Source: Candidatus Poseidoniales archaeon
Lineage (GTDB): Archaea; Thermoplasmatota; Poseidoniia; Poseidoniales; Thalassarchaeaceae
Length of the DNA stretch: 43,282 nt
Direction: 5' to 3'
Assembly: GCA_028821675.1 (NCBI GenBank)
Contig: JAPKFG010000003.1
Location: 1-43,282, forward strand
Part shown: positions 1 to 43,282 of the stretch, piece by piece
Layout: each line of letters opens with the position of its first letter
Numbering within the stretch: the stretch's first letter is position 1
The notes under the pieces: model-generated
What the model was told of the DNA's origin: nothing
The model's input: only the letters and a program-made list of their open reading frames with translations
Database searches by the model: none
Translations under genes and position numbers: made by a program

Positions 1-866
1 TCGATGTCCAACAAGGGATGATTCAGCGATTCGTGAACGACCTCTTCTGGGCCACGGTCACTCTCACCATACAGCATCATGGTGACGCCGCCACCCTTCA
101 TGATGGTTCGAACATCTGCGAAGTCGAGATTGATGAGGCTGGGCAGGGTGATTGTTTCGACAATTCCCTTGACGATTTCAGCAATCAATTGGTCCATGAT
201 GCTGAAGGCTTCGTCCAAAGGCAAGTTGGGCACATAGTGCAGGAGTCGGTTGTTGTCCAGAACCAGCACGGCATCTGCTTCTTGGCGCAGCGCTTCCAAT
301 CCTTCCAGAGCGCGCAGCATTCTCTGACGTCGCTCAACTTGGAAAGGCGTGGTCACTACAGCGACCACCAATGCACCGGAACGCTTGGCTTCCTCCGCCA
401 CAATCGGTGCGATTCCGGTTCCAGTTCCACCGCCTAGTCCAGCAGTGATGAAAACAAGGTCTGCTCCAGAGACAATCTGGGAAATGACGTCTCGTCCCGC
501 CTCGGCACACTTTCGTCCGGTGGAAGGGTCACCTCCAGCACCCAATCCTCGGGTGATGTGACGCCCGACCAGCAGTTTCTGCAGAGCTCGGGTGTGGTCA
601 AGATGTTGCTTGTCGGTGTTGATGGCGACTGTGATGGCACCTTCAACGCCAAGATGGGTGATTCTGTTCATCGTGTTGTTGCCTGAACCGCCACAACCGC
701 AGATGAGAATTCGTGGATCAGGGACACCAAAATTGGAGACATCCTCGTTGAGCAATGCTGTGGATTGATTGCTATTCAAGTCGCGCTTCAATTCGCCCAC
801 CAATTCTTCGTAGGCTGGTCCTAGCGGAGTCCCAGACCCCTTTTCAGTCACTTGTTCCCCATCCAT
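1..866 (-). CDS. ftsZ: Cell division GTPase FtsZ, FtsZ2-type; 3' end runs off the window
   Basis: Manual minus-strand translation from ATG 866: [10 protein letters not shown]...[19 protein letters not shown]...AINTDKQHL...[15 protein letters not shown]...[30 protein letters not shown]. Tubulin/FtsZ GGGTGTG signature present. GNNT and MDQ.IAE..KG..ETIT.PSLINLD resemble archaeal FtsZ2. Absent from the ORF track because there is no stop in the window. Confidence 0.97.
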
Positions 867-876
867 GGTATCCACC

Positions 877-891
877 ACAGGTTACACCTGT
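877..891. promoter_or_regulatory. Palindrome ACAGGT-TAC-ACCTGT in the ftsZ leader (candidate operator)
   Basis: Perfect 6-bp inverted repeat with 3-nt spacer, between the putative TATA box (917-922) and the ftsZ ATG. Confidence 0.4.
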
Positions 892-916
892 TATGTCGAG
901 TTCGTCTTGCACCTCG

Positions 917-922
917 TATTAA
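917..922 (-). promoter_or_regulatory. Putative TATA box of ftsZ (TTAATA on minus strand)
   Basis: AT-rich hexamer about 50 nt upstream of the ATG; a GGTGG SD-like site lies just before the ATG. Confidence 0.5.
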
Positions 923-1029
923 CTATCGTGGTTCAAGCCTGCTTAGGGACCCCAATTTCCGACTCTGTTTGTAAGCCCAGAATTGTTGCGCTACGCACAA
1001 ATAGCCGTGGACGTTGGGCGGTTCAATAC

Positions 1030-1139
1030 CCGAGGTTAGCATAGCCTGGCCAATGCACCTGACTGTAGACGTGAAATCCACGGTTGTAGATAAGGCAGCC
1101 ATCAGGGAATCGCTGGTTCAAATCCGGCACCTCGGACCA
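1030..1139 (+). tRNA. trnY: tRNA-Tyr(GUA) with a 32-nt intron at 37/38 (1069-1100) and encoded CCA
   Basis: Acceptor stem CCGAGGT/ACCTCGG with C1-G72 and A73 (archaeal Tyr identity), D stem GCAT/ATGC, anticodon stem CCTGA/TCAGG, GTA at 1065-1067, T arm GCTGG-TTCAAAT-CCGGC. BHB central helix CUGU/GCAG with AGA and CCA bulges. Confidence 0.97.
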
Positions 1140-1143
1140 CTTC

Positions 1144-1158
1144 CCTCCCTACGGGAGG
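1144..1158 (+). other. GC-rich hairpin CCTCCC-TAC-GGGAGG in the tRNA trailer
   Basis: Perfect 6-bp inverted repeat 4 nt after the CCA; function (processing or termination) not determinable. Confidence 0.4.
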
Positions 1159-1226
1159 TCTTCGGATTCAGCGGGACGCTCATATAGGGGGAGCAGGTCG
1201 GCGGAACGCTTCAAAGGGTGACTACC

Positions 1227-1817
1227 ATGGCTCGTTCACTATATCACGCCGTTCGCGAGACGTGGAAGCGTCCCAAAGATTCCATTCCTCAGGATTACCG
1301 CCGTAACCGTATGGCAGAGTGGCGTCGCGATCCGGTCATCAACCGAATCGAGCGTCCGACTCGCTTGGATGCTGCCCGTCGAATGGGCTACAAGGCCAAG
1401 CAAGGAGTTGTCATGGTTCGAACACGAGTTCGCCGTGGTGGATTGCGCAAGTCTAAGATCAACATGAAGCGAAAACCCAGCAAGATGGGTATGAAGAAAA
1501 TCACCATGGCCAAGAGCATTCAGCGAATCGCTGAGGAGCGCGTCGCACGCAAATTCCCGAACCTTGAGGTTCTCAACTCATACTGGGTTGGCGAAGACGG
1601 AAAGAACAAGTTTTACGAATGTATTCTCATCGATCCATCCCATCCTTCGATTCAGAACGACAAGCATCTCGGTTGGGTTACCGGAAGTCGACACTCCGGT
1701 CGCGTATACCGTGGCAAGACCAGCGCTGGCAAGCGCGGTCGTGGTCTGCGCAACAAGGGCAAGGGTGCTGAGAAGCTCCGTCCGTCCCTCAAGGCACACC
1801 AAAACCGTGGCAAGTAA
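1227..1817 (+). CDS. rpl15e: 50S ribosomal protein L15e
   Basis: [69 protein letters not shown] 1227 follows GGTGA at 5 nt. Confidence 0.98.
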
Positions 1818-1868
1818 GCCTGATTTCAGGCCGAAGGTTGATGGGCAGCCCCATCTCACCGCTCGTTG

Positions 1869-2132
1869 ATGGGAGAAGCCGTTGTATCCGAACTTCGCGG
1901 TATGCCTGTCATATTGCCTGACGGCCGATTTCTAGGCACAGTTCACGATACTGTGGTCGATTCGACCGAATGGACCTGCACGCATCTGTTTGTCACCAAT
2001 CCTCCCGCTGATTTAGTCGAGGATCGCATTCATGTTGCCATTCCTTGGCGATGGGTTAGAGCGGTCGAAGATGTCGTTTTATTGCGGTGGTTTCCACCCA
2101 CACCCATTCCTCGTGAACCAGTGAACCCTTGA
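1869..2132 (+). CDS. PRC-barrel domain protein (CdpB-like family)
   Basis: 87 aa; SELRGMPVILPDGRFLGTVHDTVVD...IPWRWVRAVEDVVLL matches the PRC-barrel pattern. Confidence 0.85.
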   Translation: MGEAVVSELRGMPVILPDGRFLGTVHDTVVDSTEWTCTHLFVTNPPADLVEDRIHVAIPWRWVRAVEDVVLLRWFPPTPIPREPVNP

Positions 2133-2210
2133 AATGGGATGGGTTTCCCCAGAAGGTTGGGCTTTACCTGCGAAAGCGGGTGTCGTTCTGTTGATGCGTG
2201 AGGGATATCA

Positions 2211-3317
2211 GTGTTTGAGTTGCATGTGCTGGGTACGTCTAGTGCCCGTTTCGCCCATGGCCGATCTGTCTCAGGCTCAGTGCTGAATACTCCCGGTGGC
2301 CTCGCTCTCATCGATTGTGGCGAAGGTATGCAGAAACGTATGTTGGATCACAATCGTACTCTCAAATCAAGTGGGTTAGAAAATCGAACTCGTATCTCTC
2401 GCGTGCGCGCGATTTTTCTGACCCACGGTCATCTGGACCACACTTGGGGCCTGTTGCCATTGTTACAGACACTGGATTTGGATGGTCGCCGCAATCGCAT
2501 GGTAGTCATGGGGCCATCCACACGGGCTGCCATTGATTGGGCCACGCAGCACCCCGGCGAAGCACCACCGGTGGATAGTGGAATATCTTCGACAGATTTT
2601 GCTATTCTATTTTCACAATGGCAAGCTATTGGAACCAAAGATGAGGATGCATCCTACAAGATTGATTGGGTTCTTCTTCCAATAGAGGATGATCAGCCGT
2701 TCAAATCTCCAATTCAACCTCTTGAAGGGGTGACCGTGACCATCGTTCCCACACACCACGGTGTCCCCTCGTGTGGCTATCACTTCGAGTCGAATGGGAA
2801 GGCGGGTCGATTTGATCGAGAGCGTGCAATAGAACTGGGGCTATCAGAGGCACAGATTGGTCAACTTGCAGGTGGTCAAGACGTGATTATTGATGATGAA
2901 TCTCTCTCCGCTGAGAGTTTCCGAGGAGAACCTCGGCCTGGATACAGTTTGATGGTGAGTGGAGATACGTCCCACGGCCCCATCGGATTTGATATCGCAA
3001 ATCTTCCTAGTGCTCCTCGCCTTCTGCTCCATGAAGCCACCTTCACGGCAGACAAGCAGGAAAAGGCGACGCAATATTACCATTCAACGGCAGCAGACGC
3101 TGCACGACACGCAACATCATGCAAGGCTAGTGCCCTTGCATTAACCCACTATTCCAGCCGAATCGAATCACTTTCCCCATTGGTTAGCGAGGCTCGAGAA
3201 CACTTCTCGGGTTCGGTCGCAGCCACTTTGGATGGCGATTGGTTTGAGATTGATGCAGAAGGTAACGTGTTCCATCACGTACAGGTGGAAAGCGGTTGGA
3301 ACACGATGAATCTGTGA
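2211..3317 (+). CDS. rnz: Ribonuclease Z (metallo-beta-lactamase fold)
   Basis: LGTS, LIDCGEG.Q, THGHLDH, HGVP, exosite arm GRFDRERA..LG, SGDT, HEAT, HST and THYSSR motifs. GTG start after GAGGGA. Confidence 0.92.
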   Translation: MFELHVLGTSSARFAHGRSVSGSVLNTPGGLALIDCGEGMQKRMLDHNRTLKSSGLENRTRISRVRAIFLTHGHLDHTWGLLPLLQTLDLDGRRNRMVVMGPSTRAAIDWATQHPGEAPPVDSGISSTDFAILFSQWQAIGTKDEDASYKIDWVLLPIEDDQPFKSPIQPLEGVTVTIVPTHHGVPSCGYHFESNGKAGRFDRERAIELGLSEAQIGQLAGGQDVIIDDESLSAESFRGEPRPGYSLMVSGDTSHGPIGFDIANLPSAPRLLLHEATFTADKQEKATQYYHSTAADAARHATSCKASALALTHYSSRIESLSPLVSEAREHFSGSVAATLDGDWFEIDAEGNVFHHVQVESGWNTMNL

Positions 3318-3366
3318 TACACTGTCATGGGCGACCTTCAAACGTAAAAGAATCGAGCGTGTGAAT

Positions 3367-5778
3367 ATGCGACGCGCACGTGTGGTATTCTTTCTCGTCA
3401 CACTTCTTGTGATGTCCACCCTTCCTCTGGGTGCTGCTAGTGAAGGACGTTCCACAAACTGTGACACTACCGATATGGGCTCGATGCCCGATCCCATCAT
3501 GATAGGTGACCAGGAATGTGAGAAAATCGCATTGGGCATTTTGGCACCCGGCACCATAGTTGAATTCGATGTGACAGGCGATGTAAATTTTGATTTCCTC
3601 ATCTTCCGAAACGCTGCATTGCAAGTCTATGCAAACAACCAATCCTATCGCTCACCAACGTATTGGGCTGAGGAAACAGTGTTTGAGGACATGGTGGGTT
3701 CAGCACGTTGGCATTGGACAGTGCCCACCGATGAGGGTGCGAAGAATTGGTATGTTGTTCTGGATAATCTCGATCATCCAGGTGATGATGATCAAGGCGC
3801 ACAGGGTGGCAGTATGCTCCAGGTCAATCTCGACATTTCCTTCCCCTCTCAGAGTTATTGGACCATTCACGACGGTTTGGTCAATCTGGGGGTCAACAGT
3901 CACACGAAACTGGTGGATGAGAATTCCCTAATTCTCGATGAAGGCACACAGATTTCGATTAGTGCGATTCCGATGGCAGGTGACCCTGATCTCTTTCTAC
4001 TCACTGAGAATCAGCGGCTCAGTTACCTCGATGGCAATCCCCCAGAGTTCCGCATTACCGGTGCAGACCTTTTACAGATCACAAGTGAAGATAGCGTAGT
4101 CTGGACTGTCGATTCGACCTACGCAAATCAGCCTCTCTATCTCTACGCCGACAATGAGGATGGACCAACCGGTGGAGGTGACGGTTCAACAGAAGCGAGT
4201 TTCACGGTCATCGTTACCCTGATGCCGATTTTAGATGCAACCATCACCAGTGATGCCGCAACTACCCTAGATGTTGGTGAAACTGTGACTGTTTCTGCAA
4301 ACAGTACCCCCAATCTCTCCAATCAAGTCGACACCTCATCCTATGAGTGGGATTTGGATGATGATGGAACTTTTGAGTTGACACAATCGTGGGCCGAAAT
4401 CTCTTGGGCCGCTGAAGGTACTTTCAACGTCAATCTCCGCATCAATGGGGTCGATAGTCGAACTGACACGTCGTCAATATCCATCGATGTTGATGACGCA
4501 ACCGTGCCTACGCCAATCATCAATGGTGGCAACAATATTGTTCGCGGATTTGAAGAATCCTTCACGGTAACCAGTTCTTCTTTGGACAATTTTGGAATCG
4601 ATCGTGAGGAATGGTATGCCGATGAACTCCTCGTCCAATCGGATTCAGGCACCGGTAATTCGTTCACCTACAGTTTCTCTTCAGTTGGAAACCACAGTGT
4701 TGACTTGCGGGTTTACGATTCTGCGAATTTGACAGCCTCTTTGTCTATCGTTGTGGTCATTCAGGACCGAACCTCACCGGAGTTGGATCTCATCACTGGG
4801 CCCAAGGACGTGATGGCTGGAGAAGAGAACACATGGCGCCTCAATGCCACCGACCCGAATTCACCCGGCCTAACATGGAGTTGGGATTTCGATCGTTCCG
4901 TCGATATTGATCAGGATGGTGATACGACGAATGATGCTCAGGCGACCGGCGATTTGGTGACTTGGACGTTTACCAAGGGCGGTGATTACTCCATCACCTG
5001 CACAGTTACCAATGAACAGGGATTGTCATCTACTCGTGAATTGAATGTTCACGTAGAAGCTCAACCTTCTACCAAATCATCGGCGATGACGATGGTGTTT
5101 GCAGGTGGTGCTATTCTGTTGTCTCTTGCAGTTATTGCTGGTGGGATTTTCCTATTCCGAGCGATGGGGCAAAGACGCGCTCATCAAGAATTGATTGATT
5201 TGGAAGATGCTCGTCAGTCCGCAGAGGAAGCCGCAGCGGCTCACCAACCTGAACGCGATGAGCAATTGGCGATGTTCCAGAATAGAGGCGGCGGTGCCTC
5301 GAGTGGATTCCAACGAAGCGGAGGTGGCGATGAGATGGCTCAAATTGCTGGTGTAGGGTCTGGATATGGTGCTCAACAAGAGCCAGTTACAGTCCAACCT
5401 AGGGCCAGTGTTGACGATGATCTGCTTTCAGCTTTCGAAGAACCCGTTGCGACCCCCGTTGCTGAACCCGAACCTGAGCCCAAGCCGGATCCGAAACCTG
5501 CGGGTGTTCCAGCAGAACGTGCTAGTGTTCTTTCGGGCGGTATTCAACTTCCGGATGTGTTGAATCAACCTAGTCAACAAACTCCTCCTGCCACCGCCCC
5601 TGAACCTCAGTCAGCACCTGTGACAATTGCAGCCGCTCCTGTAGCCCCACAAACCACTGAGGTCGTCGGGAGTTGTGGGGAATGCGGTCAACATTACGCC
5701 GTCGATATGCCCCTGGATATTGAACAAGCACAAATCGATTGTCCAAAGTGTGGAAATCGAAGTACCATACGGCGTTGA
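3367..5778 (+). CDS. Membrane-anchored PKD-domain surface protein with C-terminal cytoplasmic zinc ribbon
   Basis: Signal peptide; two similar N-terminal ~120-aa units; PKD-like YEWDLDDDG and WSWDFD; DxDxDG loops; one TM helix; Pro/Ala-rich linker; CGEC-x18-CPKC. Start moved to ATG 3367. Confidence 0.85.
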   Translation: MRRARVVFFLVTLLVMSTLPLGAASEGRSTNCDTTDMGSMPDPIMIGDQECEKIALGILAPGTIVEFDVTGDVNFDFLIFRNAALQVYANNQSYRSPTYWAEETVFEDMVGSARWHWTVPTDEGAKNWYVVLDNLDHPGDDDQGAQGGSMLQVNLDISFPSQSYWTIHDGLVNLGVNSHTKLVDENSLILDEGTQISISAIPMAGDPDLFLLTENQRLSYLDGNPPEFRITGADLLQITSEDSVVWTVDSTYANQPLYLYADNEDGPTGGGDGSTEASFTVIVTLMPILDATITSDAATTLDVGETVTVSANSTPNLSNQVDTSSYEWDLDDDGTFELTQSWAEISWAAEGTFNVNLRINGVDSRTDTSSISIDVDDATVPTPIINGGNNIVRGFEESFTVTSSSLDNFGIDREEWYADELLVQSDSGTGNSFTYSFSSVGNHSVDLRVYDSANLTASLSIVVVIQDRTSPELDLITGPKDVMAGEENTWRLNATDPNSPGLTWSWDFDRSVDIDQDGDTTNDAQATGDLVTWTFTKGGDYSITCTVTNEQGLSSTRELNVHVEAQPSTKSSAMTMVFAGGAILLSLAVIAGGIFLFRAMGQRRAHQELIDLEDARQSAEEAAAAHQPERDEQLAMFQNRGGGASSGFQRSGGGDEMAQIAGVGSGYGAQQEPVTVQPRASVDDDLLSAFEEPVATPVAEPEPEPKPDPKPAGVPAERASVLSGGIQLPDVLNQPSQQTPPATAPEPQSAPVTIAAAPVAPQTTEVVGSCGECGQHYAVDMPLDIEQAQIDCPKCGNRSTIRR

Positions 5779-5857
5779 GAGTCCATTGTGAACGTCATTC
5801 CCTCGCGCACAAGGGTCGAAGACCCTTTAGGAGGAGCAAGCGGCAGTGTGTACCAAC

Positions 5858-8800
5858 ATGGAGGATAGTACGCGTATCATTTTGGCAGCGCCCCGCGCTC
5901 GAGATCGAACCTCTGTGGCACTCGTCCTCGTCCTAATTCTTCCAATGCTGACTCCTTTCATGGCCGTAGAGGCCGCTCAAGTTCGGGCTGAAGATTTCGG
6001 GATTGTCGCTGAACTCCACGATGTTCTGGCGACCCGTGACTTGATGCTTGACAGTGACCAGATTGAATTACAGGCTGAGAATTCTCTTTCGCCGGTTCGC
6101 AATGGAGTACGTTCCATCGGTTCTCAGGATCCGTTAACTCACATAGATACAGCTCTGGATGGGTTGGTTGTCCAACCCTCCGCTCCAATGGGGGTTGATC
6201 ATCCCAAACCGATTGACATCTTGCTAGGTGATGATGCCCCACCCGGTTTGGTTGACACGATTTGGGGGACATTGGTCAATCTCACCGACTACATCATTTG
6301 GTCAGAATATCAAGCACAGAACAATGGACCCAACCACGAGAAATTCACGGTTGTCCCATTCTCATCGTCTCTACTGAGTCTGTTCAGCCAAGATCCATTG
6401 ATGCATGAAATCGATATCGATGGCGATGATGATCCGAATACACTCACTGTGGAAAACCCTGACATTCGTGTCGGTTTGACAATCGGTTTCGATGCATCCC
6501 CCGGAGTCGGGTGGGGTGTCATGGGCTCTCCACTCCCGACTCAATTGTGGTTGGAACCAACGATTGAATATCGAGTCGAAGTCATCAATCCATCCGCCCA
6601 AATTTGGAGTGTGATGGAAACCTTGGAAGTCGCTTTGATGAAACCCTTCGCTTACGGAATCAATCCAACTGCATCGGGTGAATCATACGTTTGGTTGATT
6701 GATTCACACTTCACCATCCCACCGACCGATTGGGCCCTCCAAGTAGGATTTGAACGATTCTGGTTTGATTTATCTTCAGCAGGAACTGAAGTATTGTCTG
6801 CATTGGCTTTGCTAGCCTCAGGATTTTCAGGTACGCCTGGTAACTCAACAGACACAGGAATCACTATTGCTGCACTCTCTGCACCTATTTCCATCCAAAT
6901 AGACAATGATGGACAAACTCAGTGTCCACCACATTACCAACCCAATGCGTATCACCTCAACGCCTCTTGGAGCCACGATTGTCGAATTGGTGTTGGGTTT
7001 GGTTACGGTCATTTCGCACCAGTAGACAGCAACAATAACAGGGAACTCTGGGAGTTGTCCTATCTTGAAGTCGGAGTCCACCCCAATTCAACTGCATACC
7101 GATTGCCAGCGATTGTTGATTTGACGATTCGAACGGACAACGTCCTTCCGACCGGTTCGGGTACAATCGGTGAAGATGGTCTTACATCAATCGAATATTA
7201 TGCTGATGAGCGTGCTGATTTGTGGCTGCATTTCCATGAGAATAAAAGTGCCTTCAGGGAGAGTTCATCCGAACCCTACGGCAATGTCAGTGAAACCTTG
7301 GTCTGGCTGCGTGGTATGCCTTCTGGGACGATGACACCGCTGGAAATTGAACGATGTTTCCAGATGTTGGGAAGTGCTTCCCAGCCCGAACTTCCAGGGC
7401 AATTGCCAAGTCGTCTATCGTTGATTCTCGGCATCAAGAATTTCACTCGCGATTCAACACCGAACGTCAATGACCCAACGCTCCCCATCGACCCTCAAAA
7501 TCCACCCAATACTTTGGTGCTGTTACGTTCAACACAATCGGTCACATCGTTGGAGTATGTTTCTTGGTTTCAACGCGAGGGTGTTGAAACAGATTATCGA
7601 ATGACACGGATGAATGCAGAAAATTTGCCCAAAGGTCTCCTTCTCTACGGAGATTTCTGGCTCGGTGGTAGCGATGAGCAAGAGGTGGGGACATTAGACG
7701 ACAGCCTCGATATTTTCTCCAAGATTCTCGATGTGACGATTCTCGCTGTTGTCGATCTCTTCATTGACGTCTCAAACATCATCAACAGCATCCCCAATGC
7801 TCTGGTCGATGTGATTAGTGGCAGTACGGGCAGTGCTACACAAGGGACTTCAATCCATCTAGAGTTGCTCACCCATTTCGAAGTGGGCCGTCAACCCATG
7901 CCCATAGGTCTTCTTCAATTGTCGATGGGTTCAACCGATTTTCCGATTGCTTATGGCCCACATTTGCTGTTGGCCGATGACAAGAGTACGACGGTTGTTC
8001 AAGGTCGAAATGGAGAGGTCGACAAACTGGTCCCAATCTCCATGAGTTTGCATCATGAAGGACTTCACTCACTCCACATCATCGATGATGCCGCGGCTCA
8101 ATCTCAGCAGATTTCGATGGGTGCAATTGGCGGCGACCCATTGCGAGTTATCTTCCTTGAACATCATGATGATGAATTTGGGAACATAGATATTCCAAAC
8201 AGCGATTTCCAATACGTCTACCTCTCTGACCATCCAGCTTCTCTTGACATCAACGTCACAGAATCCGAACTCACCTTCACCTCGGATCGGGACATCGTCG
8301 AAGTCGTTTATGCGGGTCGCGAAGGACAGCAAAGACAGGTCTTGGACATCGACATGTTGCCCGGCAATTTCACGATGGCAATTGGTGATGACGTCTCTTG
8401 GATATCTCAGACCCCAATCGGCTCTCTGTCTTTGATGATTTCAAACGCCACTGATCCCAAGACCATGGATGGTGATCATTTCCTCTTCATGCAAGACCAA
8501 GATGCTGGCGAAGCCACGCTATCTGCCCGCGTACACGGAATCACGGAAGTGGGCTTCCTCGGTGCGGAGATGCCCGGCGTTACTGGTGAAGCTGGTCGTG
8601 GAACTGGATTCCTCGTTGGACCGGGTGATTCTCCATTCCACGCGGTGATTTTGGATCAGACGACTCACGAATCACCAGCCGACGGATTGACAGCTCACGT
8701 TCTCATCGATCCTTTGCCCTCAAATATCGCACTTGAGGTGCCACAAGGTGGTGTTGGGGAAGCCAGTGCTCTGGATGTCCCACAATTCACCACCGACGAA

Positions 8801-10261
8801 GGCCTTGCAGGCATCGCATTCTTCCTTGCTGGATTCACTGATTTTGGACAAAGTGTGAATGGAATGCTTGGAGAATTGGTGACCAGCGTCACCGGTGGTG
8901 CAATCGACGATCAACGATCAGATTTCTCATTCGGCGTTGAACTGGATGCCGACCAGAGTTTCGATCTCGTCATCGATGCACAACAAGGTCGAATGGCGCT
9001 TGATGAACCGGAATGGTTGCATGGTATTTCGATGGAGGCAGACCTCGCAGAGGACAACCACACCGCCTTCAGAGCGCGTGTCTGGTTGCCTAATCTCGCG
9101 CCGACCATCGATCTTTCAATCAATTATCAGAATCTCACCGTGACAGATCGTTGGGATATCGACATCGAATTGGATGGTTGGGTTCCTGCGAATCCAGAAT
9201 TCATGATCGAGGTCAACAATTACAACGGTCGCGACCTACATCTCATGCTGCTCGGATTTGAACCGGGTCAATCCACTGATTTGAAGATTGAATCACAGAT
9301 TACCACCGATTATCGCCCAGTTGTCCCACAATTGTCAATTTTCAGCAATTACGAGATGAGCCGATCGTTGGATGCGATTCACGTCACATTGCTGGACCGA
9401 ACCGAATCCACTCGATACGAACTGCTACTGCAAGGCATTCCCGAGCAATTGGACATGACTGCATCTTTGGGGTCCACACTCTCAGTTGGCATGGAAGCAG
9501 AAGACCCCGGCCAAACAGGCCTTTCGATTGATTCACTGATGCTCCAGATGAACCGGTTCAATGCAGGGAAATGGTGGCCAGCAACGGTATTCTTGCATGA
9601 ACTCCCCCGGCAGATGAATCTGACGACTGCACCCTCCTCAGTATTCGACATCACGAAACCAGTCAGTTTCCAAGGAATGTCGACCTTGATTTTCTCATCA
9701 TCGGGCCCCGGAATGGATTTGTTCATTTCGACTACCGGTCGGGCGGTTGAATCTCGTGGCGATAGTTTGCTGCTGGCGCAGAACCTTGCCAGCCACATGA
9801 GCATTGAGCCGACCGAAGATTTCGGTCTGCGGGTGATGAGCAGTGGTGATGGTATTGAACGCCTCTATCTGCGTCAAAACGACGTTCCTACCCAGCCCGG
9901 GGTATGGCTGGAACAATTGGAAGCTGCAGGTGAGAATCTCAAGAGTGCAACGATTCACCTGAGTTATCTCGGTAGCGCGTACCCAATCGTCAAGATTGAG
10001 GATGTTCGTGGCGGTCGTATCATTGCCAATGCTCGGGCGTCCGTAGATATCGGTGAATTCTCATTTGACGGTCGAGCTGTATTGATTGATGCACAGGTCA
10101 CCGGTGGCATTCCAACAGGCACCACGCTCGGTGTCAATGGTTTGGCATCCGACCTCTCGCTACTCAATTTGATGGGCACGGATGCCCAAACCACTCACTA
10201 TCTCTTGCCTGAGCCGCTAACTACGGCCATCGCCACGGGAGTGGCCACATTGATGGGGTGA
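5858..10261 (+). CDS. Giant (~1467 aa) exported acidic protein of unknown function
   Basis: 4.4-kb ORF with signal-peptide-like N-terminus (VALVLVLILPMLTPFMAVEA), beta-strand-like alternation and no recognised catalytic motif. ATG 5858 chosen over GTG 5846. Confidence 0.85.
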   Translation: MEDSTRIILAAPRARDRTSVALVLVLILPMLTPFMAVEAAQVRAEDFGIVAELHDVLATRDLMLDSDQIELQAENSLSPVRNGVRSIGSQDPLTHIDTALDGLVVQPSAPMGVDHPKPIDILLGDDAPPGLVDTIWGTLVNLTDYIIWSEYQAQNNGPNHEKFTVVPFSSSLLSLFSQDPLMHEIDIDGDDDPNTLTVENPDIRVGLTIGFDASPGVGWGVMGSPLPTQLWLEPTIEYRVEVINPSAQIWSVMETLEVALMKPFAYGINPTASGESYVWLIDSHFTIPPTDWALQVGFERFWFDLSSAGTEVLSALALLASGFSGTPGNSTDTGITIAALSAPISIQIDNDGQTQCPPHYQPNAYHLNASWSHDCRIGVGFGYGHFAPVDSNNNRELWELSYLEVGVHPNSTAYRLPAIVDLTIRTDNVLPTGSGTIGEDGLTSIEYYADERADLWLHFHENKSAFRESSSEPYGNVSETLVWLRGMPSGTMTPLEIERCFQMLGSASQPELPGQLPSRLSLILGIKNFTRDSTPNVNDPTLPIDPQNPPNTLVLLRSTQSVTSLEYVSWFQREGVETDYRMTRMNAENLPKGLLLYGDFWLGGSDEQEVGTLDDSLDIFSKILDVTILAVVDLFIDVSNIINSIPNALVDVISGSTGSATQGTSIHLELLTHFEVGRQPMPIGLLQLSMGSTDFPIAYGPHLLLADDKSTTVVQGRNGEVDKLVPISMSLHHEGLHSLHIIDDAAAQSQQISMGAIGGDPLRVIFLEHHDDEFGNIDIPNSDFQYVYLSDHPASLDINVTESELTFTSDRDIVEVVYAGREGQQRQVLDIDMLPGNFTMAIGDDVSWISQTPIGSLSLMISNATDPKTMDGDHFLFMQDQDAGEATLSARVHGITEVGFLGAEMPGVTGEAGRGTGFLVGPGDSPFHAVILDQTTHESPADGLTAHVLIDPLPSNIALEVPQGGVGEASALDVPQFTTDEGLAGIAFFLAGFTDFGQSVNGMLGELVTSVTGGAIDDQRSDFSFGVELDADQSFDLVIDAQQGRMALDEPEWLHGISMEADLAEDNHTAFRARVWLPNLAPTIDLSINYQNLTVTDRWDIDIELDGWVPANPEFMIEVNNYNGRDLHLMLLGFEPGQSTDLKIESQITTDYRPVVPQLSIFSNYEMSRSLDAIHVTLLDRTESTRYELLLQGIPEQLDMTASLGSTLSVGMEAEDPGQTGLSIDSLMLQMNRFNAGKWWPATVFLHELPRQMNLTTAPSSVFDITKPVSFQGMSTLIFSSSGPGMDLFISTTGRAVESRGDSLLLAQNLASHMSIEPTEDFGLRVMSSGDGIERLYLRQNDVPTQPGVWLEQLEAAGENLKSATIHLSYLGSAYPIVKIEDVRGGRIIANARASVDIGEFSFDGRAVLIDAQVTGGIPTGTTLGVNGLASDLSLLNLMGTDAQTTHYLLPEPLTTAIATGVATLMG

Positions 10262-10265
10262 TATC

Positions 10266-10940
10266 ATGGCGAAGAAGGACGAAGAGATTGAGGGTATGTA
10301 CACCCTAGTTGGCGACCCAGATAATCCCGAACTTGAAGCGGCGGACGATTCGAAGATTAGTTTGACTGATCGAATCAAACGGATTAAGAAAAAGGTGTTC
10401 AAGGATGACTTTGAACCCTCAGATGAACAACGCGAAATTGCCGATCAGGCATACATTCGGGCGCGGGAAGTCGTCGGCATCGTGACGCCGACTCGTGTCG
10501 TACTTGCCTCCGTATTCATGGCTGCCTTGATGTTCAGTATTTTCGCATTCGGGTTCTGGGTCGTTCCTCGAGATGCAGTCAATGTGGATGTCGTCTACAA
10601 ACAGGGCGGCCCCGGGCACGTCGTTCTTTTGGAACTCCACAATTATGGTAGCCGTCCCATCGCCAATGTCGAAGTCGATGCTTCCTTTTCCAATCAGGAT
10701 GGTGAAGTTCTGAATTCCACACACTTTGAGGTGGGTTCTCTGCTGGCGCATACATCGATTGCTGGAGACACCCTTGAATTGGTGATTACTGGTGAATCAA
10801 TTTGGGAACTCTACAACATTGAGGTCACGCTTGATTACGACAACTATGATGGCGCTGTTTCCAAGCAATCTTGGGTCATCGAAGTTGGAGAATACACCTT
10901 TGAGAGACATACCCTCGATGCAGAGCGCACATGGCTGTAA
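10266..10940 (+). CDS. Single-pass membrane protein: charged N-terminus, Ig-like C-terminal domain
   Basis: SD GGGGTGA overlaps the upstream stop; TM VVLASVFMAALMFSIFAFGFWVV; LELHNYG..PIANV resembles CARDB/Ig-like strands. Confidence 0.85.
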   Translation: MAKKDEEIEGMYTLVGDPDNPELEAADDSKISLTDRIKRIKKKVFKDDFEPSDEQREIADQAYIRAREVVGIVTPTRVVLASVFMAALMFSIFAFGFWVVPRDAVNVDVVYKQGGPGHVVLLELHNYGSRPIANVEVDASFSNQDGEVLNSTHFEVGSLLAHTSIAGDTLELVITGESIWELYNIEVTLDYDNYDGAVSKQSWVIEVGEYTFERHTLDAERTWL

Positions 10941-11014
10941 ACGACACCATAGGTGTCGTCAAGAGTAGGGAAGATAGAAAGTGGTCTCGGCAACCCCCAC
11001 CATTAGGGAGTCGT

Positions 11015-14000
11015 ATGCGGCATCGAATTGTATTCTGTATACTCGGTATCCTTCTGCTGTCTGTAGTTGCTCCTATTTCGACCCCTCCATCATCCGTTTC
11101 CGCAGTTGATGAAGATGGTACATCTGGCATTGAACGTATCGAAATCCATCTGGATCCTGACAGCATTGGAAGTGCACATCCCTCTGCGAGTTGGGATGGC
11201 GAAGAGGAACTTCGAGAAACCACCGCTGACACTCATATCGGGGTGTTCACCATCGATGGATTGCAATCAGATGTCGAGGTGCCAGAGATATTGACCACAA
11301 TTCGCACCGACATAGCCCTCGTTCTCATCGATGGAGATGTCGGGCTATGGCCGGGTCGTGTGGCATTGACCGAATTGCCAGGCATCGAAATTCGGGCCCA
11401 TATTCCTCCATCGGGGTTCCTGATTCAAGGCAACCCTCAGGCTATTGCTGCGGCTGCTGAACTGTCCGTTGTGGCCGCTGTCCATCCTCTTCCATTGGCT
11501 TTCATGGTCGATTACCACTTGAGCGATCTTCTTTCTGAAGCCTCCAGCCTCTCACTGGATGCCCATCCCTCTACTGCGGTTCAACTATCAGGATGGAGAT
11601 TGGCGGATTTGTCTACACCACAGGATCATGTTAGATTGCCCGGATTGAGGGGTGATTTGGACCAAACAGCTGCCACTTACCTTACATCGTACCGTCCGAT
11701 TGACACCGGCCGACATCACGGTCTGCTTTCGCTTGAGGACATAGCAACGGTCGCTGCTGAACCCGCCCTATCATGGCTTAGCCTTGAACCAATCTTCAGT
11801 ATTGACAACAACGTTGCAGTGGGTCATATGAGGGCCGATGATGTCTCGAATTACTTCGTCGTTGGATTGAATGGTAGCGGTCACACTGTCACTGTAGCTG
11901 ATTCGGGTATCGACCGTGATCACGGTGATTTCGATGGCCGCATTCAACACGTTGAGTCGGTTATTTGGGGTGATACCTCAACCGAAGATGTACATTCAGG
12001 TCATGGCACACACGTCGCCTGTACGGTTCTTGGCAACGGCAGTAAGGGTGGATATGCAGGTGTGGCACCACAAGCCAGTCTACGATTCCAAGCAATGGAG
12101 GATGATGACAGTGGTAATTTCGGTGGTGTCAGTATGGACACCCTCCTTCGAAAAGCCTACGAAGGAAATTCACATATTCACACTAACTCTTGGGGCATGG
12201 CTGGTTACTATGGTGAATACACCACCAGTAGCGAAGATACCGACAGCCGAACAAACCAGTATGATCAGTTCTGGTCCTACAATGGCATGCTCGTTCTAAT
12301 TTCTGCTGGCAATGACGGCTCAGATCCAGATACGATTACTCCTCCTGCAACGGCAAAGAACGCCGTTACTGTGGGCAATCATCACAATCGAGGCGGTGGT
12401 GCTCCAAGCACCCTCTCAGATAGCAGCAGTCGTGGCCCAACAGACGATGGTCGCATCAAACCGGATGTTACTGCACCCGGTGCGTGGGTCCGCTCCTGCT
12501 TGAGCCAAGATGCCACGGAAACCAGTGGCTCGTCATGGACTAGTCAGTGGTATCTGGAATACAGTGGAACATCGATGGCTGCACCCAATGCAGCCGGGGC
12601 CTCTGTTCTCATTCGTGAATATCTGATGGAAGTGGCGGGTCGCCCATCACCACAGGGCGCTCTCATCAAGGGAATGCTCATTCTTGGCGCAGAGGACACC
12701 GGTTCTCGAGATATACCCAACATGAATGAGGGCTGGGGTAGGGTGAATCTCGCCAATTCCCTCATCCCCGGAACGGATACGGGAATTTGGGTTGATGATC
12801 GGAACACTGTTCGTAGTGGACAGACACGCGAATACCAATTCAATCTCAGTCGTGGAAATACACCATTCAAAGCTGTACTGACATGGTCTGATTATCCAGG
12901 TAGCACTTGGTCATCCACCCAATTACAAAACAACCTCGATATGGTCATCACTGCGCCTGATGGGACGATATACAAGGGCAATGATTTCGCCAATGGCCGT
13001 TCGACAACCGGTGGGGATGCTGATGATTTGAACAACGTCGAAGTCGTCCTAATCGACCAAGCTGATTCGGGAGTTTGGACGGTTCAAATTACCGATGTCG
13101 CACACGGTGGACAGCGCAGTGATCAGCCATTCGCTCTCGCAGTCCGAGGGGCCGGCGTCAATGATTTGAGGAGCGACCCACTTCCCATTCCGCTATCTTT
13201 TGAATTATCAACTGCCATTCCTCAAGTGAACGAAGTTTGCCAGATTTCAATCCAGATTGAAAATCAGGGTGGCGGTCGTGCCGATGACCTTCGTATCGAA
13301 GCGATTGCTGGTACTCAAAATCTAGGAGAAGTTACCATGGACATCGGTCCCGGAATGATTCGCTGGGCAACTTGGGATTGGACACCCATCAACGAGGGTA
13401 CACAGGCTATCACCATCGTCATCGACCCTGACCAGCTTGAGGAGGAGATTGATGAAGACAACAACCTCTTCGAAATACCCGTTGCTGTCAGTGCTCCTGG
13501 AGTAAGAGTCACCACATCACAGACCGTGCTAGAAATTGATGAGGCGAGTCAGACAAGTACCTCTTGGCAGTTGGAGATTCGCAACACTGCACTAATATCG
13601 ACCAATGCTTCAATCAGCGCATCAACACCGATGCGGATTAACAATGGACAGATGATGACCGCATGGTTCACTTCTTTCACTCAGACGAGTTTCGCTCTCA
13701 ATGGTTCGCAATCATCGTCAATCGGTTTCACCATGGTTCATGATGAATCACCCCCTCCAGGATTGTATCAATTGACAATCACCGCGACCGATGAAGACAA
13801 CGACATTGATTTCCCTCTGACTTTATCGCTCGATGTTCCTCTCTTGCCCGACATATCTTTCCAAGCGCCCTTCTCGGTCTTGCAAGTTCATCCCTCAATC
13901 CCGACCATGTTTGAGGTGGATGTTCTCAATGGGGGCAATGGCCTACAGGGTTACAATCTGTTCATAGAATCACCCATTGGATGGTGGGTGGGTCTCGACA

Positions 14001-15544
14001 ATCTTGGCTCTTCAATCGGCACTGCTTCTGGTTCAACAGGTGCCATCCCACTCAATGGTGCCCGCACCGTCGAAATGACTGTGACACCGCAACTTGGTAC
14101 TCCGCCACCTGCAGGTCAGGTCATGGAGGCAATGCTGCGCGTCACTTCTCAGATTGATCCAATGCAATCGTGGTCTTATCCGATTCAGATGGAGGTCATC
14201 GAATTCGATTCAGCCGTCATCGAGGCAGAATCAACACCTGATGTTCTCCGCCCAGATTCAATTGTTTACCTTCAATACACAATCACGAATCTAGGCAACA
14301 CAGAATTGACACTCTATCCAAACGTCGACGCTAGACCCGGAGGTTGGTCGGTTATCGCCGGCTCAAATTCAATCACTATTCCGATTGGTGAATCCGCATC
14401 CTATATGCTCGGCCTTGAAGGAAATGGTCTAGCAGTGGGGGGCTCGTTGACGCTTCATTTGACGACACAGGGTGGTTATCGAATTACTTGGGATGGAGAA
14501 TTGGATGTGGTCGAGGAAGCCAAACCTGTACTGACATTCACTGGAATTACCGATTCACTGGGTACAGCATTGTCAGAAATTCCCATCGGCACGCCGGGTT
14601 TCTTGGGGCACTGGCTGATTATCAACGATGGGAGTTCCGCTTGGACTCCAGTTCTGAGCATCGATTTACCCGATTCTACTTGGATAGGTGTTTGTGATCC
14701 GGTGTCAGAAATTGCTCCTGGTGGATCGGCTGAAGCCAATTGCATCATCACAGCGCCAAACTTTGCCATGGCAGGTTGGCAGCCGGAAATTGGCTTGACC
14801 ATCGATGCTGATGGTATAGAGCGTTCCGCAAGTGCCCTCATTTCAGTCGCGGCTGAACCCAGTGTCATATGGACAACTCTTTCAATTGAAGAATCAATGA
14901 CAGATCAATCTTCACGGTTGCATTTTGAAATATTGAATACTGGAAATACTGTCATTCAAGAGCGTGTTATAATCGAATCTCCTGAAGGATGGACCGCTGA
15001 AGTCGAAGATTCAGATATTATCGATTTGGCTATCGGTGAATCACAGGGCCTTCGAATCCGCATCGTGCCCGATACACCCGGTGAGGCTTTGGTTTCACTC
15101 AGTTTTGAAGGCTCCAATATCCACGGTTCCACCCATTCTGTAATATTGGATGTCGCCAGCGCTCCGTCTCTTGTCACAGAAGGTGGAAGTGGAACAACGA
15201 TGACAGTCGTCTTCTTGCTAATATTCATCGTGGTCGGACTTGTCGTTGCCGGTATGCTCATCGTTCGGTTGAGGAAAAATCAGGCCTCTCCAACCTTGAC
15301 TCCACCCCCGCCAACAGCATTCTCCGGTGCGCCCACTCCTAGTCAGACCAGTCAGAGTCAGAAAGCAACCACACAAGTCGTGTGTTGGGGTTGTAACAAA
15401 CCGATTTCTGGCATCCGTCGAGCTTGCCCTGGGTGCGGTGCTCGATATCATGAATCGGCGTATGGGTGCAGTGCATCCGCCTTGACCGTGTGCCGCAATT
15501 GTCAGGCAGATGTCAGTACCTTTGTTGAAGAGGTGAGTTCCTGA
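11015..15544 (+). CDS. Membrane-anchored S8 (subtilisin-like, KP-43-type) serine peptidase with CARDB/Ig-like domains and C-terminal Cys/His finger
   Basis: Triad motifs VADSG, GHGTHV, GTSMAAP; oxyanion SAGN; SSRGPTDDGRIKPD; LTWSD/NNLD/NNVE C-domain; CARDB-like IDPD...EIDEDNN; TM near the C-terminus. Signal peptide begins at ATG 11015. Confidence 0.93.
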   Translation: MRHRIVFCILGILLLSVVAPISTPPSSVSAVDEDGTSGIERIEIHLDPDSIGSAHPSASWDGEEELRETTADTHIGVFTIDGLQSDVEVPEILTTIRTDIALVLIDGDVGLWPGRVALTELPGIEIRAHIPPSGFLIQGNPQAIAAAAELSVVAAVHPLPLAFMVDYHLSDLLSEASSLSLDAHPSTAVQLSGWRLADLSTPQDHVRLPGLRGDLDQTAATYLTSYRPIDTGRHHGLLSLEDIATVAAEPALSWLSLEPIFSIDNNVAVGHMRADDVSNYFVVGLNGSGHTVTVADSGIDRDHGDFDGRIQHVESVIWGDTSTEDVHSGHGTHVACTVLGNGSKGGYAGVAPQASLRFQAMEDDDSGNFGGVSMDTLLRKAYEGNSHIHTNSWGMAGYYGEYTTSSEDTDSRTNQYDQFWSYNGMLVLISAGNDGSDPDTITPPATAKNAVTVGNHHNRGGGAPSTLSDSSSRGPTDDGRIKPDVTAPGAWVRSCLSQDATETSGSSWTSQWYLEYSGTSMAAPNAAGASVLIREYLMEVAGRPSPQGALIKGMLILGAEDTGSRDIPNMNEGWGRVNLANSLIPGTDTGIWVDDRNTVRSGQTREYQFNLSRGNTPFKAVLTWSDYPGSTWSSTQLQNNLDMVITAPDGTIYKGNDFANGRSTTGGDADDLNNVEVVLIDQADSGVWTVQITDVAHGGQRSDQPFALAVRGAGVNDLRSDPLPIPLSFELSTAIPQVNEVCQISIQIENQGGGRADDLRIEAIAGTQNLGEVTMDIGPGMIRWATWDWTPINEGTQAITIVIDPDQLEEEIDEDNNLFEIPVAVSAPGVRVTTSQTVLEIDEASQTSTSWQLEIRNTALISTNASISASTPMRINNGQMMTAWFTSFTQTSFALNGSQSSSIGFTMVHDESPPPGLYQLTITATDEDNDIDFPLTLSLDVPLLPDISFQAPFSVLQVHPSIPTMFEVDVLNGGNGLQGYNLFIESPIGWWVGLDNLGSSIGTASGSTGAIPLNGARTVEMTVTPQLGTPPPAGQVMEAMLRVTSQIDPMQSWSYPIQMEVIEFDSAVIEAESTPDVLRPDSIVYLQYTITNLGNTELTLYPNVDARPGGWSVIAGSNSITIPIGESASYMLGLEGNGLAVGGSLTLHLTTQGGYRITWDGELDVVEEAKPVLTFTGITDSLGTALSEIPIGTPGFLGHWLIINDGSSAWTPVLSIDLPDSTWIGVCDPVSEIAPGGSAEANCIITAPNFAMAGWQPEIGLTIDADGIERSASALISVAAEPSVIWTTLSIEESMTDQSSRLHFEILNTGNTVIQERVIIESPEGWTAEVEDSDIIDLAIGESQGLRIRIVPDTPGEALVSLSFEGSNIHGSTHSVILDVASAPSLVTEGGSGTTMTVVFLLIFIVVGLVVAGMLIVRLRKNQASPTLTPPPPTAFSGAPTPSQTSQSQKATTQVVCWGCNKPISGIRRACPGCGARYHESAYGCSASALTVCRNCQADVSTFVEEVSS

Positions 15545-15591
15545 ATCGAGAAGCATACGCCCTTTTGAGGGAGCCACTACGTGGCCCTCTC

Positions 15592-18279
15592 ATGCGCCCA
15601 TCCGCGCGTCGCCGCACCCTTTCGGTTGTCGCACTGATGTTGTTCGTGATTGCGGCCCCCCTTGCTGCTGCCGAAGCTGATGTCACACTGACATCTGATT
15701 CATCTTCTAAGGAGGCCACTCCGGGGGAACCTGCAGAGTATACAATCACCGTTCGAAACACTGGAGATGAGGACATCACGGTTCAATTGGCGACTAGCCA
15801 AGAGGCCGGAGGATGTCAGGGTTACACCAGTGCGATTGAACAGATATCGGGTACCATTGCACCCAATTCCAACGAGCAGGTGACACTCACGGTTAACGTG
15901 ACTGAGGGCGAACAGACTTCAGATGAATGCGACACGACGGTGACTGCAACAGCCTCGCCGGCTGGAACACCTGGCGCCCCGGCTCAAGCAGATGTCGTCG
16001 TGACGACCACTCTTGGCGAGGGTTCAGGTAACGCAGCTCAGGGCGTTGAACTCTCAACCAGCCAAGCCACCAAGAATTACAACAATGGCGAAGAAGAGGT
16101 CGAATGGTCGGTCACGGTCAAGAATACAGGGCAGACACAAGAGACAATATCAATTGAGATGGACGAAGATTCTAGTTGCCGTTCTGATGGTTTAGAAGCC
16201 AATGTAGATCCCGCTCAAGTGCAATTGAATGCCGACGATGAGGAAACTGTCACAATCACCGTTGAGGTTCCAGACGGGGAACAGACAGAAGCCGGTTCTC
16301 ACTGCTTCATCATCCGTGCGACCGTCACCGCTCCTGCGCCACCCCCCGGCACAGATGCAGCACAAGACAATCTCTCAGTGACACTGAACATTCCCGAACT
16401 TCACGAATGTGAAGCCACCCTGTCTCCCACCTCGATGACGATTGCACCCGGAGCATCCCAATCAGGCAATTTCATGCTATCCAATGCAGGCAACAGCGAT
16501 TGGACCGTCGGCTTTGGGAAATCAGGTCCGAAATCCAACTGGGTCACTCCTGAGGTTAGCCAGCGAAGTTTGCCTTACGATAACGGAAATGGACAGGCCG
16601 CCATCTCATTCGATGTTTCTCCTGACGACAGCATGCCTGCTGACAGCACCACAGAGATCCGCATCCGTGGCTTGGATGGAAGCAATGAGCGATGTTACGC
16701 AATTCTACAAGTCACGGTGGGCCAATCATACGGTGGCACGGCTTCCCTCAGTAGCAACTATCTCAACAATGTCGAACCAGGAACAGCTCAATCTACTGGG
16801 TTGACAGTTACCAACCAAGGCAATGGCGCCGACACTTTTGCCATCGGACACACACCCGTACCCAGTGGGTGGACAGTGACATTGAGTTCATCCTCGGTGT
16901 CGTTGTTGGGCAAGCACGAGTCGCAGCAGGATCATCAGACCGAAGTGTCTGTGGAGGTTTTCGTTCCACTCGATGCTCTTGCAGATGATACGGTGACCAT
17001 CACTCTCACTGTGACCAGTAGTGGTGATTCATCCATCGAGATTACCGATGATCTTCAGGTATCCGTCGCCGAGCGCCACGATGTTGATGGGACCGTTCTC
17101 TCCACCGATCAGACCGGTCGAAGCGACCAGACAATCGATTTCCCGCTGACTATACACAACAATGGCAACGTTCAGGATTCATTCAGATTGCGCGCCTGTG
17201 ACCCGAATCAACCAGGTTCCTGTGCCACACCTTCATGGCAATCTCTATTCGTGGATACTTCAGACAATGAGGTTACGCAGATCTCTCTGAATGCCGGGCA
17301 ATCACAACAGGTGTACTTGCGAATTCACATCCAGAGTGAGGATGAGGGTGATTACCTACAGGTTCAGATGAAGGTCAACATCGTTTCTTCGCCATCCAAT
17401 GAATTCATCAAGACCGTGACCGCACGCGTCTCAAATTATGATTACATGATGCAGTTGATTCTGGCTGACCCGCAAGGGGCGCCTGATTCCATGAGTGTCA
17501 CCATGCCACCCGGCGGGCAGATGACCGTTGCAATGCTCTTCAGCGATATAGGAACATCACCATATGTCGAACAGGCACTGTTCACAATCGAAGGAATGGA
17601 TTCGACGATTTCAACATCGCTTAGTTCGGACACAGAAGAATTGGCACCAGGCGTTTTCACACTCCCTGACGATACACGAATCTATTACGCCAATATCACC
17701 CTCACAGTAATGGGCACAGATCAGAGTTTGAACGGGGAAGCTGGTGTGGTGCGTGTATGTGCCGCATCGATGCGAAACACAGCCTCACCTTCTTGTGTGG
17801 ACATTGTGGTCTCCATCGCGACTGTACACGACCTAGATGTCGTGGTTGAGGGTGGTCCGATTCAGAATACAACTCATCCCGAATTCACTGATTTCATGGT
17901 ACTGATTACCAACAGTGGCAACATCGAAGAACAAATTGAGATTTCATCGACTGAAGGATTGAGGGGCTGGACCATCGACATTGAGCAAACCGATCTATTG
18001 CTACAGCCAGGCGAATCATCGACGATTCGAGTTCGAGTCAAACCTCCTGTTCAGATGCCTGTGGAGGATGAGTTTGAATTCACCCTAATCGTCACTCCAG
18101 AGAGTGCACCTGTGGCTGCGCAACCTGTGGATATGACCGTTAGGTCCACTCTTGATGACAGTGTCTTGGGGTTGTCTGCAGAAACTTGGAACATTGTATC
18201 TTGGTCGGTCATCAGCGTTCTCGGCATCATGATATTGACGACTATTTGGCGTAACCGTCGTCGTAGTATTGGTCTGTGA
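15592..18279 (+). CDS. Surface protein with tandem Ig-like (COG1470/NPCBM-associated-like) repeats and C-terminal TM anchor
   Basis: Signal peptide; repeated TVRNTG / TVKNTG / LSNAG / TVTNQGN / TIHNNGN / ITNSGN units; C-terminal TM followed by RNRRR. Confidence 0.87.
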   Translation: MRPSARRRTLSVVALMLFVIAAPLAAAEADVTLTSDSSSKEATPGEPAEYTITVRNTGDEDITVQLATSQEAGGCQGYTSAIEQISGTIAPNSNEQVTLTVNVTEGEQTSDECDTTVTATASPAGTPGAPAQADVVVTTTLGEGSGNAAQGVELSTSQATKNYNNGEEEVEWSVTVKNTGQTQETISIEMDEDSSCRSDGLEANVDPAQVQLNADDEETVTITVEVPDGEQTEAGSHCFIIRATVTAPAPPPGTDAAQDNLSVTLNIPELHECEATLSPTSMTIAPGASQSGNFMLSNAGNSDWTVGFGKSGPKSNWVTPEVSQRSLPYDNGNGQAAISFDVSPDDSMPADSTTEIRIRGLDGSNERCYAILQVTVGQSYGGTASLSSNYLNNVEPGTAQSTGLTVTNQGNGADTFAIGHTPVPSGWTVTLSSSSVSLLGKHESQQDHQTEVSVEVFVPLDALADDTVTITLTVTSSGDSSIEITDDLQVSVAERHDVDGTVLSTDQTGRSDQTIDFPLTIHNNGNVQDSFRLRACDPNQPGSCATPSWQSLFVDTSDNEVTQISLNAGQSQQVYLRIHIQSEDEGDYLQVQMKVNIVSSPSNEFIKTVTARVSNYDYMMQLILADPQGAPDSMSVTMPPGGQMTVAMLFSDIGTSPYVEQALFTIEGMDSTISTSLSSDTEELAPGVFTLPDDTRIYYANITLTVMGTDQSLNGEAGVVRVCAASMRNTASPSCVDIVVSIATVHDLDVVVEGGPIQNTTHPEFTDFMVLITNSGNIEEQIEISSTEGLRGWTIDIEQTDLLLQPGESSTIRVRVKPPVQMPVEDEFEFTLIVTPESAPVAAQPVDMTVRSTLDDSVLGLSAETWNIVSWSVISVLGIMILTTIWRNRRRSIGL

Positions 18280-18321
18280 GTCTACTCTCTCAGCCGATGG
18301 CTTGCTGGATATGCTTATGAT

Positions 18322-18370
18322 GCCTCTTTGAGTCGAAGGACTCAAGGAACCCTACGGGTTCCCTTGAGGC
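18322..18370 (+). promoter_or_regulatory. Candidate structured element (three-way junction) upstream of nuoA
   Basis: GCCTC/GAGGC encloses two adjacent perfect 7-bp hairpins, TTGAGTC-GAAG-GACTCAA and GGAACCC-TAC-GGGTTCC. Confidence 0.5.
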
Positions 18371-18376
18371 TTCCAA

Positions 18377-18847
18377 ATGCCCTCTGTATCAGCAGCCTAT
18401 CTCTCGCTGGCTTTGATGACCCTTGTCGGCATTGGATTTCCTCTGGGTGGCTTCGTTCTTTCGCGGTTTTTACGTCCGATGCCAGACCCCAATGACCCAA
18501 CTAAACTTCGCAGTTTCCTACTCGAGGGATACGAGTCAGATCAATCCCTGTATGTTCGTCGTTTGAGTACCTATGAGTGCGGTTCAGATCCGGTTGGAGA
18601 TGCGATGATTGATTTCCATTTTCAGTATTACTGGTACGCCATTATCTTCCTCGTTTTTGACATTGCGTTCATGTTCCTCGCATTTGCTGGTATCGTCGCC
18701 ATGAATGCAGACCATACAGCCGCTCCCGGAGCGGATGGAGGCGTTGAGGCAGCCACAGGTGCTTTGGTAACACTCCTCGTATTCCTTACCTTGATGGGTT
18801 TGGGCGTTTGGTACGTTTTCAGAAAGCGAGGTCGGATTTACATCTGA
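18377..18847 (+). CDS. nuoA: Complex I-like subunit A
   Basis: STYECG..P.GDA...F..QYY.YAIIFLVFD; three TM helices; first gene of the operon. Confidence 0.95.
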   Translation: MPSVSAAYLSLALMTLVGIGFPLGGFVLSRFLRPMPDPNDPTKLRSFLLEGYESDQSLYVRRLSTYECGSDPVGDAMIDFHFQYYWYAIIFLVFDIAFMFLAFAGIVAMNADHTAAPGADGGVEAATGALVTLLVFLTLMGLGVWYVFRKRGRIYI

Positions 18848-18857
18848 GGTGATTGTG

Positions 18858-19451
18858 ATGGATGAAGGACAGAATTACACAGCGTTCAGTAGTCGAGGTT
18901 TGCTCGACATGATTGGTGATCTAAACAGCAAGGCGTTGGAAGCTTCTCGAATGAAGGATTTCATCGGTATTCTTGGTGGGCGCTTCTTGAATTGGGCACA
19001 ACGAAAATCCCTGTTCCCACTCCATCTCGGCATCAAGTGCTGTGCCCTAGAAATGGCCGCAGCAGGCGCATCACGATTCGATGCTGAGAGTTTTGGTGTC
19101 GTCTTCCGAAGCAGTCCACGTCAATGTGACGTATTGCTGGTCAATGGCCCGATTTCCAAGAAGTTCGCCGACCCCATCGTTCGATTGTGGGAGCAGATGC
19201 CAGAACCTAAGTGGTGCATCGCCATGGGAGAATGCGCGATTTCAGGCGGACCATACTATCAGTCTTACAACATTCTCGAAGGTGTTGACACGGTCATTCC
19301 GGTCGATGTTTACATTCCAGGTTGTCCACCACGACCCGAAGCCCTAATCGATGGGTTTGGGAAGTTGCGTGAGAAAATCATTCGCATCGGTGCAGTGCCG
19401 AGTGGGGAGACCGAAGCGCGCGGTGCACCAATCATCGTTGCCGATGACTGA
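18858..19451 (+). CDS. nuoB: Complex I-like subunit B (N2 cluster)
   Basis: KCCALEM, SPRQCD, QMPEPKWCIAMGECA, PVDVYIPGCPPRPE. ATG 18858 follows GAGGTGA. Confidence 0.97.
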   Translation: MDEGQNYTAFSSRGLLDMIGDLNSKALEASRMKDFIGILGGRFLNWAQRKSLFPLHLGIKCCALEMAAAGASRFDAESFGVVFRSSPRQCDVLLVNGPISKKFADPIVRLWEQMPEPKWCIAMGECAISGGPYYQSYNILEGVDTVIPVDVYIPGCPPRPEALIDGFGKLREKIIRIGAVPSGETEARGAPIIVADD

Positions 19452-19460
19452 GGGGTTGAG

Positions 19461-20120
19461 ATGGGAAAGGAAGTCACTGCAGAACAGGCCCTCTCCGCGG
19501 CAAACGAAATCGTCAACGATGTTTCAGATTTCGGCGACGCTGTCAAGGCAGAGGTTCGTCACCATACCGGCGGTCGCCGCAAGCACGCCTACGTGTACAT
19601 CGAGGTGGTTGCTAGCGAATGGCGTGAACTTGCCCTATGGCTCAAGAAATCCAAGCAAGTCGATTACTGCTCGATGATTACGGGTATTCATTGGCCCGAA
19701 AATACTGATGCATCTTGGCAAGTTGTCGTCCACCTGCTCCGAACAGGGGTCGTCAACCCGCCGGTTGTCAAGAAGCGTATCCATGAGACCAAGGTGGACA
19801 TTGGCGCTCTGTTTGGCAACTCTGTCCCGATGGAATTTGAGATTTCAATGACTCTCCCTGACATGCGAGACCCCAGCGTACCCAGTGTGTCCGACATCTG
19901 GGTCGGTGCAGATTGGAACGAGAAAGAGACTTGGGATCTTGTTGGAATCGAGTTTGAGGGTCATGTGGGGATGCGCCGCGTTCTCCTTCCACACGATTCA
20001 CCAACCGGCTATCATCCACTACAGAAGCAGCACAAGTTGCGTTACCACGATTACAATGAAATGTATGACGATCCACAGGGCTTTGGAAGAAAGCCCGAAG
20101 ATTCTGGGAGGGTGAAGTAA
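19461..20120 (+). CDS. nuoC: Complex I-like subunit C
   Basis: PSVSDIWVGADWNEKETWDLVGIEFEGH..MRRVLL...HPL.K. Confidence 0.95.
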   Translation: MGKEVTAEQALSAANEIVNDVSDFGDAVKAEVRHHTGGRRKHAYVYIEVVASEWRELALWLKKSKQVDYCSMITGIHWPENTDASWQVVVHLLRTGVVNPPVVKKRIHETKVDIGALFGNSVPMEFEISMTLPDMRDPSVPSVSDIWVGADWNEKETWDLVGIEFEGHVGMRRVLLPHDSPTGYHPLQKQHKLRYHDYNEMYDDPQGFGRKPEDSGRVK

Positions 20121-21256
20121 TGGCAGAAATGTGGATTTCCATGGGCCCTCAACATCCCATGACGCATGGTTTGTGGACTCTCAAGGTCAAGGTTGACGGT
20201 GAGACCGTTGTCGATACCGAACCGGATCTCGGTTACATCCACCGGGGTGTTGAGAAAATCTGCGAGGCCCGTGATTTCACTCAGATTACCACCTATTGTG
20301 ATCGCCTCTGCTATGCTAGCGCCAATACTTGGTCACATGCTTACATCTACGCAGCTGAAGATCTGCTTGACGTTGAAGTGCCTGAGCGCGCAGAATACAT
20401 TCGAATGGTTGCTGTTGAACTACAACGCATCGCCAGCCACCTGATGTGGTTGGGTGCTTACTGCCCCGATGTTGGTAATTTGACGGGCATGGTTTGGTGT
20501 CTACGCGAGCGCGAGATGATGATGGATCTCTTGCAGGAACTCGGTGGTTCCCGAATGCACTACAACTTCCCGCGCGTGGGTGGCGTCAAGCGCGATCTTC
20601 CCATTGGATTCGCGATGCGCTGCCGTGCCAAACTCAAACTCTTCCTTGATCGCATCCAAGAGTACGAAGCCCTGTTGGATGAGAGTACCATCTTCCTCAT
20701 TCGCACGCAAGGCGTTGGTTATGCCAAGGCAGAGGAGATGATTAATCACGGTGTTAGCGGCCCCAATGTTCGTGCAGCTGGCCACAATTACGACGTTCGC
20801 TGGGCACATCCATACTCCGTTTACGATGAATTAGATTGGGAACCTTCAGTAGAACGCCCTTCCATCAAGGGCAGTGATTGCTATGATCGATATCGAGTTC
20901 GTGTTGAGGAGATGCGCCAGAGCGCCTCGATGGTTCTCGAAGGTCTTGACAAGATGCCCGGTGGTTCTGAAACCTATCACGAACCGGGTGACCCTGCAAT
21001 CCTCGCCAAAGTGCGAGAGCGTGCTGCTGAGGGTAAGACGGGCTATCACCACTTTGAGGACAGTCGCGGAGAATCGATGTTCTATCTTGTAGGTGGCGGG
21101 GAAAAGCGTGGCAAGCACCCCTACCGCGTTTCCATCCGCAGTCCGATGTTTATCACAATCCCCTACGCTGCCAAGTGCATGATTGGTTACAAGATTGCAG
21201 ATATCCCTGCAATCATGGGTTCATTTGACCCTTGTATTGGAGAAACTGACAGGTGA
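20120..21256 (+). CDS. nuoD: Complex I-like subunit D
   Basis: MGPQHPMTHG, GYIHRGVEK, DRLCY, ELQRIASHL, C-terminal DPCIGETDR. Confidence 0.97.
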   Translation: MAEMWISMGPQHPMTHGLWTLKVKVDGETVVDTEPDLGYIHRGVEKICEARDFTQITTYCDRLCYASANTWSHAYIYAAEDLLDVEVPERAEYIRMVAVELQRIASHLMWLGAYCPDVGNLTGMVWCLREREMMMDLLQELGGSRMHYNFPRVGGVKRDLPIGFAMRCRAKLKLFLDRIQEYEALLDESTIFLIRTQGVGYAKAEEMINHGVSGPNVRAAGHNYDVRWAHPYSVYDELDWEPSVERPSIKGSDCYDRYRVRVEEMRQSASMVLEGLDKMPGGSETYHEPGDPAILAKVRERAAEGKTGYHHFEDSRGESMFYLVGGGEKRGKHPYRVSIRSPMFITIPYAAKCMIGYKIADIPAIMGSFDPCIGETDR

Positions 21257-21261
21257 TTTCC

Positions 21262-22707
21262 ATGACTGAAGACATCATCAACATGCGTGGTTGGGTTCGC
21301 ACTGCCATGGATTTCGTGTCGGAGAACACGATTGGCATGTCACGTCACTGGGAGTACACAGACAGTGTGGCTTGGTTTCTCACTGAGTTCATGATGTGCG
21401 TCATGGTTTTTGGTGGCATCATGACCACGCTCCTAGTCCTTCTTTGGATGGAACGAAAGTTGCTCGGTCGATTCATGGATCGCCGTGGTGCCCGCACATC
21501 GCTGCGAAGTTTGTGGGTTGGGGAGAATGGTGTGACTGCTGGTGAATGGTGGACTCAACTACCATTTGGTACTGGTATTCCCATTGGCATGCTCAACAAA
21601 GCGCTGAATGAAATCGCAGGGAACGACCACAAACTCGAAGCGGTATCCCGTGTCAAGAATCGCTCATACCACGGAGTGTGGTGGCTTCTACCTGGCTTCT
21701 TCCAGAATTTGGCGGATGGCATGAAGTTCCTGACCAAAGAGCACATGGTCCCGGAGAAGGCCGATCGATATGTGTTTGAGATTGCCCCATTCCTCATCAT
21801 AGCGACCACTGTGATGTGCTTCACATTCATCCCCCTCGGTCCGAATTTCCATTCGAATAATTCCGAGATGTCAATTCTATTCCTGATGGCTGTATTCAGC
21901 GTTGCGCCCCTCGGCGTATTCTTTGCCGGTTGGTCATCCAACAACAAGTACACCTTGCTCGGAGGTATTCGTTCCGCTGCTCAACTCACTGCATACGAAA
22001 TCCCACTTCTGGTGACTGTTCTGAGCGTCGTCGTGTTGTCCGGTTCATTCAATCTGATTGAAGTCATTGAATTCCAAGTCGACAGCGGTGTATGGAACAT
22101 CTTCCTTCTCCCATTGGGTGCTGTCCTATTCATCGTCGTAATGGTCGCTGAAGTCGAGCGAATTCCCTTCGATATGCCAGAAGCTGAGGCTGAACTGGTC
22201 GAAGGTTGGTGGACAGAATACGGCGGTATGCGTTGGGGATTGATGTTCGCATCCGAATACCTACGTACATATGCGGCCTGTCTACTATTTGCGCACTTTT
22301 TCCTCGGTGGCTGGGAAGCGCCATTTGAGGACACCATACCATTCATCCATTACATTCCACATATCACCTGGGTCTTCCTCAAGGCTTGGTTCATCTTCAT
22401 CTTCTTCGTCTGGTTCCGTGCCGCTCTTCATCGCGTACGTACAGATCAGATTCTTGAATTTGGGTGGCGCTGGTTGCTTCCATTGAGCCTTGTCAATCTC
22501 GCCATGGCCACCGTACTGCGTTTGTGGGTGTATGATGGTGTCAAAGAAGAATGGCCCATCCTCGTCCCCATCCTGATTACATCCATCAGCCTCGCTCTAT
22601 TCGTCTTGTTATCGATTGACGAAGACCCAAAGGCATTGGAAGCACAAACGCGCCCATTCAGTGTACAGACAGTTGACGTGGCCAGTCCAGGCCAACACAG
22701 GAAGTGA
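21262..22707 (+). CDS. nuoH: Complex I-like subunit H
   Basis: ERK..GRFMDR.G, Q..ADGMK.LTKE, SNNKYTLLGG.R.AAQ..AYE.P, AE..RIPFD.PEAE.ELV.G..TEY. ATG 21262 follows AGGTGA. Confidence 0.96.
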   Translation: MTEDIINMRGWVRTAMDFVSENTIGMSRHWEYTDSVAWFLTEFMMCVMVFGGIMTTLLVLLWMERKLLGRFMDRRGARTSLRSLWVGENGVTAGEWWTQLPFGTGIPIGMLNKALNEIAGNDHKLEAVSRVKNRSYHGVWWLLPGFFQNLADGMKFLTKEHMVPEKADRYVFEIAPFLIIATTVMCFTFIPLGPNFHSNNSEMSILFLMAVFSVAPLGVFFAGWSSNNKYTLLGGIRSAAQLTAYEIPLLVTVLSVVVLSGSFNLIEVIEFQVDSGVWNIFLLPLGAVLFIVVMVAEVERIPFDMPEAEAELVEGWWTEYGGMRWGLMFASEYLRTYAACLLFAHFFLGGWEAPFEDTIPFIHYIPHITWVFLKAWFIFIFFVWFRAALHRVRTDQILEFGWRWLLPLSLVNLAMATVLRLWVYDGVKEEWPILVPILITSISLALFVLLSIDEDPKALEAQTRPFSVQTVDVASPGQHRK

Positions 22708-22712
22708 TTCAG

Positions 22713-23693
22713 ATGGCATACCACAAGCACGCAACTCCGAACTTCCGAAACCTCATTGTTCGTCCAATGTGGATTACGCTCAAGGCGGCCCTTCGAACTA
22801 TTCCGTACATCGGTCGTCTGAGATTCTTGAAATCACATGGAACCAGCAAACCATATCATGGCCAGAAGACGGAGATGCTTTCCGATGCTGAGCGGGAGAT
22901 GTACACTGCACAGGCCCATCCTGTGATTGGTCAAACCTATGCCCCCGACCGAGAGACCACCGAATTGTTCCCCTACTTTGAGCGCCCAGTCACCGTGATG
23001 TATCCTTACGAACGTCTTGAGGAGATGGAGCCTTGGCTCTTCGTCCCGGGCAATTACAATGGTCGAATCGGTGTGATTTGGGAAACTTGCACCGCGTGCA
23101 AAGCCTGTGTGAATATCTGTCCCAATGACTGTCTTCACATGGAAACTGAAACCCGCGTTAACGTTCTGGACATGACCGAAGAAGGAGATGACGACCACGG
23201 CTTCGGCGTTGAACTTGAAGTCGGTGGAATGGCCGCGCGTCGACTTGAAGGCAGTGAAGAAGCAGCAGAAAATTTCCAACTATCGACCGCCCACGAAGCT
23301 CCACCCGAAGAGTATGAATTCGGCGAGGTCATCAATCTGACAGGAGATACAATCAGTGTCCGATGGAATACTTCCGGTTCAGTTGAGGACGTTGCGGCGA
23401 ACGACTTGGTCGGCGCCGAGGTCGACATTGTATCCGGACGAATCGATATTGGTCGCTGTATGTTCTGTGGTTTGTGTATGGAATCATGCCCATTCAATTC
23501 TTTCTTCATGACTAACGAATACGATGGTATGTCCGCTTTCTCCCGTGAAGAACTCTGGTACGATGCAGACCGTACCCGGGTCTTGCCAGTACAACATGCA
23601 GAAGCGGTGGACCGCGAACTCGCAAAGCGTGCTGATCAGGCTCGAAAGAAGGCCGAGAAGGCTGCAGCAAGAGCGAGCAAATCGGAGGCTTGA
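22713..23693 (+). CDS. nuoI: Complex I-like subunit I (2x[4Fe-4S]) with large insertions
   Basis: VTVMYPYE, CTACKACVNICP and CMFCGLCMESCP; operon position between nuoH and nuoJ. Confidence 0.93.
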   Translation: MAYHKHATPNFRNLIVRPMWITLKAALRTIPYIGRLRFLKSHGTSKPYHGQKTEMLSDAEREMYTAQAHPVIGQTYAPDRETTELFPYFERPVTVMYPYERLEEMEPWLFVPGNYNGRIGVIWETCTACKACVNICPNDCLHMETETRVNVLDMTEEGDDDHGFGVELEVGGMAARRLEGSEEAAENFQLSTAHEAPPEEYEFGEVINLTGDTISVRWNTSGSVEDVAANDLVGAEVDIVSGRIDIGRCMFCGLCMESCPFNSFFMTNEYDGMSAFSREELWYDADRTRVLPVQHAEAVDRELAKRADQARKKAEKAAARASKSEA

Positions 23694-23695
23694 AC

Positions 23696-24004
23696 ATGGA
23701 ATTGCCCGGATTTCTGATGGACCCTATTGGCGACATTTTCGGCTCTATTGAGGGCATTGCCTTCGGTATCATGGCCATCATCGCCATTGGGGGTGCTCTG
23801 GGCACAGTTTATTCGAAACGAGTCGCTCATTCGATGCTATCCCTCATCATGTGCTTTTTTGCGGTTGCAGGAGTGTTTCTAATGGCCAATGCTGAGATGC
23901 TTGCGGCCATTCAGATTCTGGTGTATCTGGGCAGCGTGATGCTGGTCTTTGCTTTCGGTGTGATGCTGTCTCGACGTCAAATCATGGAGGAGGATTTTGA
24001 ATGA
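23696..24004 (+). CDS. nuoJ: Complex I-like subunit J, N-terminal half (J1)
   Basis: HSMLSL...F..VAGVF...NAE.LA.IQILVY.G.V. Confidence 0.92.
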   Translation: MELPGFLMDPIGDIFGSIEGIAFGIMAIIAIGGALGTVYSKRVAHSMLSLIMCFFAVAGVFLMANAEMLAAIQILVYLGSVMLVFAFGVMLSRRQIMEEDFE

Positions 24005-24276
24005 GGTTGATCAGTACTTTTGCTCGCCTCGGCGTGGTTGGCTTACTCGGTCTACTACTTGCGGTTCTCATGGATCCAGAAAATTGGACTCCAGTGACCG
24101 GGGCAGACAGTATGACTACCCTTGAATTCGCTACATCGGTCCTCAATGATTGGGCTTTCACTTTGGTTGTTCTCGGAGCATTGTTGGCTATGGCCATGGT
24201 CGGTGCGGCCTACTTGGTTCGCGATGAGCGCAAGACGAACCTCATGTGGGAACTTCACGGAGGTGAAGAGGAATGA
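24001..24276 (+). CDS. nuoJ: Complex I-like subunit J, C-terminal half (J2)
   Basis: Two TM segments; LLAMAMVGAAYL matches the last NuoJ helix; ATGA overlap with J1. Confidence 0.85.
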   Translation: MRLISTFARLGVVGLLGLLLAVLMDPENWTPVTGADSMTTLEFATSVLNDWAFTLVVLGALLAMAMVGAAYLVRDERKTNLMWELHGGEEE

Positions 24277-24575
24277 TCGAACCCAGTTGGATTGCCGGCT
24301 TGGGCGCATTCTTGTTCTGTATCGGCTTGGTGGGTGTTTTCACACGCAAGAATGCCATCATTGTCCTAATGTGTATCGAGATTATGCTCAATGCGGTCAA
24401 TCTGAACTTCGTTGCAGGAGCCGCCCATTACGAGAACATCGACGGCTGGGTATACACTTCGATTGCAATTGCAATCGCAGCCGCCGAGGTGGCTGTTGGC
24501 TTGGCCATTTTCTTGGCATTGTACAGTCAACGAGGTACGATTTCATTGGATGAGGTAACGCTGCTGAAACATTGA
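24273..24575 (+). CDS. nuoK: Complex I-like subunit K
   Basis: RKNAI..LMCIEIMLNAVNLN and AAAEVAVGLA with both conserved Glu. Confidence 0.96.
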   Translation: MIEPSWIAGLGAFLFCIGLVGVFTRKNAIIVLMCIEIMLNAVNLNFVAGAAHYENIDGWVYTSIAIAIAAAEVAVGLAIFLALYSQRGTISLDEVTLLKH

Positions 24576-24588
24576 GGAGGTGAGATGA

Positions 24589-26865
24589 ATGGAAGAACAG
24601 AACAAATCTGAGTGGAATCTTGTGCTCCCCATCCTCGCCTTGGTTTCGTTCCTTTTCGTCGTTCTTAGAATGAACCCCGACTCGTTTGGATTCGATGCAA
24701 GTACCAGTTCATTCCTCATCGTCGCGGTACCTCTAGTCGTTTTCCCTGCGATTTTAATCATCGGCCAAGTCTACAAAGGCAAAGATTTGTGGAAACATCA
24801 ACTGAAAGAGGGTGGAATCATTGCTCTGGCTGCACTGGCCATCACATTGGCATTGACAATTTGGCTAATTGTCGAATTCTTCGCACATCACGCACATTTC
24901 GATGAACAGGGGACAATTTTCGATTGGATTACCTTTGACATTCTCCTTGAAGACAAAGCCCTGACGGAATCCGTATTCAGCTTCGGTATCTGGATTGACA
25001 GTGTCTCTCTGACGGTGTTATTCGTTGCCGCCTTCCTGTGTTTCCTCATCTGCTGGTTCGCAATCGGTTACATGAACACAGATCCCATCAACGAGGATCG
25101 AAACCATCGATTCTTCGCAGAATTTTTGTTATTCAGTATGGGTATGTTTGGAATGGTTCTGGCGGACAGTTTCCTCTGGTTGTTCATCTTCTGGGAAATC
25201 ATGGGGCTCTGCTCATACCTGTTGATTGGATTCTATTGGGAAAAGCCCAGTGCTGCAGCCGCTGCGAAGAAGGCATTCCTCACCACTCGTGTGGGCGACG
25301 TTTTCCTGATGATTGGTTTGTTCATGCTCTACGATTTGTACCACAGCCTTGAGTTCGCCGTTATCTTCGGTGATCCTACTCTGGGCGGCGCTGTTCACGG
25401 AGTCGATCTTCAATGGCCTCTCTTCTTCATGTTCATCGGTTGTGTCGGCAAGTCCGCTCAGTTCCCACTCCACGTATGGCTGCCTGACGCTATGGAAGGG
25501 CCGACCCCAGTATCCGCTCTTATCCACGCGGCAACAATGGTGAACGCTGGACTCTATCTGGTGGCCCGTATGTTCCCTCTATTCAGTGAGCATCATTTCG
25601 AAGGTGATCTTTCAGATCTTGCGATGCTGATTGTATGGATTGGTGGAATCACCGCATGTATGGCTGCGTTCATTGCCTTCGTCGCTAACGACATCAAACG
25701 AGTTCTCGCATATTCGACGATGAGTCAACTAGCCTACATCTTCACTGGATTGGGTGCGGCTTGTTGGTTTGCAAATGAAGGTTATCACCATCTGGCAACA
25801 GTTGCTTTTGGTGCGGCCCTCTTCCATCTATTCAATCACGCCATGGCCAAGGGAATGCTGTTCATGGCCTCTGGTTCAGTAATCCATGAGATGCACCACG
25901 CGCACGACCATGTACACTTGTACGACGATGATGACGACCACGATTTCGATCCACAAGATATGCGAAACATGGGTGGCTTGGCTAGCAAACTACCCGTTAC
26001 CAGCACTGCGATGATGCTGGGTTCAATGTCGATTATCGGCATCCCACTCATCGGTGGATTTTGGTCCAAGGAAGGCATCATTGGGCAAGCATGGAACGTT
26101 TACCTACACGGCGGCGAGATGATTCTCTTCCCCGCACTGTTGGTTCTAGCGACCGCTGGAATGACCGGTTTCTACATGTCGAGAATGTGGTTCATGACCT
26201 TCGCCGGTAAGCCGAAGACAGAGGCCGCCAAACACGTTCATGAGGATACACCGTGGATCAAGACACCTCTGGTTACCCTCTCTCTGGTGACCGCATTCGG
26301 AGGAATACTTCTGGCTATGTACGGCTTCCAGCATTTCCTCGGAGAAGACCCGGATACGGCCCATCTCTCCTCACACGGCTTACTCTACACCCTTAGGCAT
26401 GCCTTCTTGCCTGAGGAGATGACGTTGAAACTTGTTGGATGGACTGCCATCCTTCTCTCTGCGGGTTTGGGACCATTCATCGCTGCTCGAATGCACGGCG
26501 GGCGCCTTGATGATGGTGAGAATGCCACACCGATGGTTGCCTGGTTGGTCGATCTTTCTGGAAGCGTGGGTCGAACCGATGTGGGTGAACTCGCGGAAGG
26601 TGGCTTCGCACAAGCACTTCACAACCGCCTTTACATCGATGATTTCTATGAATATTTGATTGCCAAGACAATTTTACCATTGGCGAAGATTTCCGCATGG
26701 ATTGACAAGAATTGGGTGGATGGCGTCATCAAAGGAATCGAATCGGGCAGTCAGTCGACAAGTACCTGGTTGCGCCAATTCACAACTGGACGTGCAAGTG
26801 ACTACCTGCTCATGGCCGCAGTGGGCATGCTGGCCATCGTTGGAATCCTATGGGGGGTGGTGTGA
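24589..26865 (+). CDS. nuoL: Complex I-like antiporter subunit L
   Basis: WEIMGLCSYLLIGF, GKSAQFPLHVWLPDAMEGPTPVSALIHAATMV, DIKRVLAYSTMSQL, QDMRNMGGL. Confidence 0.97.
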   Translation: MEEQNKSEWNLVLPILALVSFLFVVLRMNPDSFGFDASTSSFLIVAVPLVVFPAILIIGQVYKGKDLWKHQLKEGGIIALAALAITLALTIWLIVEFFAHHAHFDEQGTIFDWITFDILLEDKALTESVFSFGIWIDSVSLTVLFVAAFLCFLICWFAIGYMNTDPINEDRNHRFFAEFLLFSMGMFGMVLADSFLWLFIFWEIMGLCSYLLIGFYWEKPSAAAAAKKAFLTTRVGDVFLMIGLFMLYDLYHSLEFAVIFGDPTLGGAVHGVDLQWPLFFMFIGCVGKSAQFPLHVWLPDAMEGPTPVSALIHAATMVNAGLYLVARMFPLFSEHHFEGDLSDLAMLIVWIGGITACMAAFIAFVANDIKRVLAYSTMSQLAYIFTGLGAACWFANEGYHHLATVAFGAALFHLFNHAMAKGMLFMASGSVIHEMHHAHDHVHLYDDDDDHDFDPQDMRNMGGLASKLPVTSTAMMLGSMSIIGIPLIGGFWSKEGIIGQAWNVYLHGGEMILFPALLVLATAGMTGFYMSRMWFMTFAGKPKTEAAKHVHEDTPWIKTPLVTLSLVTAFGGILLAMYGFQHFLGEDPDTAHLSSHGLLYTLRHAFLPEEMTLKLVGWTAILLSAGLGPFIAARMHGGRLDDGENATPMVAWLVDLSGSVGRTDVGELAEGGFAQALHNRLYIDDFYEYLIAKTILPLAKISAWIDKNWVDGVIKGIESGSQSTSTWLRQFTTGRASDYLLMAAVGMLAIVGILWGVV

Positions 26866-28497
26866 ATGGAGATTACAGAAATGATTACATTTCTTGGCAA
26901 TCCGTTAACCGTACTCACGCTACTGCCAATCACTGGCGCACTCCTGCTGATGCTCGTTCATTGGATGGCAGATGATGAGAAGCGTGAGATGCTGGCCAAC
27001 CCGATTCGCTACGTCAATCTCGGAATCGCCCTGTTGATGTTGCTTATGGCGACCCTCATCGGCCTAGAGGAGACCTTTGGATTGGCGTGGGGAGAATACC
27101 TGTATCAGAACTGCGAAGTTGGTGCTGTGAGTACCGGTTCCTGCACTTTGATCAGCAGCATCGGAGTCTCATGGCACGTCGGTATCGATGCGCTATCATT
27201 CCCGATGGTTTGGTTGACCACACTGTTGATTCCGATTACCATGGTGGTCGAGTGGGAGGCCAAGAAAGATGGCCCCGATAGAGCCTACTTCCACAGCCTC
27301 ATCCTGATGATGGAAGGTGCGCTCATCGGTGTATTCGTCAGCCTCGATTTGTTTGTCTTCTACGTCTTCTGGGAATTGACTTTGATTCCGATGTTCTTCC
27401 TCATCTTGTTGTGGGGTGGAAGTGACCGCCGGTACGCTGCTCAGAAGTTCTTCATCTACACCTTCACGGCCAGCGTCTTCATGCTTGCAGGCATCCTTGT
27501 GATGTATTTCAACAATGATGCGAGTTGGGTTGGCAACATCACAGGGAAGTCGTTTGATTTCATTCTGATGGAAACCAGTACGAACTTCATCGCTTCTGAG
27601 GGATTACGAAGCGTTGTTTTCCTATTGATGCTAATTGGATTTGCAACCAAAATGCCGAGCGTACCCGTTCACACTTGGTTGCCTGACGCCCACGTCGAGG
27701 CCCCCACTGCAGGCTCGATGTTACTGGCTGGTGTCATGCTAAAGATGGGTGCATATGGTTTCCTTCGCCTCGGAGTGACGCTCTTCCCCGATCAGGTCAT
27801 CCAATTCCAGACACTGCTGCTCGTTCTCGGTATGGTCAGCCTCGTCTATGGCGCCGTTGTCTGCCTAGGGCAGATTAATCTCAAGCGCATGGTCGCTTAC
27901 TCTTCAGTGAGCCATATGGGTCTCATTTTCCTCGGTGTGGCTACACTTCAGCCACTTGGAATCGCCGGCGCCATCTTCATGATGTTCGCTCACGGAATCA
28001 TCAGCCCCCTCTTGTTCGCAGTTTGTGGTTCATTCAAGCATCATTATCACACGCTGGAAATTGATTCCATGCGTGGTCTGGCCCATAGCAGTCCGTGGAT
28101 GAGCGCCCACATGATGGTTGGATGGATGGGCAGCCTCGGTCTGCCCCTGATGGCTGGCTTCGTTGCTGAGGTTGCAATCCTCATCGCCTTCTACATGACC
28201 TTCGGTTGGTGGGTTGTTCTACCCGCTCTAACACTCATCATCACCGCGGCTTACTACCTGTGGAGTATGCAGCGCACAATCTTCGAAGGTGGTGGCGATG
28301 TTCAACTTCCACCGACGATGCGTGATGAAGAGCCTCGTGACATTACATGGCACGAGAACACTGGCATGCTCATTTTGGGCGCTCTCGCTGTAATCTACGG
28401 CATTTATCCAGACTTCTTCGGTATGTTCGAGATGATGTCCAATTGGGCTTCTCTATTGGTCGAGAACGTCATTTACCCACCTGAGGTGAATCCATGA
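26866..28497 (+). CDS. nuoM: Complex I-like antiporter subunit M
   Basis: FYVFWELTLIPMFFLI, K.P..P.HTWLPDAHVEAPTAGSMLLAGVMLKMG.YG, LKRMVAYSSVSHMG. Confidence 0.97.
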   Translation: MEITEMITFLGNPLTVLTLLPITGALLLMLVHWMADDEKREMLANPIRYVNLGIALLMLLMATLIGLEETFGLAWGEYLYQNCEVGAVSTGSCTLISSIGVSWHVGIDALSFPMVWLTTLLIPITMVVEWEAKKDGPDRAYFHSLILMMEGALIGVFVSLDLFVFYVFWELTLIPMFFLILLWGGSDRRYAAQKFFIYTFTASVFMLAGILVMYFNNDASWVGNITGKSFDFILMETSTNFIASEGLRSVVFLLMLIGFATKMPSVPVHTWLPDAHVEAPTAGSMLLAGVMLKMGAYGFLRLGVTLFPDQVIQFQTLLLVLGMVSLVYGAVVCLGQINLKRMVAYSSVSHMGLIFLGVATLQPLGIAGAIFMMFAHGIISPLLFAVCGSFKHHYHTLEIDSMRGLAHSSPWMSAHMMVGWMGSLGLPLMAGFVAEVAILIAFYMTFGWWVVLPALTLIITAAYYLWSMQRTIFEGGGDVQLPPTMRDEEPRDITWHENTGMLILGALAVIYGIYPDFFGMFEMMSNWASLLVENVIYPPEVNP

Positions 28498-30251
28498 ACT
28501 TAGGCACGCTGTTCAGCGGCCCTGACATGGCCACGATACTGATGCCTGAGTGGATCCTTCTGCTCGGCATCGTGGCGATGATTCTCGTGCCCAATCTGGG
28601 CAACGCGACCTTCCGTCTACCAATTCCTGGTACGAGCATCCGAATTCCCTACCTCATCGGTGGGAAGCGCTTCTCTGTGACAGGAGATCCTCGGGTGCCA
28701 GCCGCTATCGCGGCCTTCACGCTCTTCGCCTCCTTCATCACTGCTCTGTTGAGTCAGATTCTTGATTCAGGCGTCGGCATGGCTGAAGCCTGTGTGACGA
28801 TGAACGGATTGGTTCAGGACTGTACTTCAGATGGCACGCATATCCTGCGTGTTGATGCCTTTAGTCGTCTGATGGAGATGATCTTCACGGGTGCACTACT
28901 TCTCGCCCTTATCGCCAATTGGGACCGATTGCCTGCGACCCCTCATCATCGTATACCCCTCAAGCCCGAAGAAGACGAAATCAAAGAAACTCGACGCCTA
29001 TTCCGTCTGTTGAACAATCGTCGTCAGGTTGACTTCGCATTACTCGTTCTGATGGTCGCTCTGGGCATGTGTACTGTCGCTCTTTCGACCAATCTGTTCA
29101 TTCTATTCGTCGGTCTTGAATTGGCGAGCATGGCTTCCTATGTTCTCATCGCATTCAACAAGGAGACACAGGCGGGGCCAGAAGCTGGTGTGAAGTATTT
29201 CATCGTCGGTAGTGTGGCCAGTGCCATCGGCCTATACGGCATCTCAATGCTGTACATTTGGAATGGTGATTTGGCGATTTACGGCTCAGGAGGACTTGCT
29301 GCAAAGTGGGCGGCCGAAGGACCCAATGGATTGGCGACCATCGGTCTTGGAATGATGTTAGTAGCGTTCGGATTCAAGGTTAGTGCAGTTCCATTTCACT
29401 TTGCGGCACCCGATGCATATTCTGGGGCCAGCGGACCGGTTGCTGGTGTTCTAGCGACCGCGAGCAAGGCGATGGGATTCGTCGCCCTCATGCGTGTACT
29501 CATCGGCATTACATTGGCTGATGATGGCAGTGATTGGACCATACTCATTGGTGCGATTGCCGCGATTACCATGACATGGGGTAACATTGCTGCATTGGGC
29601 AGTCGAAACCCGAAGCGAATGTTGGCGTATTCCAGTGTTGCTCACGCGGGATACATCCTCGCGGGTATTGCAGCCATCGGTGCGCTTGGACCGGGTGATG
29701 GAAGCCAGTTGATTGCTACTGCCATCATGTTCCATCTAGCTGTGTTGGTCACGTTCAAACTCGGAGCATTCCTTGTCATCGCTCTGCTAGAGTGTGAGGG
29801 CCGAGGATACGAACTCGAGCACTACCATGGCCTTGCTCGCCGCGATCCGTTGATTGCCATCTCGATGTTGATATTCATGTTGGCACTGGCCGGTGTTCCA
29901 CCTCTCGCTGGCTTCCTTTCGAAGTTGATGATGGTCAGCGGCATCATCTCAAGCACGGTCGGTGATGTCTCCGGATCCAGCCTTTCCGAGGCCATGGGTT
30001 CTCTATCCTGGGTATTCTGGTTAGCCATCCTCATCTTCATCAACAGTGCGATATCGTTGTTCTATTATCTGCGAATATGTGTTGTCATGTTCTATGATGA
30101 ACCCGATAGAAATCTACGGCTTTCCAGGGCGCCCATGCTTCGAATCGCCATCATGCTCTGTACCATGGGCGCGGTTGTATTTGGCTTCGGCGTTTTGGCA
30201 GATGTCCTCGCATCGGCCGCTGCAGACGCTGCGACGGCCTTGTTCAGTTGA
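28494..30251 (+). CDS. nuoN: Complex I-like antiporter subunit N
   Basis: LELASM.SY.L, EAG.KYF..G, FKVSAVPFH..APD.Y.G, KRMLAYSSVAHAGY, LAGVPP.AGF.K. Confidence 0.96.
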   Translation: MNLGTLFSGPDMATILMPEWILLLGIVAMILVPNLGNATFRLPIPGTSIRIPYLIGGKRFSVTGDPRVPAAIAAFTLFASFITALLSQILDSGVGMAEACVTMNGLVQDCTSDGTHILRVDAFSRLMEMIFTGALLLALIANWDRLPATPHHRIPLKPEEDEIKETRRLFRLLNNRRQVDFALLVLMVALGMCTVALSTNLFILFVGLELASMASYVLIAFNKETQAGPEAGVKYFIVGSVASAIGLYGISMLYIWNGDLAIYGSGGLAAKWAAEGPNGLATIGLGMMLVAFGFKVSAVPFHFAAPDAYSGASGPVAGVLATASKAMGFVALMRVLIGITLADDGSDWTILIGAIAAITMTWGNIAALGSRNPKRMLAYSSVAHAGYILAGIAAIGALGPGDGSQLIATAIMFHLAVLVTFKLGAFLVIALLECEGRGYELEHYHGLARRDPLIAISMLIFMLALAGVPPLAGFLSKLMMVSGIISSTVGDVSGSSLSEAMGSLSWVFWLAILIFINSAISLFYYLRICVVMFYDEPDRNLRLSRAPMLRIAIMLCTMGAVVFGFGVLADVLASAAADAATALFS

Positions 30252-30292
30252 GTTTTGACTCTGAAAATGAGACCCTCTTTGGCGCCTCCGTG

Positions 30293-30300
30293 TTTATGTA
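30293..30300 (+). promoter_or_regulatory. Putative TATA box of the aIF1A-rio1 unit (TTTATGTA)
   Basis: TATA-like octamer ending 28 nt before ATG 30328 in a 76-nt intergenic gap. Confidence 0.55.
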
Positions 30301-30327
30301 GGGCGGTCGATTCGGCGGCTTGTTACC

Positions 30328-30933
30328 ATGGGACGACGTCGAGAGGAAACAGTCGATGAGGAGTTGCTGGCGCAGCTTGAAGGCGACTCCAGCGACAAAA
30401 TCAGAGTCCCACTTCCCAAAGAAAGAATCAACGAAATGTTCGCCATTGCCGACCAGATTTTGGGCGGTCGAAGGGTCCGGGTCATCTGCGCGGATGGCGA
30501 GACTCGTTTGGCTCGAATTCCCGGCAAGATGCGACGACGCCAATGGGTGCGTGAAGGTGATTTAATCGTCGTCCAGCCTTGGGATTTCCAAGATGCTAAA
30601 GCCGATGTGAAGAAGCGTTACACTAAGACTCAATCTCTCTATCTGTCCCGGAAAGGAGTCCTGCCTGAAGTTGTAGACGTATTTGGCAGTGGAACCGATA
30701 CTTGGGATGATCTTGACGATGCGGGTATTTTCGGTGGAGGCGATGATGTTGAAACCGAGGCTGCCCCTGTTGAAGAAAAGATCGTGGCTGTCGAAGAAGA
30801 GGACAAAGCCGAAGAAACCACTGAAGAAGAACCCGTTGCGGACGAACCTGAACCTGCACCGGCGGCTGAACCAGAGCCAGATGACGTAACCGACGACGAC
30901 GACGACATCGACAGCCTGTTCGGTCCAGCATAG
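30328..30933 (+). CDS. eif1a: Translation initiation factor aIF-1A with ~80-aa acidic C-terminal tail
   Basis: LGG.RVRV.C.DG.TRLARIPGKMRRRQWVREGD.IVVQPWDFQ..KADV..RY OB-fold signature. Confidence 0.96.
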   Translation: MGRRREETVDEELLAQLEGDSSDKIRVPLPKERINEMFAIADQILGGRRVRVICADGETRLARIPGKMRRRQWVREGDLIVVQPWDFQDAKADVKKRYTKTQSLYLSRKGVLPEVVDVFGSGTDTWDDLDDAGIFGGGDDVETEAAPVEEKIVAVEEEDKAEETTEEEPVADEPEPAPAAEPEPDDVTDDDDDIDSLFGPA

Positions 30934-30944
30934 GAGGTGTAAGC

Positions 30945-31934
30945 ATCGCCCGACGCCGGAAGGCTCGTCGCGAAGGCGACTCTCGAGATTGGACCGAATT
31001 GGGAGATTCTGAGAATGTCGATCTCGATGCGGACCCCACGGAAGTAGAACTTTCGATTGAGGCCGAGAATATCGCCCTCGCAGAAGAAAAATGGGATGCC
31101 GCTGAGGCTGAGATGGACCTCCATTCTGAAATGGACAAGAAACAGGATTCTTGGTCATGGATGAATGAGAAGAAATACGCCAAGATATTCAAAGAGATTG
31201 AGCACCGATTAGAGGGCGTTCTTGGTAAGGGTAAGTTTGAGTGGGCCGATCGTCGTGTTTTCGATCAAGTTTTCGATCAGCGCACACTTCTTGCCATCTA
31301 CAAACTCATGCAACAGGGACATATCGACACTATCGATTGGCCAATTGCTCGGGGCAAAGAGGCCCATGTATTCCATGCGACGACACTCAATGGTGTGGCT
31401 GCGGTGAAGATTTTTCACACCAGTAATGCTGTGTTCAAAGGGCTCATGCAATACATTGAGGGGGATCCAAGATTCGGTGGTTTGCGCCGCCGTCATCACG
31501 AACTGGTCAACGTATGGGTCAGGAAAGAATACCGTAATTTGATGCGGATGTCCAAGCATGGATTGCGTGTTCCAGAACCACATGCCATCTTCCGAAATGT
31601 CTTGGTCATGGATTATCTCGGAGAATCAGAAGGACCAAGCCCTCGACTCCGCGATGTCGAGGTTGAGGATGCCGCACCCATCTTCGATGAATTGTTGAAT
31701 TGGTTGAGAGTATGTTGGCAGGAAGCTGAACTTGTTCATGCTGATTTCAGTGAATACAACATCCTTTGGCATCAGGGTGAGCCCCGAATCATCGATGTCG
31801 GTCAGGCGGTCACGAAAGGTCACCCAAATGCCGAGGATTTCCTCGTTCGTGATGTTACTCGATTGGTTGAATGGGCACAAAGACAAGGTGTCGATGTTGA
31901 TGTGGCCGAGGCCATGGCCAACGTACTATACTGA
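30945..31934 (+). CDS. rio1: RIO1 kinase/ATPase (small-subunit maturation); probable ATC start at 30945, first standard start TTG 30999
   Basis: VFD.RT...IYKL, GKEA.VF, AVKIF, YI.GDPRF, W..KE.RNL, LVHADFSEYNIL, IIDVGQAV...HP.A..FL.RD. Start inferred from SD spacing (see findings). Confidence 0.93.
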   Translation: MARRRKARREGDSRDWTELGDSENVDLDADPTEVELSIEAENIALAEEKWDAAEAEMDLHSEMDKKQDSWSWMNEKKYAKIFKEIEHRLEGVLGKGKFEWADRRVFDQVFDQRTLLAIYKLMQQGHIDTIDWPIARGKEAHVFHATTLNGVAAVKIFHTSNAVFKGLMQYIEGDPRFGGLRRRHHELVNVWVRKEYRNLMRMSKHGLRVPEPHAIFRNVLVMDYLGESEGPSPRLRDVEVEDAAPIFDELLNWLRVCWQEAELVHADFSEYNILWHQGEPRIIDVGQAVTKGHPNAEDFLVRDVTRLVEWAQRQGVDVDVAEAMANVLY

Positions 31935-32657
31935 TCATTCTTCTTCGTATCCAATCGATTCGTCTTCAGCGAGTTCCATCATATCCTCGACTGCTTCATC
32001 ATCCTCTGGATTGACTTGCGCATCTTTGTATCGACGTTCTCTCTTGCGTCGAGCCGCATCAAGTCCAGGTACTAGCACCTCAAATCGATCGCCATCATCT
32101 CGAGTACCGATGGATTCCAAATTACGCGAGGACATACGTTTCTTGCGACGTTGGGTTTCAAGATGCTTCAGAACAGACGAATGCTCGGCACCCTGCAACA
32201 ATCTCTCAATCGCTTGACCGGCCAATGGTAACGCCTCTTCGTCGCCGATAATCACAACGGTCGAACCATAGATTGCGATTTCTGCACCCGAATGCTCTTC
32301 AATCAATTCTCGAATTCTCCCATTACGTCCAATCAATCGACTTCGGATTCGTCTTTGCTGGTTCGGACTCTTTCCGACATACTCTCGCATATCATAGAGC
32401 CTGAGGTGTTGATCGTCCTTGAGCAACTCTAGAGCACGTTCCGGATTCATCCCCCTTCCGATGGCACGAATGACATCAGGGAGTTTCATGCGCAGAATCG
32501 GGTCAAATTCCTCATCCCATACCACGGATACATCGCCACTGCTTGAATCGATGTGGAGTGATGATTTAGTGGCCTTTTCAAGCGCTCGACGCGTGGCGCC
32601 CTTACGTCCAATCAATACCGCAATGCGGTCTTGGGGAATTCGGGCGAGGCCTTCCAT
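31935..32657 (-). CDS. pno1: KH-domain pre-rRNA processing protein Dim2/Pno1 (Krr1 family)
   Basis: RIP.DRIAVLIGRKG.TR, IRAIGRG.NPE.A..L, R.RLIGRNG..R..IE, G..H.SV. Confidence 0.92.
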   Translation of the reverse strand: MEGLARIPQDRIAVLIGRKGATRRALEKATKSSLHIDSSSGDVSVVWDEEFDPILRMKLPDVIRAIGRGMNPERALELLKDDQHLRLYDMREYVGKSPNQQRRIRSRLIGRNGRIRELIEEHSGAEIAIYGSTVVIIGDEEALPLAGQAIERLLQGAEHSSVLKHLETQRRKKRMSSRNLESIGTRDDGDRFEVLVPGLDAARRKRERRYKDAQVNPEDDEAVEDMMELAEDESIGYEEE

Positions 32658-32684
32658 CGGCCACCGCGACCGGGGGCTCCTCTT

Positions 32685-34475
32685 TCAAGACGCCGATTCC
32701 CGATGTTTGAGTACTCGACTGGCAAACAAGCCTGCGATGAGCAAGAGCACCAGGTCTGGTGCAAAGCCAGATACTGAGCCAATGACCTCTGGGTTCGCTG
32801 CCCCGATTAGGAGGAATGCCTCATTATTACCCTCGTCACGTTCAGAAATCGAGTCATCAGGGTCAACCATGACACGTATGTCAAATTCTCCCGCCGTTAA
32901 CAGTGTGATATTCACAACAACTCGCTCTTGTTGATCAATGAGGGACCCCGTACTGATTGCAACCGAATTCAAGGTTGTCCATTCAGTCATTGAATCACGA
33001 CTCGCTGGAGCACTTTCAACTCGAACTACGACGCTTCCAGAGTAGACTTCGTTGGTGTCGATGTAGGCTTCAAGTTGAACTGAATCTTGCGAACCAGCTC
33101 GTACAACGAGACGGTCAAGCGATGCATCCGATATGGAGAAGTCAAGCCCCGGTAAGATGAGGAAATGTGAAGCCGGCGTAGTGACCGTATTTCCCGCAGT
33201 ATCGACAAGTGTTGTTCGTAGAGAAAGGAATTGCCCGGCCCGAGTCGTCCAATCGATTGCAGCGGAGAGTGAGTTTGAGGTCCCTGAACCTACACTGAGC
33301 CAATCAGAAGAGATGTCAGGTATTGTACCCGCTCCATTGGAATCAAATCCATATTCGATACTACATGAGGCGACGTCAATTCCAGAATTCGCATCGGTTG
33401 CATCGATGCTAATCGCCACTTGGCCACTCAGGGAATCTGTGAGTTCCGGAAGAATCCATCCCCCAGCTACAGGTGCTGAACGATCAATCATCATTGTTAC
33501 ATCGAGTGAGTCCCCGATATTGCTGACTCTATCCACGGCACGGAATTGAATCGTTCTCACACCTTCGTCCAAACTCATAGATCCAGAACCTGCAGACCCG
33601 ATATCAGTCCATTCATCGGTGCTATCGCGCACGTGGTAGGTAGCAATCCCCGATCCATCGTTATCGGTTGCTCCACTGGATAAACCGTTGAAAATTAGGG
33701 TTGTTGCATCATTCCAACTTCCTGGTGCCACTGAAAGCGAAGGCGTTCCGACCTCAGGCCCGCTGCGATCGATTCCAATGTGGATGGAGGTCTGTGCTGA
33801 ATTCCCGCCTTCATCAAACACCGATAGAACCGGATTCCATGTTCCCTCTGTCAAGTCACCGGGAGACCATGCCCAAGAATTGAGAAGTGTACTTGGCCCA
33901 TCTTGGGGGGGATTTCCTGAACCGGGGACATTCGTGAGCGTCGCATGAGAGAGGTGAGAATCTGAGCCATTCCAATCGAAATTCATGGTTCCAGTTTCCG
34001 CTGTGGTGAACCATGCTCGGCTGATTGTCGAAGAACCATCTCCAATCACCGCTCCAGTTGTACTCAATGAGAGACTGGTGGGTGCTGTGTTGTCGATGAT
34101 GAAGGTTGGGCTCATCACCCATCCCGTTGTGGTTGAATTGGTAAAGGTCCCTTCAATTCTCAATTGATAATCGCCATCACTGTGTGAACTGGTGTCCCAA
34201 GCGGATAACCAAGGCGCATCGGTCACATTGGCGACTGGGGACCATGTAGCCCCATCTGAGACCTCGATATTGATGTAATCCATGTCGATAACATTGGTCA
34301 TGAGAATCGTGTATGTTCCAGAGACAACCTGATTGATATTAGGTCCTCCACTGAAGTCCAAATCATCGCTTCGACCTGACGATGCATCAACTGTCATCCA
34401 AGCCCCATGAGGAACCGCACACAGCAGAATCACCACGAAAGTGGAGACAAAGACACGGCGAGAAAGCATCGGCAC
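32685..34475 (-). CDS. Surface protein with Ig-like repeats, a CARDB domain and a C-terminal anchor
   Basis: Signal peptide; repeats ending IDNTAP / IDRSGP / IDRSAP; WDT...DG.Y; VDPDDSISERDEGNN; C-terminal VSGF + hydrophobic + basic. Start is GTG 34475 or ATG 34469. Confidence 0.87.
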   Translation of the reverse strand: MPMLSRRVFVSTFVVILLCAVPHGAWMTVDASSGRSDDLDFSGGPNINQVVSGTYTILMTNVIDMDYINIEVSDGATWSPVANVTDAPWLSAWDTSSHSDGDYQLRIEGTFTNSTTTGWVMSPTFIIDNTAPTSLSLSTTGAVIGDGSSTISRAWFTTAETGTMNFDWNGSDSHLSHATLTNVPGSGNPPQDGPSTLLNSWAWSPGDLTEGTWNPVLSVFDEGGNSAQTSIHIGIDRSGPEVGTPSLSVAPGSWNDATTLIFNGLSSGATDNDGSGIATYHVRDSTDEWTDIGSAGSGSMSLDEGVRTIQFRAVDRVSNIGDSLDVTMMIDRSAPVAGGWILPELTDSLSGQVAISIDATDANSGIDVASCSIEYGFDSNGAGTIPDISSDWLSVGSGTSNSLSAAIDWTTRAGQFLSLRTTLVDTAGNTVTTPASHFLILPGLDFSISDASLDRLVVRAGSQDSVQLEAYIDTNEVYSGSVVVRVESAPASRDSMTEWTTLNSVAISTGSLIDQQERVVVNITLLTAGEFDIRVMVDPDDSISERDEGNNEAFLLIGAANPEVIGSVSGFAPDLVLLLIAGLFASRVLKHRESAS

Positions 34476-34525
34476 CAATCCTCGCACAATATGCACCGCC
34501 CTTCAAGGCTTTCCAATGGGGCCCG

Positions 34526-34550
34526 TAACCCCGTCCCTTGCACGGGGTTA
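34526..34550. promoter_or_regulatory. Perfect 9-bp inverted repeat in a divergent promoter region
   Basis: TAACCCCGT-N7-ACGGGGTTA between two outward-facing TTGAAG boxes (34501-34506 minus; 34573-34578 plus). Confidence 0.5.
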
Positions 34551-34602
34551 TCAGGTGATTTCGGAAGCAGGTTTGAAGTGCCTTGGCTGCTCTCATGAAC
34601 CC

Positions 34603-37296
34603 ATGGAGCGGCCCCCGCTAGCACATATCCTGTGCGCTCTCCTCTTCGTTGCGCCGTTATTGGCAATCTCCACTTCAGTTAGTGCTGAATTGTCCGGCGA
34701 GGTCGCTTTCAGCACTGAGGGCCTTTCGATGAGCCCTTCAACTGCTGTTGAAGGAGGTGACGTCACATTCACACTTTCACTACAGAATGTCGCTAATATC
34801 ATCGCTGAAGATGTCGTTGTCGAGTTCCACAAGAACGTATTCCAAATGGGCAGCCCTTCTGCGTTACACACTGTAGACATCGATGCAAGTTCGTTTGAGG
34901 ATGTCAATTTCGTTTGGACGAATTTGGCATGGGGTGATGGCGAACAGACATTGATCATCCGTGTCAATCACAACGATGATCCAAAAATCATCTCTCATGA
35001 TTTCGATGTCGAGGGTTTGGCCAACCTTCGATTTGCACATTTTGAGTTGTCTCCCGCATCAGGCGCACACGAGGGTGATTCGATTCAAATTCAAGTCAAA
35101 GTCGAAAATTCTGGACATGCGGATGCTCCAGCCAGCCATCTTGATCTGACGGTAGCAGGCAGCGCAAATCTACTCCCTGTATCTTCTCTACAAGCAGGTG
35201 ACAGTCTTTGGATGAACCAGACGGCGACAGCGCCGGTTGCGGGTACATACGATGTCACTGGTGTTGTCAATGCCGACAGTGGCGACAATATCGTTGAATC
35301 GACCACTGCTGATAATTCTGAATCACGATCTATGATTATCGATACATTGCCTGATTACCGACATGCTGACGGCCCCACTATCGTTGCAGATGCCGGTTTG
35401 TCAGGCCCTTGGACTGTTAGTGGAACCATCGCTCGAGATGGTGGGGCCGGCACTACAACCGCTCCACTTGACATTCGAATCCAGAATGGAATTACTTTGG
35501 AAATCGTTAATCTATCATTCACTGATGCCGACGCCTTTGCTGAGTATTCCGTCGTTATCACAACCGGTGATTTGACAGACCCCACACCGGGCGATACGCA
35601 CCTCGATTTGGAAATCGACCCTTCTTCAAGCGTTGCCCAGTCGAATCCTTTCAATAATCTGGAATCAGCTGTTCTCACCATCTATCAGGAACCTAACGTC
35701 GTCGTGACAGGAGCCTCACCGCAAACGCCGACAACCACACCGGGGAATATGGTCACATTCACAGTGACATTACAGAATGTAGGCATGGTCACTGCGACCG
35801 GAGATTTGACAGCGACTTTTGATGGCGAAATCATCGAAACAAAGTCAGGCCTCATCATTCCAGCATCCAATACTGGCAATCAAGGCCAGATTAGTGTGAC
35901 CTTCGACGCAATCGCAGAAGGAATTACCCGTGATATTCCCTTTGAGGCAAGTTGGACCAAAACCCCAGGATCTTACGATCGATTGGGAACTGATAACATC
36001 GTGACCAGTTCGGTTAGTCTCATTTCCGACCTCCAATTGCGATTCATCCTTGGCACTGAAGGTTGGTCTGCAGGGCCACCACTTTACGCCGGGTACACAT
36101 ATGTCTACTCGATTGATGTCAATGCTACGAGTGGTGCAGGCGAGGAAACTTTCGATTGTGTCGACCGTTCAACCGGAACGACTCTAGATACCACATCTTC
36201 ACTCGTGTTTGATACCGGTGGACAACAGACCATTCGTTGTGAGATTGATGTGGGTTTGCCTGGAGAAATTGAACTCTCTATTACCCCACGTGGAACCAGC
36301 GTGACACCGCATGCTAAGGTATGGGATGTCGAGCGTGAGGGAGGTGTAGATATTGAAGGAGAGGACGAATCCAAATCAATCGTTCTCTTCGCAGTTGCCG
36401 GATTTGTAGCTTTGGTTGCTTTGATTGGTGCCGTTATTCTCACTCGCCGTGGATTGGCTGATGCCGAACGTGAAACATACGACCTCTGTCCTGCGTGTGA
36501 TGGTGATATTGAAGGCGATGAAGACATTTGTCCACATTGTGATTTTGACCTTCGAGTTGGACGAACAAAATTCCACGATTGTCTCGAATGCAATTCCACA
36601 ATCCCTTCGATGTTAGAACATTGCCCATATTGTGGTTCTGAGCAAGATCTCAGCACTCATTACTCGCGTCGTGAACGCAAATTCAAGCCACTCCCTGCAG
36701 TGGCTGAAGTTGAGCCTGAGCTTGAAGAAGATGATGAAGACGAAATTGTCCGAGGCCACGAAGGCTTCGACAAGCATGTAGGTTCTCTCGGTTTCAAAGA
36801 GGAGCAATGGGAAGGTGAATGGGATGAGAATATCACAGAAGCAGAGGAGTATTTCGATTCCCAAGAGGTAGAACGTATCAGTACGGAAGTGGCCGCCACC
36901 GCAGACGTCGAAGCTGAGAACACCGTGACATCAACTGAACTGGGTGAAGCAATGGAAGAAATGCCAAGGCACGACCTAGATTCTTTCCTTGGCGATGTTG
37001 AATCACGCCGTCACTTGTCCGATGCTGATGTTGAATTAACTGCCTCAGATGCCGATTATCGTGAAGAGATCTTTGAATTGACTGGCGAAGACGGCGTCCT
37101 ACCTGGACAACAGGTCAATGTTGATGCAATGATTGACAATACTGTGGTTGGGAATGAAGTCCGTTCTGCAAGCAGTGATTTCACCATCCCCGATGAACCT
37201 GAACCAGCCACCAAGGTTGAGCCTGAATCGGAATCAACCGAGGCAGATTCTGGTTCAAAGCGGCGTGGCATTCGCCGTCGCAAGAAGGAAGAGTGA
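34603..37296 (+). CDS. CARDB-repeat membrane protein with cytoplasmic double zinc ribbon and acidic tail
   Basis: Signal peptide from ATG 34603; LQNV / VENSG / LQNVG CARDB-like units; TM; CPAC-CPHC-CLEC-CPYC; D/E-rich tail ending KRRGIRRRKKEE. Confidence 0.87.
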   Translation: MERPPLAHILCALLFVAPLLAISTSVSAELSGEVAFSTEGLSMSPSTAVEGGDVTFTLSLQNVANIIAEDVVVEFHKNVFQMGSPSALHTVDIDASSFEDVNFVWTNLAWGDGEQTLIIRVNHNDDPKIISHDFDVEGLANLRFAHFELSPASGAHEGDSIQIQVKVENSGHADAPASHLDLTVAGSANLLPVSSLQAGDSLWMNQTATAPVAGTYDVTGVVNADSGDNIVESTTADNSESRSMIIDTLPDYRHADGPTIVADAGLSGPWTVSGTIARDGGAGTTTAPLDIRIQNGITLEIVNLSFTDADAFAEYSVVITTGDLTDPTPGDTHLDLEIDPSSSVAQSNPFNNLESAVLTIYQEPNVVVTGASPQTPTTTPGNMVTFTVTLQNVGMVTATGDLTATFDGEIIETKSGLIIPASNTGNQGQISVTFDAIAEGITRDIPFEASWTKTPGSYDRLGTDNIVTSSVSLISDLQLRFILGTEGWSAGPPLYAGYTYVYSIDVNATSGAGEETFDCVDRSTGTTLDTTSSLVFDTGGQQTIRCEIDVGLPGEIELSITPRGTSVTPHAKVWDVEREGGVDIEGEDESKSIVLFAVAGFVALVALIGAVILTRRGLADAERETYDLCPACDGDIEGDEDICPHCDFDLRVGRTKFHDCLECNSTIPSMLEHCPYCGSEQDLSTHYSRRERKFKPLPAVAEVEPELEEDDEDEIVRGHEGFDKHVGSLGFKEEQWEGEWDENITEAEEYFDSQEVERISTEVAATADVEAENTVTSTELGEAMEEMPRHDLDSFLGDVESRRHLSDADVELTASDADYREEIFELTGEDGVLPGQQVNVDAMIDNTVVGNEVRSASSDFTIPDEPEPATKVEPESESTEADSGSKRRGIRRRKKEE

Positions 37297-37359
37297 CGAG
37301 TTCCGAGGCCGTCAGACAGAAATGCCCTCCCCTGCACCCAAGGGGTAGGGGAGAGGGCG

Positions 37360-37983
37360 ATGTCCGTTCTGCGCAGTCAAAAAACGATGAGCGTTGTCAT
37401 GGCGATACTTTTCGTATCGATGGCCATGCCAGGGTGTCTCTCTCTGGTGATTGGACGGGAAATGATGGAAAGTGCCAGAGGATTTCCGGAGGTCCGTGAA
37501 ATGAGTACACCCTTCGATCTTTCACACACATTCGTCATCGATGGTACTGAAGTAATTCCCACCCAAGTTCAGAAAACGATTACTGAACAGATTTCGATTG
37601 ATCACACTGTTCAGGAAATCATTATCAATTTCCAAACATCTGTAAATTATTACGCAGGTGAGTCAGATCAGCGTTATGTCCATGTTGAACTATTGTGGTG
37701 TGATGACAGTGGCGCCAATTGTGATACGTCCGATCCGATTTACGAAGTGCTGGCCGACAATGGCTCCTATCCGCAGACACGGACAGAATTGAATTGTAAT
37801 TTGGATTCATGCGACAGCGGTCTGTGGCGCTTGACTGTAGATGGTCGAGGTATGGGCACAGATACGGGCCTTGGTTTGCTTGATTTCCAAGATTCCTGGG
37901 TGCTTCGCGTCACCGTGATACGTCCCTGTCTCGCTTTCCCAGAAAGCCCTGAGGAATGTACACCCACGGTCGACTTTGAGTGA
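37360..37983 (+). CDS. Putative lipoprotein of unknown function
   Basis: Hydrophobic stretch followed by lipobox-like MPGC; acidic, Cys-rich mature part. Confidence 0.75.
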   Translation: MSVLRSQKTMSVVMAILFVSMAMPGCLSLVIGREMMESARGFPEVREMSTPFDLSHTFVIDGTEVIPTQVQKTITEQISIDHTVQEIIINFQTSVNYYAGESDQRYVHVELLWCDDSGANCDTSDPIYEVLADNGSYPQTRTELNCNLDSCDSGLWRLTVDGRGMGTDTGLGLLDFQDSWVLRVTVIRPCLAFPESPEECTPTVDFE

Positions 37984-39213
37984 TTAGACCAAACTCTGCG
38001 GACACATTTTCCGTCGCGAACAATTGCGACACTTACCTTTTCTTTCGTGGTTACGCTGTGCTCCACCCTCAACCATAAGGCGCTGAATTTCTTGTATTGA
38101 ATTCGCTAAATCAGCCTTCGCTAAATCATTCCATGGAACCGTAAACAAAGCCTCGCCCCCATAGCGTAGAATCCCATACTCAGGCATAGTGTCAGTCGTA
38201 GTACTCACCAGATGAAGATAGGCCAGTAATTGCATCCGATGACTATCATGTGGTTCGGCAGGAATCTTACCGGTCTTTTGTTCGACCGGGATGTATTGAT
38301 TGTCAATCTTCACGATTTGATCTGGTCGCCCTCGTACCCCAATCTCTTCATCGACGAGTAACGCAGCACTTTCTCCCGCATCATCACTGTAGGCTAAGAT
38401 GTCATTCTTTGCCAATCCAGTGTTTTTTCTTGCATCATCAGCCCCTCGTTCCGATGTCAGCACCCTGTGTAATTGCCATGATGTAAACAGCAACCATGCC
38501 AATGTGGCCACTATGAGAGCAAACGTCATAATGGTTCTATTTTGCGCCCAGTAAATCGCCAAACCGTGCAACGCAACGGCAATTGACGCCAATAACAATC
38601 GAGCTTCTGTGACTCCGCCTTTCCCGAAGTCACTGTCTTCTTCTGAATCAAACCCTGGATCGAATGGTGACATTATTTCTTCACTTTGCAATCCACTATT
38701 GCCGATGATTGGGGGTTGGGCCAATCCAAAAGGCCACCCTAACCATCGTCGCCAAGGCAAGGAGATGAGTATGATTGCCAACACCAGCCAAACCGCAGCC
38801 AACATGATGAGATAACGCCCCATGTCCTGAATGAATTCCTCAGGAATCGTGCCTTCACTGACGAAGAAGAAGGCTGCGGAATCGGCCGAAAGTGCGCATA
38901 ACACTGTAATCCACCAGGACCAAATTAGCAACTCACGCGAAACGTGCTCTTCGGATAGTTTGTATTCCTGCATTTTATTGTGAATTTGGTCGTGTGCAAG
39001 CATGCCTTTCTCAATCGCTTCACCTTCTCCACTAACACCGGCTTTCGACAATTGCCACGACACTGGGCAGTAGGTGTGCCGTTCCAGATCGGATGCAGAA
39101 ACGGGTAGAGGAAATCCCTTCAAATTCGTCCAATAACCGTCCTTTCGTTGTTTTCCTTCAGATATTGTTCCTGAAAGGTCCAAGGCGACTTCAACCGATT
39201 TATTCCCGCCCAT
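37984..39213 (-). CDS. Solo Cas4-like PD-(D/E)XK nuclease with four inserted transmembrane helices
   Basis: SASDLERHTYCP, G...H, GRPD, PVEQKTG, QLLAY, C-terminal CRNC-x5-C; four hydrophobic segments in between. Start is ATG 39213 or 39231. Confidence 0.88.
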   Translation of the reverse strand: MGGNKSVEVALDLSGTISEGKQRKDGYWTNLKGFPLPVSASDLERHTYCPVSWQLSKAGVSGEGEAIEKGMLAHDQIHNKMQEYKLSEEHVSRELLIWSWWITVLCALSADSAAFFFVSEGTIPEEFIQDMGRYLIMLAAVWLVLAIILISLPWRRWLGWPFGLAQPPIIGNSGLQSEEIMSPFDPGFDSEEDSDFGKGGVTEARLLLASIAVALHGLAIYWAQNRTIMTFALIVATLAWLLFTSWQLHRVLTSERGADDARKNTGLAKNDILAYSDDAGESAALLVDEEIGVRGRPDQIVKIDNQYIPVEQKTGKIPAEPHDSHRMQLLAYLHLVSTTTDTMPEYGILRYGGEALFTVPWNDLAKADLANSIQEIQRLMVEGGAQRNHERKGKCRNCSRRKMCPQSLV

Positions 39214-39382
39214 GGGGGAGAGAGAATCCATCGAAAGATAAGCATTCTTCCGTCATGTCTCGCTACTGCACTTTCTATTCACTATCGACCTTCTATTCGT
39301 GTGACTGCGTTGAAAAATCTCTCGTGCGCGAGCGAAGCGGTTATGAATAGGGGGTGGGTGGCGAGGCCGCTGAGGCAACATC

Positions 39383-39991
39383 ATGACCGATTCAATGCTA
39401 GTTCCTCATGAAACCTACGAGGTTCACAAGGTTCACATTGGTGCACTCCAGAAGAGTGCGGACATGAAACCCTTCCTCAGTGATGAACAAGGAGATGGCT
39501 CAGGTCTACATTTGATTGATTTGGAACATACCGATTCTCGAATGCGCATTGTATCCCAATTCCTCAATCGATACGACCCAAGTCGTATTCTTGTCGTCAG
39601 TGCACGACAGTATGGTCAGCGCCCTGCTCGTATGTTCGCTCAGTCAATCGGCGCCAAGCACATTGTTGGCCGATTCATTCCAGGCACGTTGACCAACCCC
39701 CTTCTTCGAACTTACATCGAGCCCGAACTCATCGTAGTGACCGACCCACAGGCGGATCAACAGTCACTCTCCGAAGCGGTCAGCAGTGGCATGCCAGTCG
39801 TCGCCATCTGTGATGCTAACAACACCCTTCGAAATGTTGATCTCTGCTTGCCAGCGAACAACAAGGGTCGCCAGAGTCTCTCCTTGATTTACTGGCTTCT
39901 TTCCCGTGAAGTTCTCAAGGCTCGCGGCACTATGGATGACGACACGTGGGCTACCATGCAAGACGTCGCCGATTGGGAATCCACTTTCTGA
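39383..39991 (+). CDS. rps2: 30S ribosomal protein S2 (uS2)
   Basis: VHIG..QKSADM, SARQYGQRP, GRFIPGTLTNP, TDP.AD.Q, VDL..PANNKGR.SL.LIYWLL.RE. Confidence 0.97.
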   Translation: MTDSMLVPHETYEVHKVHIGALQKSADMKPFLSDEQGDGSGLHLIDLEHTDSRMRIVSQFLNRYDPSRILVVSARQYGQRPARMFAQSIGAKHIVGRFIPGTLTNPLLRTYIEPELIVVTDPQADQQSLSEAVSSGMPVVAICDANNTLRNVDLCLPANNKGRQSLSLIYWLLSREVLKARGTMDDDTWATMQDVADWESTF

Positions 39992-40013
39992 GTCGACTCA
40001 GTGAGGTGGAATC

Positions 40014-41060
40014 ATGCCCAAACAAGTTCCATTGTTCCTCGCACCGATGTCTGGTGTCACCGATGTTGCATACCGATTGTTAGCACGAGAGGCTGGTGCT
40101 GATTTCACTTCGACAGAATTTACTGCGGCCAGTGGCCTCAGTCGTCAAGATACCAGATCGTGGGCCAAAGTTGAAACCCACCCTAGAGAAGCCCCGTTCA
40201 TTCCCCAAATTTTTGGTGGCATCGAAGATGAAATGGTCGAAACCGCTCGCTTACTATCGAAGAATGCTGACGTTATCGACCTCAATTTTGGCTGTCCAGC
40301 GCCCAAGGTCACCAAGACCTGTGCCGGCGCGGCGATGATGGCTAATCCAGACAATCTCATTTCGATGGTTGAACGCTGTATGGAAGCCAGCGAAGTCCCG
40401 GTCTCAGTGAAGATGCGATTGGGAACGAGTCAAGATGCCATAACTGTCTTTGAGATTGCTGAACGTTGCGCTCAACTCGGTGTCTTGCGTATTTGCGTTC
40501 ATGGCCGCACACTCTCTCAGAAATATCGTGGAGATGCCGATTGGGATATGATTCGTCAAGTGGTTGAGATTACAGAACCCTATGGAATCCCTGTCATCGC
40601 GAACGGTGACATCGTCGATGCAAATAGCGCAATCCGTTGCTTGGAAGAGACCGGGGCGTCAGGATTGATGATTGGCCGCGGTGCCATTGGCGATCCCTGC
40701 ATATTTGGGAGAATCAAGACCGAATTGGGTTGGGGTGATTTCGATGCACCTTGGGGTGATACAAATGAGGCTGGTCAGAAACACTGGGCTTGGAACCGCT
40801 ACGTCGAATTGGTCGACGAGATTGGTGGACCCTATGCAGCTCGCAACATGAAGCAACATGCCATCTCATTCACCAAGGGTCTGCCCGGTGGTCGTGAGTT
40901 GCGCCCGCACCTTCATGCCATCAAAGATTTCCGTTTGATTGGAAAACCTTTGAATATCGCCTTGGAGGCATTCTCCCAGCGCCGTCACAACACGTTGAAT
41001 GTGCCCGAAGCAATTGAAGCGGCAGCAACCGCTTCCGAGGCTGGAGGATGGCGTCGATGA
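40014..41060 (+). CDS. dus: tRNA-dihydrouridine synthase
   Basis: LAPMSGVTD..YR, QIFG, IDLNFGCP, PVSVKMRLG, VHGRT..Q.Y.G.ADW, ANGDI, MIGRGA.G.P. Confidence 0.94.
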   Translation: MPKQVPLFLAPMSGVTDVAYRLLAREAGADFTSTEFTAASGLSRQDTRSWAKVETHPREAPFIPQIFGGIEDEMVETARLLSKNADVIDLNFGCPAPKVTKTCAGAAMMANPDNLISMVERCMEASEVPVSVKMRLGTSQDAITVFEIAERCAQLGVLRICVHGRTLSQKYRGDADWDMIRQVVEITEPYGIPVIANGDIVDANSAIRCLEETGASGLMIGRGAIGDPCIFGRIKTELGWGDFDAPWGDTNEAGQKHWAWNRYVELVDEIGGPYAARNMKQHAISFTKGLPGGRELRPHLHAIKDFRLIGKPLNIALEAFSQRRHNTLNVPEAIEAAATASEAGGWRR

Positions 41061-42160
41061 GTGGCACCCTTCGGGGGTTGAAGGGAATCGGAACACTGTC
41101 GTTGATTTTCGTAGTGCTTCTGATTGTCCAGATGATATCTCCCTTTCTTGGTTGGGATGTTCCCGAAGTTGAGGAGGGTTTCGTGATTGATGAAGTGACT
41201 AACGGCCTTGGGGGCCCTGCCTGCCTTGAGTGGGTCTCCAATTACGACCTACTGGTTTGCGATCGTGATGGCGGCACAATCAAACTGTTGAATTTCGACA
41301 TCGATTCAAACGGTTGGAACTGGACACCGACGGACAGTAGTTTCACACTGCTTACGAACCTACACGAGCCCCATGACATTCTCATCCTTGATGACCACAT
41401 CCTCATCTCTGAGCGGGGCAAATTAACCCGCATCAATCAGACTAGCCTTGATCAAACTTTGAACCAGGCATCGCGTTGGGCGGTCATCGATGGTGTACCT
41501 ACGGGCAATCATCAGACGAACAATCTCGACATCATGCCCAATGGGACTGTGATTTGGCACGCAGGCTCAACCTGCAACATCTGCGATGAGGTCGATGAAC
41601 GCAATGCTGCACTGCTGTGGGTGGATTCGAGCACGGGAGAGCACGGCATCATTGCAAGTGGTGTGCGCAATTCGTTCCATGGTATATGGGTGCCCGACAT
41701 GGGTTACGTTTTCAGCGACAATGGTCGCGATTGGGAGGGTAATCATCCCCCGGAGGAGGTAAACCTCTTGATTGCTGGAAAGGATTACGGTTGGCCTGAC
41801 GATGACCCCGAACACCCGGTTCCGGAAGGAACCATTGGGCCGATTGCTACATGGACGCCTCACTCCAGCCTTAACAATCTGGCACACCGTCCACTGGACT
41901 CCCCGTTCCCTGGCGGCAATCACACCGTCTATGCCACCGTTTACGGCTCGTGGAATGCCATCAAACCCGTGGGTCATGAAATCGTCCGCATTGATTTCAC
42001 AGCGAATACTAGCGCCCCACAAGGTTGGGCATCCGAAACCTCGGTATTTGCATCAGATCTTAGTGCACCGCTACCGATTGCATTCCACCCCAGTGGGGAC
42101 CATCTGTTTTATGCGAACTTTCTAGACGATGGGACGCTATACGTAATTTCACAAAATTAA
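41057..42160 (+). CDS. Membrane-anchored PQQ-dependent sugar / sorbosone dehydrogenase-like beta-propeller protein
   Basis: N-terminal TM; GNHQT, GSTCNIC.E, ASG.RN, DNGRD, PEE.N, YGWP, PHSS. ATG 41057 overlaps the dus stop (ATGA) after GGAGG. Confidence 0.8.
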   Translation: MSGTLRGLKGIGTLSLIFVVLLIVQMISPFLGWDVPEVEEGFVIDEVTNGLGGPACLEWVSNYDLLVCDRDGGTIKLLNFDIDSNGWNWTPTDSSFTLLTNLHEPHDILILDDHILISERGKLTRINQTSLDQTLNQASRWAVIDGVPTGNHQTNNLDIMPNGTVIWHAGSTCNICDEVDERNAALLWVDSSTGEHGIIASGVRNSFHGIWVPDMGYVFSDNGRDWEGNHPPEEVNLLIAGKDYGWPDDDPEHPVPEGTIGPIATWTPHSSLNNLAHRPLDSPFPGGNHTVYATVYGSWNAIKPVGHEIVRIDFTANTSAPQGWASETSVFASDLSAPLPIAFHPSGDHLFYANFLDDGTLYVISQN

Positions 42161-42174
42161 TTATTAAGAAACTA
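42152..42174. terminator. AT-rich junction between convergent genes (possible bidirectional terminator)
   Basis: CAAAATTAATTATTAAGAAACTA spans both stop codons in otherwise moderate-GC sequence. Confidence 0.3.
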
Positions 42175-43269
42175 CTGAATTGCCTTTTCAAGTGTTTCTG
42201 CAACTCGCTTAATTCGTCTGAAAGTACGATCAGACTTTGCCAGCACACGCTCACAAACTTGACTGGACTTGGCACCACACAGGCGCCATCCGATTGGAAG
42301 TTTTCCACCTAGCATGTTGAGTAGAATCATTTGTTCGTTAGGAGCAATATCGGCGAATATTTTCTCACACTTCGCTACATTAAATGAATCATCGTTGAGA
42401 GCCTTGATTACTTTCTTGGCAACCTTCTCATCGATGCGAGAAAGTCCACCTTTTTTCATCAACCAATCACTACCTCGCCGTCCATGTTGTGCCTGAAGTG
42501 CAGACCACAAGGTGACTGGTAATCGGTCCAACCGTGGCACTCGCTCTGCAAGACCTGCGGCTCTGAATCTGTCCAAAGTACGTGTCAGTCGTGGCCTCGT
42601 TGTCCCCCAGTGCTCTAGGGCCTCGTCCAGTGAGAGGGGTGTATGGGCTGCTAGCAGATGTTCGAACATGAGGCGCCCCAGTGGTGCGCTACCATCTGCG
42701 GGTCGACGCACGCGATCACCCAGCAGCCCGAGATCGACTAGGAACGCATCCATTTCATCTTGGCCTTCAGTGAGTGGCACTCTTCCTCGAATTTGGATGT
42801 GGAACGGTGCATCGTCTTTCTTCTGTGAGGCGATGGACATTCTCGCTTCGCTCTCTGTCATCCATCCTTCAAGCGAGCGAAGACGTTGTTCTAACACTAG
42901 TCGCGCTTCTGCAGTCATAATCTCAACCGCATTGGAGAGTGATCCGTTGCGAAGATGATGTACTCGCCAACCATCTCGATTCACAGCCGCAGTGAGTCCA
43001 CATTCGTTGAGTTTGCCGAGCTGGTATTGGGTTGCGGTAGGTGACAGACCCAACTCATCACCCAATGTTTGGGCATCCCATCCTTGTCCTGGATTGGCAA
43101 GCATGTGTTCGCAAAAAATTCGATGGATGGGAGAATGCACTCCTTCACCAGTCCATTCGTCTCCTGTTCGTCGAACGAATTCCAGTGTATCCAACAACCA
43201 ACTGACCAGTTGATTGACGTCTCGGCTGCCCGCAGGTGCAGGTTGCTCGGCCAATCGCATGTTCAGCAT
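42172..43269 (-). CDS. Tandem winged helix-turn-helix (ArsR/TrmB-like) protein
   Basis: Two HTH-like units: WDAQTLGDELGLSPTATQYQLGKLNECGL and LSLDEALEHWGTTRPRLTRTLDRFRAAGLAER. Start is ATG 43269 or 43260. Confidence 0.75.
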   Translation of the reverse strand: MLNMRLAEQPAPAGSRDVNQLVSWLLDTLEFVRRTGDEWTGEGVHSPIHRIFCEHMLANPGQGWDAQTLGDELGLSPTATQYQLGKLNECGLTAAVNRDGWRVHHLRNGSLSNAVEIMTAEARLVLEQRLRSLEGWMTESEARMSIASQKKDDAPFHIQIRGRVPLTEGQDEMDAFLVDLGLLGDRVRRPADGSAPLGRLMFEHLLAAHTPLSLDEALEHWGTTRPRLTRTLDRFRAAGLAERVPRLDRLPVTLWSALQAQHGRRGSDWLMKKGGLSRIDEKVAKKVIKALNDDSFNVAKCEKIFADIAPNEQMILLNMLGGKLPIGWRLCGAKSSQVCERVLAKSDRTFRRIKRVAETLEKAIQ

Positions 43270-43282
43270 AGGTCATGCCCGG

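Follow-up and report, generated by a model that had tools for sequence, protein, structure and literature searches.

An ATC codon directly behind the aIF1A stop is very probably the conserved start of rio1 in related genera of Candidatus Poseidoniales

The window analysed here is a stretch of 43,282 nt from a Candidatus Poseidoniales archaeon, and it includes, on the same strand, the gene of the initiation factor aIF1A closely followed by rio1, the gene of a kinase that acts in ribosome maturation (Table 1). The product of the first gene matches the Pfam family eIF-1a (PF01176, E 2.5e-20, residues 35-96). The product of the second matches RIO1 (PF01163, E 3.9e-52, residues 142-320) with 177 bits over a family cut-off of 22, which places it among the RIO-type kinases. 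The junction between both genes, TAGGAGGTGTAAGCATC (30931-30947), comprises the aIF1A stop codon, a Shine-Dalgarno sequence (SD), a spacer and an ATC triplet. A first-pass annotation of this DNA had proposed, from the letters alone, that rio1 initiates at the ATC, and its description of the junction proved accurate: the aIF1A stop is part of a strong SD, the ATC lies in the rio1 frame 18 codons before the TTG, and the latter has no comparable SD. In fact, no SD was found in the 20 nt preceding this TTG (ACTCTCGAGATTGGACCGAA). In the rio1 frame of the window, the upstream in-frame stop is situated 21 codons before the ATC, and no ATG, GTG or TTG occurs from that stop to the TTG; later in-frame ATGs are found at 31113, 31131 and 31161. 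The spacing between SD and ATC equals that of three ATG-led genes in the window, all of them present as the annotation had described (GAGGTGAATCCATG, 28483-96; GGGGTGATATCATG, 10255-68; GAGGTGGAATCATG, 40003-16).

Table 1. Features of the aIF1A-rio1 junction, in window coordinates.
Feature	Position	Strand	Remarks
aIF1A gene	30328..30933	+	upstream cistron; begins with ATG and encodes 201 aa with a long acidic tail at the C-terminus
aIF1A stop codon TAG	30931..30933	+	third base doubles as first G of the SD
Shine-Dalgarno GGAGGTG	30933..30939	+	5 nt upstream of the ATC
Proposed rio1 start codon ATC	30945..30947	+	in the rio1 frame; conserved across relatives
Codons 2-18, ARRRKARREGDSRDWTE	30948..30998	+	conserved basic N-terminal segment; implies initiation no later than 30948
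TTG, first canonical in-frame start	30999..31001	+	18 codons after the ATC; rejected as start
rio1 coding sequence as re-read	30945..31934	+	329 codons plus stop

Across all 1.6 Mb of the genome, long open reading frames preceded by an SD hexamer in exactly this register begin with ATG in 48 cases, with TTG in eight and with GTG in four, and with ATC only at rio1. The rio1 ATC is therefore served by a ribosome-binding site at canonical spacing, namely the register common to the 48 ATG starts. The universal 16S 3' motif, sought to confirm the anti-SD, had no match in the assembly, and thus the SD consensus rests on the genome-wide register. Since the rio1 ATC is the sole ATC in that register and is also conserved in relatives, the SD-ATC pattern goes beyond what chance would give.

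The comparison with relatives comprised 27 aIF1A-rio1 junctions from four related genera (24 genomes of g1, plus g8, g6 and g3). The codon at the rio1 start position is ATC in 25 of the 27, ATA in one (L018) and ATG in another (L019), while ATT was found at none of 25 loci. The aligned junctions continue with a conserved ARRRK N-terminus, as the first-pass annotation had anticipated. No ATG, GTG or TTG occurs from the upstream in-frame stop to the ATC in 26/27 junctions; the exception, L022, has an in-frame ATG two codons 5' of the ATC, separated from GGAGG by only 2 nt; this ATG could be the start of that particular rio1. The first canonical start is situated at codon 18, 19, 22, 26, 29, 62 or 64, depending on the relative. 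The distance from the aIF1A stop to the start is 11 nt in 13 and 12 nt in eight of 26 junctions (range 9-24), and entropy is low at positions -13 to -8 (0-0.86 bits, 25 loci); the SD match is weak or absent in four of the 26 (L016 and L017, GGGGGGAT; L018; L019). Throughout the order, aIF1A precedes rio1 in nearly all the junctions read, with a 936-nt gap in G035, and in most of the order the pair is kept with ATG or TTG on rio1. Metagenome contigs were also scanned with a degenerate 23-mer, a poorly specific search that reached at least 120 loci and gives no frequencies. Among the matches listed, six passed the filter and five were real junctions, four with ATC and one with ATA, the latter replicating L018.

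The residues following the ATC ([A/G]RRRKARR...) are conserved, and their changes are mostly at the third codon position. Entropy over codons 2-18 amounts to 0.27, 0.16 and 1.07 bits at the first, second and third positions (25 loci), and with the window as reference the same codons hold 107 synonymous versus 55 non-synonymous codon differences (25 loci). The start column itself needs two changes on the tree, whereas at six invariant Ile columns inside the same 26 genes the number is 3-7 per column, and every one of these columns mixes ATT and ATC. Judged from these alignments, the constraint acts on the codon ATC, third base included, rather than on the residue Ile.

Several explanations would deprive the ATC of its role as a start. 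The mundane one, put forward in the first-pass annotation itself, is an assembly error or a private G>C mutation of an ATG; no support was found for it, its probability is next to negligible, and it is refuted by the 26 other species genomes together with a contig from another study. The codon reads ATC in 24 further species-level genomes and, among the metagenome matches listed, in four contigs. Furthermore, two DNA runs of separate studies (X1 and X10) gave contigs with ATC, no read variant was found at 30947 in either run, and an assembly error is excluded by the contig of the second study. It is also very improbable that Rio1 begins at TTG 30999 or at a later ATG, with 30945-30998 untranslated and conserved for some other reason. 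Gene finders accept only ATG, GTG and TTG and would accordingly call TTG 30999, and, in view of shorter archaeal Rio1 proteins, the core of an archaeal Rio1 could begin near 31161. However, codon-periodic substitutions and amino acid conservation begin right after the ATC, the TTG lacks an SD and its counterpart in L005 is TTA, and in L009, L020 and L023 the first canonical start shifts to codon 62-64 with the N-terminal peptide still conserved; the frame upstream of the Rio1 core is open in all 60 genomes with a match. An aIF1A-Rio1 fusion made by stop read-through or frameshifting, in which the ATC would be an internal Ile codon, could draw on the 10 of 26 junctions where the upstream in-frame stop is the aIF1A stop itself, three to eight codons before the ATC. 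Nonetheless, aIF1A and rio1 are in different frames in 16 of the 26 junctions, and all three stop codons are used (TAG in 13, TGA in 10 and TAA in three of the 26 relatives' junctions); since both the frame relation and the stop codon vary, a fusion is extremely improbable. In addition, the junction alignment shows unconserved spacer codons next to a conserved SD, and ATT never replaces ATC, unlike at internal Ile codons. The comparative evidence indicates that the ATC at 30945-47 is very probably the rio1 start codon, beside the aIF1A stop and SD as originally proposed; non-standard starts of this type are rare but have been described before.

The start position is canonical in some relatives, with ATG in L019 and ATG or TTG in the sister family f3. 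In this family, 20 of 22 junctions begin with ATG (ATG-GCN and the like; MAKDNWDEL, MARSGDDWDEL), one has TTG and one is ambiguous, and the family's Met-Ala aligns with the Ile-Ala of ATC-type rio1. In a tree of Rio1 itself, all 26 ATC-type rows group together as a single clade, with moderate support (SH-aLRT 84). An ancestral ATG probably changed to ATC once, in the common ancestor of the four genera, and the ATC has been retained since.

A hairpin occluding the SD was sought at the junction and not found (MFE -32.2 versus -35.2 for shuffled sequences, z +0.92). The contigs of RNA run X16 span 30605-30930, 30986-31136 and 31196-31400, leaving 30931-30985 uncovered. A special initiator tRNA reading AUC was considered and rejected: the 37 tRNAs found in the genome, which is 91% complete, comprise one ordinary initiator-type tRNA (CAU) and one elongator-type Ile tRNA (GAU), but none of initiator type that carries GAU. 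Loss of aIF1 as the cause of relaxed starts is ruled out as well, because the gene is present (SUI1, 70.9 bits) with an ATG start.

Near-cognate starts are not restricted to rio1, as two unrelated genes of the same genus have conserved CTG starts. The gene of uL10, whose start overlaps the uL1 stop as NTGA, begins with CTG at 17 of 22 loci (ATG at three, TTG at one, GTG at one), and a radical-SAM gene, separated by 9 nt from the stop of a preceding gene for an RRM protein, does so at 14 of 20 loci (TTG at three, ATG at three). For all three near-cognate starts verified in the genus, the distance to an upstream stop codon on the same strand is between -4 and +11 nt. Given the CTG starts of uL10 and the radical-SAM gene, the lineage as a whole seems to accept near-cognate starts where junctions are tightly coupled and led by a strong SD. 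Three further candidates (ATT in C122, CTG at 15541 of the window and CTG in C60) proved false, with a plausible ATG a few codons downstream. Most CTGA matches in the scan are TGATG overlaps.

The reading that we favour, with a probability of roughly 0.7, is that rio1 is a second cistron started at AUC behind aIF1A, with an SD overlapping the aIF1A stop, a presumed reinitiation and a single origin of the ATC. The SD GGAGGUG would position the small subunit with AUC in its P site, using the register of the AUG genes. The usual initiator tRNA (anticodon CAU) would form pairs with A and U but not with the third base, and the first Rio1 residue would be Met. The ribosomes initiating at the AUC would mainly be those that have just terminated on aIF1A 11 nt upstream, through termination-reinitiation or SD-retained re-binding, and the weak AUC may hold Rio1 output well below that of aIF1A. 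Translational coupling by termination-reinitiation was reportedly described by Huber et al. in 2019 (PMC6728339) for both archaea and bacteria, with a follow-up in 2023 (PMC10666635). We infer such coupling for aIF1A and rio1, which have the common strand and the very short gap of coupled pairs. Like the published pairs, which lie on one strand with -4 nt overlaps or very short gaps, uL1-uL10 has its NTGA overlap, and the aIF1A-rio1 gap, 11 nt filled by the SD, is at the upper edge of the gaps coupled in reporters (PMC10666635). On the other hand, the coupled cases in the accessible text of the published work use ATG, GTG or TTG, and near-cognates are mentioned there merely as a possible source of odd overlaps.

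Within an AUC start, the route of initiation may be read otherwise. It is possible, if doubtful, that the SD drives initiation de novo on a bicistronic mRNA, the proximity of the stop being a matter of genome compaction. The SD is strong and its register is that of non-coupled ATG genes, and no occluding structure would demand an unwinding ribosome. In reporters, coupling was poor and gene-dependent across gaps of about +10 to +20 nt: in Haloferax volcanii and Escherichia coli, reinitiation fell by 40-80% when the gap was +14 nt, so the 11-12 nt gap of rio1 may act by independent SD-driven initiation. Gaps of +10 nt were judged likelier to reflect independent initiation in E. coli, and such gaps were rare in H. 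volcanii (PMC10666635). However, near-cognate starts independent of the upstream cistron do not explain why three out of three lie so close to its stop, nor why 21 of 26 junctions keep a gap of 11-12 nt and a stop that touches the SD. Another proposal, distinctly unlikely, is that the AUC makes Rio1 synthesis a sensor of the initiation stringency set by aIF1A and aIF1, in a feedback similar to that of infC, which would link a factor of start selection with one of small-subunit maturation. The bacterial infC (IF3) has an ATT or ATA start with autoregulation, and E. coli pcnB an ATT start (PMC2830850); as in rio1, these are AUH near-cognates on translation-related genes, the weak start setting or regulating the output there. 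The conserved aIF1A-rio1 order and the constrained third base of the ATC are consistent with such a loop, and in vitro, aIF1 selects against non-canonical starts (PMC8211752). Nevertheless, in infC the unusual codon belongs to the gene that encodes the start-proofreading factor itself, while here it is on rio1, and both aIF1A and aIF1 begin at ATG; moreover, most of the order has an ATG or TTG rio1 in the same gene pair. The CTG starts of uL10 and the radical-SAM gene share the architecture, and this lineage-wide tolerance weakens a rio1-specific feedback, as the ATC can be explained without a rio1-specific sensor. No link between aIF1A and Rio1 in archaea was found in the literature searched. 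A broader version, which we regard as unlikely, holds that terminating ribosomes tethered by the SD restart without aIF1/aIF1A proofreading; the lack of this check would have allowed AUC (rio1) and CUG (uL10, radical-SAM) to be fixed and tuned, the rio1 AUC acting as an infC-like control. If true, the AUC would tie Rio1 synthesis to the flux of initiation as well as to its stringency, and rio1 would be the archaeal counterpart of infC-type control.

The proposed ATC start of rio1 finds a parallel in Deinococcus, where N-terminal proteomics established the starts of dnaA (ATC) and rpsL (CTG) (Baudet et al. 2009, PMC2830850). In both systems conserved ATC or CTG starts are found on housekeeping genes, are kept among relatives and were missed by gene finders, and the N-terminus turns out conserved once the non-canonical start is accepted. 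The Deinococcus cases are, however, bacterial and have proteomic proof, whereas rio1 belongs to an archaeon with aIF1/aIF1A/aIF2 machinery and is known from comparison; furthermore, unlike the Deinococcus cases in the accessible text of that study, all three cases described here are directly behind the stop of the upstream gene. A hint of archaeal initiation at near-cognate codons comes from ribosome profiling of H. volcanii, where these codons make up around 30% of the putative alternative sites (Gelsinger et al. 2020, PMC7261190), although in the available portion of that paper they are set aside as possible false positives and are untied to conserved genes. Among the literature matches listed, ATC/AUC start codons were mitochondrial, eukaryotic and bacterial only. 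No description of conserved near-cognate starts in archaea was found in the literature searched, while they are documented in bacteria.

As a consequence of the ATG/GTG/TTG limit of gene finders, at least 18 conserved Rio1 residues are cut, and uL10 and the radical-SAM enzyme would lose whole N-terminal domains in annotation; such mis-annotation is to be expected in every genome of this abundant marine group. Start-codon choice in archaea relies on eukaryote-like factors, and the three natural, conserved cases would be substrates for testing how strict archaeal initiation and reinitiation are. The same cases bear on whether a weak start determines how much a cistron yields relative to its neighbour.

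In the window, rio1, the RIO-domain gene following aIF1A, is probably translated from an ATC codon, a reading strongly supported by comparative evidence (probability about 0.85-0.9). The first-pass annotation had proposed this start, and what it reported of the junction (the frame of the ATC, its Shine-Dalgarno sequence (SD) and the 18-codon distance to a TTG devoid of a comparable SD) is correct throughout; its three comparison sites, in which an SD and four bases precede ATG, are present at 28483, 10255 and 40003. Upstream of the ATC, the in-frame stop lies 21 codons back, with no ATG, GTG or TTG in between.

Features of the aIF1A-rio1 junction (window coordinates) and of two further near-cognate starts (L, locus; G000, genome of the window; C, contig)
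Feature	Position	Strand	Evidence or remark
aIF1A gene	30328..30933	+	Pfam eIF-1a, E 2.5e-20
rio1, next gene after aIF1A	end 31934	+	Pfam RIO1, E 3.9e-52
aIF1A stop TAG	30931-33	+	merges into GGAGGTG
SD GGAGGTG	30933-39	+	five bases ahead of ATC
ATC, proposed rio1 start	30945-47	+	rio1 frame
TTG, first canonical start in rio1 frame	30999	+	18 codons after ATC; no SD ahead
uL10/P0 CTG start	L061:1216-1218 = G000:C43:10015-10017; relatives L063-L092	-	Pfam L10 and L10P insert
Radical-SAM enzyme CTG start	L062:1972-1974 = G000:C98:6571-6573; relatives L093-L122	-	reading and relatives

A KH-domain gene (KH_1, KRR1 second KH domain; 31935-32657, minus strand) converges on rio1, the two stops abutting with zero spacer. 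The aIF1A protein carries an acidic C-terminal tail of ~100 residues (30640-30930; last residues DDDDDIDSLFGPA), which may resemble the eukaryotic tail. The C-terminus D-[IL/V]-[DE]-x-LF-[GA] recurs throughout the order. Archaeal aIF1A is described as devoid of the eukaryote-type, eIF5B-binding C-terminal extension in a review (PMC7531240).

Of the 61 genomes searched from the order, 60 contain rio1, its frame being open far upstream of the kinase core in every match (294-406 codons vs. a 257-residue query). The junction was read in 60 loci, 27 of them of the ATC type (24 genomes of g1, the genus of the window, and one genome each of the related genera g8, g6 and g3). The alignment across relatives suggested by the first-pass annotation gave ATC in 25 of these 27, ATA in one (L018) and ATG in one (L019), followed by a conserved [A/G/S]R[R/K][R/K] N-terminus. 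Among the matches listed by a metagenome scan, which number at least 120, five were usable junctions, four with ATC and one with ATA; since the latter is of the same type as L018, the ATA form is not an error. An assembly error (G>C) or private mutation, the mundane alternative considered at the outset, is excluded, as relatives carry the same codon, and two DNA runs from different studies show no variant at 30947; one of their contigs stems from a strain that differs slightly, carrying the synonymous change CGG>CGC at 30959. In the sister family f3, rio1 starts with ATG in 20 of 22 junctions (TTG in one, ambiguous in one), and the M-A of N-termini such as MAKDNWDEL and MARSGDDWDEL aligns with the I-A of the window's type. 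In family f2 and in other genera belonging to the window's family, the start is ATG or GTG and the basic segment is missing. All 26 ATC-type rows fall into a single clade of a 59-row Rio1-core tree (SH-aLRT 84; 97 for g1), and the simplest reading is that ATG became ATC once, in an ancestor shared by four genera, and that one locus type later regained ATG and another acquired ATA. The arrangement of ATC and standard-register SD at rio1 is old and maintained. Most ATC junctions have GGAGGTG(A), and the SD of L019 (genome G014) and L018 (G021) is weak, with a GAGG match only; a pair of cases does not suffice to speak of compensation.

Over codons 1-17 after the ATC, compared in 25 loci, columns vary mostly at the third codon position (mean entropy 0.27, 0.16 and 1.07 bits for positions 1, 2 and 3). 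Relative to the window, 107 codon differences are synonymous and 55 non-synonymous, and the peptide ARRRKARRE..DW.EL is retained throughout. The first canonical start shifts between loci: mostly a TTG at codon 18, it falls elsewhere at codon 19, 22, 26, 29, 62, 62 or 64, and L005 has TTA in place of the window's TTG. Thus, rio1 translation begins at or before the Ala/Gly codon. No in-frame canonical start precedes the ATC position in 26 of 27 junctions, and the aIF1A stop shares the rio1 frame in 10 of 26, just 3-8 codons ahead of the ATC and separated from it by freely variable codons, so that ATC is the sole invariant near-cognate (a start codon other than ATG, GTG or TTG). Production of an aIF1A-Rio1 fusion by read-through or frameshift is unlikely, since the two frames differ in the other 16 junctions and the aIF1A stop itself varies (TAG 13, TGA 10, TAA 3). 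ATT occurs at the start position in none of 25 loci. On the tree, this column requires two changes (to ATA and to ATG), vs. 6, 7, 5, 3, 6 and 6 for six internal columns of these 26 genes in which Ile is invariant, and each of the six mixes ATT and ATC; seven near-invariant Ile columns together hold 100 ATT, 68 ATC and 4 ATA. This is an indication that ATC itself, rather than isoleucine, may be selected, to which no probability is attached because the genomes are related.

The assembly (1.6 Mb) was scanned for sites with an SD hexamer in the exact register of rio1, followed by 120 or more open codons and preceded within 25 codons by an in-frame stop, with no canonical start between. The codons at such sites are ATG (48), TTG (8) and GTG (4), which marks this register as a genuine start signal of the organism; the sole ATC, that of rio1, sits exactly within it. 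The same scan offered further near-cognate candidates, each checked by reading: three were false, with a plausible ATG a few codons downstream, and two, uL10/P0 and a radical-SAM enzyme, are upheld by relatives. One of these three, a CTG at 15541-15543 of the window, stands in perfect SD register and opens a 912-codon ORF; it is probably false, a signal-peptide-like N-terminus beginning at an ATG 17 codons downstream. The uL10/P0 N-terminus reads x-IPKAAQWKKDR, preceded by GGAGGTGAT, codon x being CTG in 17 of 22 g1 and g8 loci (ATG 3, TTG 1, GTG 1) and ATG in six of eight loci from other genera (GTG 1, TTG 1). For the radical-SAM enzyme (x-AWLVIDGYEDEPA), 20 readable g1 loci present CTG 14, TTG 3 and ATG 3. 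A stop closes this frame four codons ahead of the start, and the next canonical start in the window's genome is 123 codons downstream. At both positions CTG alternates with canonical codons from one close relative to another, as expected of an interchangeable start codon. According to the search table, a single internal stop interrupts two uL10 matches, TGA in L084 (G030:C1) and TAA in L092 (G036:C39). All three near-cognate starts come directly after the stop of a same-strand upstream gene: the aIF1A TAG 11 nt before the rio1 ATC, the TGA of uL1 (Pfam Ribosomal_L1) overlapping the uL10 start as CTGA, and the TGA of an RRM-domain (RRM/zinc-finger) protein 9 nt before the radical-SAM CTG, inside its SD. 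The genome encodes aIF1 (SUI1), with an ATG start, so loss of this factor does not explain the tolerance.

Coupling of rio1 to aIF1A and attenuation of Rio1 are plausible: ribosomes finishing aIF1A would be held by the stop-overlapping SD and resume at the AUC, using the normal initiator tRNA, the weak codon holding Rio1 output far below that of aIF1A. The initiator tRNA is ordinary (A1:U72, three G-C pairs adjoining the CAU loop), tRNA-Ile(GAU) is elongator-type, and no special tRNA for an AUC start was found in the assembly; nor was a masking hairpin at the junction, the RNA of which is no more stably folded than shuffled sequence (z +0.92). As to mechanism, though not as to the start codon, de novo initiation at AUC driven by the SD has to be taken seriously as an alternative, because in a reporter study in H. 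volcanii and E. coli coupling weakened sharply as the gap widened (by 40-80% at +14 nt), +10 nt gaps being judged more likely independent initiation (PMC10666635). The same text quotes an ATT efficiency in E. coli of ~0.3% of ATG (PMC10666635); the literature search gave no corresponding value for AUC in archaea. As for the infC-like loop proposed in the first-pass annotation, tying Rio1 output to initiation stringency, in vitro discrimination by aIF1 against non-canonical starts is reported (PMC8211752), so any near-cognate start would in principle be sensitive to factor levels. The feedback is nevertheless unsupported, and three findings speak against a device specific to rio1: the odd start lies outside the fidelity-factor genes, the same gene pair has ATG in most of the order, and unrelated genes use CTG in the same architecture. 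No literature linking Rio1 with aIF1A in archaea was found.

Conserved near-cognate starts as such are already known, and the rio1 ATC would be a further case. Classical examples are infC and pcnB, with ATT/ATA starts, and in Deinococcus housekeeping genes have conserved starts (ATC in dnaA, CTG in rpsL) shown by N-terminal proteomics (PMC2830850); rio1 and uL10 have the same two codons, the rio1 start being supported comparatively. Ribosome profiling of H. volcanii placed ~30% of the putative alternative sites of initiation at near-cognate codons, and these were set aside (PMC7261190). Beyond this trace, our literature search, thin for subscription journals and thus no proof of absence, found no conserved near-cognate start in archaea, and none of the matches listed for ATC/AUC start-codon phrases was archaeal. 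The rio1 start has a practical consequence for annotation, and the rio1, uL10 and radical-SAM starts offer three naturally occurring cases in which to test how stringent start-codon choice is during archaeal (re)initiation.

Follow-up and report, generated by a model that had tools for sequence, protein, structure and literature searches.

How a Cas4-family nuclease can hold four predicted membrane helices within its catalytic domain, and what such an enzyme would do at the membrane, are the questions raised by one gene of a Candidatus Poseidoniales archaeon (Thalassarchaeaceae). The gene lies in a window of 43,282 nucleotides, which is the whole stretch of contig JAPKFG010000003.1 that was analyzed, and the features of the locus are listed in Table 1. 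Within the ORF, Met7 at position 39213 provides an alternative start and a product of 409 aa, which is the length of most close homologues, as these start at the equivalent of Met7. The ESM Atlas record of the protein also begins at residue 7. Given these homologues and the Atlas record either start is possible, and Met7 is probably the true one. An Atlas look-up with the nuclease returned its own Thermoplasmatota clusters and a candidate bacterial relative (score 0.93). A weak hint of expression comes from Logan contigs of four runs with small word shares: three seawater RNA libraries, which belong to three studies, have contigs that match parts of the gene at 90-100% identity. Libraries of this type may also contain DNA, the contigs indicate neither strand nor level, and the stretches that they leave uncovered are not informative.

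Table 1. Features of the nuclease locus, with positions counted along the window and residues along the 415-aa product.
Feature	Coordinates	Strand	Basis or remark
Convergent 207-aa ORF with lipoprotein-like N-terminus	37360..37983	+	ORF list
Nuclease ORF, whole (415 aa; coordinates include the stop codon)	37984..39231	-	ORF list; Pfam and NCBIfam scans
C-terminal Cas4 / PD-(D/E)XK core, residues 275-415	37987..38409	-	Pfam, NCBIfam, and PADLOC matches; invariant columns
Cysteine triad C401-x2-C404-x5-C410	38002..38031	-	Putative [4Fe-4S] partners of C55; invariant in 68/68
Predicted membrane hairpin 2 (helices 3 and 4), residues 212-254	38470..38598	-	Hydropathy and model
Predicted cytoplasmic loop 2, residues 160-211	38599..38754	-	A1 consensus; low pLDDT; charge
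Predicted membrane hairpin 1 (helix 1, short acidic outer loop, helix 2), residues 101-159	38755..38931	-	Hydropathy and model
N-terminal Cas4 piece, residues 43-84	38980..39105	-	A1 conserved columns; alignment with 4r5q and 8d3l
Divergent intergenic region (151 bp), common to the nuclease gene and rps2	39232..39382	.	ORF coordinates
rps2 (ribosomal protein S2), divergent neighbor	39383..39991	+	PF00318, E 1.5e-20

The catalytic residues can be followed in an alignment of 68 diverse family sequences (alignment A1). The N-terminal motif SASDLERHTYCP (residues 43-56) includes the putative Fe-S ligand C55 and is followed by G76 and H80, the latter a metal ligand on a helix that continues directly into membrane helix 1, and this piece aligns with the N-terminal stretch of the solved Cas4 chains 4r5q and 8d3l. 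The core carries the motifs GRPD (D304), E317-x-K319, Q334xxxY338, and a family-specific R393-N-H395, and has sequence matches in the PDB to 4r5q, 8d3l, and 4ic1; in the HMMER alignment with 4r5q, two cysteines of the triad match the C-terminal Cys pair of that protein. Invariant columns of A1 (68/68) include G301, P303, D304, K319, Q334, Y338, C401, C404, and C410, and 90% or more of the sequences share S45, A46, D48, E50, Y54, C55, P56, W59, G76, H80, and E317. The cysteines of the protein are residues 55, 112 (within helix 1), 401, 404, and 410. Both Pfam models Cas_Cas4 (PF01930; 39.1 bits, cut-off 22.7, residues 296-411 only) and PDDEXK_1 (39.8 bits, cut-off 22, residues 296-411 only) score above their cut-offs and NCBIfam TIGR00372 barely passes (65.5, cut-off 65); residues 290/300-411 match just the C-terminal two thirds of both Cas_Cas4 and TIGR00372. 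The PADLOC defense library gave generic Cas4, Cas1-fusion, and DruK nuclease-domain matches and nothing else. The protein therefore agrees with Cas4 in profile score, catalytic residues, the 1+3 cysteine pattern, and the fold of the predicted model, but it is not one contiguous soluble domain of ~160-220 residues, as a stretch of ~190 residues that contains four hydrophobic helices is inserted between H80 and D304. The sequence-only reading had proposed exactly this arrangement, with an N-terminal Cas4 motif and a GRPD/E-K/Q/Cys core set apart by four hydrophobic segments, and it is borne out by A1 and by hydropathy. Judging from the conserved residues and the model, the gene probably encodes a complete and active Cas4-family enzyme with a PD-(D/E)XK fold and a [4Fe-4S] cluster.

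The AlphaFold2 model (pLDDT 83.6, pTM 0.79) contains a continuous helix at residues 71-125 and further helices at 131-157, 207-228, and 232-271, with pLDDT of 45-61 at residues 161-210 in loop 2. The top Cas4 superpositions (Z 19.4, 19.0, and 18.9) extend over 184-187 residues at 2.8-3.0 Å, with model residues 25/36/38..415 aligned; they include 7mi4_A (Z 19.4, rmsd 2.8 Å over 184 residues, model 38..415 on chain 5..200) and 8d3l_I (Z 18.9, 187 residues). The fold is common to the known Cas4 structures of the Cas4-Cas1 fusion (7mi4/7mi5), type I-C (8d3l), SSO0001 (4ic1), and Pcal_0546 (4r5q), with Z from 19.4 to 9.9. These comparisons support the prediction that both sequence pieces rebuild one Cas4 domain, in which convergence of the four cysteines rests on the superposition, and they favor the earlier suggestion of an intact Cas4 nuclease held at the membrane. 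Prediction of a homodimer from two copies with alignment A1 gave a score of 0.00 (mark 0.42), which argues neither for nor against a dimer. The nuclease domains of AddB/AdnAB, Dna2, EXO5, and MGME1 share the fold as well (Z 9 to 15, with weak sequence similarity; Foldseek E 6e-5 for Dna2), and the closest structures to the model are all DNA enzymes. The idea of an iron staple also applies to AddB, Dna2, and EXO5. These enzymes differ from the Poseidoniales nuclease in that they are soluble, lack membrane segments, and are mostly fused to, or work with, helicases.

Kyte-Doolittle analysis (19-residue window, threshold 1.6) gave four hydrophobic segments at residues 106-125, 136-162, 212-230, and 232-254, the same four stretches that the sequence-only reading quotes, with peaks from 1.64 to 2.82, the lowest of which belongs to helix 1, a weakly hydrophobic helix with a conserved Asp. 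The two predicted hairpins have conserved Trp residues (W148 in helix 2 and W246 in hairpin 2) and, by profile-profile comparison, are repeats of each other (probability 96.8%, E 2e-10, 58 columns). Loop 2 contains the Poseidoniales-specific motif LPWRxxLGxPFGLAQPP, followed by an acidic stretch of low model confidence, and ranges from 12 to 53 residues within the family. The mean number of K+R is 3.9 in the N flank and 3.4 in the C flank; loop 1 averages 0.46 K+R against 2.34 D+E, and the first 15 residues of loop 2 average 2.18 K+R against 0.53 D+E. Because this charge distribution obeys the positive-inside rule, both chain ends are predicted to be cytoplasmic. Hydropathy and charge bias, together with the arrangement of the split genes described below, thus point to an integral membrane protein of N-in/C-in topology.

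Among 327 full-length relatives, 325 have 2, 4, or 8 helices, a figure that takes in seven sub-threshold peaks, and the two others (P0257 and P0269) are soluble close relatives with none. No convincingly odd helix number was found among the 327. One four-helix relative is 323 aa long. The expectation from the sequence-only reading that an even number of helices keeps the four Cys ligands on one side of the membrane is in line with these counts, the charge bias, and the model superposition. In further relatives the two halves are in separate genes with one membrane helix each, at the end of the N-half and at the start of the C-half; this split form occurs in one archaeal family (both of the two inspected genomes) and in 63 of 80 bacterial-type (Anaerolineae-like) metagenome loci. 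These observations bear on whether the hydrophobic stretch is membrane-embedded at all, as it could instead be a helical domain buried within a soluble protein. The marginal hydrophobicity of helix 1 would suit a soluble domain, as would the finding that the structural aligner paired residues 85-273 with long helical hairpins of soluble proteins (Z about 10). However, the hydropathy peaks reach 2.8, the distribution of charges agrees with a membrane topology, helices occur among the relatives only in even numbers, and the split forms have their hydrophobic helix at the extreme C-terminus or N-terminus in the manner of classic membrane anchors, so that a soluble domain is extremely improbable.

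The bacterial N-half matches positions 3-44 of Pfam Cas_Cas4. The bacterial split genes are located upstream of nadK and recN in the same direction, and between the split genes lies a gene for a 209-aa HEAT-like protein, at times with another for a 149-aa membrane protein. The pairing of nadK and recN is common in bacteria, and the link to recN may therefore be plain synteny of a single lineage. Apparent bacterial loci with two tandem C-half paralogues were rejected as an artefact of single-linkage clustering, since only one C-half per locus fits the core profile. A metagenome scan with protein P0340 as the query obtained matches, and one with the single protein P0254 obtained none.

The gene had also been described from the sequence as a solo gene, without cas1 or a repeat array and divergent to rps2, and the wider survey agrees on each point. 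No match to cas1 (PF01867) was found in the 1.6-Mb, 91%-complete genome, no tandem repeats or repeat array were found in the window, and the nuclease gene is the sole Cas_Cas4 match of the genome. Across 93 related loci, the neighbors are core genes, with no single neighbor in more than 25 loci and no cas genes, defense genes, or mobile elements among them. By these PF01867, repeat, and 93-locus searches, the gene does not stand beside cas1 or an array as a gene of a CRISPR adaptation module would, and it is not part of CRISPR-Cas. It rather has the properties of a solo Cas4, being outside CRISPR-cas and mainly vertically inherited, with the same locus in three Poseidoniales families. Divergent pairing with rps2 is found at all four inspected loci of two other Poseidoniales families and at 9 of 12 other Thalassarchaeaceae loci, and two more of the latter have rps2 in a rearranged order; the synteny with core genes is lineage-specific. 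The 207-aa ORF, whose stop codon abuts that of the nuclease gene, is conserved next to it in Poseidoniales and has no Pfam, NCBIfam, or PADLOC family above the cut-off.

The whole architecture is kept in 129 of 201 Poseidoniales genomes at 37-98% identity, a degree of conservation that places it far beyond chance. Within the three families of the order, the gene is present in 99/99, 2/2, and 27/99 genomes, and it is cleanly deleted in small-genome genera of Thalassarchaeaceae. Since whole genera have lost it, the gene is not essential. It also occurs in MAGs titled Aciduliprofundum. Phylum-wide, the alignment query matched 216 of 301 genomes, weaker matches included, which sets a maximum for the membrane family because a weaker match in one inspected genome was a canonical Cas4-Cas1 fusion; PF01930 is too insensitive to indicate absence, as in one family of 50 genomes it matched 14 and the alignment query all 50. 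A branch with 99% SH-aLRT support in the core tree separates every membrane form from canonical Cas4 of the phylum (12 sequences). The Thermoplasmatota gene is a vertically inherited, single-copy gene of a housekeeping type, dispensable in streamlined lineages. Of the 26 pattern matches that A1 produced in viral contigs, none was confirmed as a relative.

CRISPR Cas4 and the nuclease have the 1+3 cysteines in common, as well as the catalytic residues (His, Asp, Glu-x-Lys, and Gln-x3-Tyr). Unlike CRISPR Cas4, the family of the nuclease is interrupted by 2, 4, or 8 helices or divided into two membrane-anchored chains, and has an additional invariant R-N/S-H before the Cys triad; for the gene studied here, moreover, no cas1 was found in the genome and no array in the window. 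The soluble solo-Cas4 of archaea, such as the Solo-Cas4 of Methanosarcina mazei (PMC12501428), resemble the nuclease in being encoded outside CRISPR loci and mostly vertical, as stated in passages of PMC5704561, but the family here is membrane-anchored. The main texts of PMC5704561 and PMC12501428 do not contain the word “transmembrane,” and that of PMC12501428 does not contain “membrane” either. Literature searches returned no description of a Cas4 family interrupted by membrane helices, and the architecture does not appear to be one that has already been characterized.

Cas4 relatives act in defense, and the nuclease may accordingly be a tethered enzyme that degrades foreign linear DNA of viruses or plasmids as it emerges at the inner membrane face, forming a CRISPR-independent innate defense in lineages that mostly have no CRISPR-Cas. 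The predicted position at the membrane (from hydropathy, model, and charge), the Cas4 and DruK matches in PADLOC, and the lack of a cas1 match in this genome are consistent with surveillance at entry, and multiplied hairpins could sense a disturbance of the membrane. Passages of PMC5704561 describe an excess of solo Cas4 in small genomes that lack CRISPR and suggest uncharacterized roles in defense or repair. On the other hand, the gene occupies a fixed chromosomal locus by rps2 across the whole order, which is unusual stability for a defense gene, and it is single-copy, strongly conserved, and vertical, with no defense island or mobile element beside any of the 93 loci. Moreover, the scan of viral contigs with A1 found no viral homologues, and there is no evident way in which the enzyme would spare self DNA. 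We consider this role unlikely, and the vertical, housekeeping-like context fits a role in genome maintenance better.

Placement at the membrane with the active site in the cytoplasm, as predicted from the model and the charge bias, would also suit a helper of DNA uptake that degrades one strand or trims the ends of DNA imported for transformation or as food, and 5′-3′ single-strand exonuclease activities are reported for Cas4 enzymes in passages of PMC5704561. However, ComEC (PF03772) and FtsK/SpoIIIE (PF01580) were not found in the 91%-complete genome, and a transporter or pilus gene is never a conserved neighbor. We know of no uptake system in Poseidoniales, and such a function is very unlikely. 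The roles offered in the sequence-only reading, namely DNA uptake, surveillance at entry, and chromosome tethering, are all conjectures.

The preferred reading, to which we give a probability of roughly 0.6, is that the protein works as an active nuclease at the cytoplasmic side of the membrane and has a housekeeping function in processing DNA ends, a substrate suggested by analogy. Two transmembrane hairpins would be inserted between the helix with the metal-binding His and the first β-strand of the core. As both chain ends are predicted to be cytoplasmic, the reassembled catalytic domain and its four Cys ligands would face the cytoplasm as well, and because helices 1 and 4 appear to continue as rigid stalks into the catalytic domain, the active site would be held near the inner membrane surface. 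The enzyme may process single-stranded DNA or DNA ends, as Cas4, AddB, Dna2, and EXO5-type enzymes do; this activity is proposed because the AddB/Dna2/EXO5-type relatives act on DNA ends and flaps. Its action would be restricted to DNA located at the membrane and would serve genome maintenance, for example in repair, in recombination, or in the removal of stray ends.

An RNA substrate is possible because many of the archaeal neighbors are translation or tRNA genes, which indicate a housekeeping context and not specifically DNA. Such neighbors include rps2 and Dus here, Trm1, TruD, and RpoL in Marine Group III, and aRF1/pelota-like and ABCE1-like genes in the archaeal family with split genes. 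The protein may accordingly not be a DNA nuclease in vivo and act instead on RNA at the membrane, or serve as an Fe-S (redox) sensor or scaffold in which the hairpins are the working part; the multiplied hairpins with their conserved Trp residues and the family-specific invariant R393-x-H395 beside the cluster would agree with this. We regard these functions as very improbable, because each catalytic residue of a DNA nuclease is invariant or nearly so, the nearest structures are without exception those of DNA enzymes, and adjacency to core genes is expected of any old, vertically inherited gene.

The proposed maintenance role does not explain why the hairpins have multiplied to as many as eight helices, which suggests that the membrane part is more than an anchor. 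A tentative extension, which we hold to be doubtful, is that the hairpin array is itself a working part with which the protein detects or gates membrane events (for instance the entry of a DNA end, deformation during division, or virus entry), and that this array positions the Fe-S nuclease. The Fe-S cluster would then bridge two membrane-anchored segments, which are separate polypeptides in the split forms. Kiwa KwaA, as outlined in parts of 10.1101/2023.02.26.530102, is similar in idea alone, having a multi-helix membrane module and a cytoplasmic effector that report membrane events; Kiwa is a two-protein defense system of variable islands, whereas the nuclease is a single conserved gene at a core locus.

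The separate-gene halves with one helix each, the rps2-divergent locus in Poseidoniales, and the clean deletion in small genomes are new here. This family of membrane-anchored nucleases provides a spatial handle on the question of role, since its members have to act at the membrane's inner face. Nature supplies a graded series of constructs, with a soluble form, half-genes of one helix each, and fusions with 2, 4, or 8 helices, in which the assembly of an iron-sulfur “staple” across an insertion or from two chains can be studied. The clean loss in small-genome lineages indicates that the function is dispensable under genome streamlining. If the hairpins are indeed a working part, the family would be an undescribed class of membrane-coupled DNA-processing enzymes in Thermoplasmatota and Chloroflexota-like bacteria. 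Poseidoniales are uncultured and among the most abundant archaea of the surface ocean, and a membrane nuclease conserved in this order bears on how these organisms deal with DNA damage, foreign DNA, or contacts between chromosome and membrane.

The nuclease ORF of 415 codons, whose numbering is followed here, has an alternative start at Met7 (position 39213), the coordinate used by the sequence-only reading. The resulting 409-aa form is probably the real product, since most close homologues are 409 aa long with a start at Met7 and the ESM Atlas entry begins at residue 7. Every sequence motif quoted in that earlier reading is present in the ORF, and its placement of the gene divergent to rps2, with no cas1 or array nearby, was borne out: no tandem repeats occur within the window, and neither cas1 nor a second Cas_Cas4 match was found in the source genome (1.6 Mb, 142 contigs, 91% complete). 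The convergent neighbour has a lipoprotein-like N-terminus (…MPGCLS…) and a stop codon that directly abuts that of the nuclease gene, and it is retained at the locus even in genomes without the nuclease gene. Elsewhere, the window carries a complex I-type operon, encodes a subtilase along with ribosomal and translation functions, and has giant ORFs that no Pfam family matches. Two large ORFs (1471 and 603 aa) without a Pfam match at E 1e-5 adjoin a subtilase with CARDB domains and further surface-protein-like genes.

Coordinates of the nuclease gene, its surroundings and the loci of split relatives
Feature	Position	Strand	Details
Nuclease ORF	37984..39231	minus	415 aa, from the ORF list
rps2	151 bp from nuclease gene	divergent	PF00318 match
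tRNA dihydrouridine synthase (Dus) gene	beyond rps2
Lipoprotein-like ORF	37360-37983	+	207 aa; convergent with nuclease gene; no family match
CARDB-domain surface protein	neighbour of nuclease gene		951 aa
Large ORF	5846-10261		1471 aa
Large ORF	32685-34496		603 aa
Loop 2 of nuclease	38599-38754		residues 160-211
D116	38884-38886		helix 1
H222	38566-38568		helix 3
Split nuclease gene, L094 (family f14)	2914-3707		87-aa ORF overlapping 177-aa ORF by 4 nt
Split nuclease gene, L095 (second f14 genome)	2641-3440		90-aa ORF and, across a 27-nt gap, 166-aa ORF; neighbours as in L094
Bacterial gene array, L126	1662-6510		example locus

The proposal that the protein contains an intact Cas4-type nuclease domain agrees with both residue conservation and the predicted structure. 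Pfam Cas_Cas4 (39.1 bits, cut-off 22.7) and PDDEXK_1 (39.8 bits) both match, covering residues 296-411 only, and NCBIfam TIGR00372 (cas4) is narrowly passed (65.5 versus a cut-off of 65). Cysteines occur at positions 55, 112, 401, 404, and 410. Across an alignment of 68 family members (21-89% identity), G301, P303, D304, K319, P324, S330, H331, Q334, Y338, G353, Y357, R393, H395, C401, C404, and C410 are invariant, while S45, A46, D48, E50, Y54, C55, P56, W59, G76, H80, and E317 are at least 90% conserved; these columns cover every catalytic residue of Cas4 as well as its 1+3 arrangement of cysteines. The family profile matched solved Cas4 chains (4r5q, 4.4e-8; 8d3l, 5.6e-8; 4ic1, 7.6e-7; 7mi4, 8.5e-4), in which the C-terminal piece aligned significantly and the N-terminal piece weakly. 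An AlphaFold2 model built on the alignment (mean pLDDT 83.6, pTM 0.79) has low confidence confined to loop 160-205, and its top Foldseek matches are Dna2, SSO0001, and type I-C Cas4 (E 6e-5 to 3e-4). It superposes on 7mi4, 7mi5, and 8d3l over 184-187 residues at 2.8-3.0 A (Z 19.4 to 18.9), from model residues 25/36/38 to 415 and across nearly the entire Cas4 domain of the targets. In the model, the two pieces thus rebuild a single Cas4 domain, and the four cysteine ligands would converge because both pieces superpose on solved Cas4 domains.

By sequence, residues, and fold, the nuclease is a Cas4-family protein of the solo kind. Unlike the usual Cas4, it is neither a contiguous soluble domain nor linked to cas genes. 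Relatives are named “Dna2/Cas4 domain-containing protein” or “CRISPR-associated protein Cas4” in public records. A search of the openly readable full-text literature found no description of a membrane-embedded or split membrane-anchored Cas4 and no characterised family of this architecture. The word “transmembrane” is absent from the main text of the main Cas4 phylogenomic study (PMC5704561), as is “membrane” from that of the M. mazei Solo-Cas4 study (PMC12501428).

A hydropathy scan recovered the four hydrophobic segments noted between the motifs (106-125, 136-162, 212-230, and 232-254). In the predicted model, the helix 71-125 carrying the metal-site His passes unbroken into membrane helix 1, and helix 4 (232-271) leaves the membrane and enters the core; the computation shows rigid helical continuity from the domain to helices 1 and 4. 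Mean K+R over the alignment is 3.9 in the 15 residues ahead of helix 1, 0.46 in loop 1 (compared to 2.3 for D+E), 2.2 in the opening 15 residues of loop 2, and 3.4 in the 15 residues past helix 4. This charge distribution is a positive-inside pattern, predicting an N-in/C-in protein. Such a topology is consistent with Fe-S cluster assembly, which must take place in the cytoplasm. The sequence-only reading had argued that an even helix number would place all cysteine ligands on the same side, and this agrees with both the charge bias and the helix counts. Among 327 full-length single-chain relatives (those matched by the N-terminal as well as the C-terminal profile), raw hydrophobic peaks between the pieces number four in 228, two in 50, eight in 40, three in six, seven in one, and zero in two. 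All seven odd-count proteins have one extra peak at the expected place just under the threshold (1.18-1.41), which brings the count to 2, 4, or 8 in 325 of the 327; the two helix-free proteins are soluble close relatives. A tighter motif-based selection, covering 138 of 271 proteins, led to the same result.

Hairpin 1 (helices 1 and 2) and hairpin 2 (helices 3 and 4) are predicted to be repeats of each other by profile-profile comparison (probability 96.8%, E 2e-10, 58 columns), in which the shared composition of membrane helices has to be considered. In Poseidoniales members only, a conserved Asp (D116) and a conserved His (H222) lie at similar membrane depth in the repeat alignment and may form an intramembrane polar contact. 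A Poseidoniales-specific motif (LPWRxxLGxPFGLAQPP) directly follows helix 2 on the cytoplasmic side, trailed by an acidic disordered stretch, and this region may serve in partner binding or as an interfacial element.

The nuclease gene occurs in two pieces in the Thermoplasmatota family f14. In locus L094, the first ORF comprises the Cas4 N-motif and a single C-terminal hydrophobic helix, and the second a single N-terminal hydrophobic helix and the core. The f14 pair adjoins aRF1/pelota-like and ABCE1-like genes. The C-half design is repeated in many matches of ~175 aa from the representative search, the few named carriers being Anaerolineae bacteria. Around such bacterial-type C-halves, 80 metagenome loci were fetched. 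In 63 of these, the archaeal N-piece profile picked out (E < 1e-3) an ORF of ~78 aa upstream on the same strand, and all 63 ORFs terminate in a hydrophobic helix; 14 of the 17 loci without an N-half match have less than 1,100 bases upstream. As the halves match Cas_Cas4 positions 3-44 and 53-158, the split point coincides exactly with the site of the archaeal insertion. The terminal helices of the two chains are predicted to be classic membrane anchors. Packing of the hydrophobic stretch as a soluble bundle is very unlikely because the N-half ends, and the C-half starts, in a membrane helix. The split organisation implies that the Fe-S cluster and active site would be shared across two polypeptides in these organisms. 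Next on the same strand after the bacterial halves comes NAD kinase, found in 66 of the 80 loci, then a zinc-ribbon membrane protein and RecN, the last matching TIGR00634 (468 bits versus a cut-off of 408). In 27 of the 63 loci, a gap of more than 600 nt separates the halves; a 209-aa HEAT-like protein was present between them in all four wide-gap loci inspected, followed by a 149-aa membrane protein in two. The conserved same-strand bacterial array, as in L126, runs N-half, optional HEAT-like and 149-aa proteins, C-half, NAD kinase, zinc-ribbon protein, RecN. The HEAT-like protein has sub-threshold matches to PDS5/Cnd1.

Within Poseidoniales, 129 of 201 genomes carry the gene according to the protein query, in agreement with the alignment query: 99/99 genomes of one family, 2/2 of another, and 27/99 of Thalassarchaeaceae, where all genomes of six genera and none of seven carry it. 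These seven genera have small genomes (1.3-1.6 Mb). The gene is cleanly absent from the syntenic site in small-genome Thalassarchaeaceae, since the lipoprotein-like gene and rps2 are directly adjacent (76-80 nt gap) in two genomes without it, one a single contig (L191, G027:C1; L193, G007:C25). All four loci inspected from the remaining two families keep the arrangement CARDB protein, nuclease (reverse), rps2 (forward), Dus, MarR-like gene, except that Dus is inverted in the three f3 loci. This retained order points to one old locus with later deletion.

Across the phylum, 216 of 301 genomes at least 85% complete matched the family profile with an E-value no worse than 1e-8. This count is an upper bound, as some of the weaker matches may be canonical Cas4; the one such genome inspected has a canonical Cas4-Cas1 fusion. 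In one family, only two of 40 mostly complete genomes matched. Named contigs with the gene belong to Thermoplasmata, the DHVE2 group, Aciduliprofundum, Marine Group III, Methanomassiliicoccales, and Poseidoniia, and 8-helix forms come from Thermoplasmata with large contigs. In a core tree of limited resolution (89 rows, 138 columns, quick method), a branch with 99% SH-aLRT separates every member of the family, whether fused, split, or soluble, from 12 canonical Cas4 proteins of this phylum, and helix number shifts several times inside the family. Two soluble single-chain relatives (P0257 and P0269, ~190-198 aa) have the family-specific R-N/S-H motif without a membrane helix; they are either ancestral in this respect or have lost the helices secondarily.

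Three seawater RNA libraries, each from a different study, yielded contigs that partly cover the gene at 90-100% identity (e.g., 39063-39202 without differences), a weak hint of expression as such libraries can contain DNA and the contigs carry no strand information. The enzyme would bind a [4Fe-4S] cluster, lie on the cytoplasmic membrane face, and there cut single-stranded DNA or DNA ends. Its biological role is the weakest step of this explanation. Synteny at 93 archaeal loci is lineage-specific and composed of core genes, with the most widespread neighbour cluster in at most 25: NTPase_1, Trm1, RpoL, and TruD in Marine Group III, AsnC and FeoB in DHVE2, and a TPD-domain protein, GlmS, and a GlmU-like enzyme in another lineage. 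In Marine Group III (L028-L085), the nuclease is a two-helix form of ~278 aa; immediately before it, every locus encodes proteins of ~1778 and 148 aa on the same strand, neither with a Pfam match. Defence at DNA entry, where the enzyme would meet incoming DNA, ranks second among the candidate roles; no cas, defence, or mobile-element genes are among the neighbours at the 93 loci, and the viral contigs scanned encode no relative. DNA uptake ranks third, as searches for ComEC and FtsK gave no match in the 91% complete source genome, and a non-DNA role ranks last. Genome maintenance at the membrane is the favoured role, given a single-copy, vertically inherited gene at a fixed core locus without defence linkage, adjoined by recN in bacterial relatives. 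The multiplied hairpins, the PFGLAQPP motif, and the Asp116/His222 pair suggest that the membrane part has a function beyond any of these roles.
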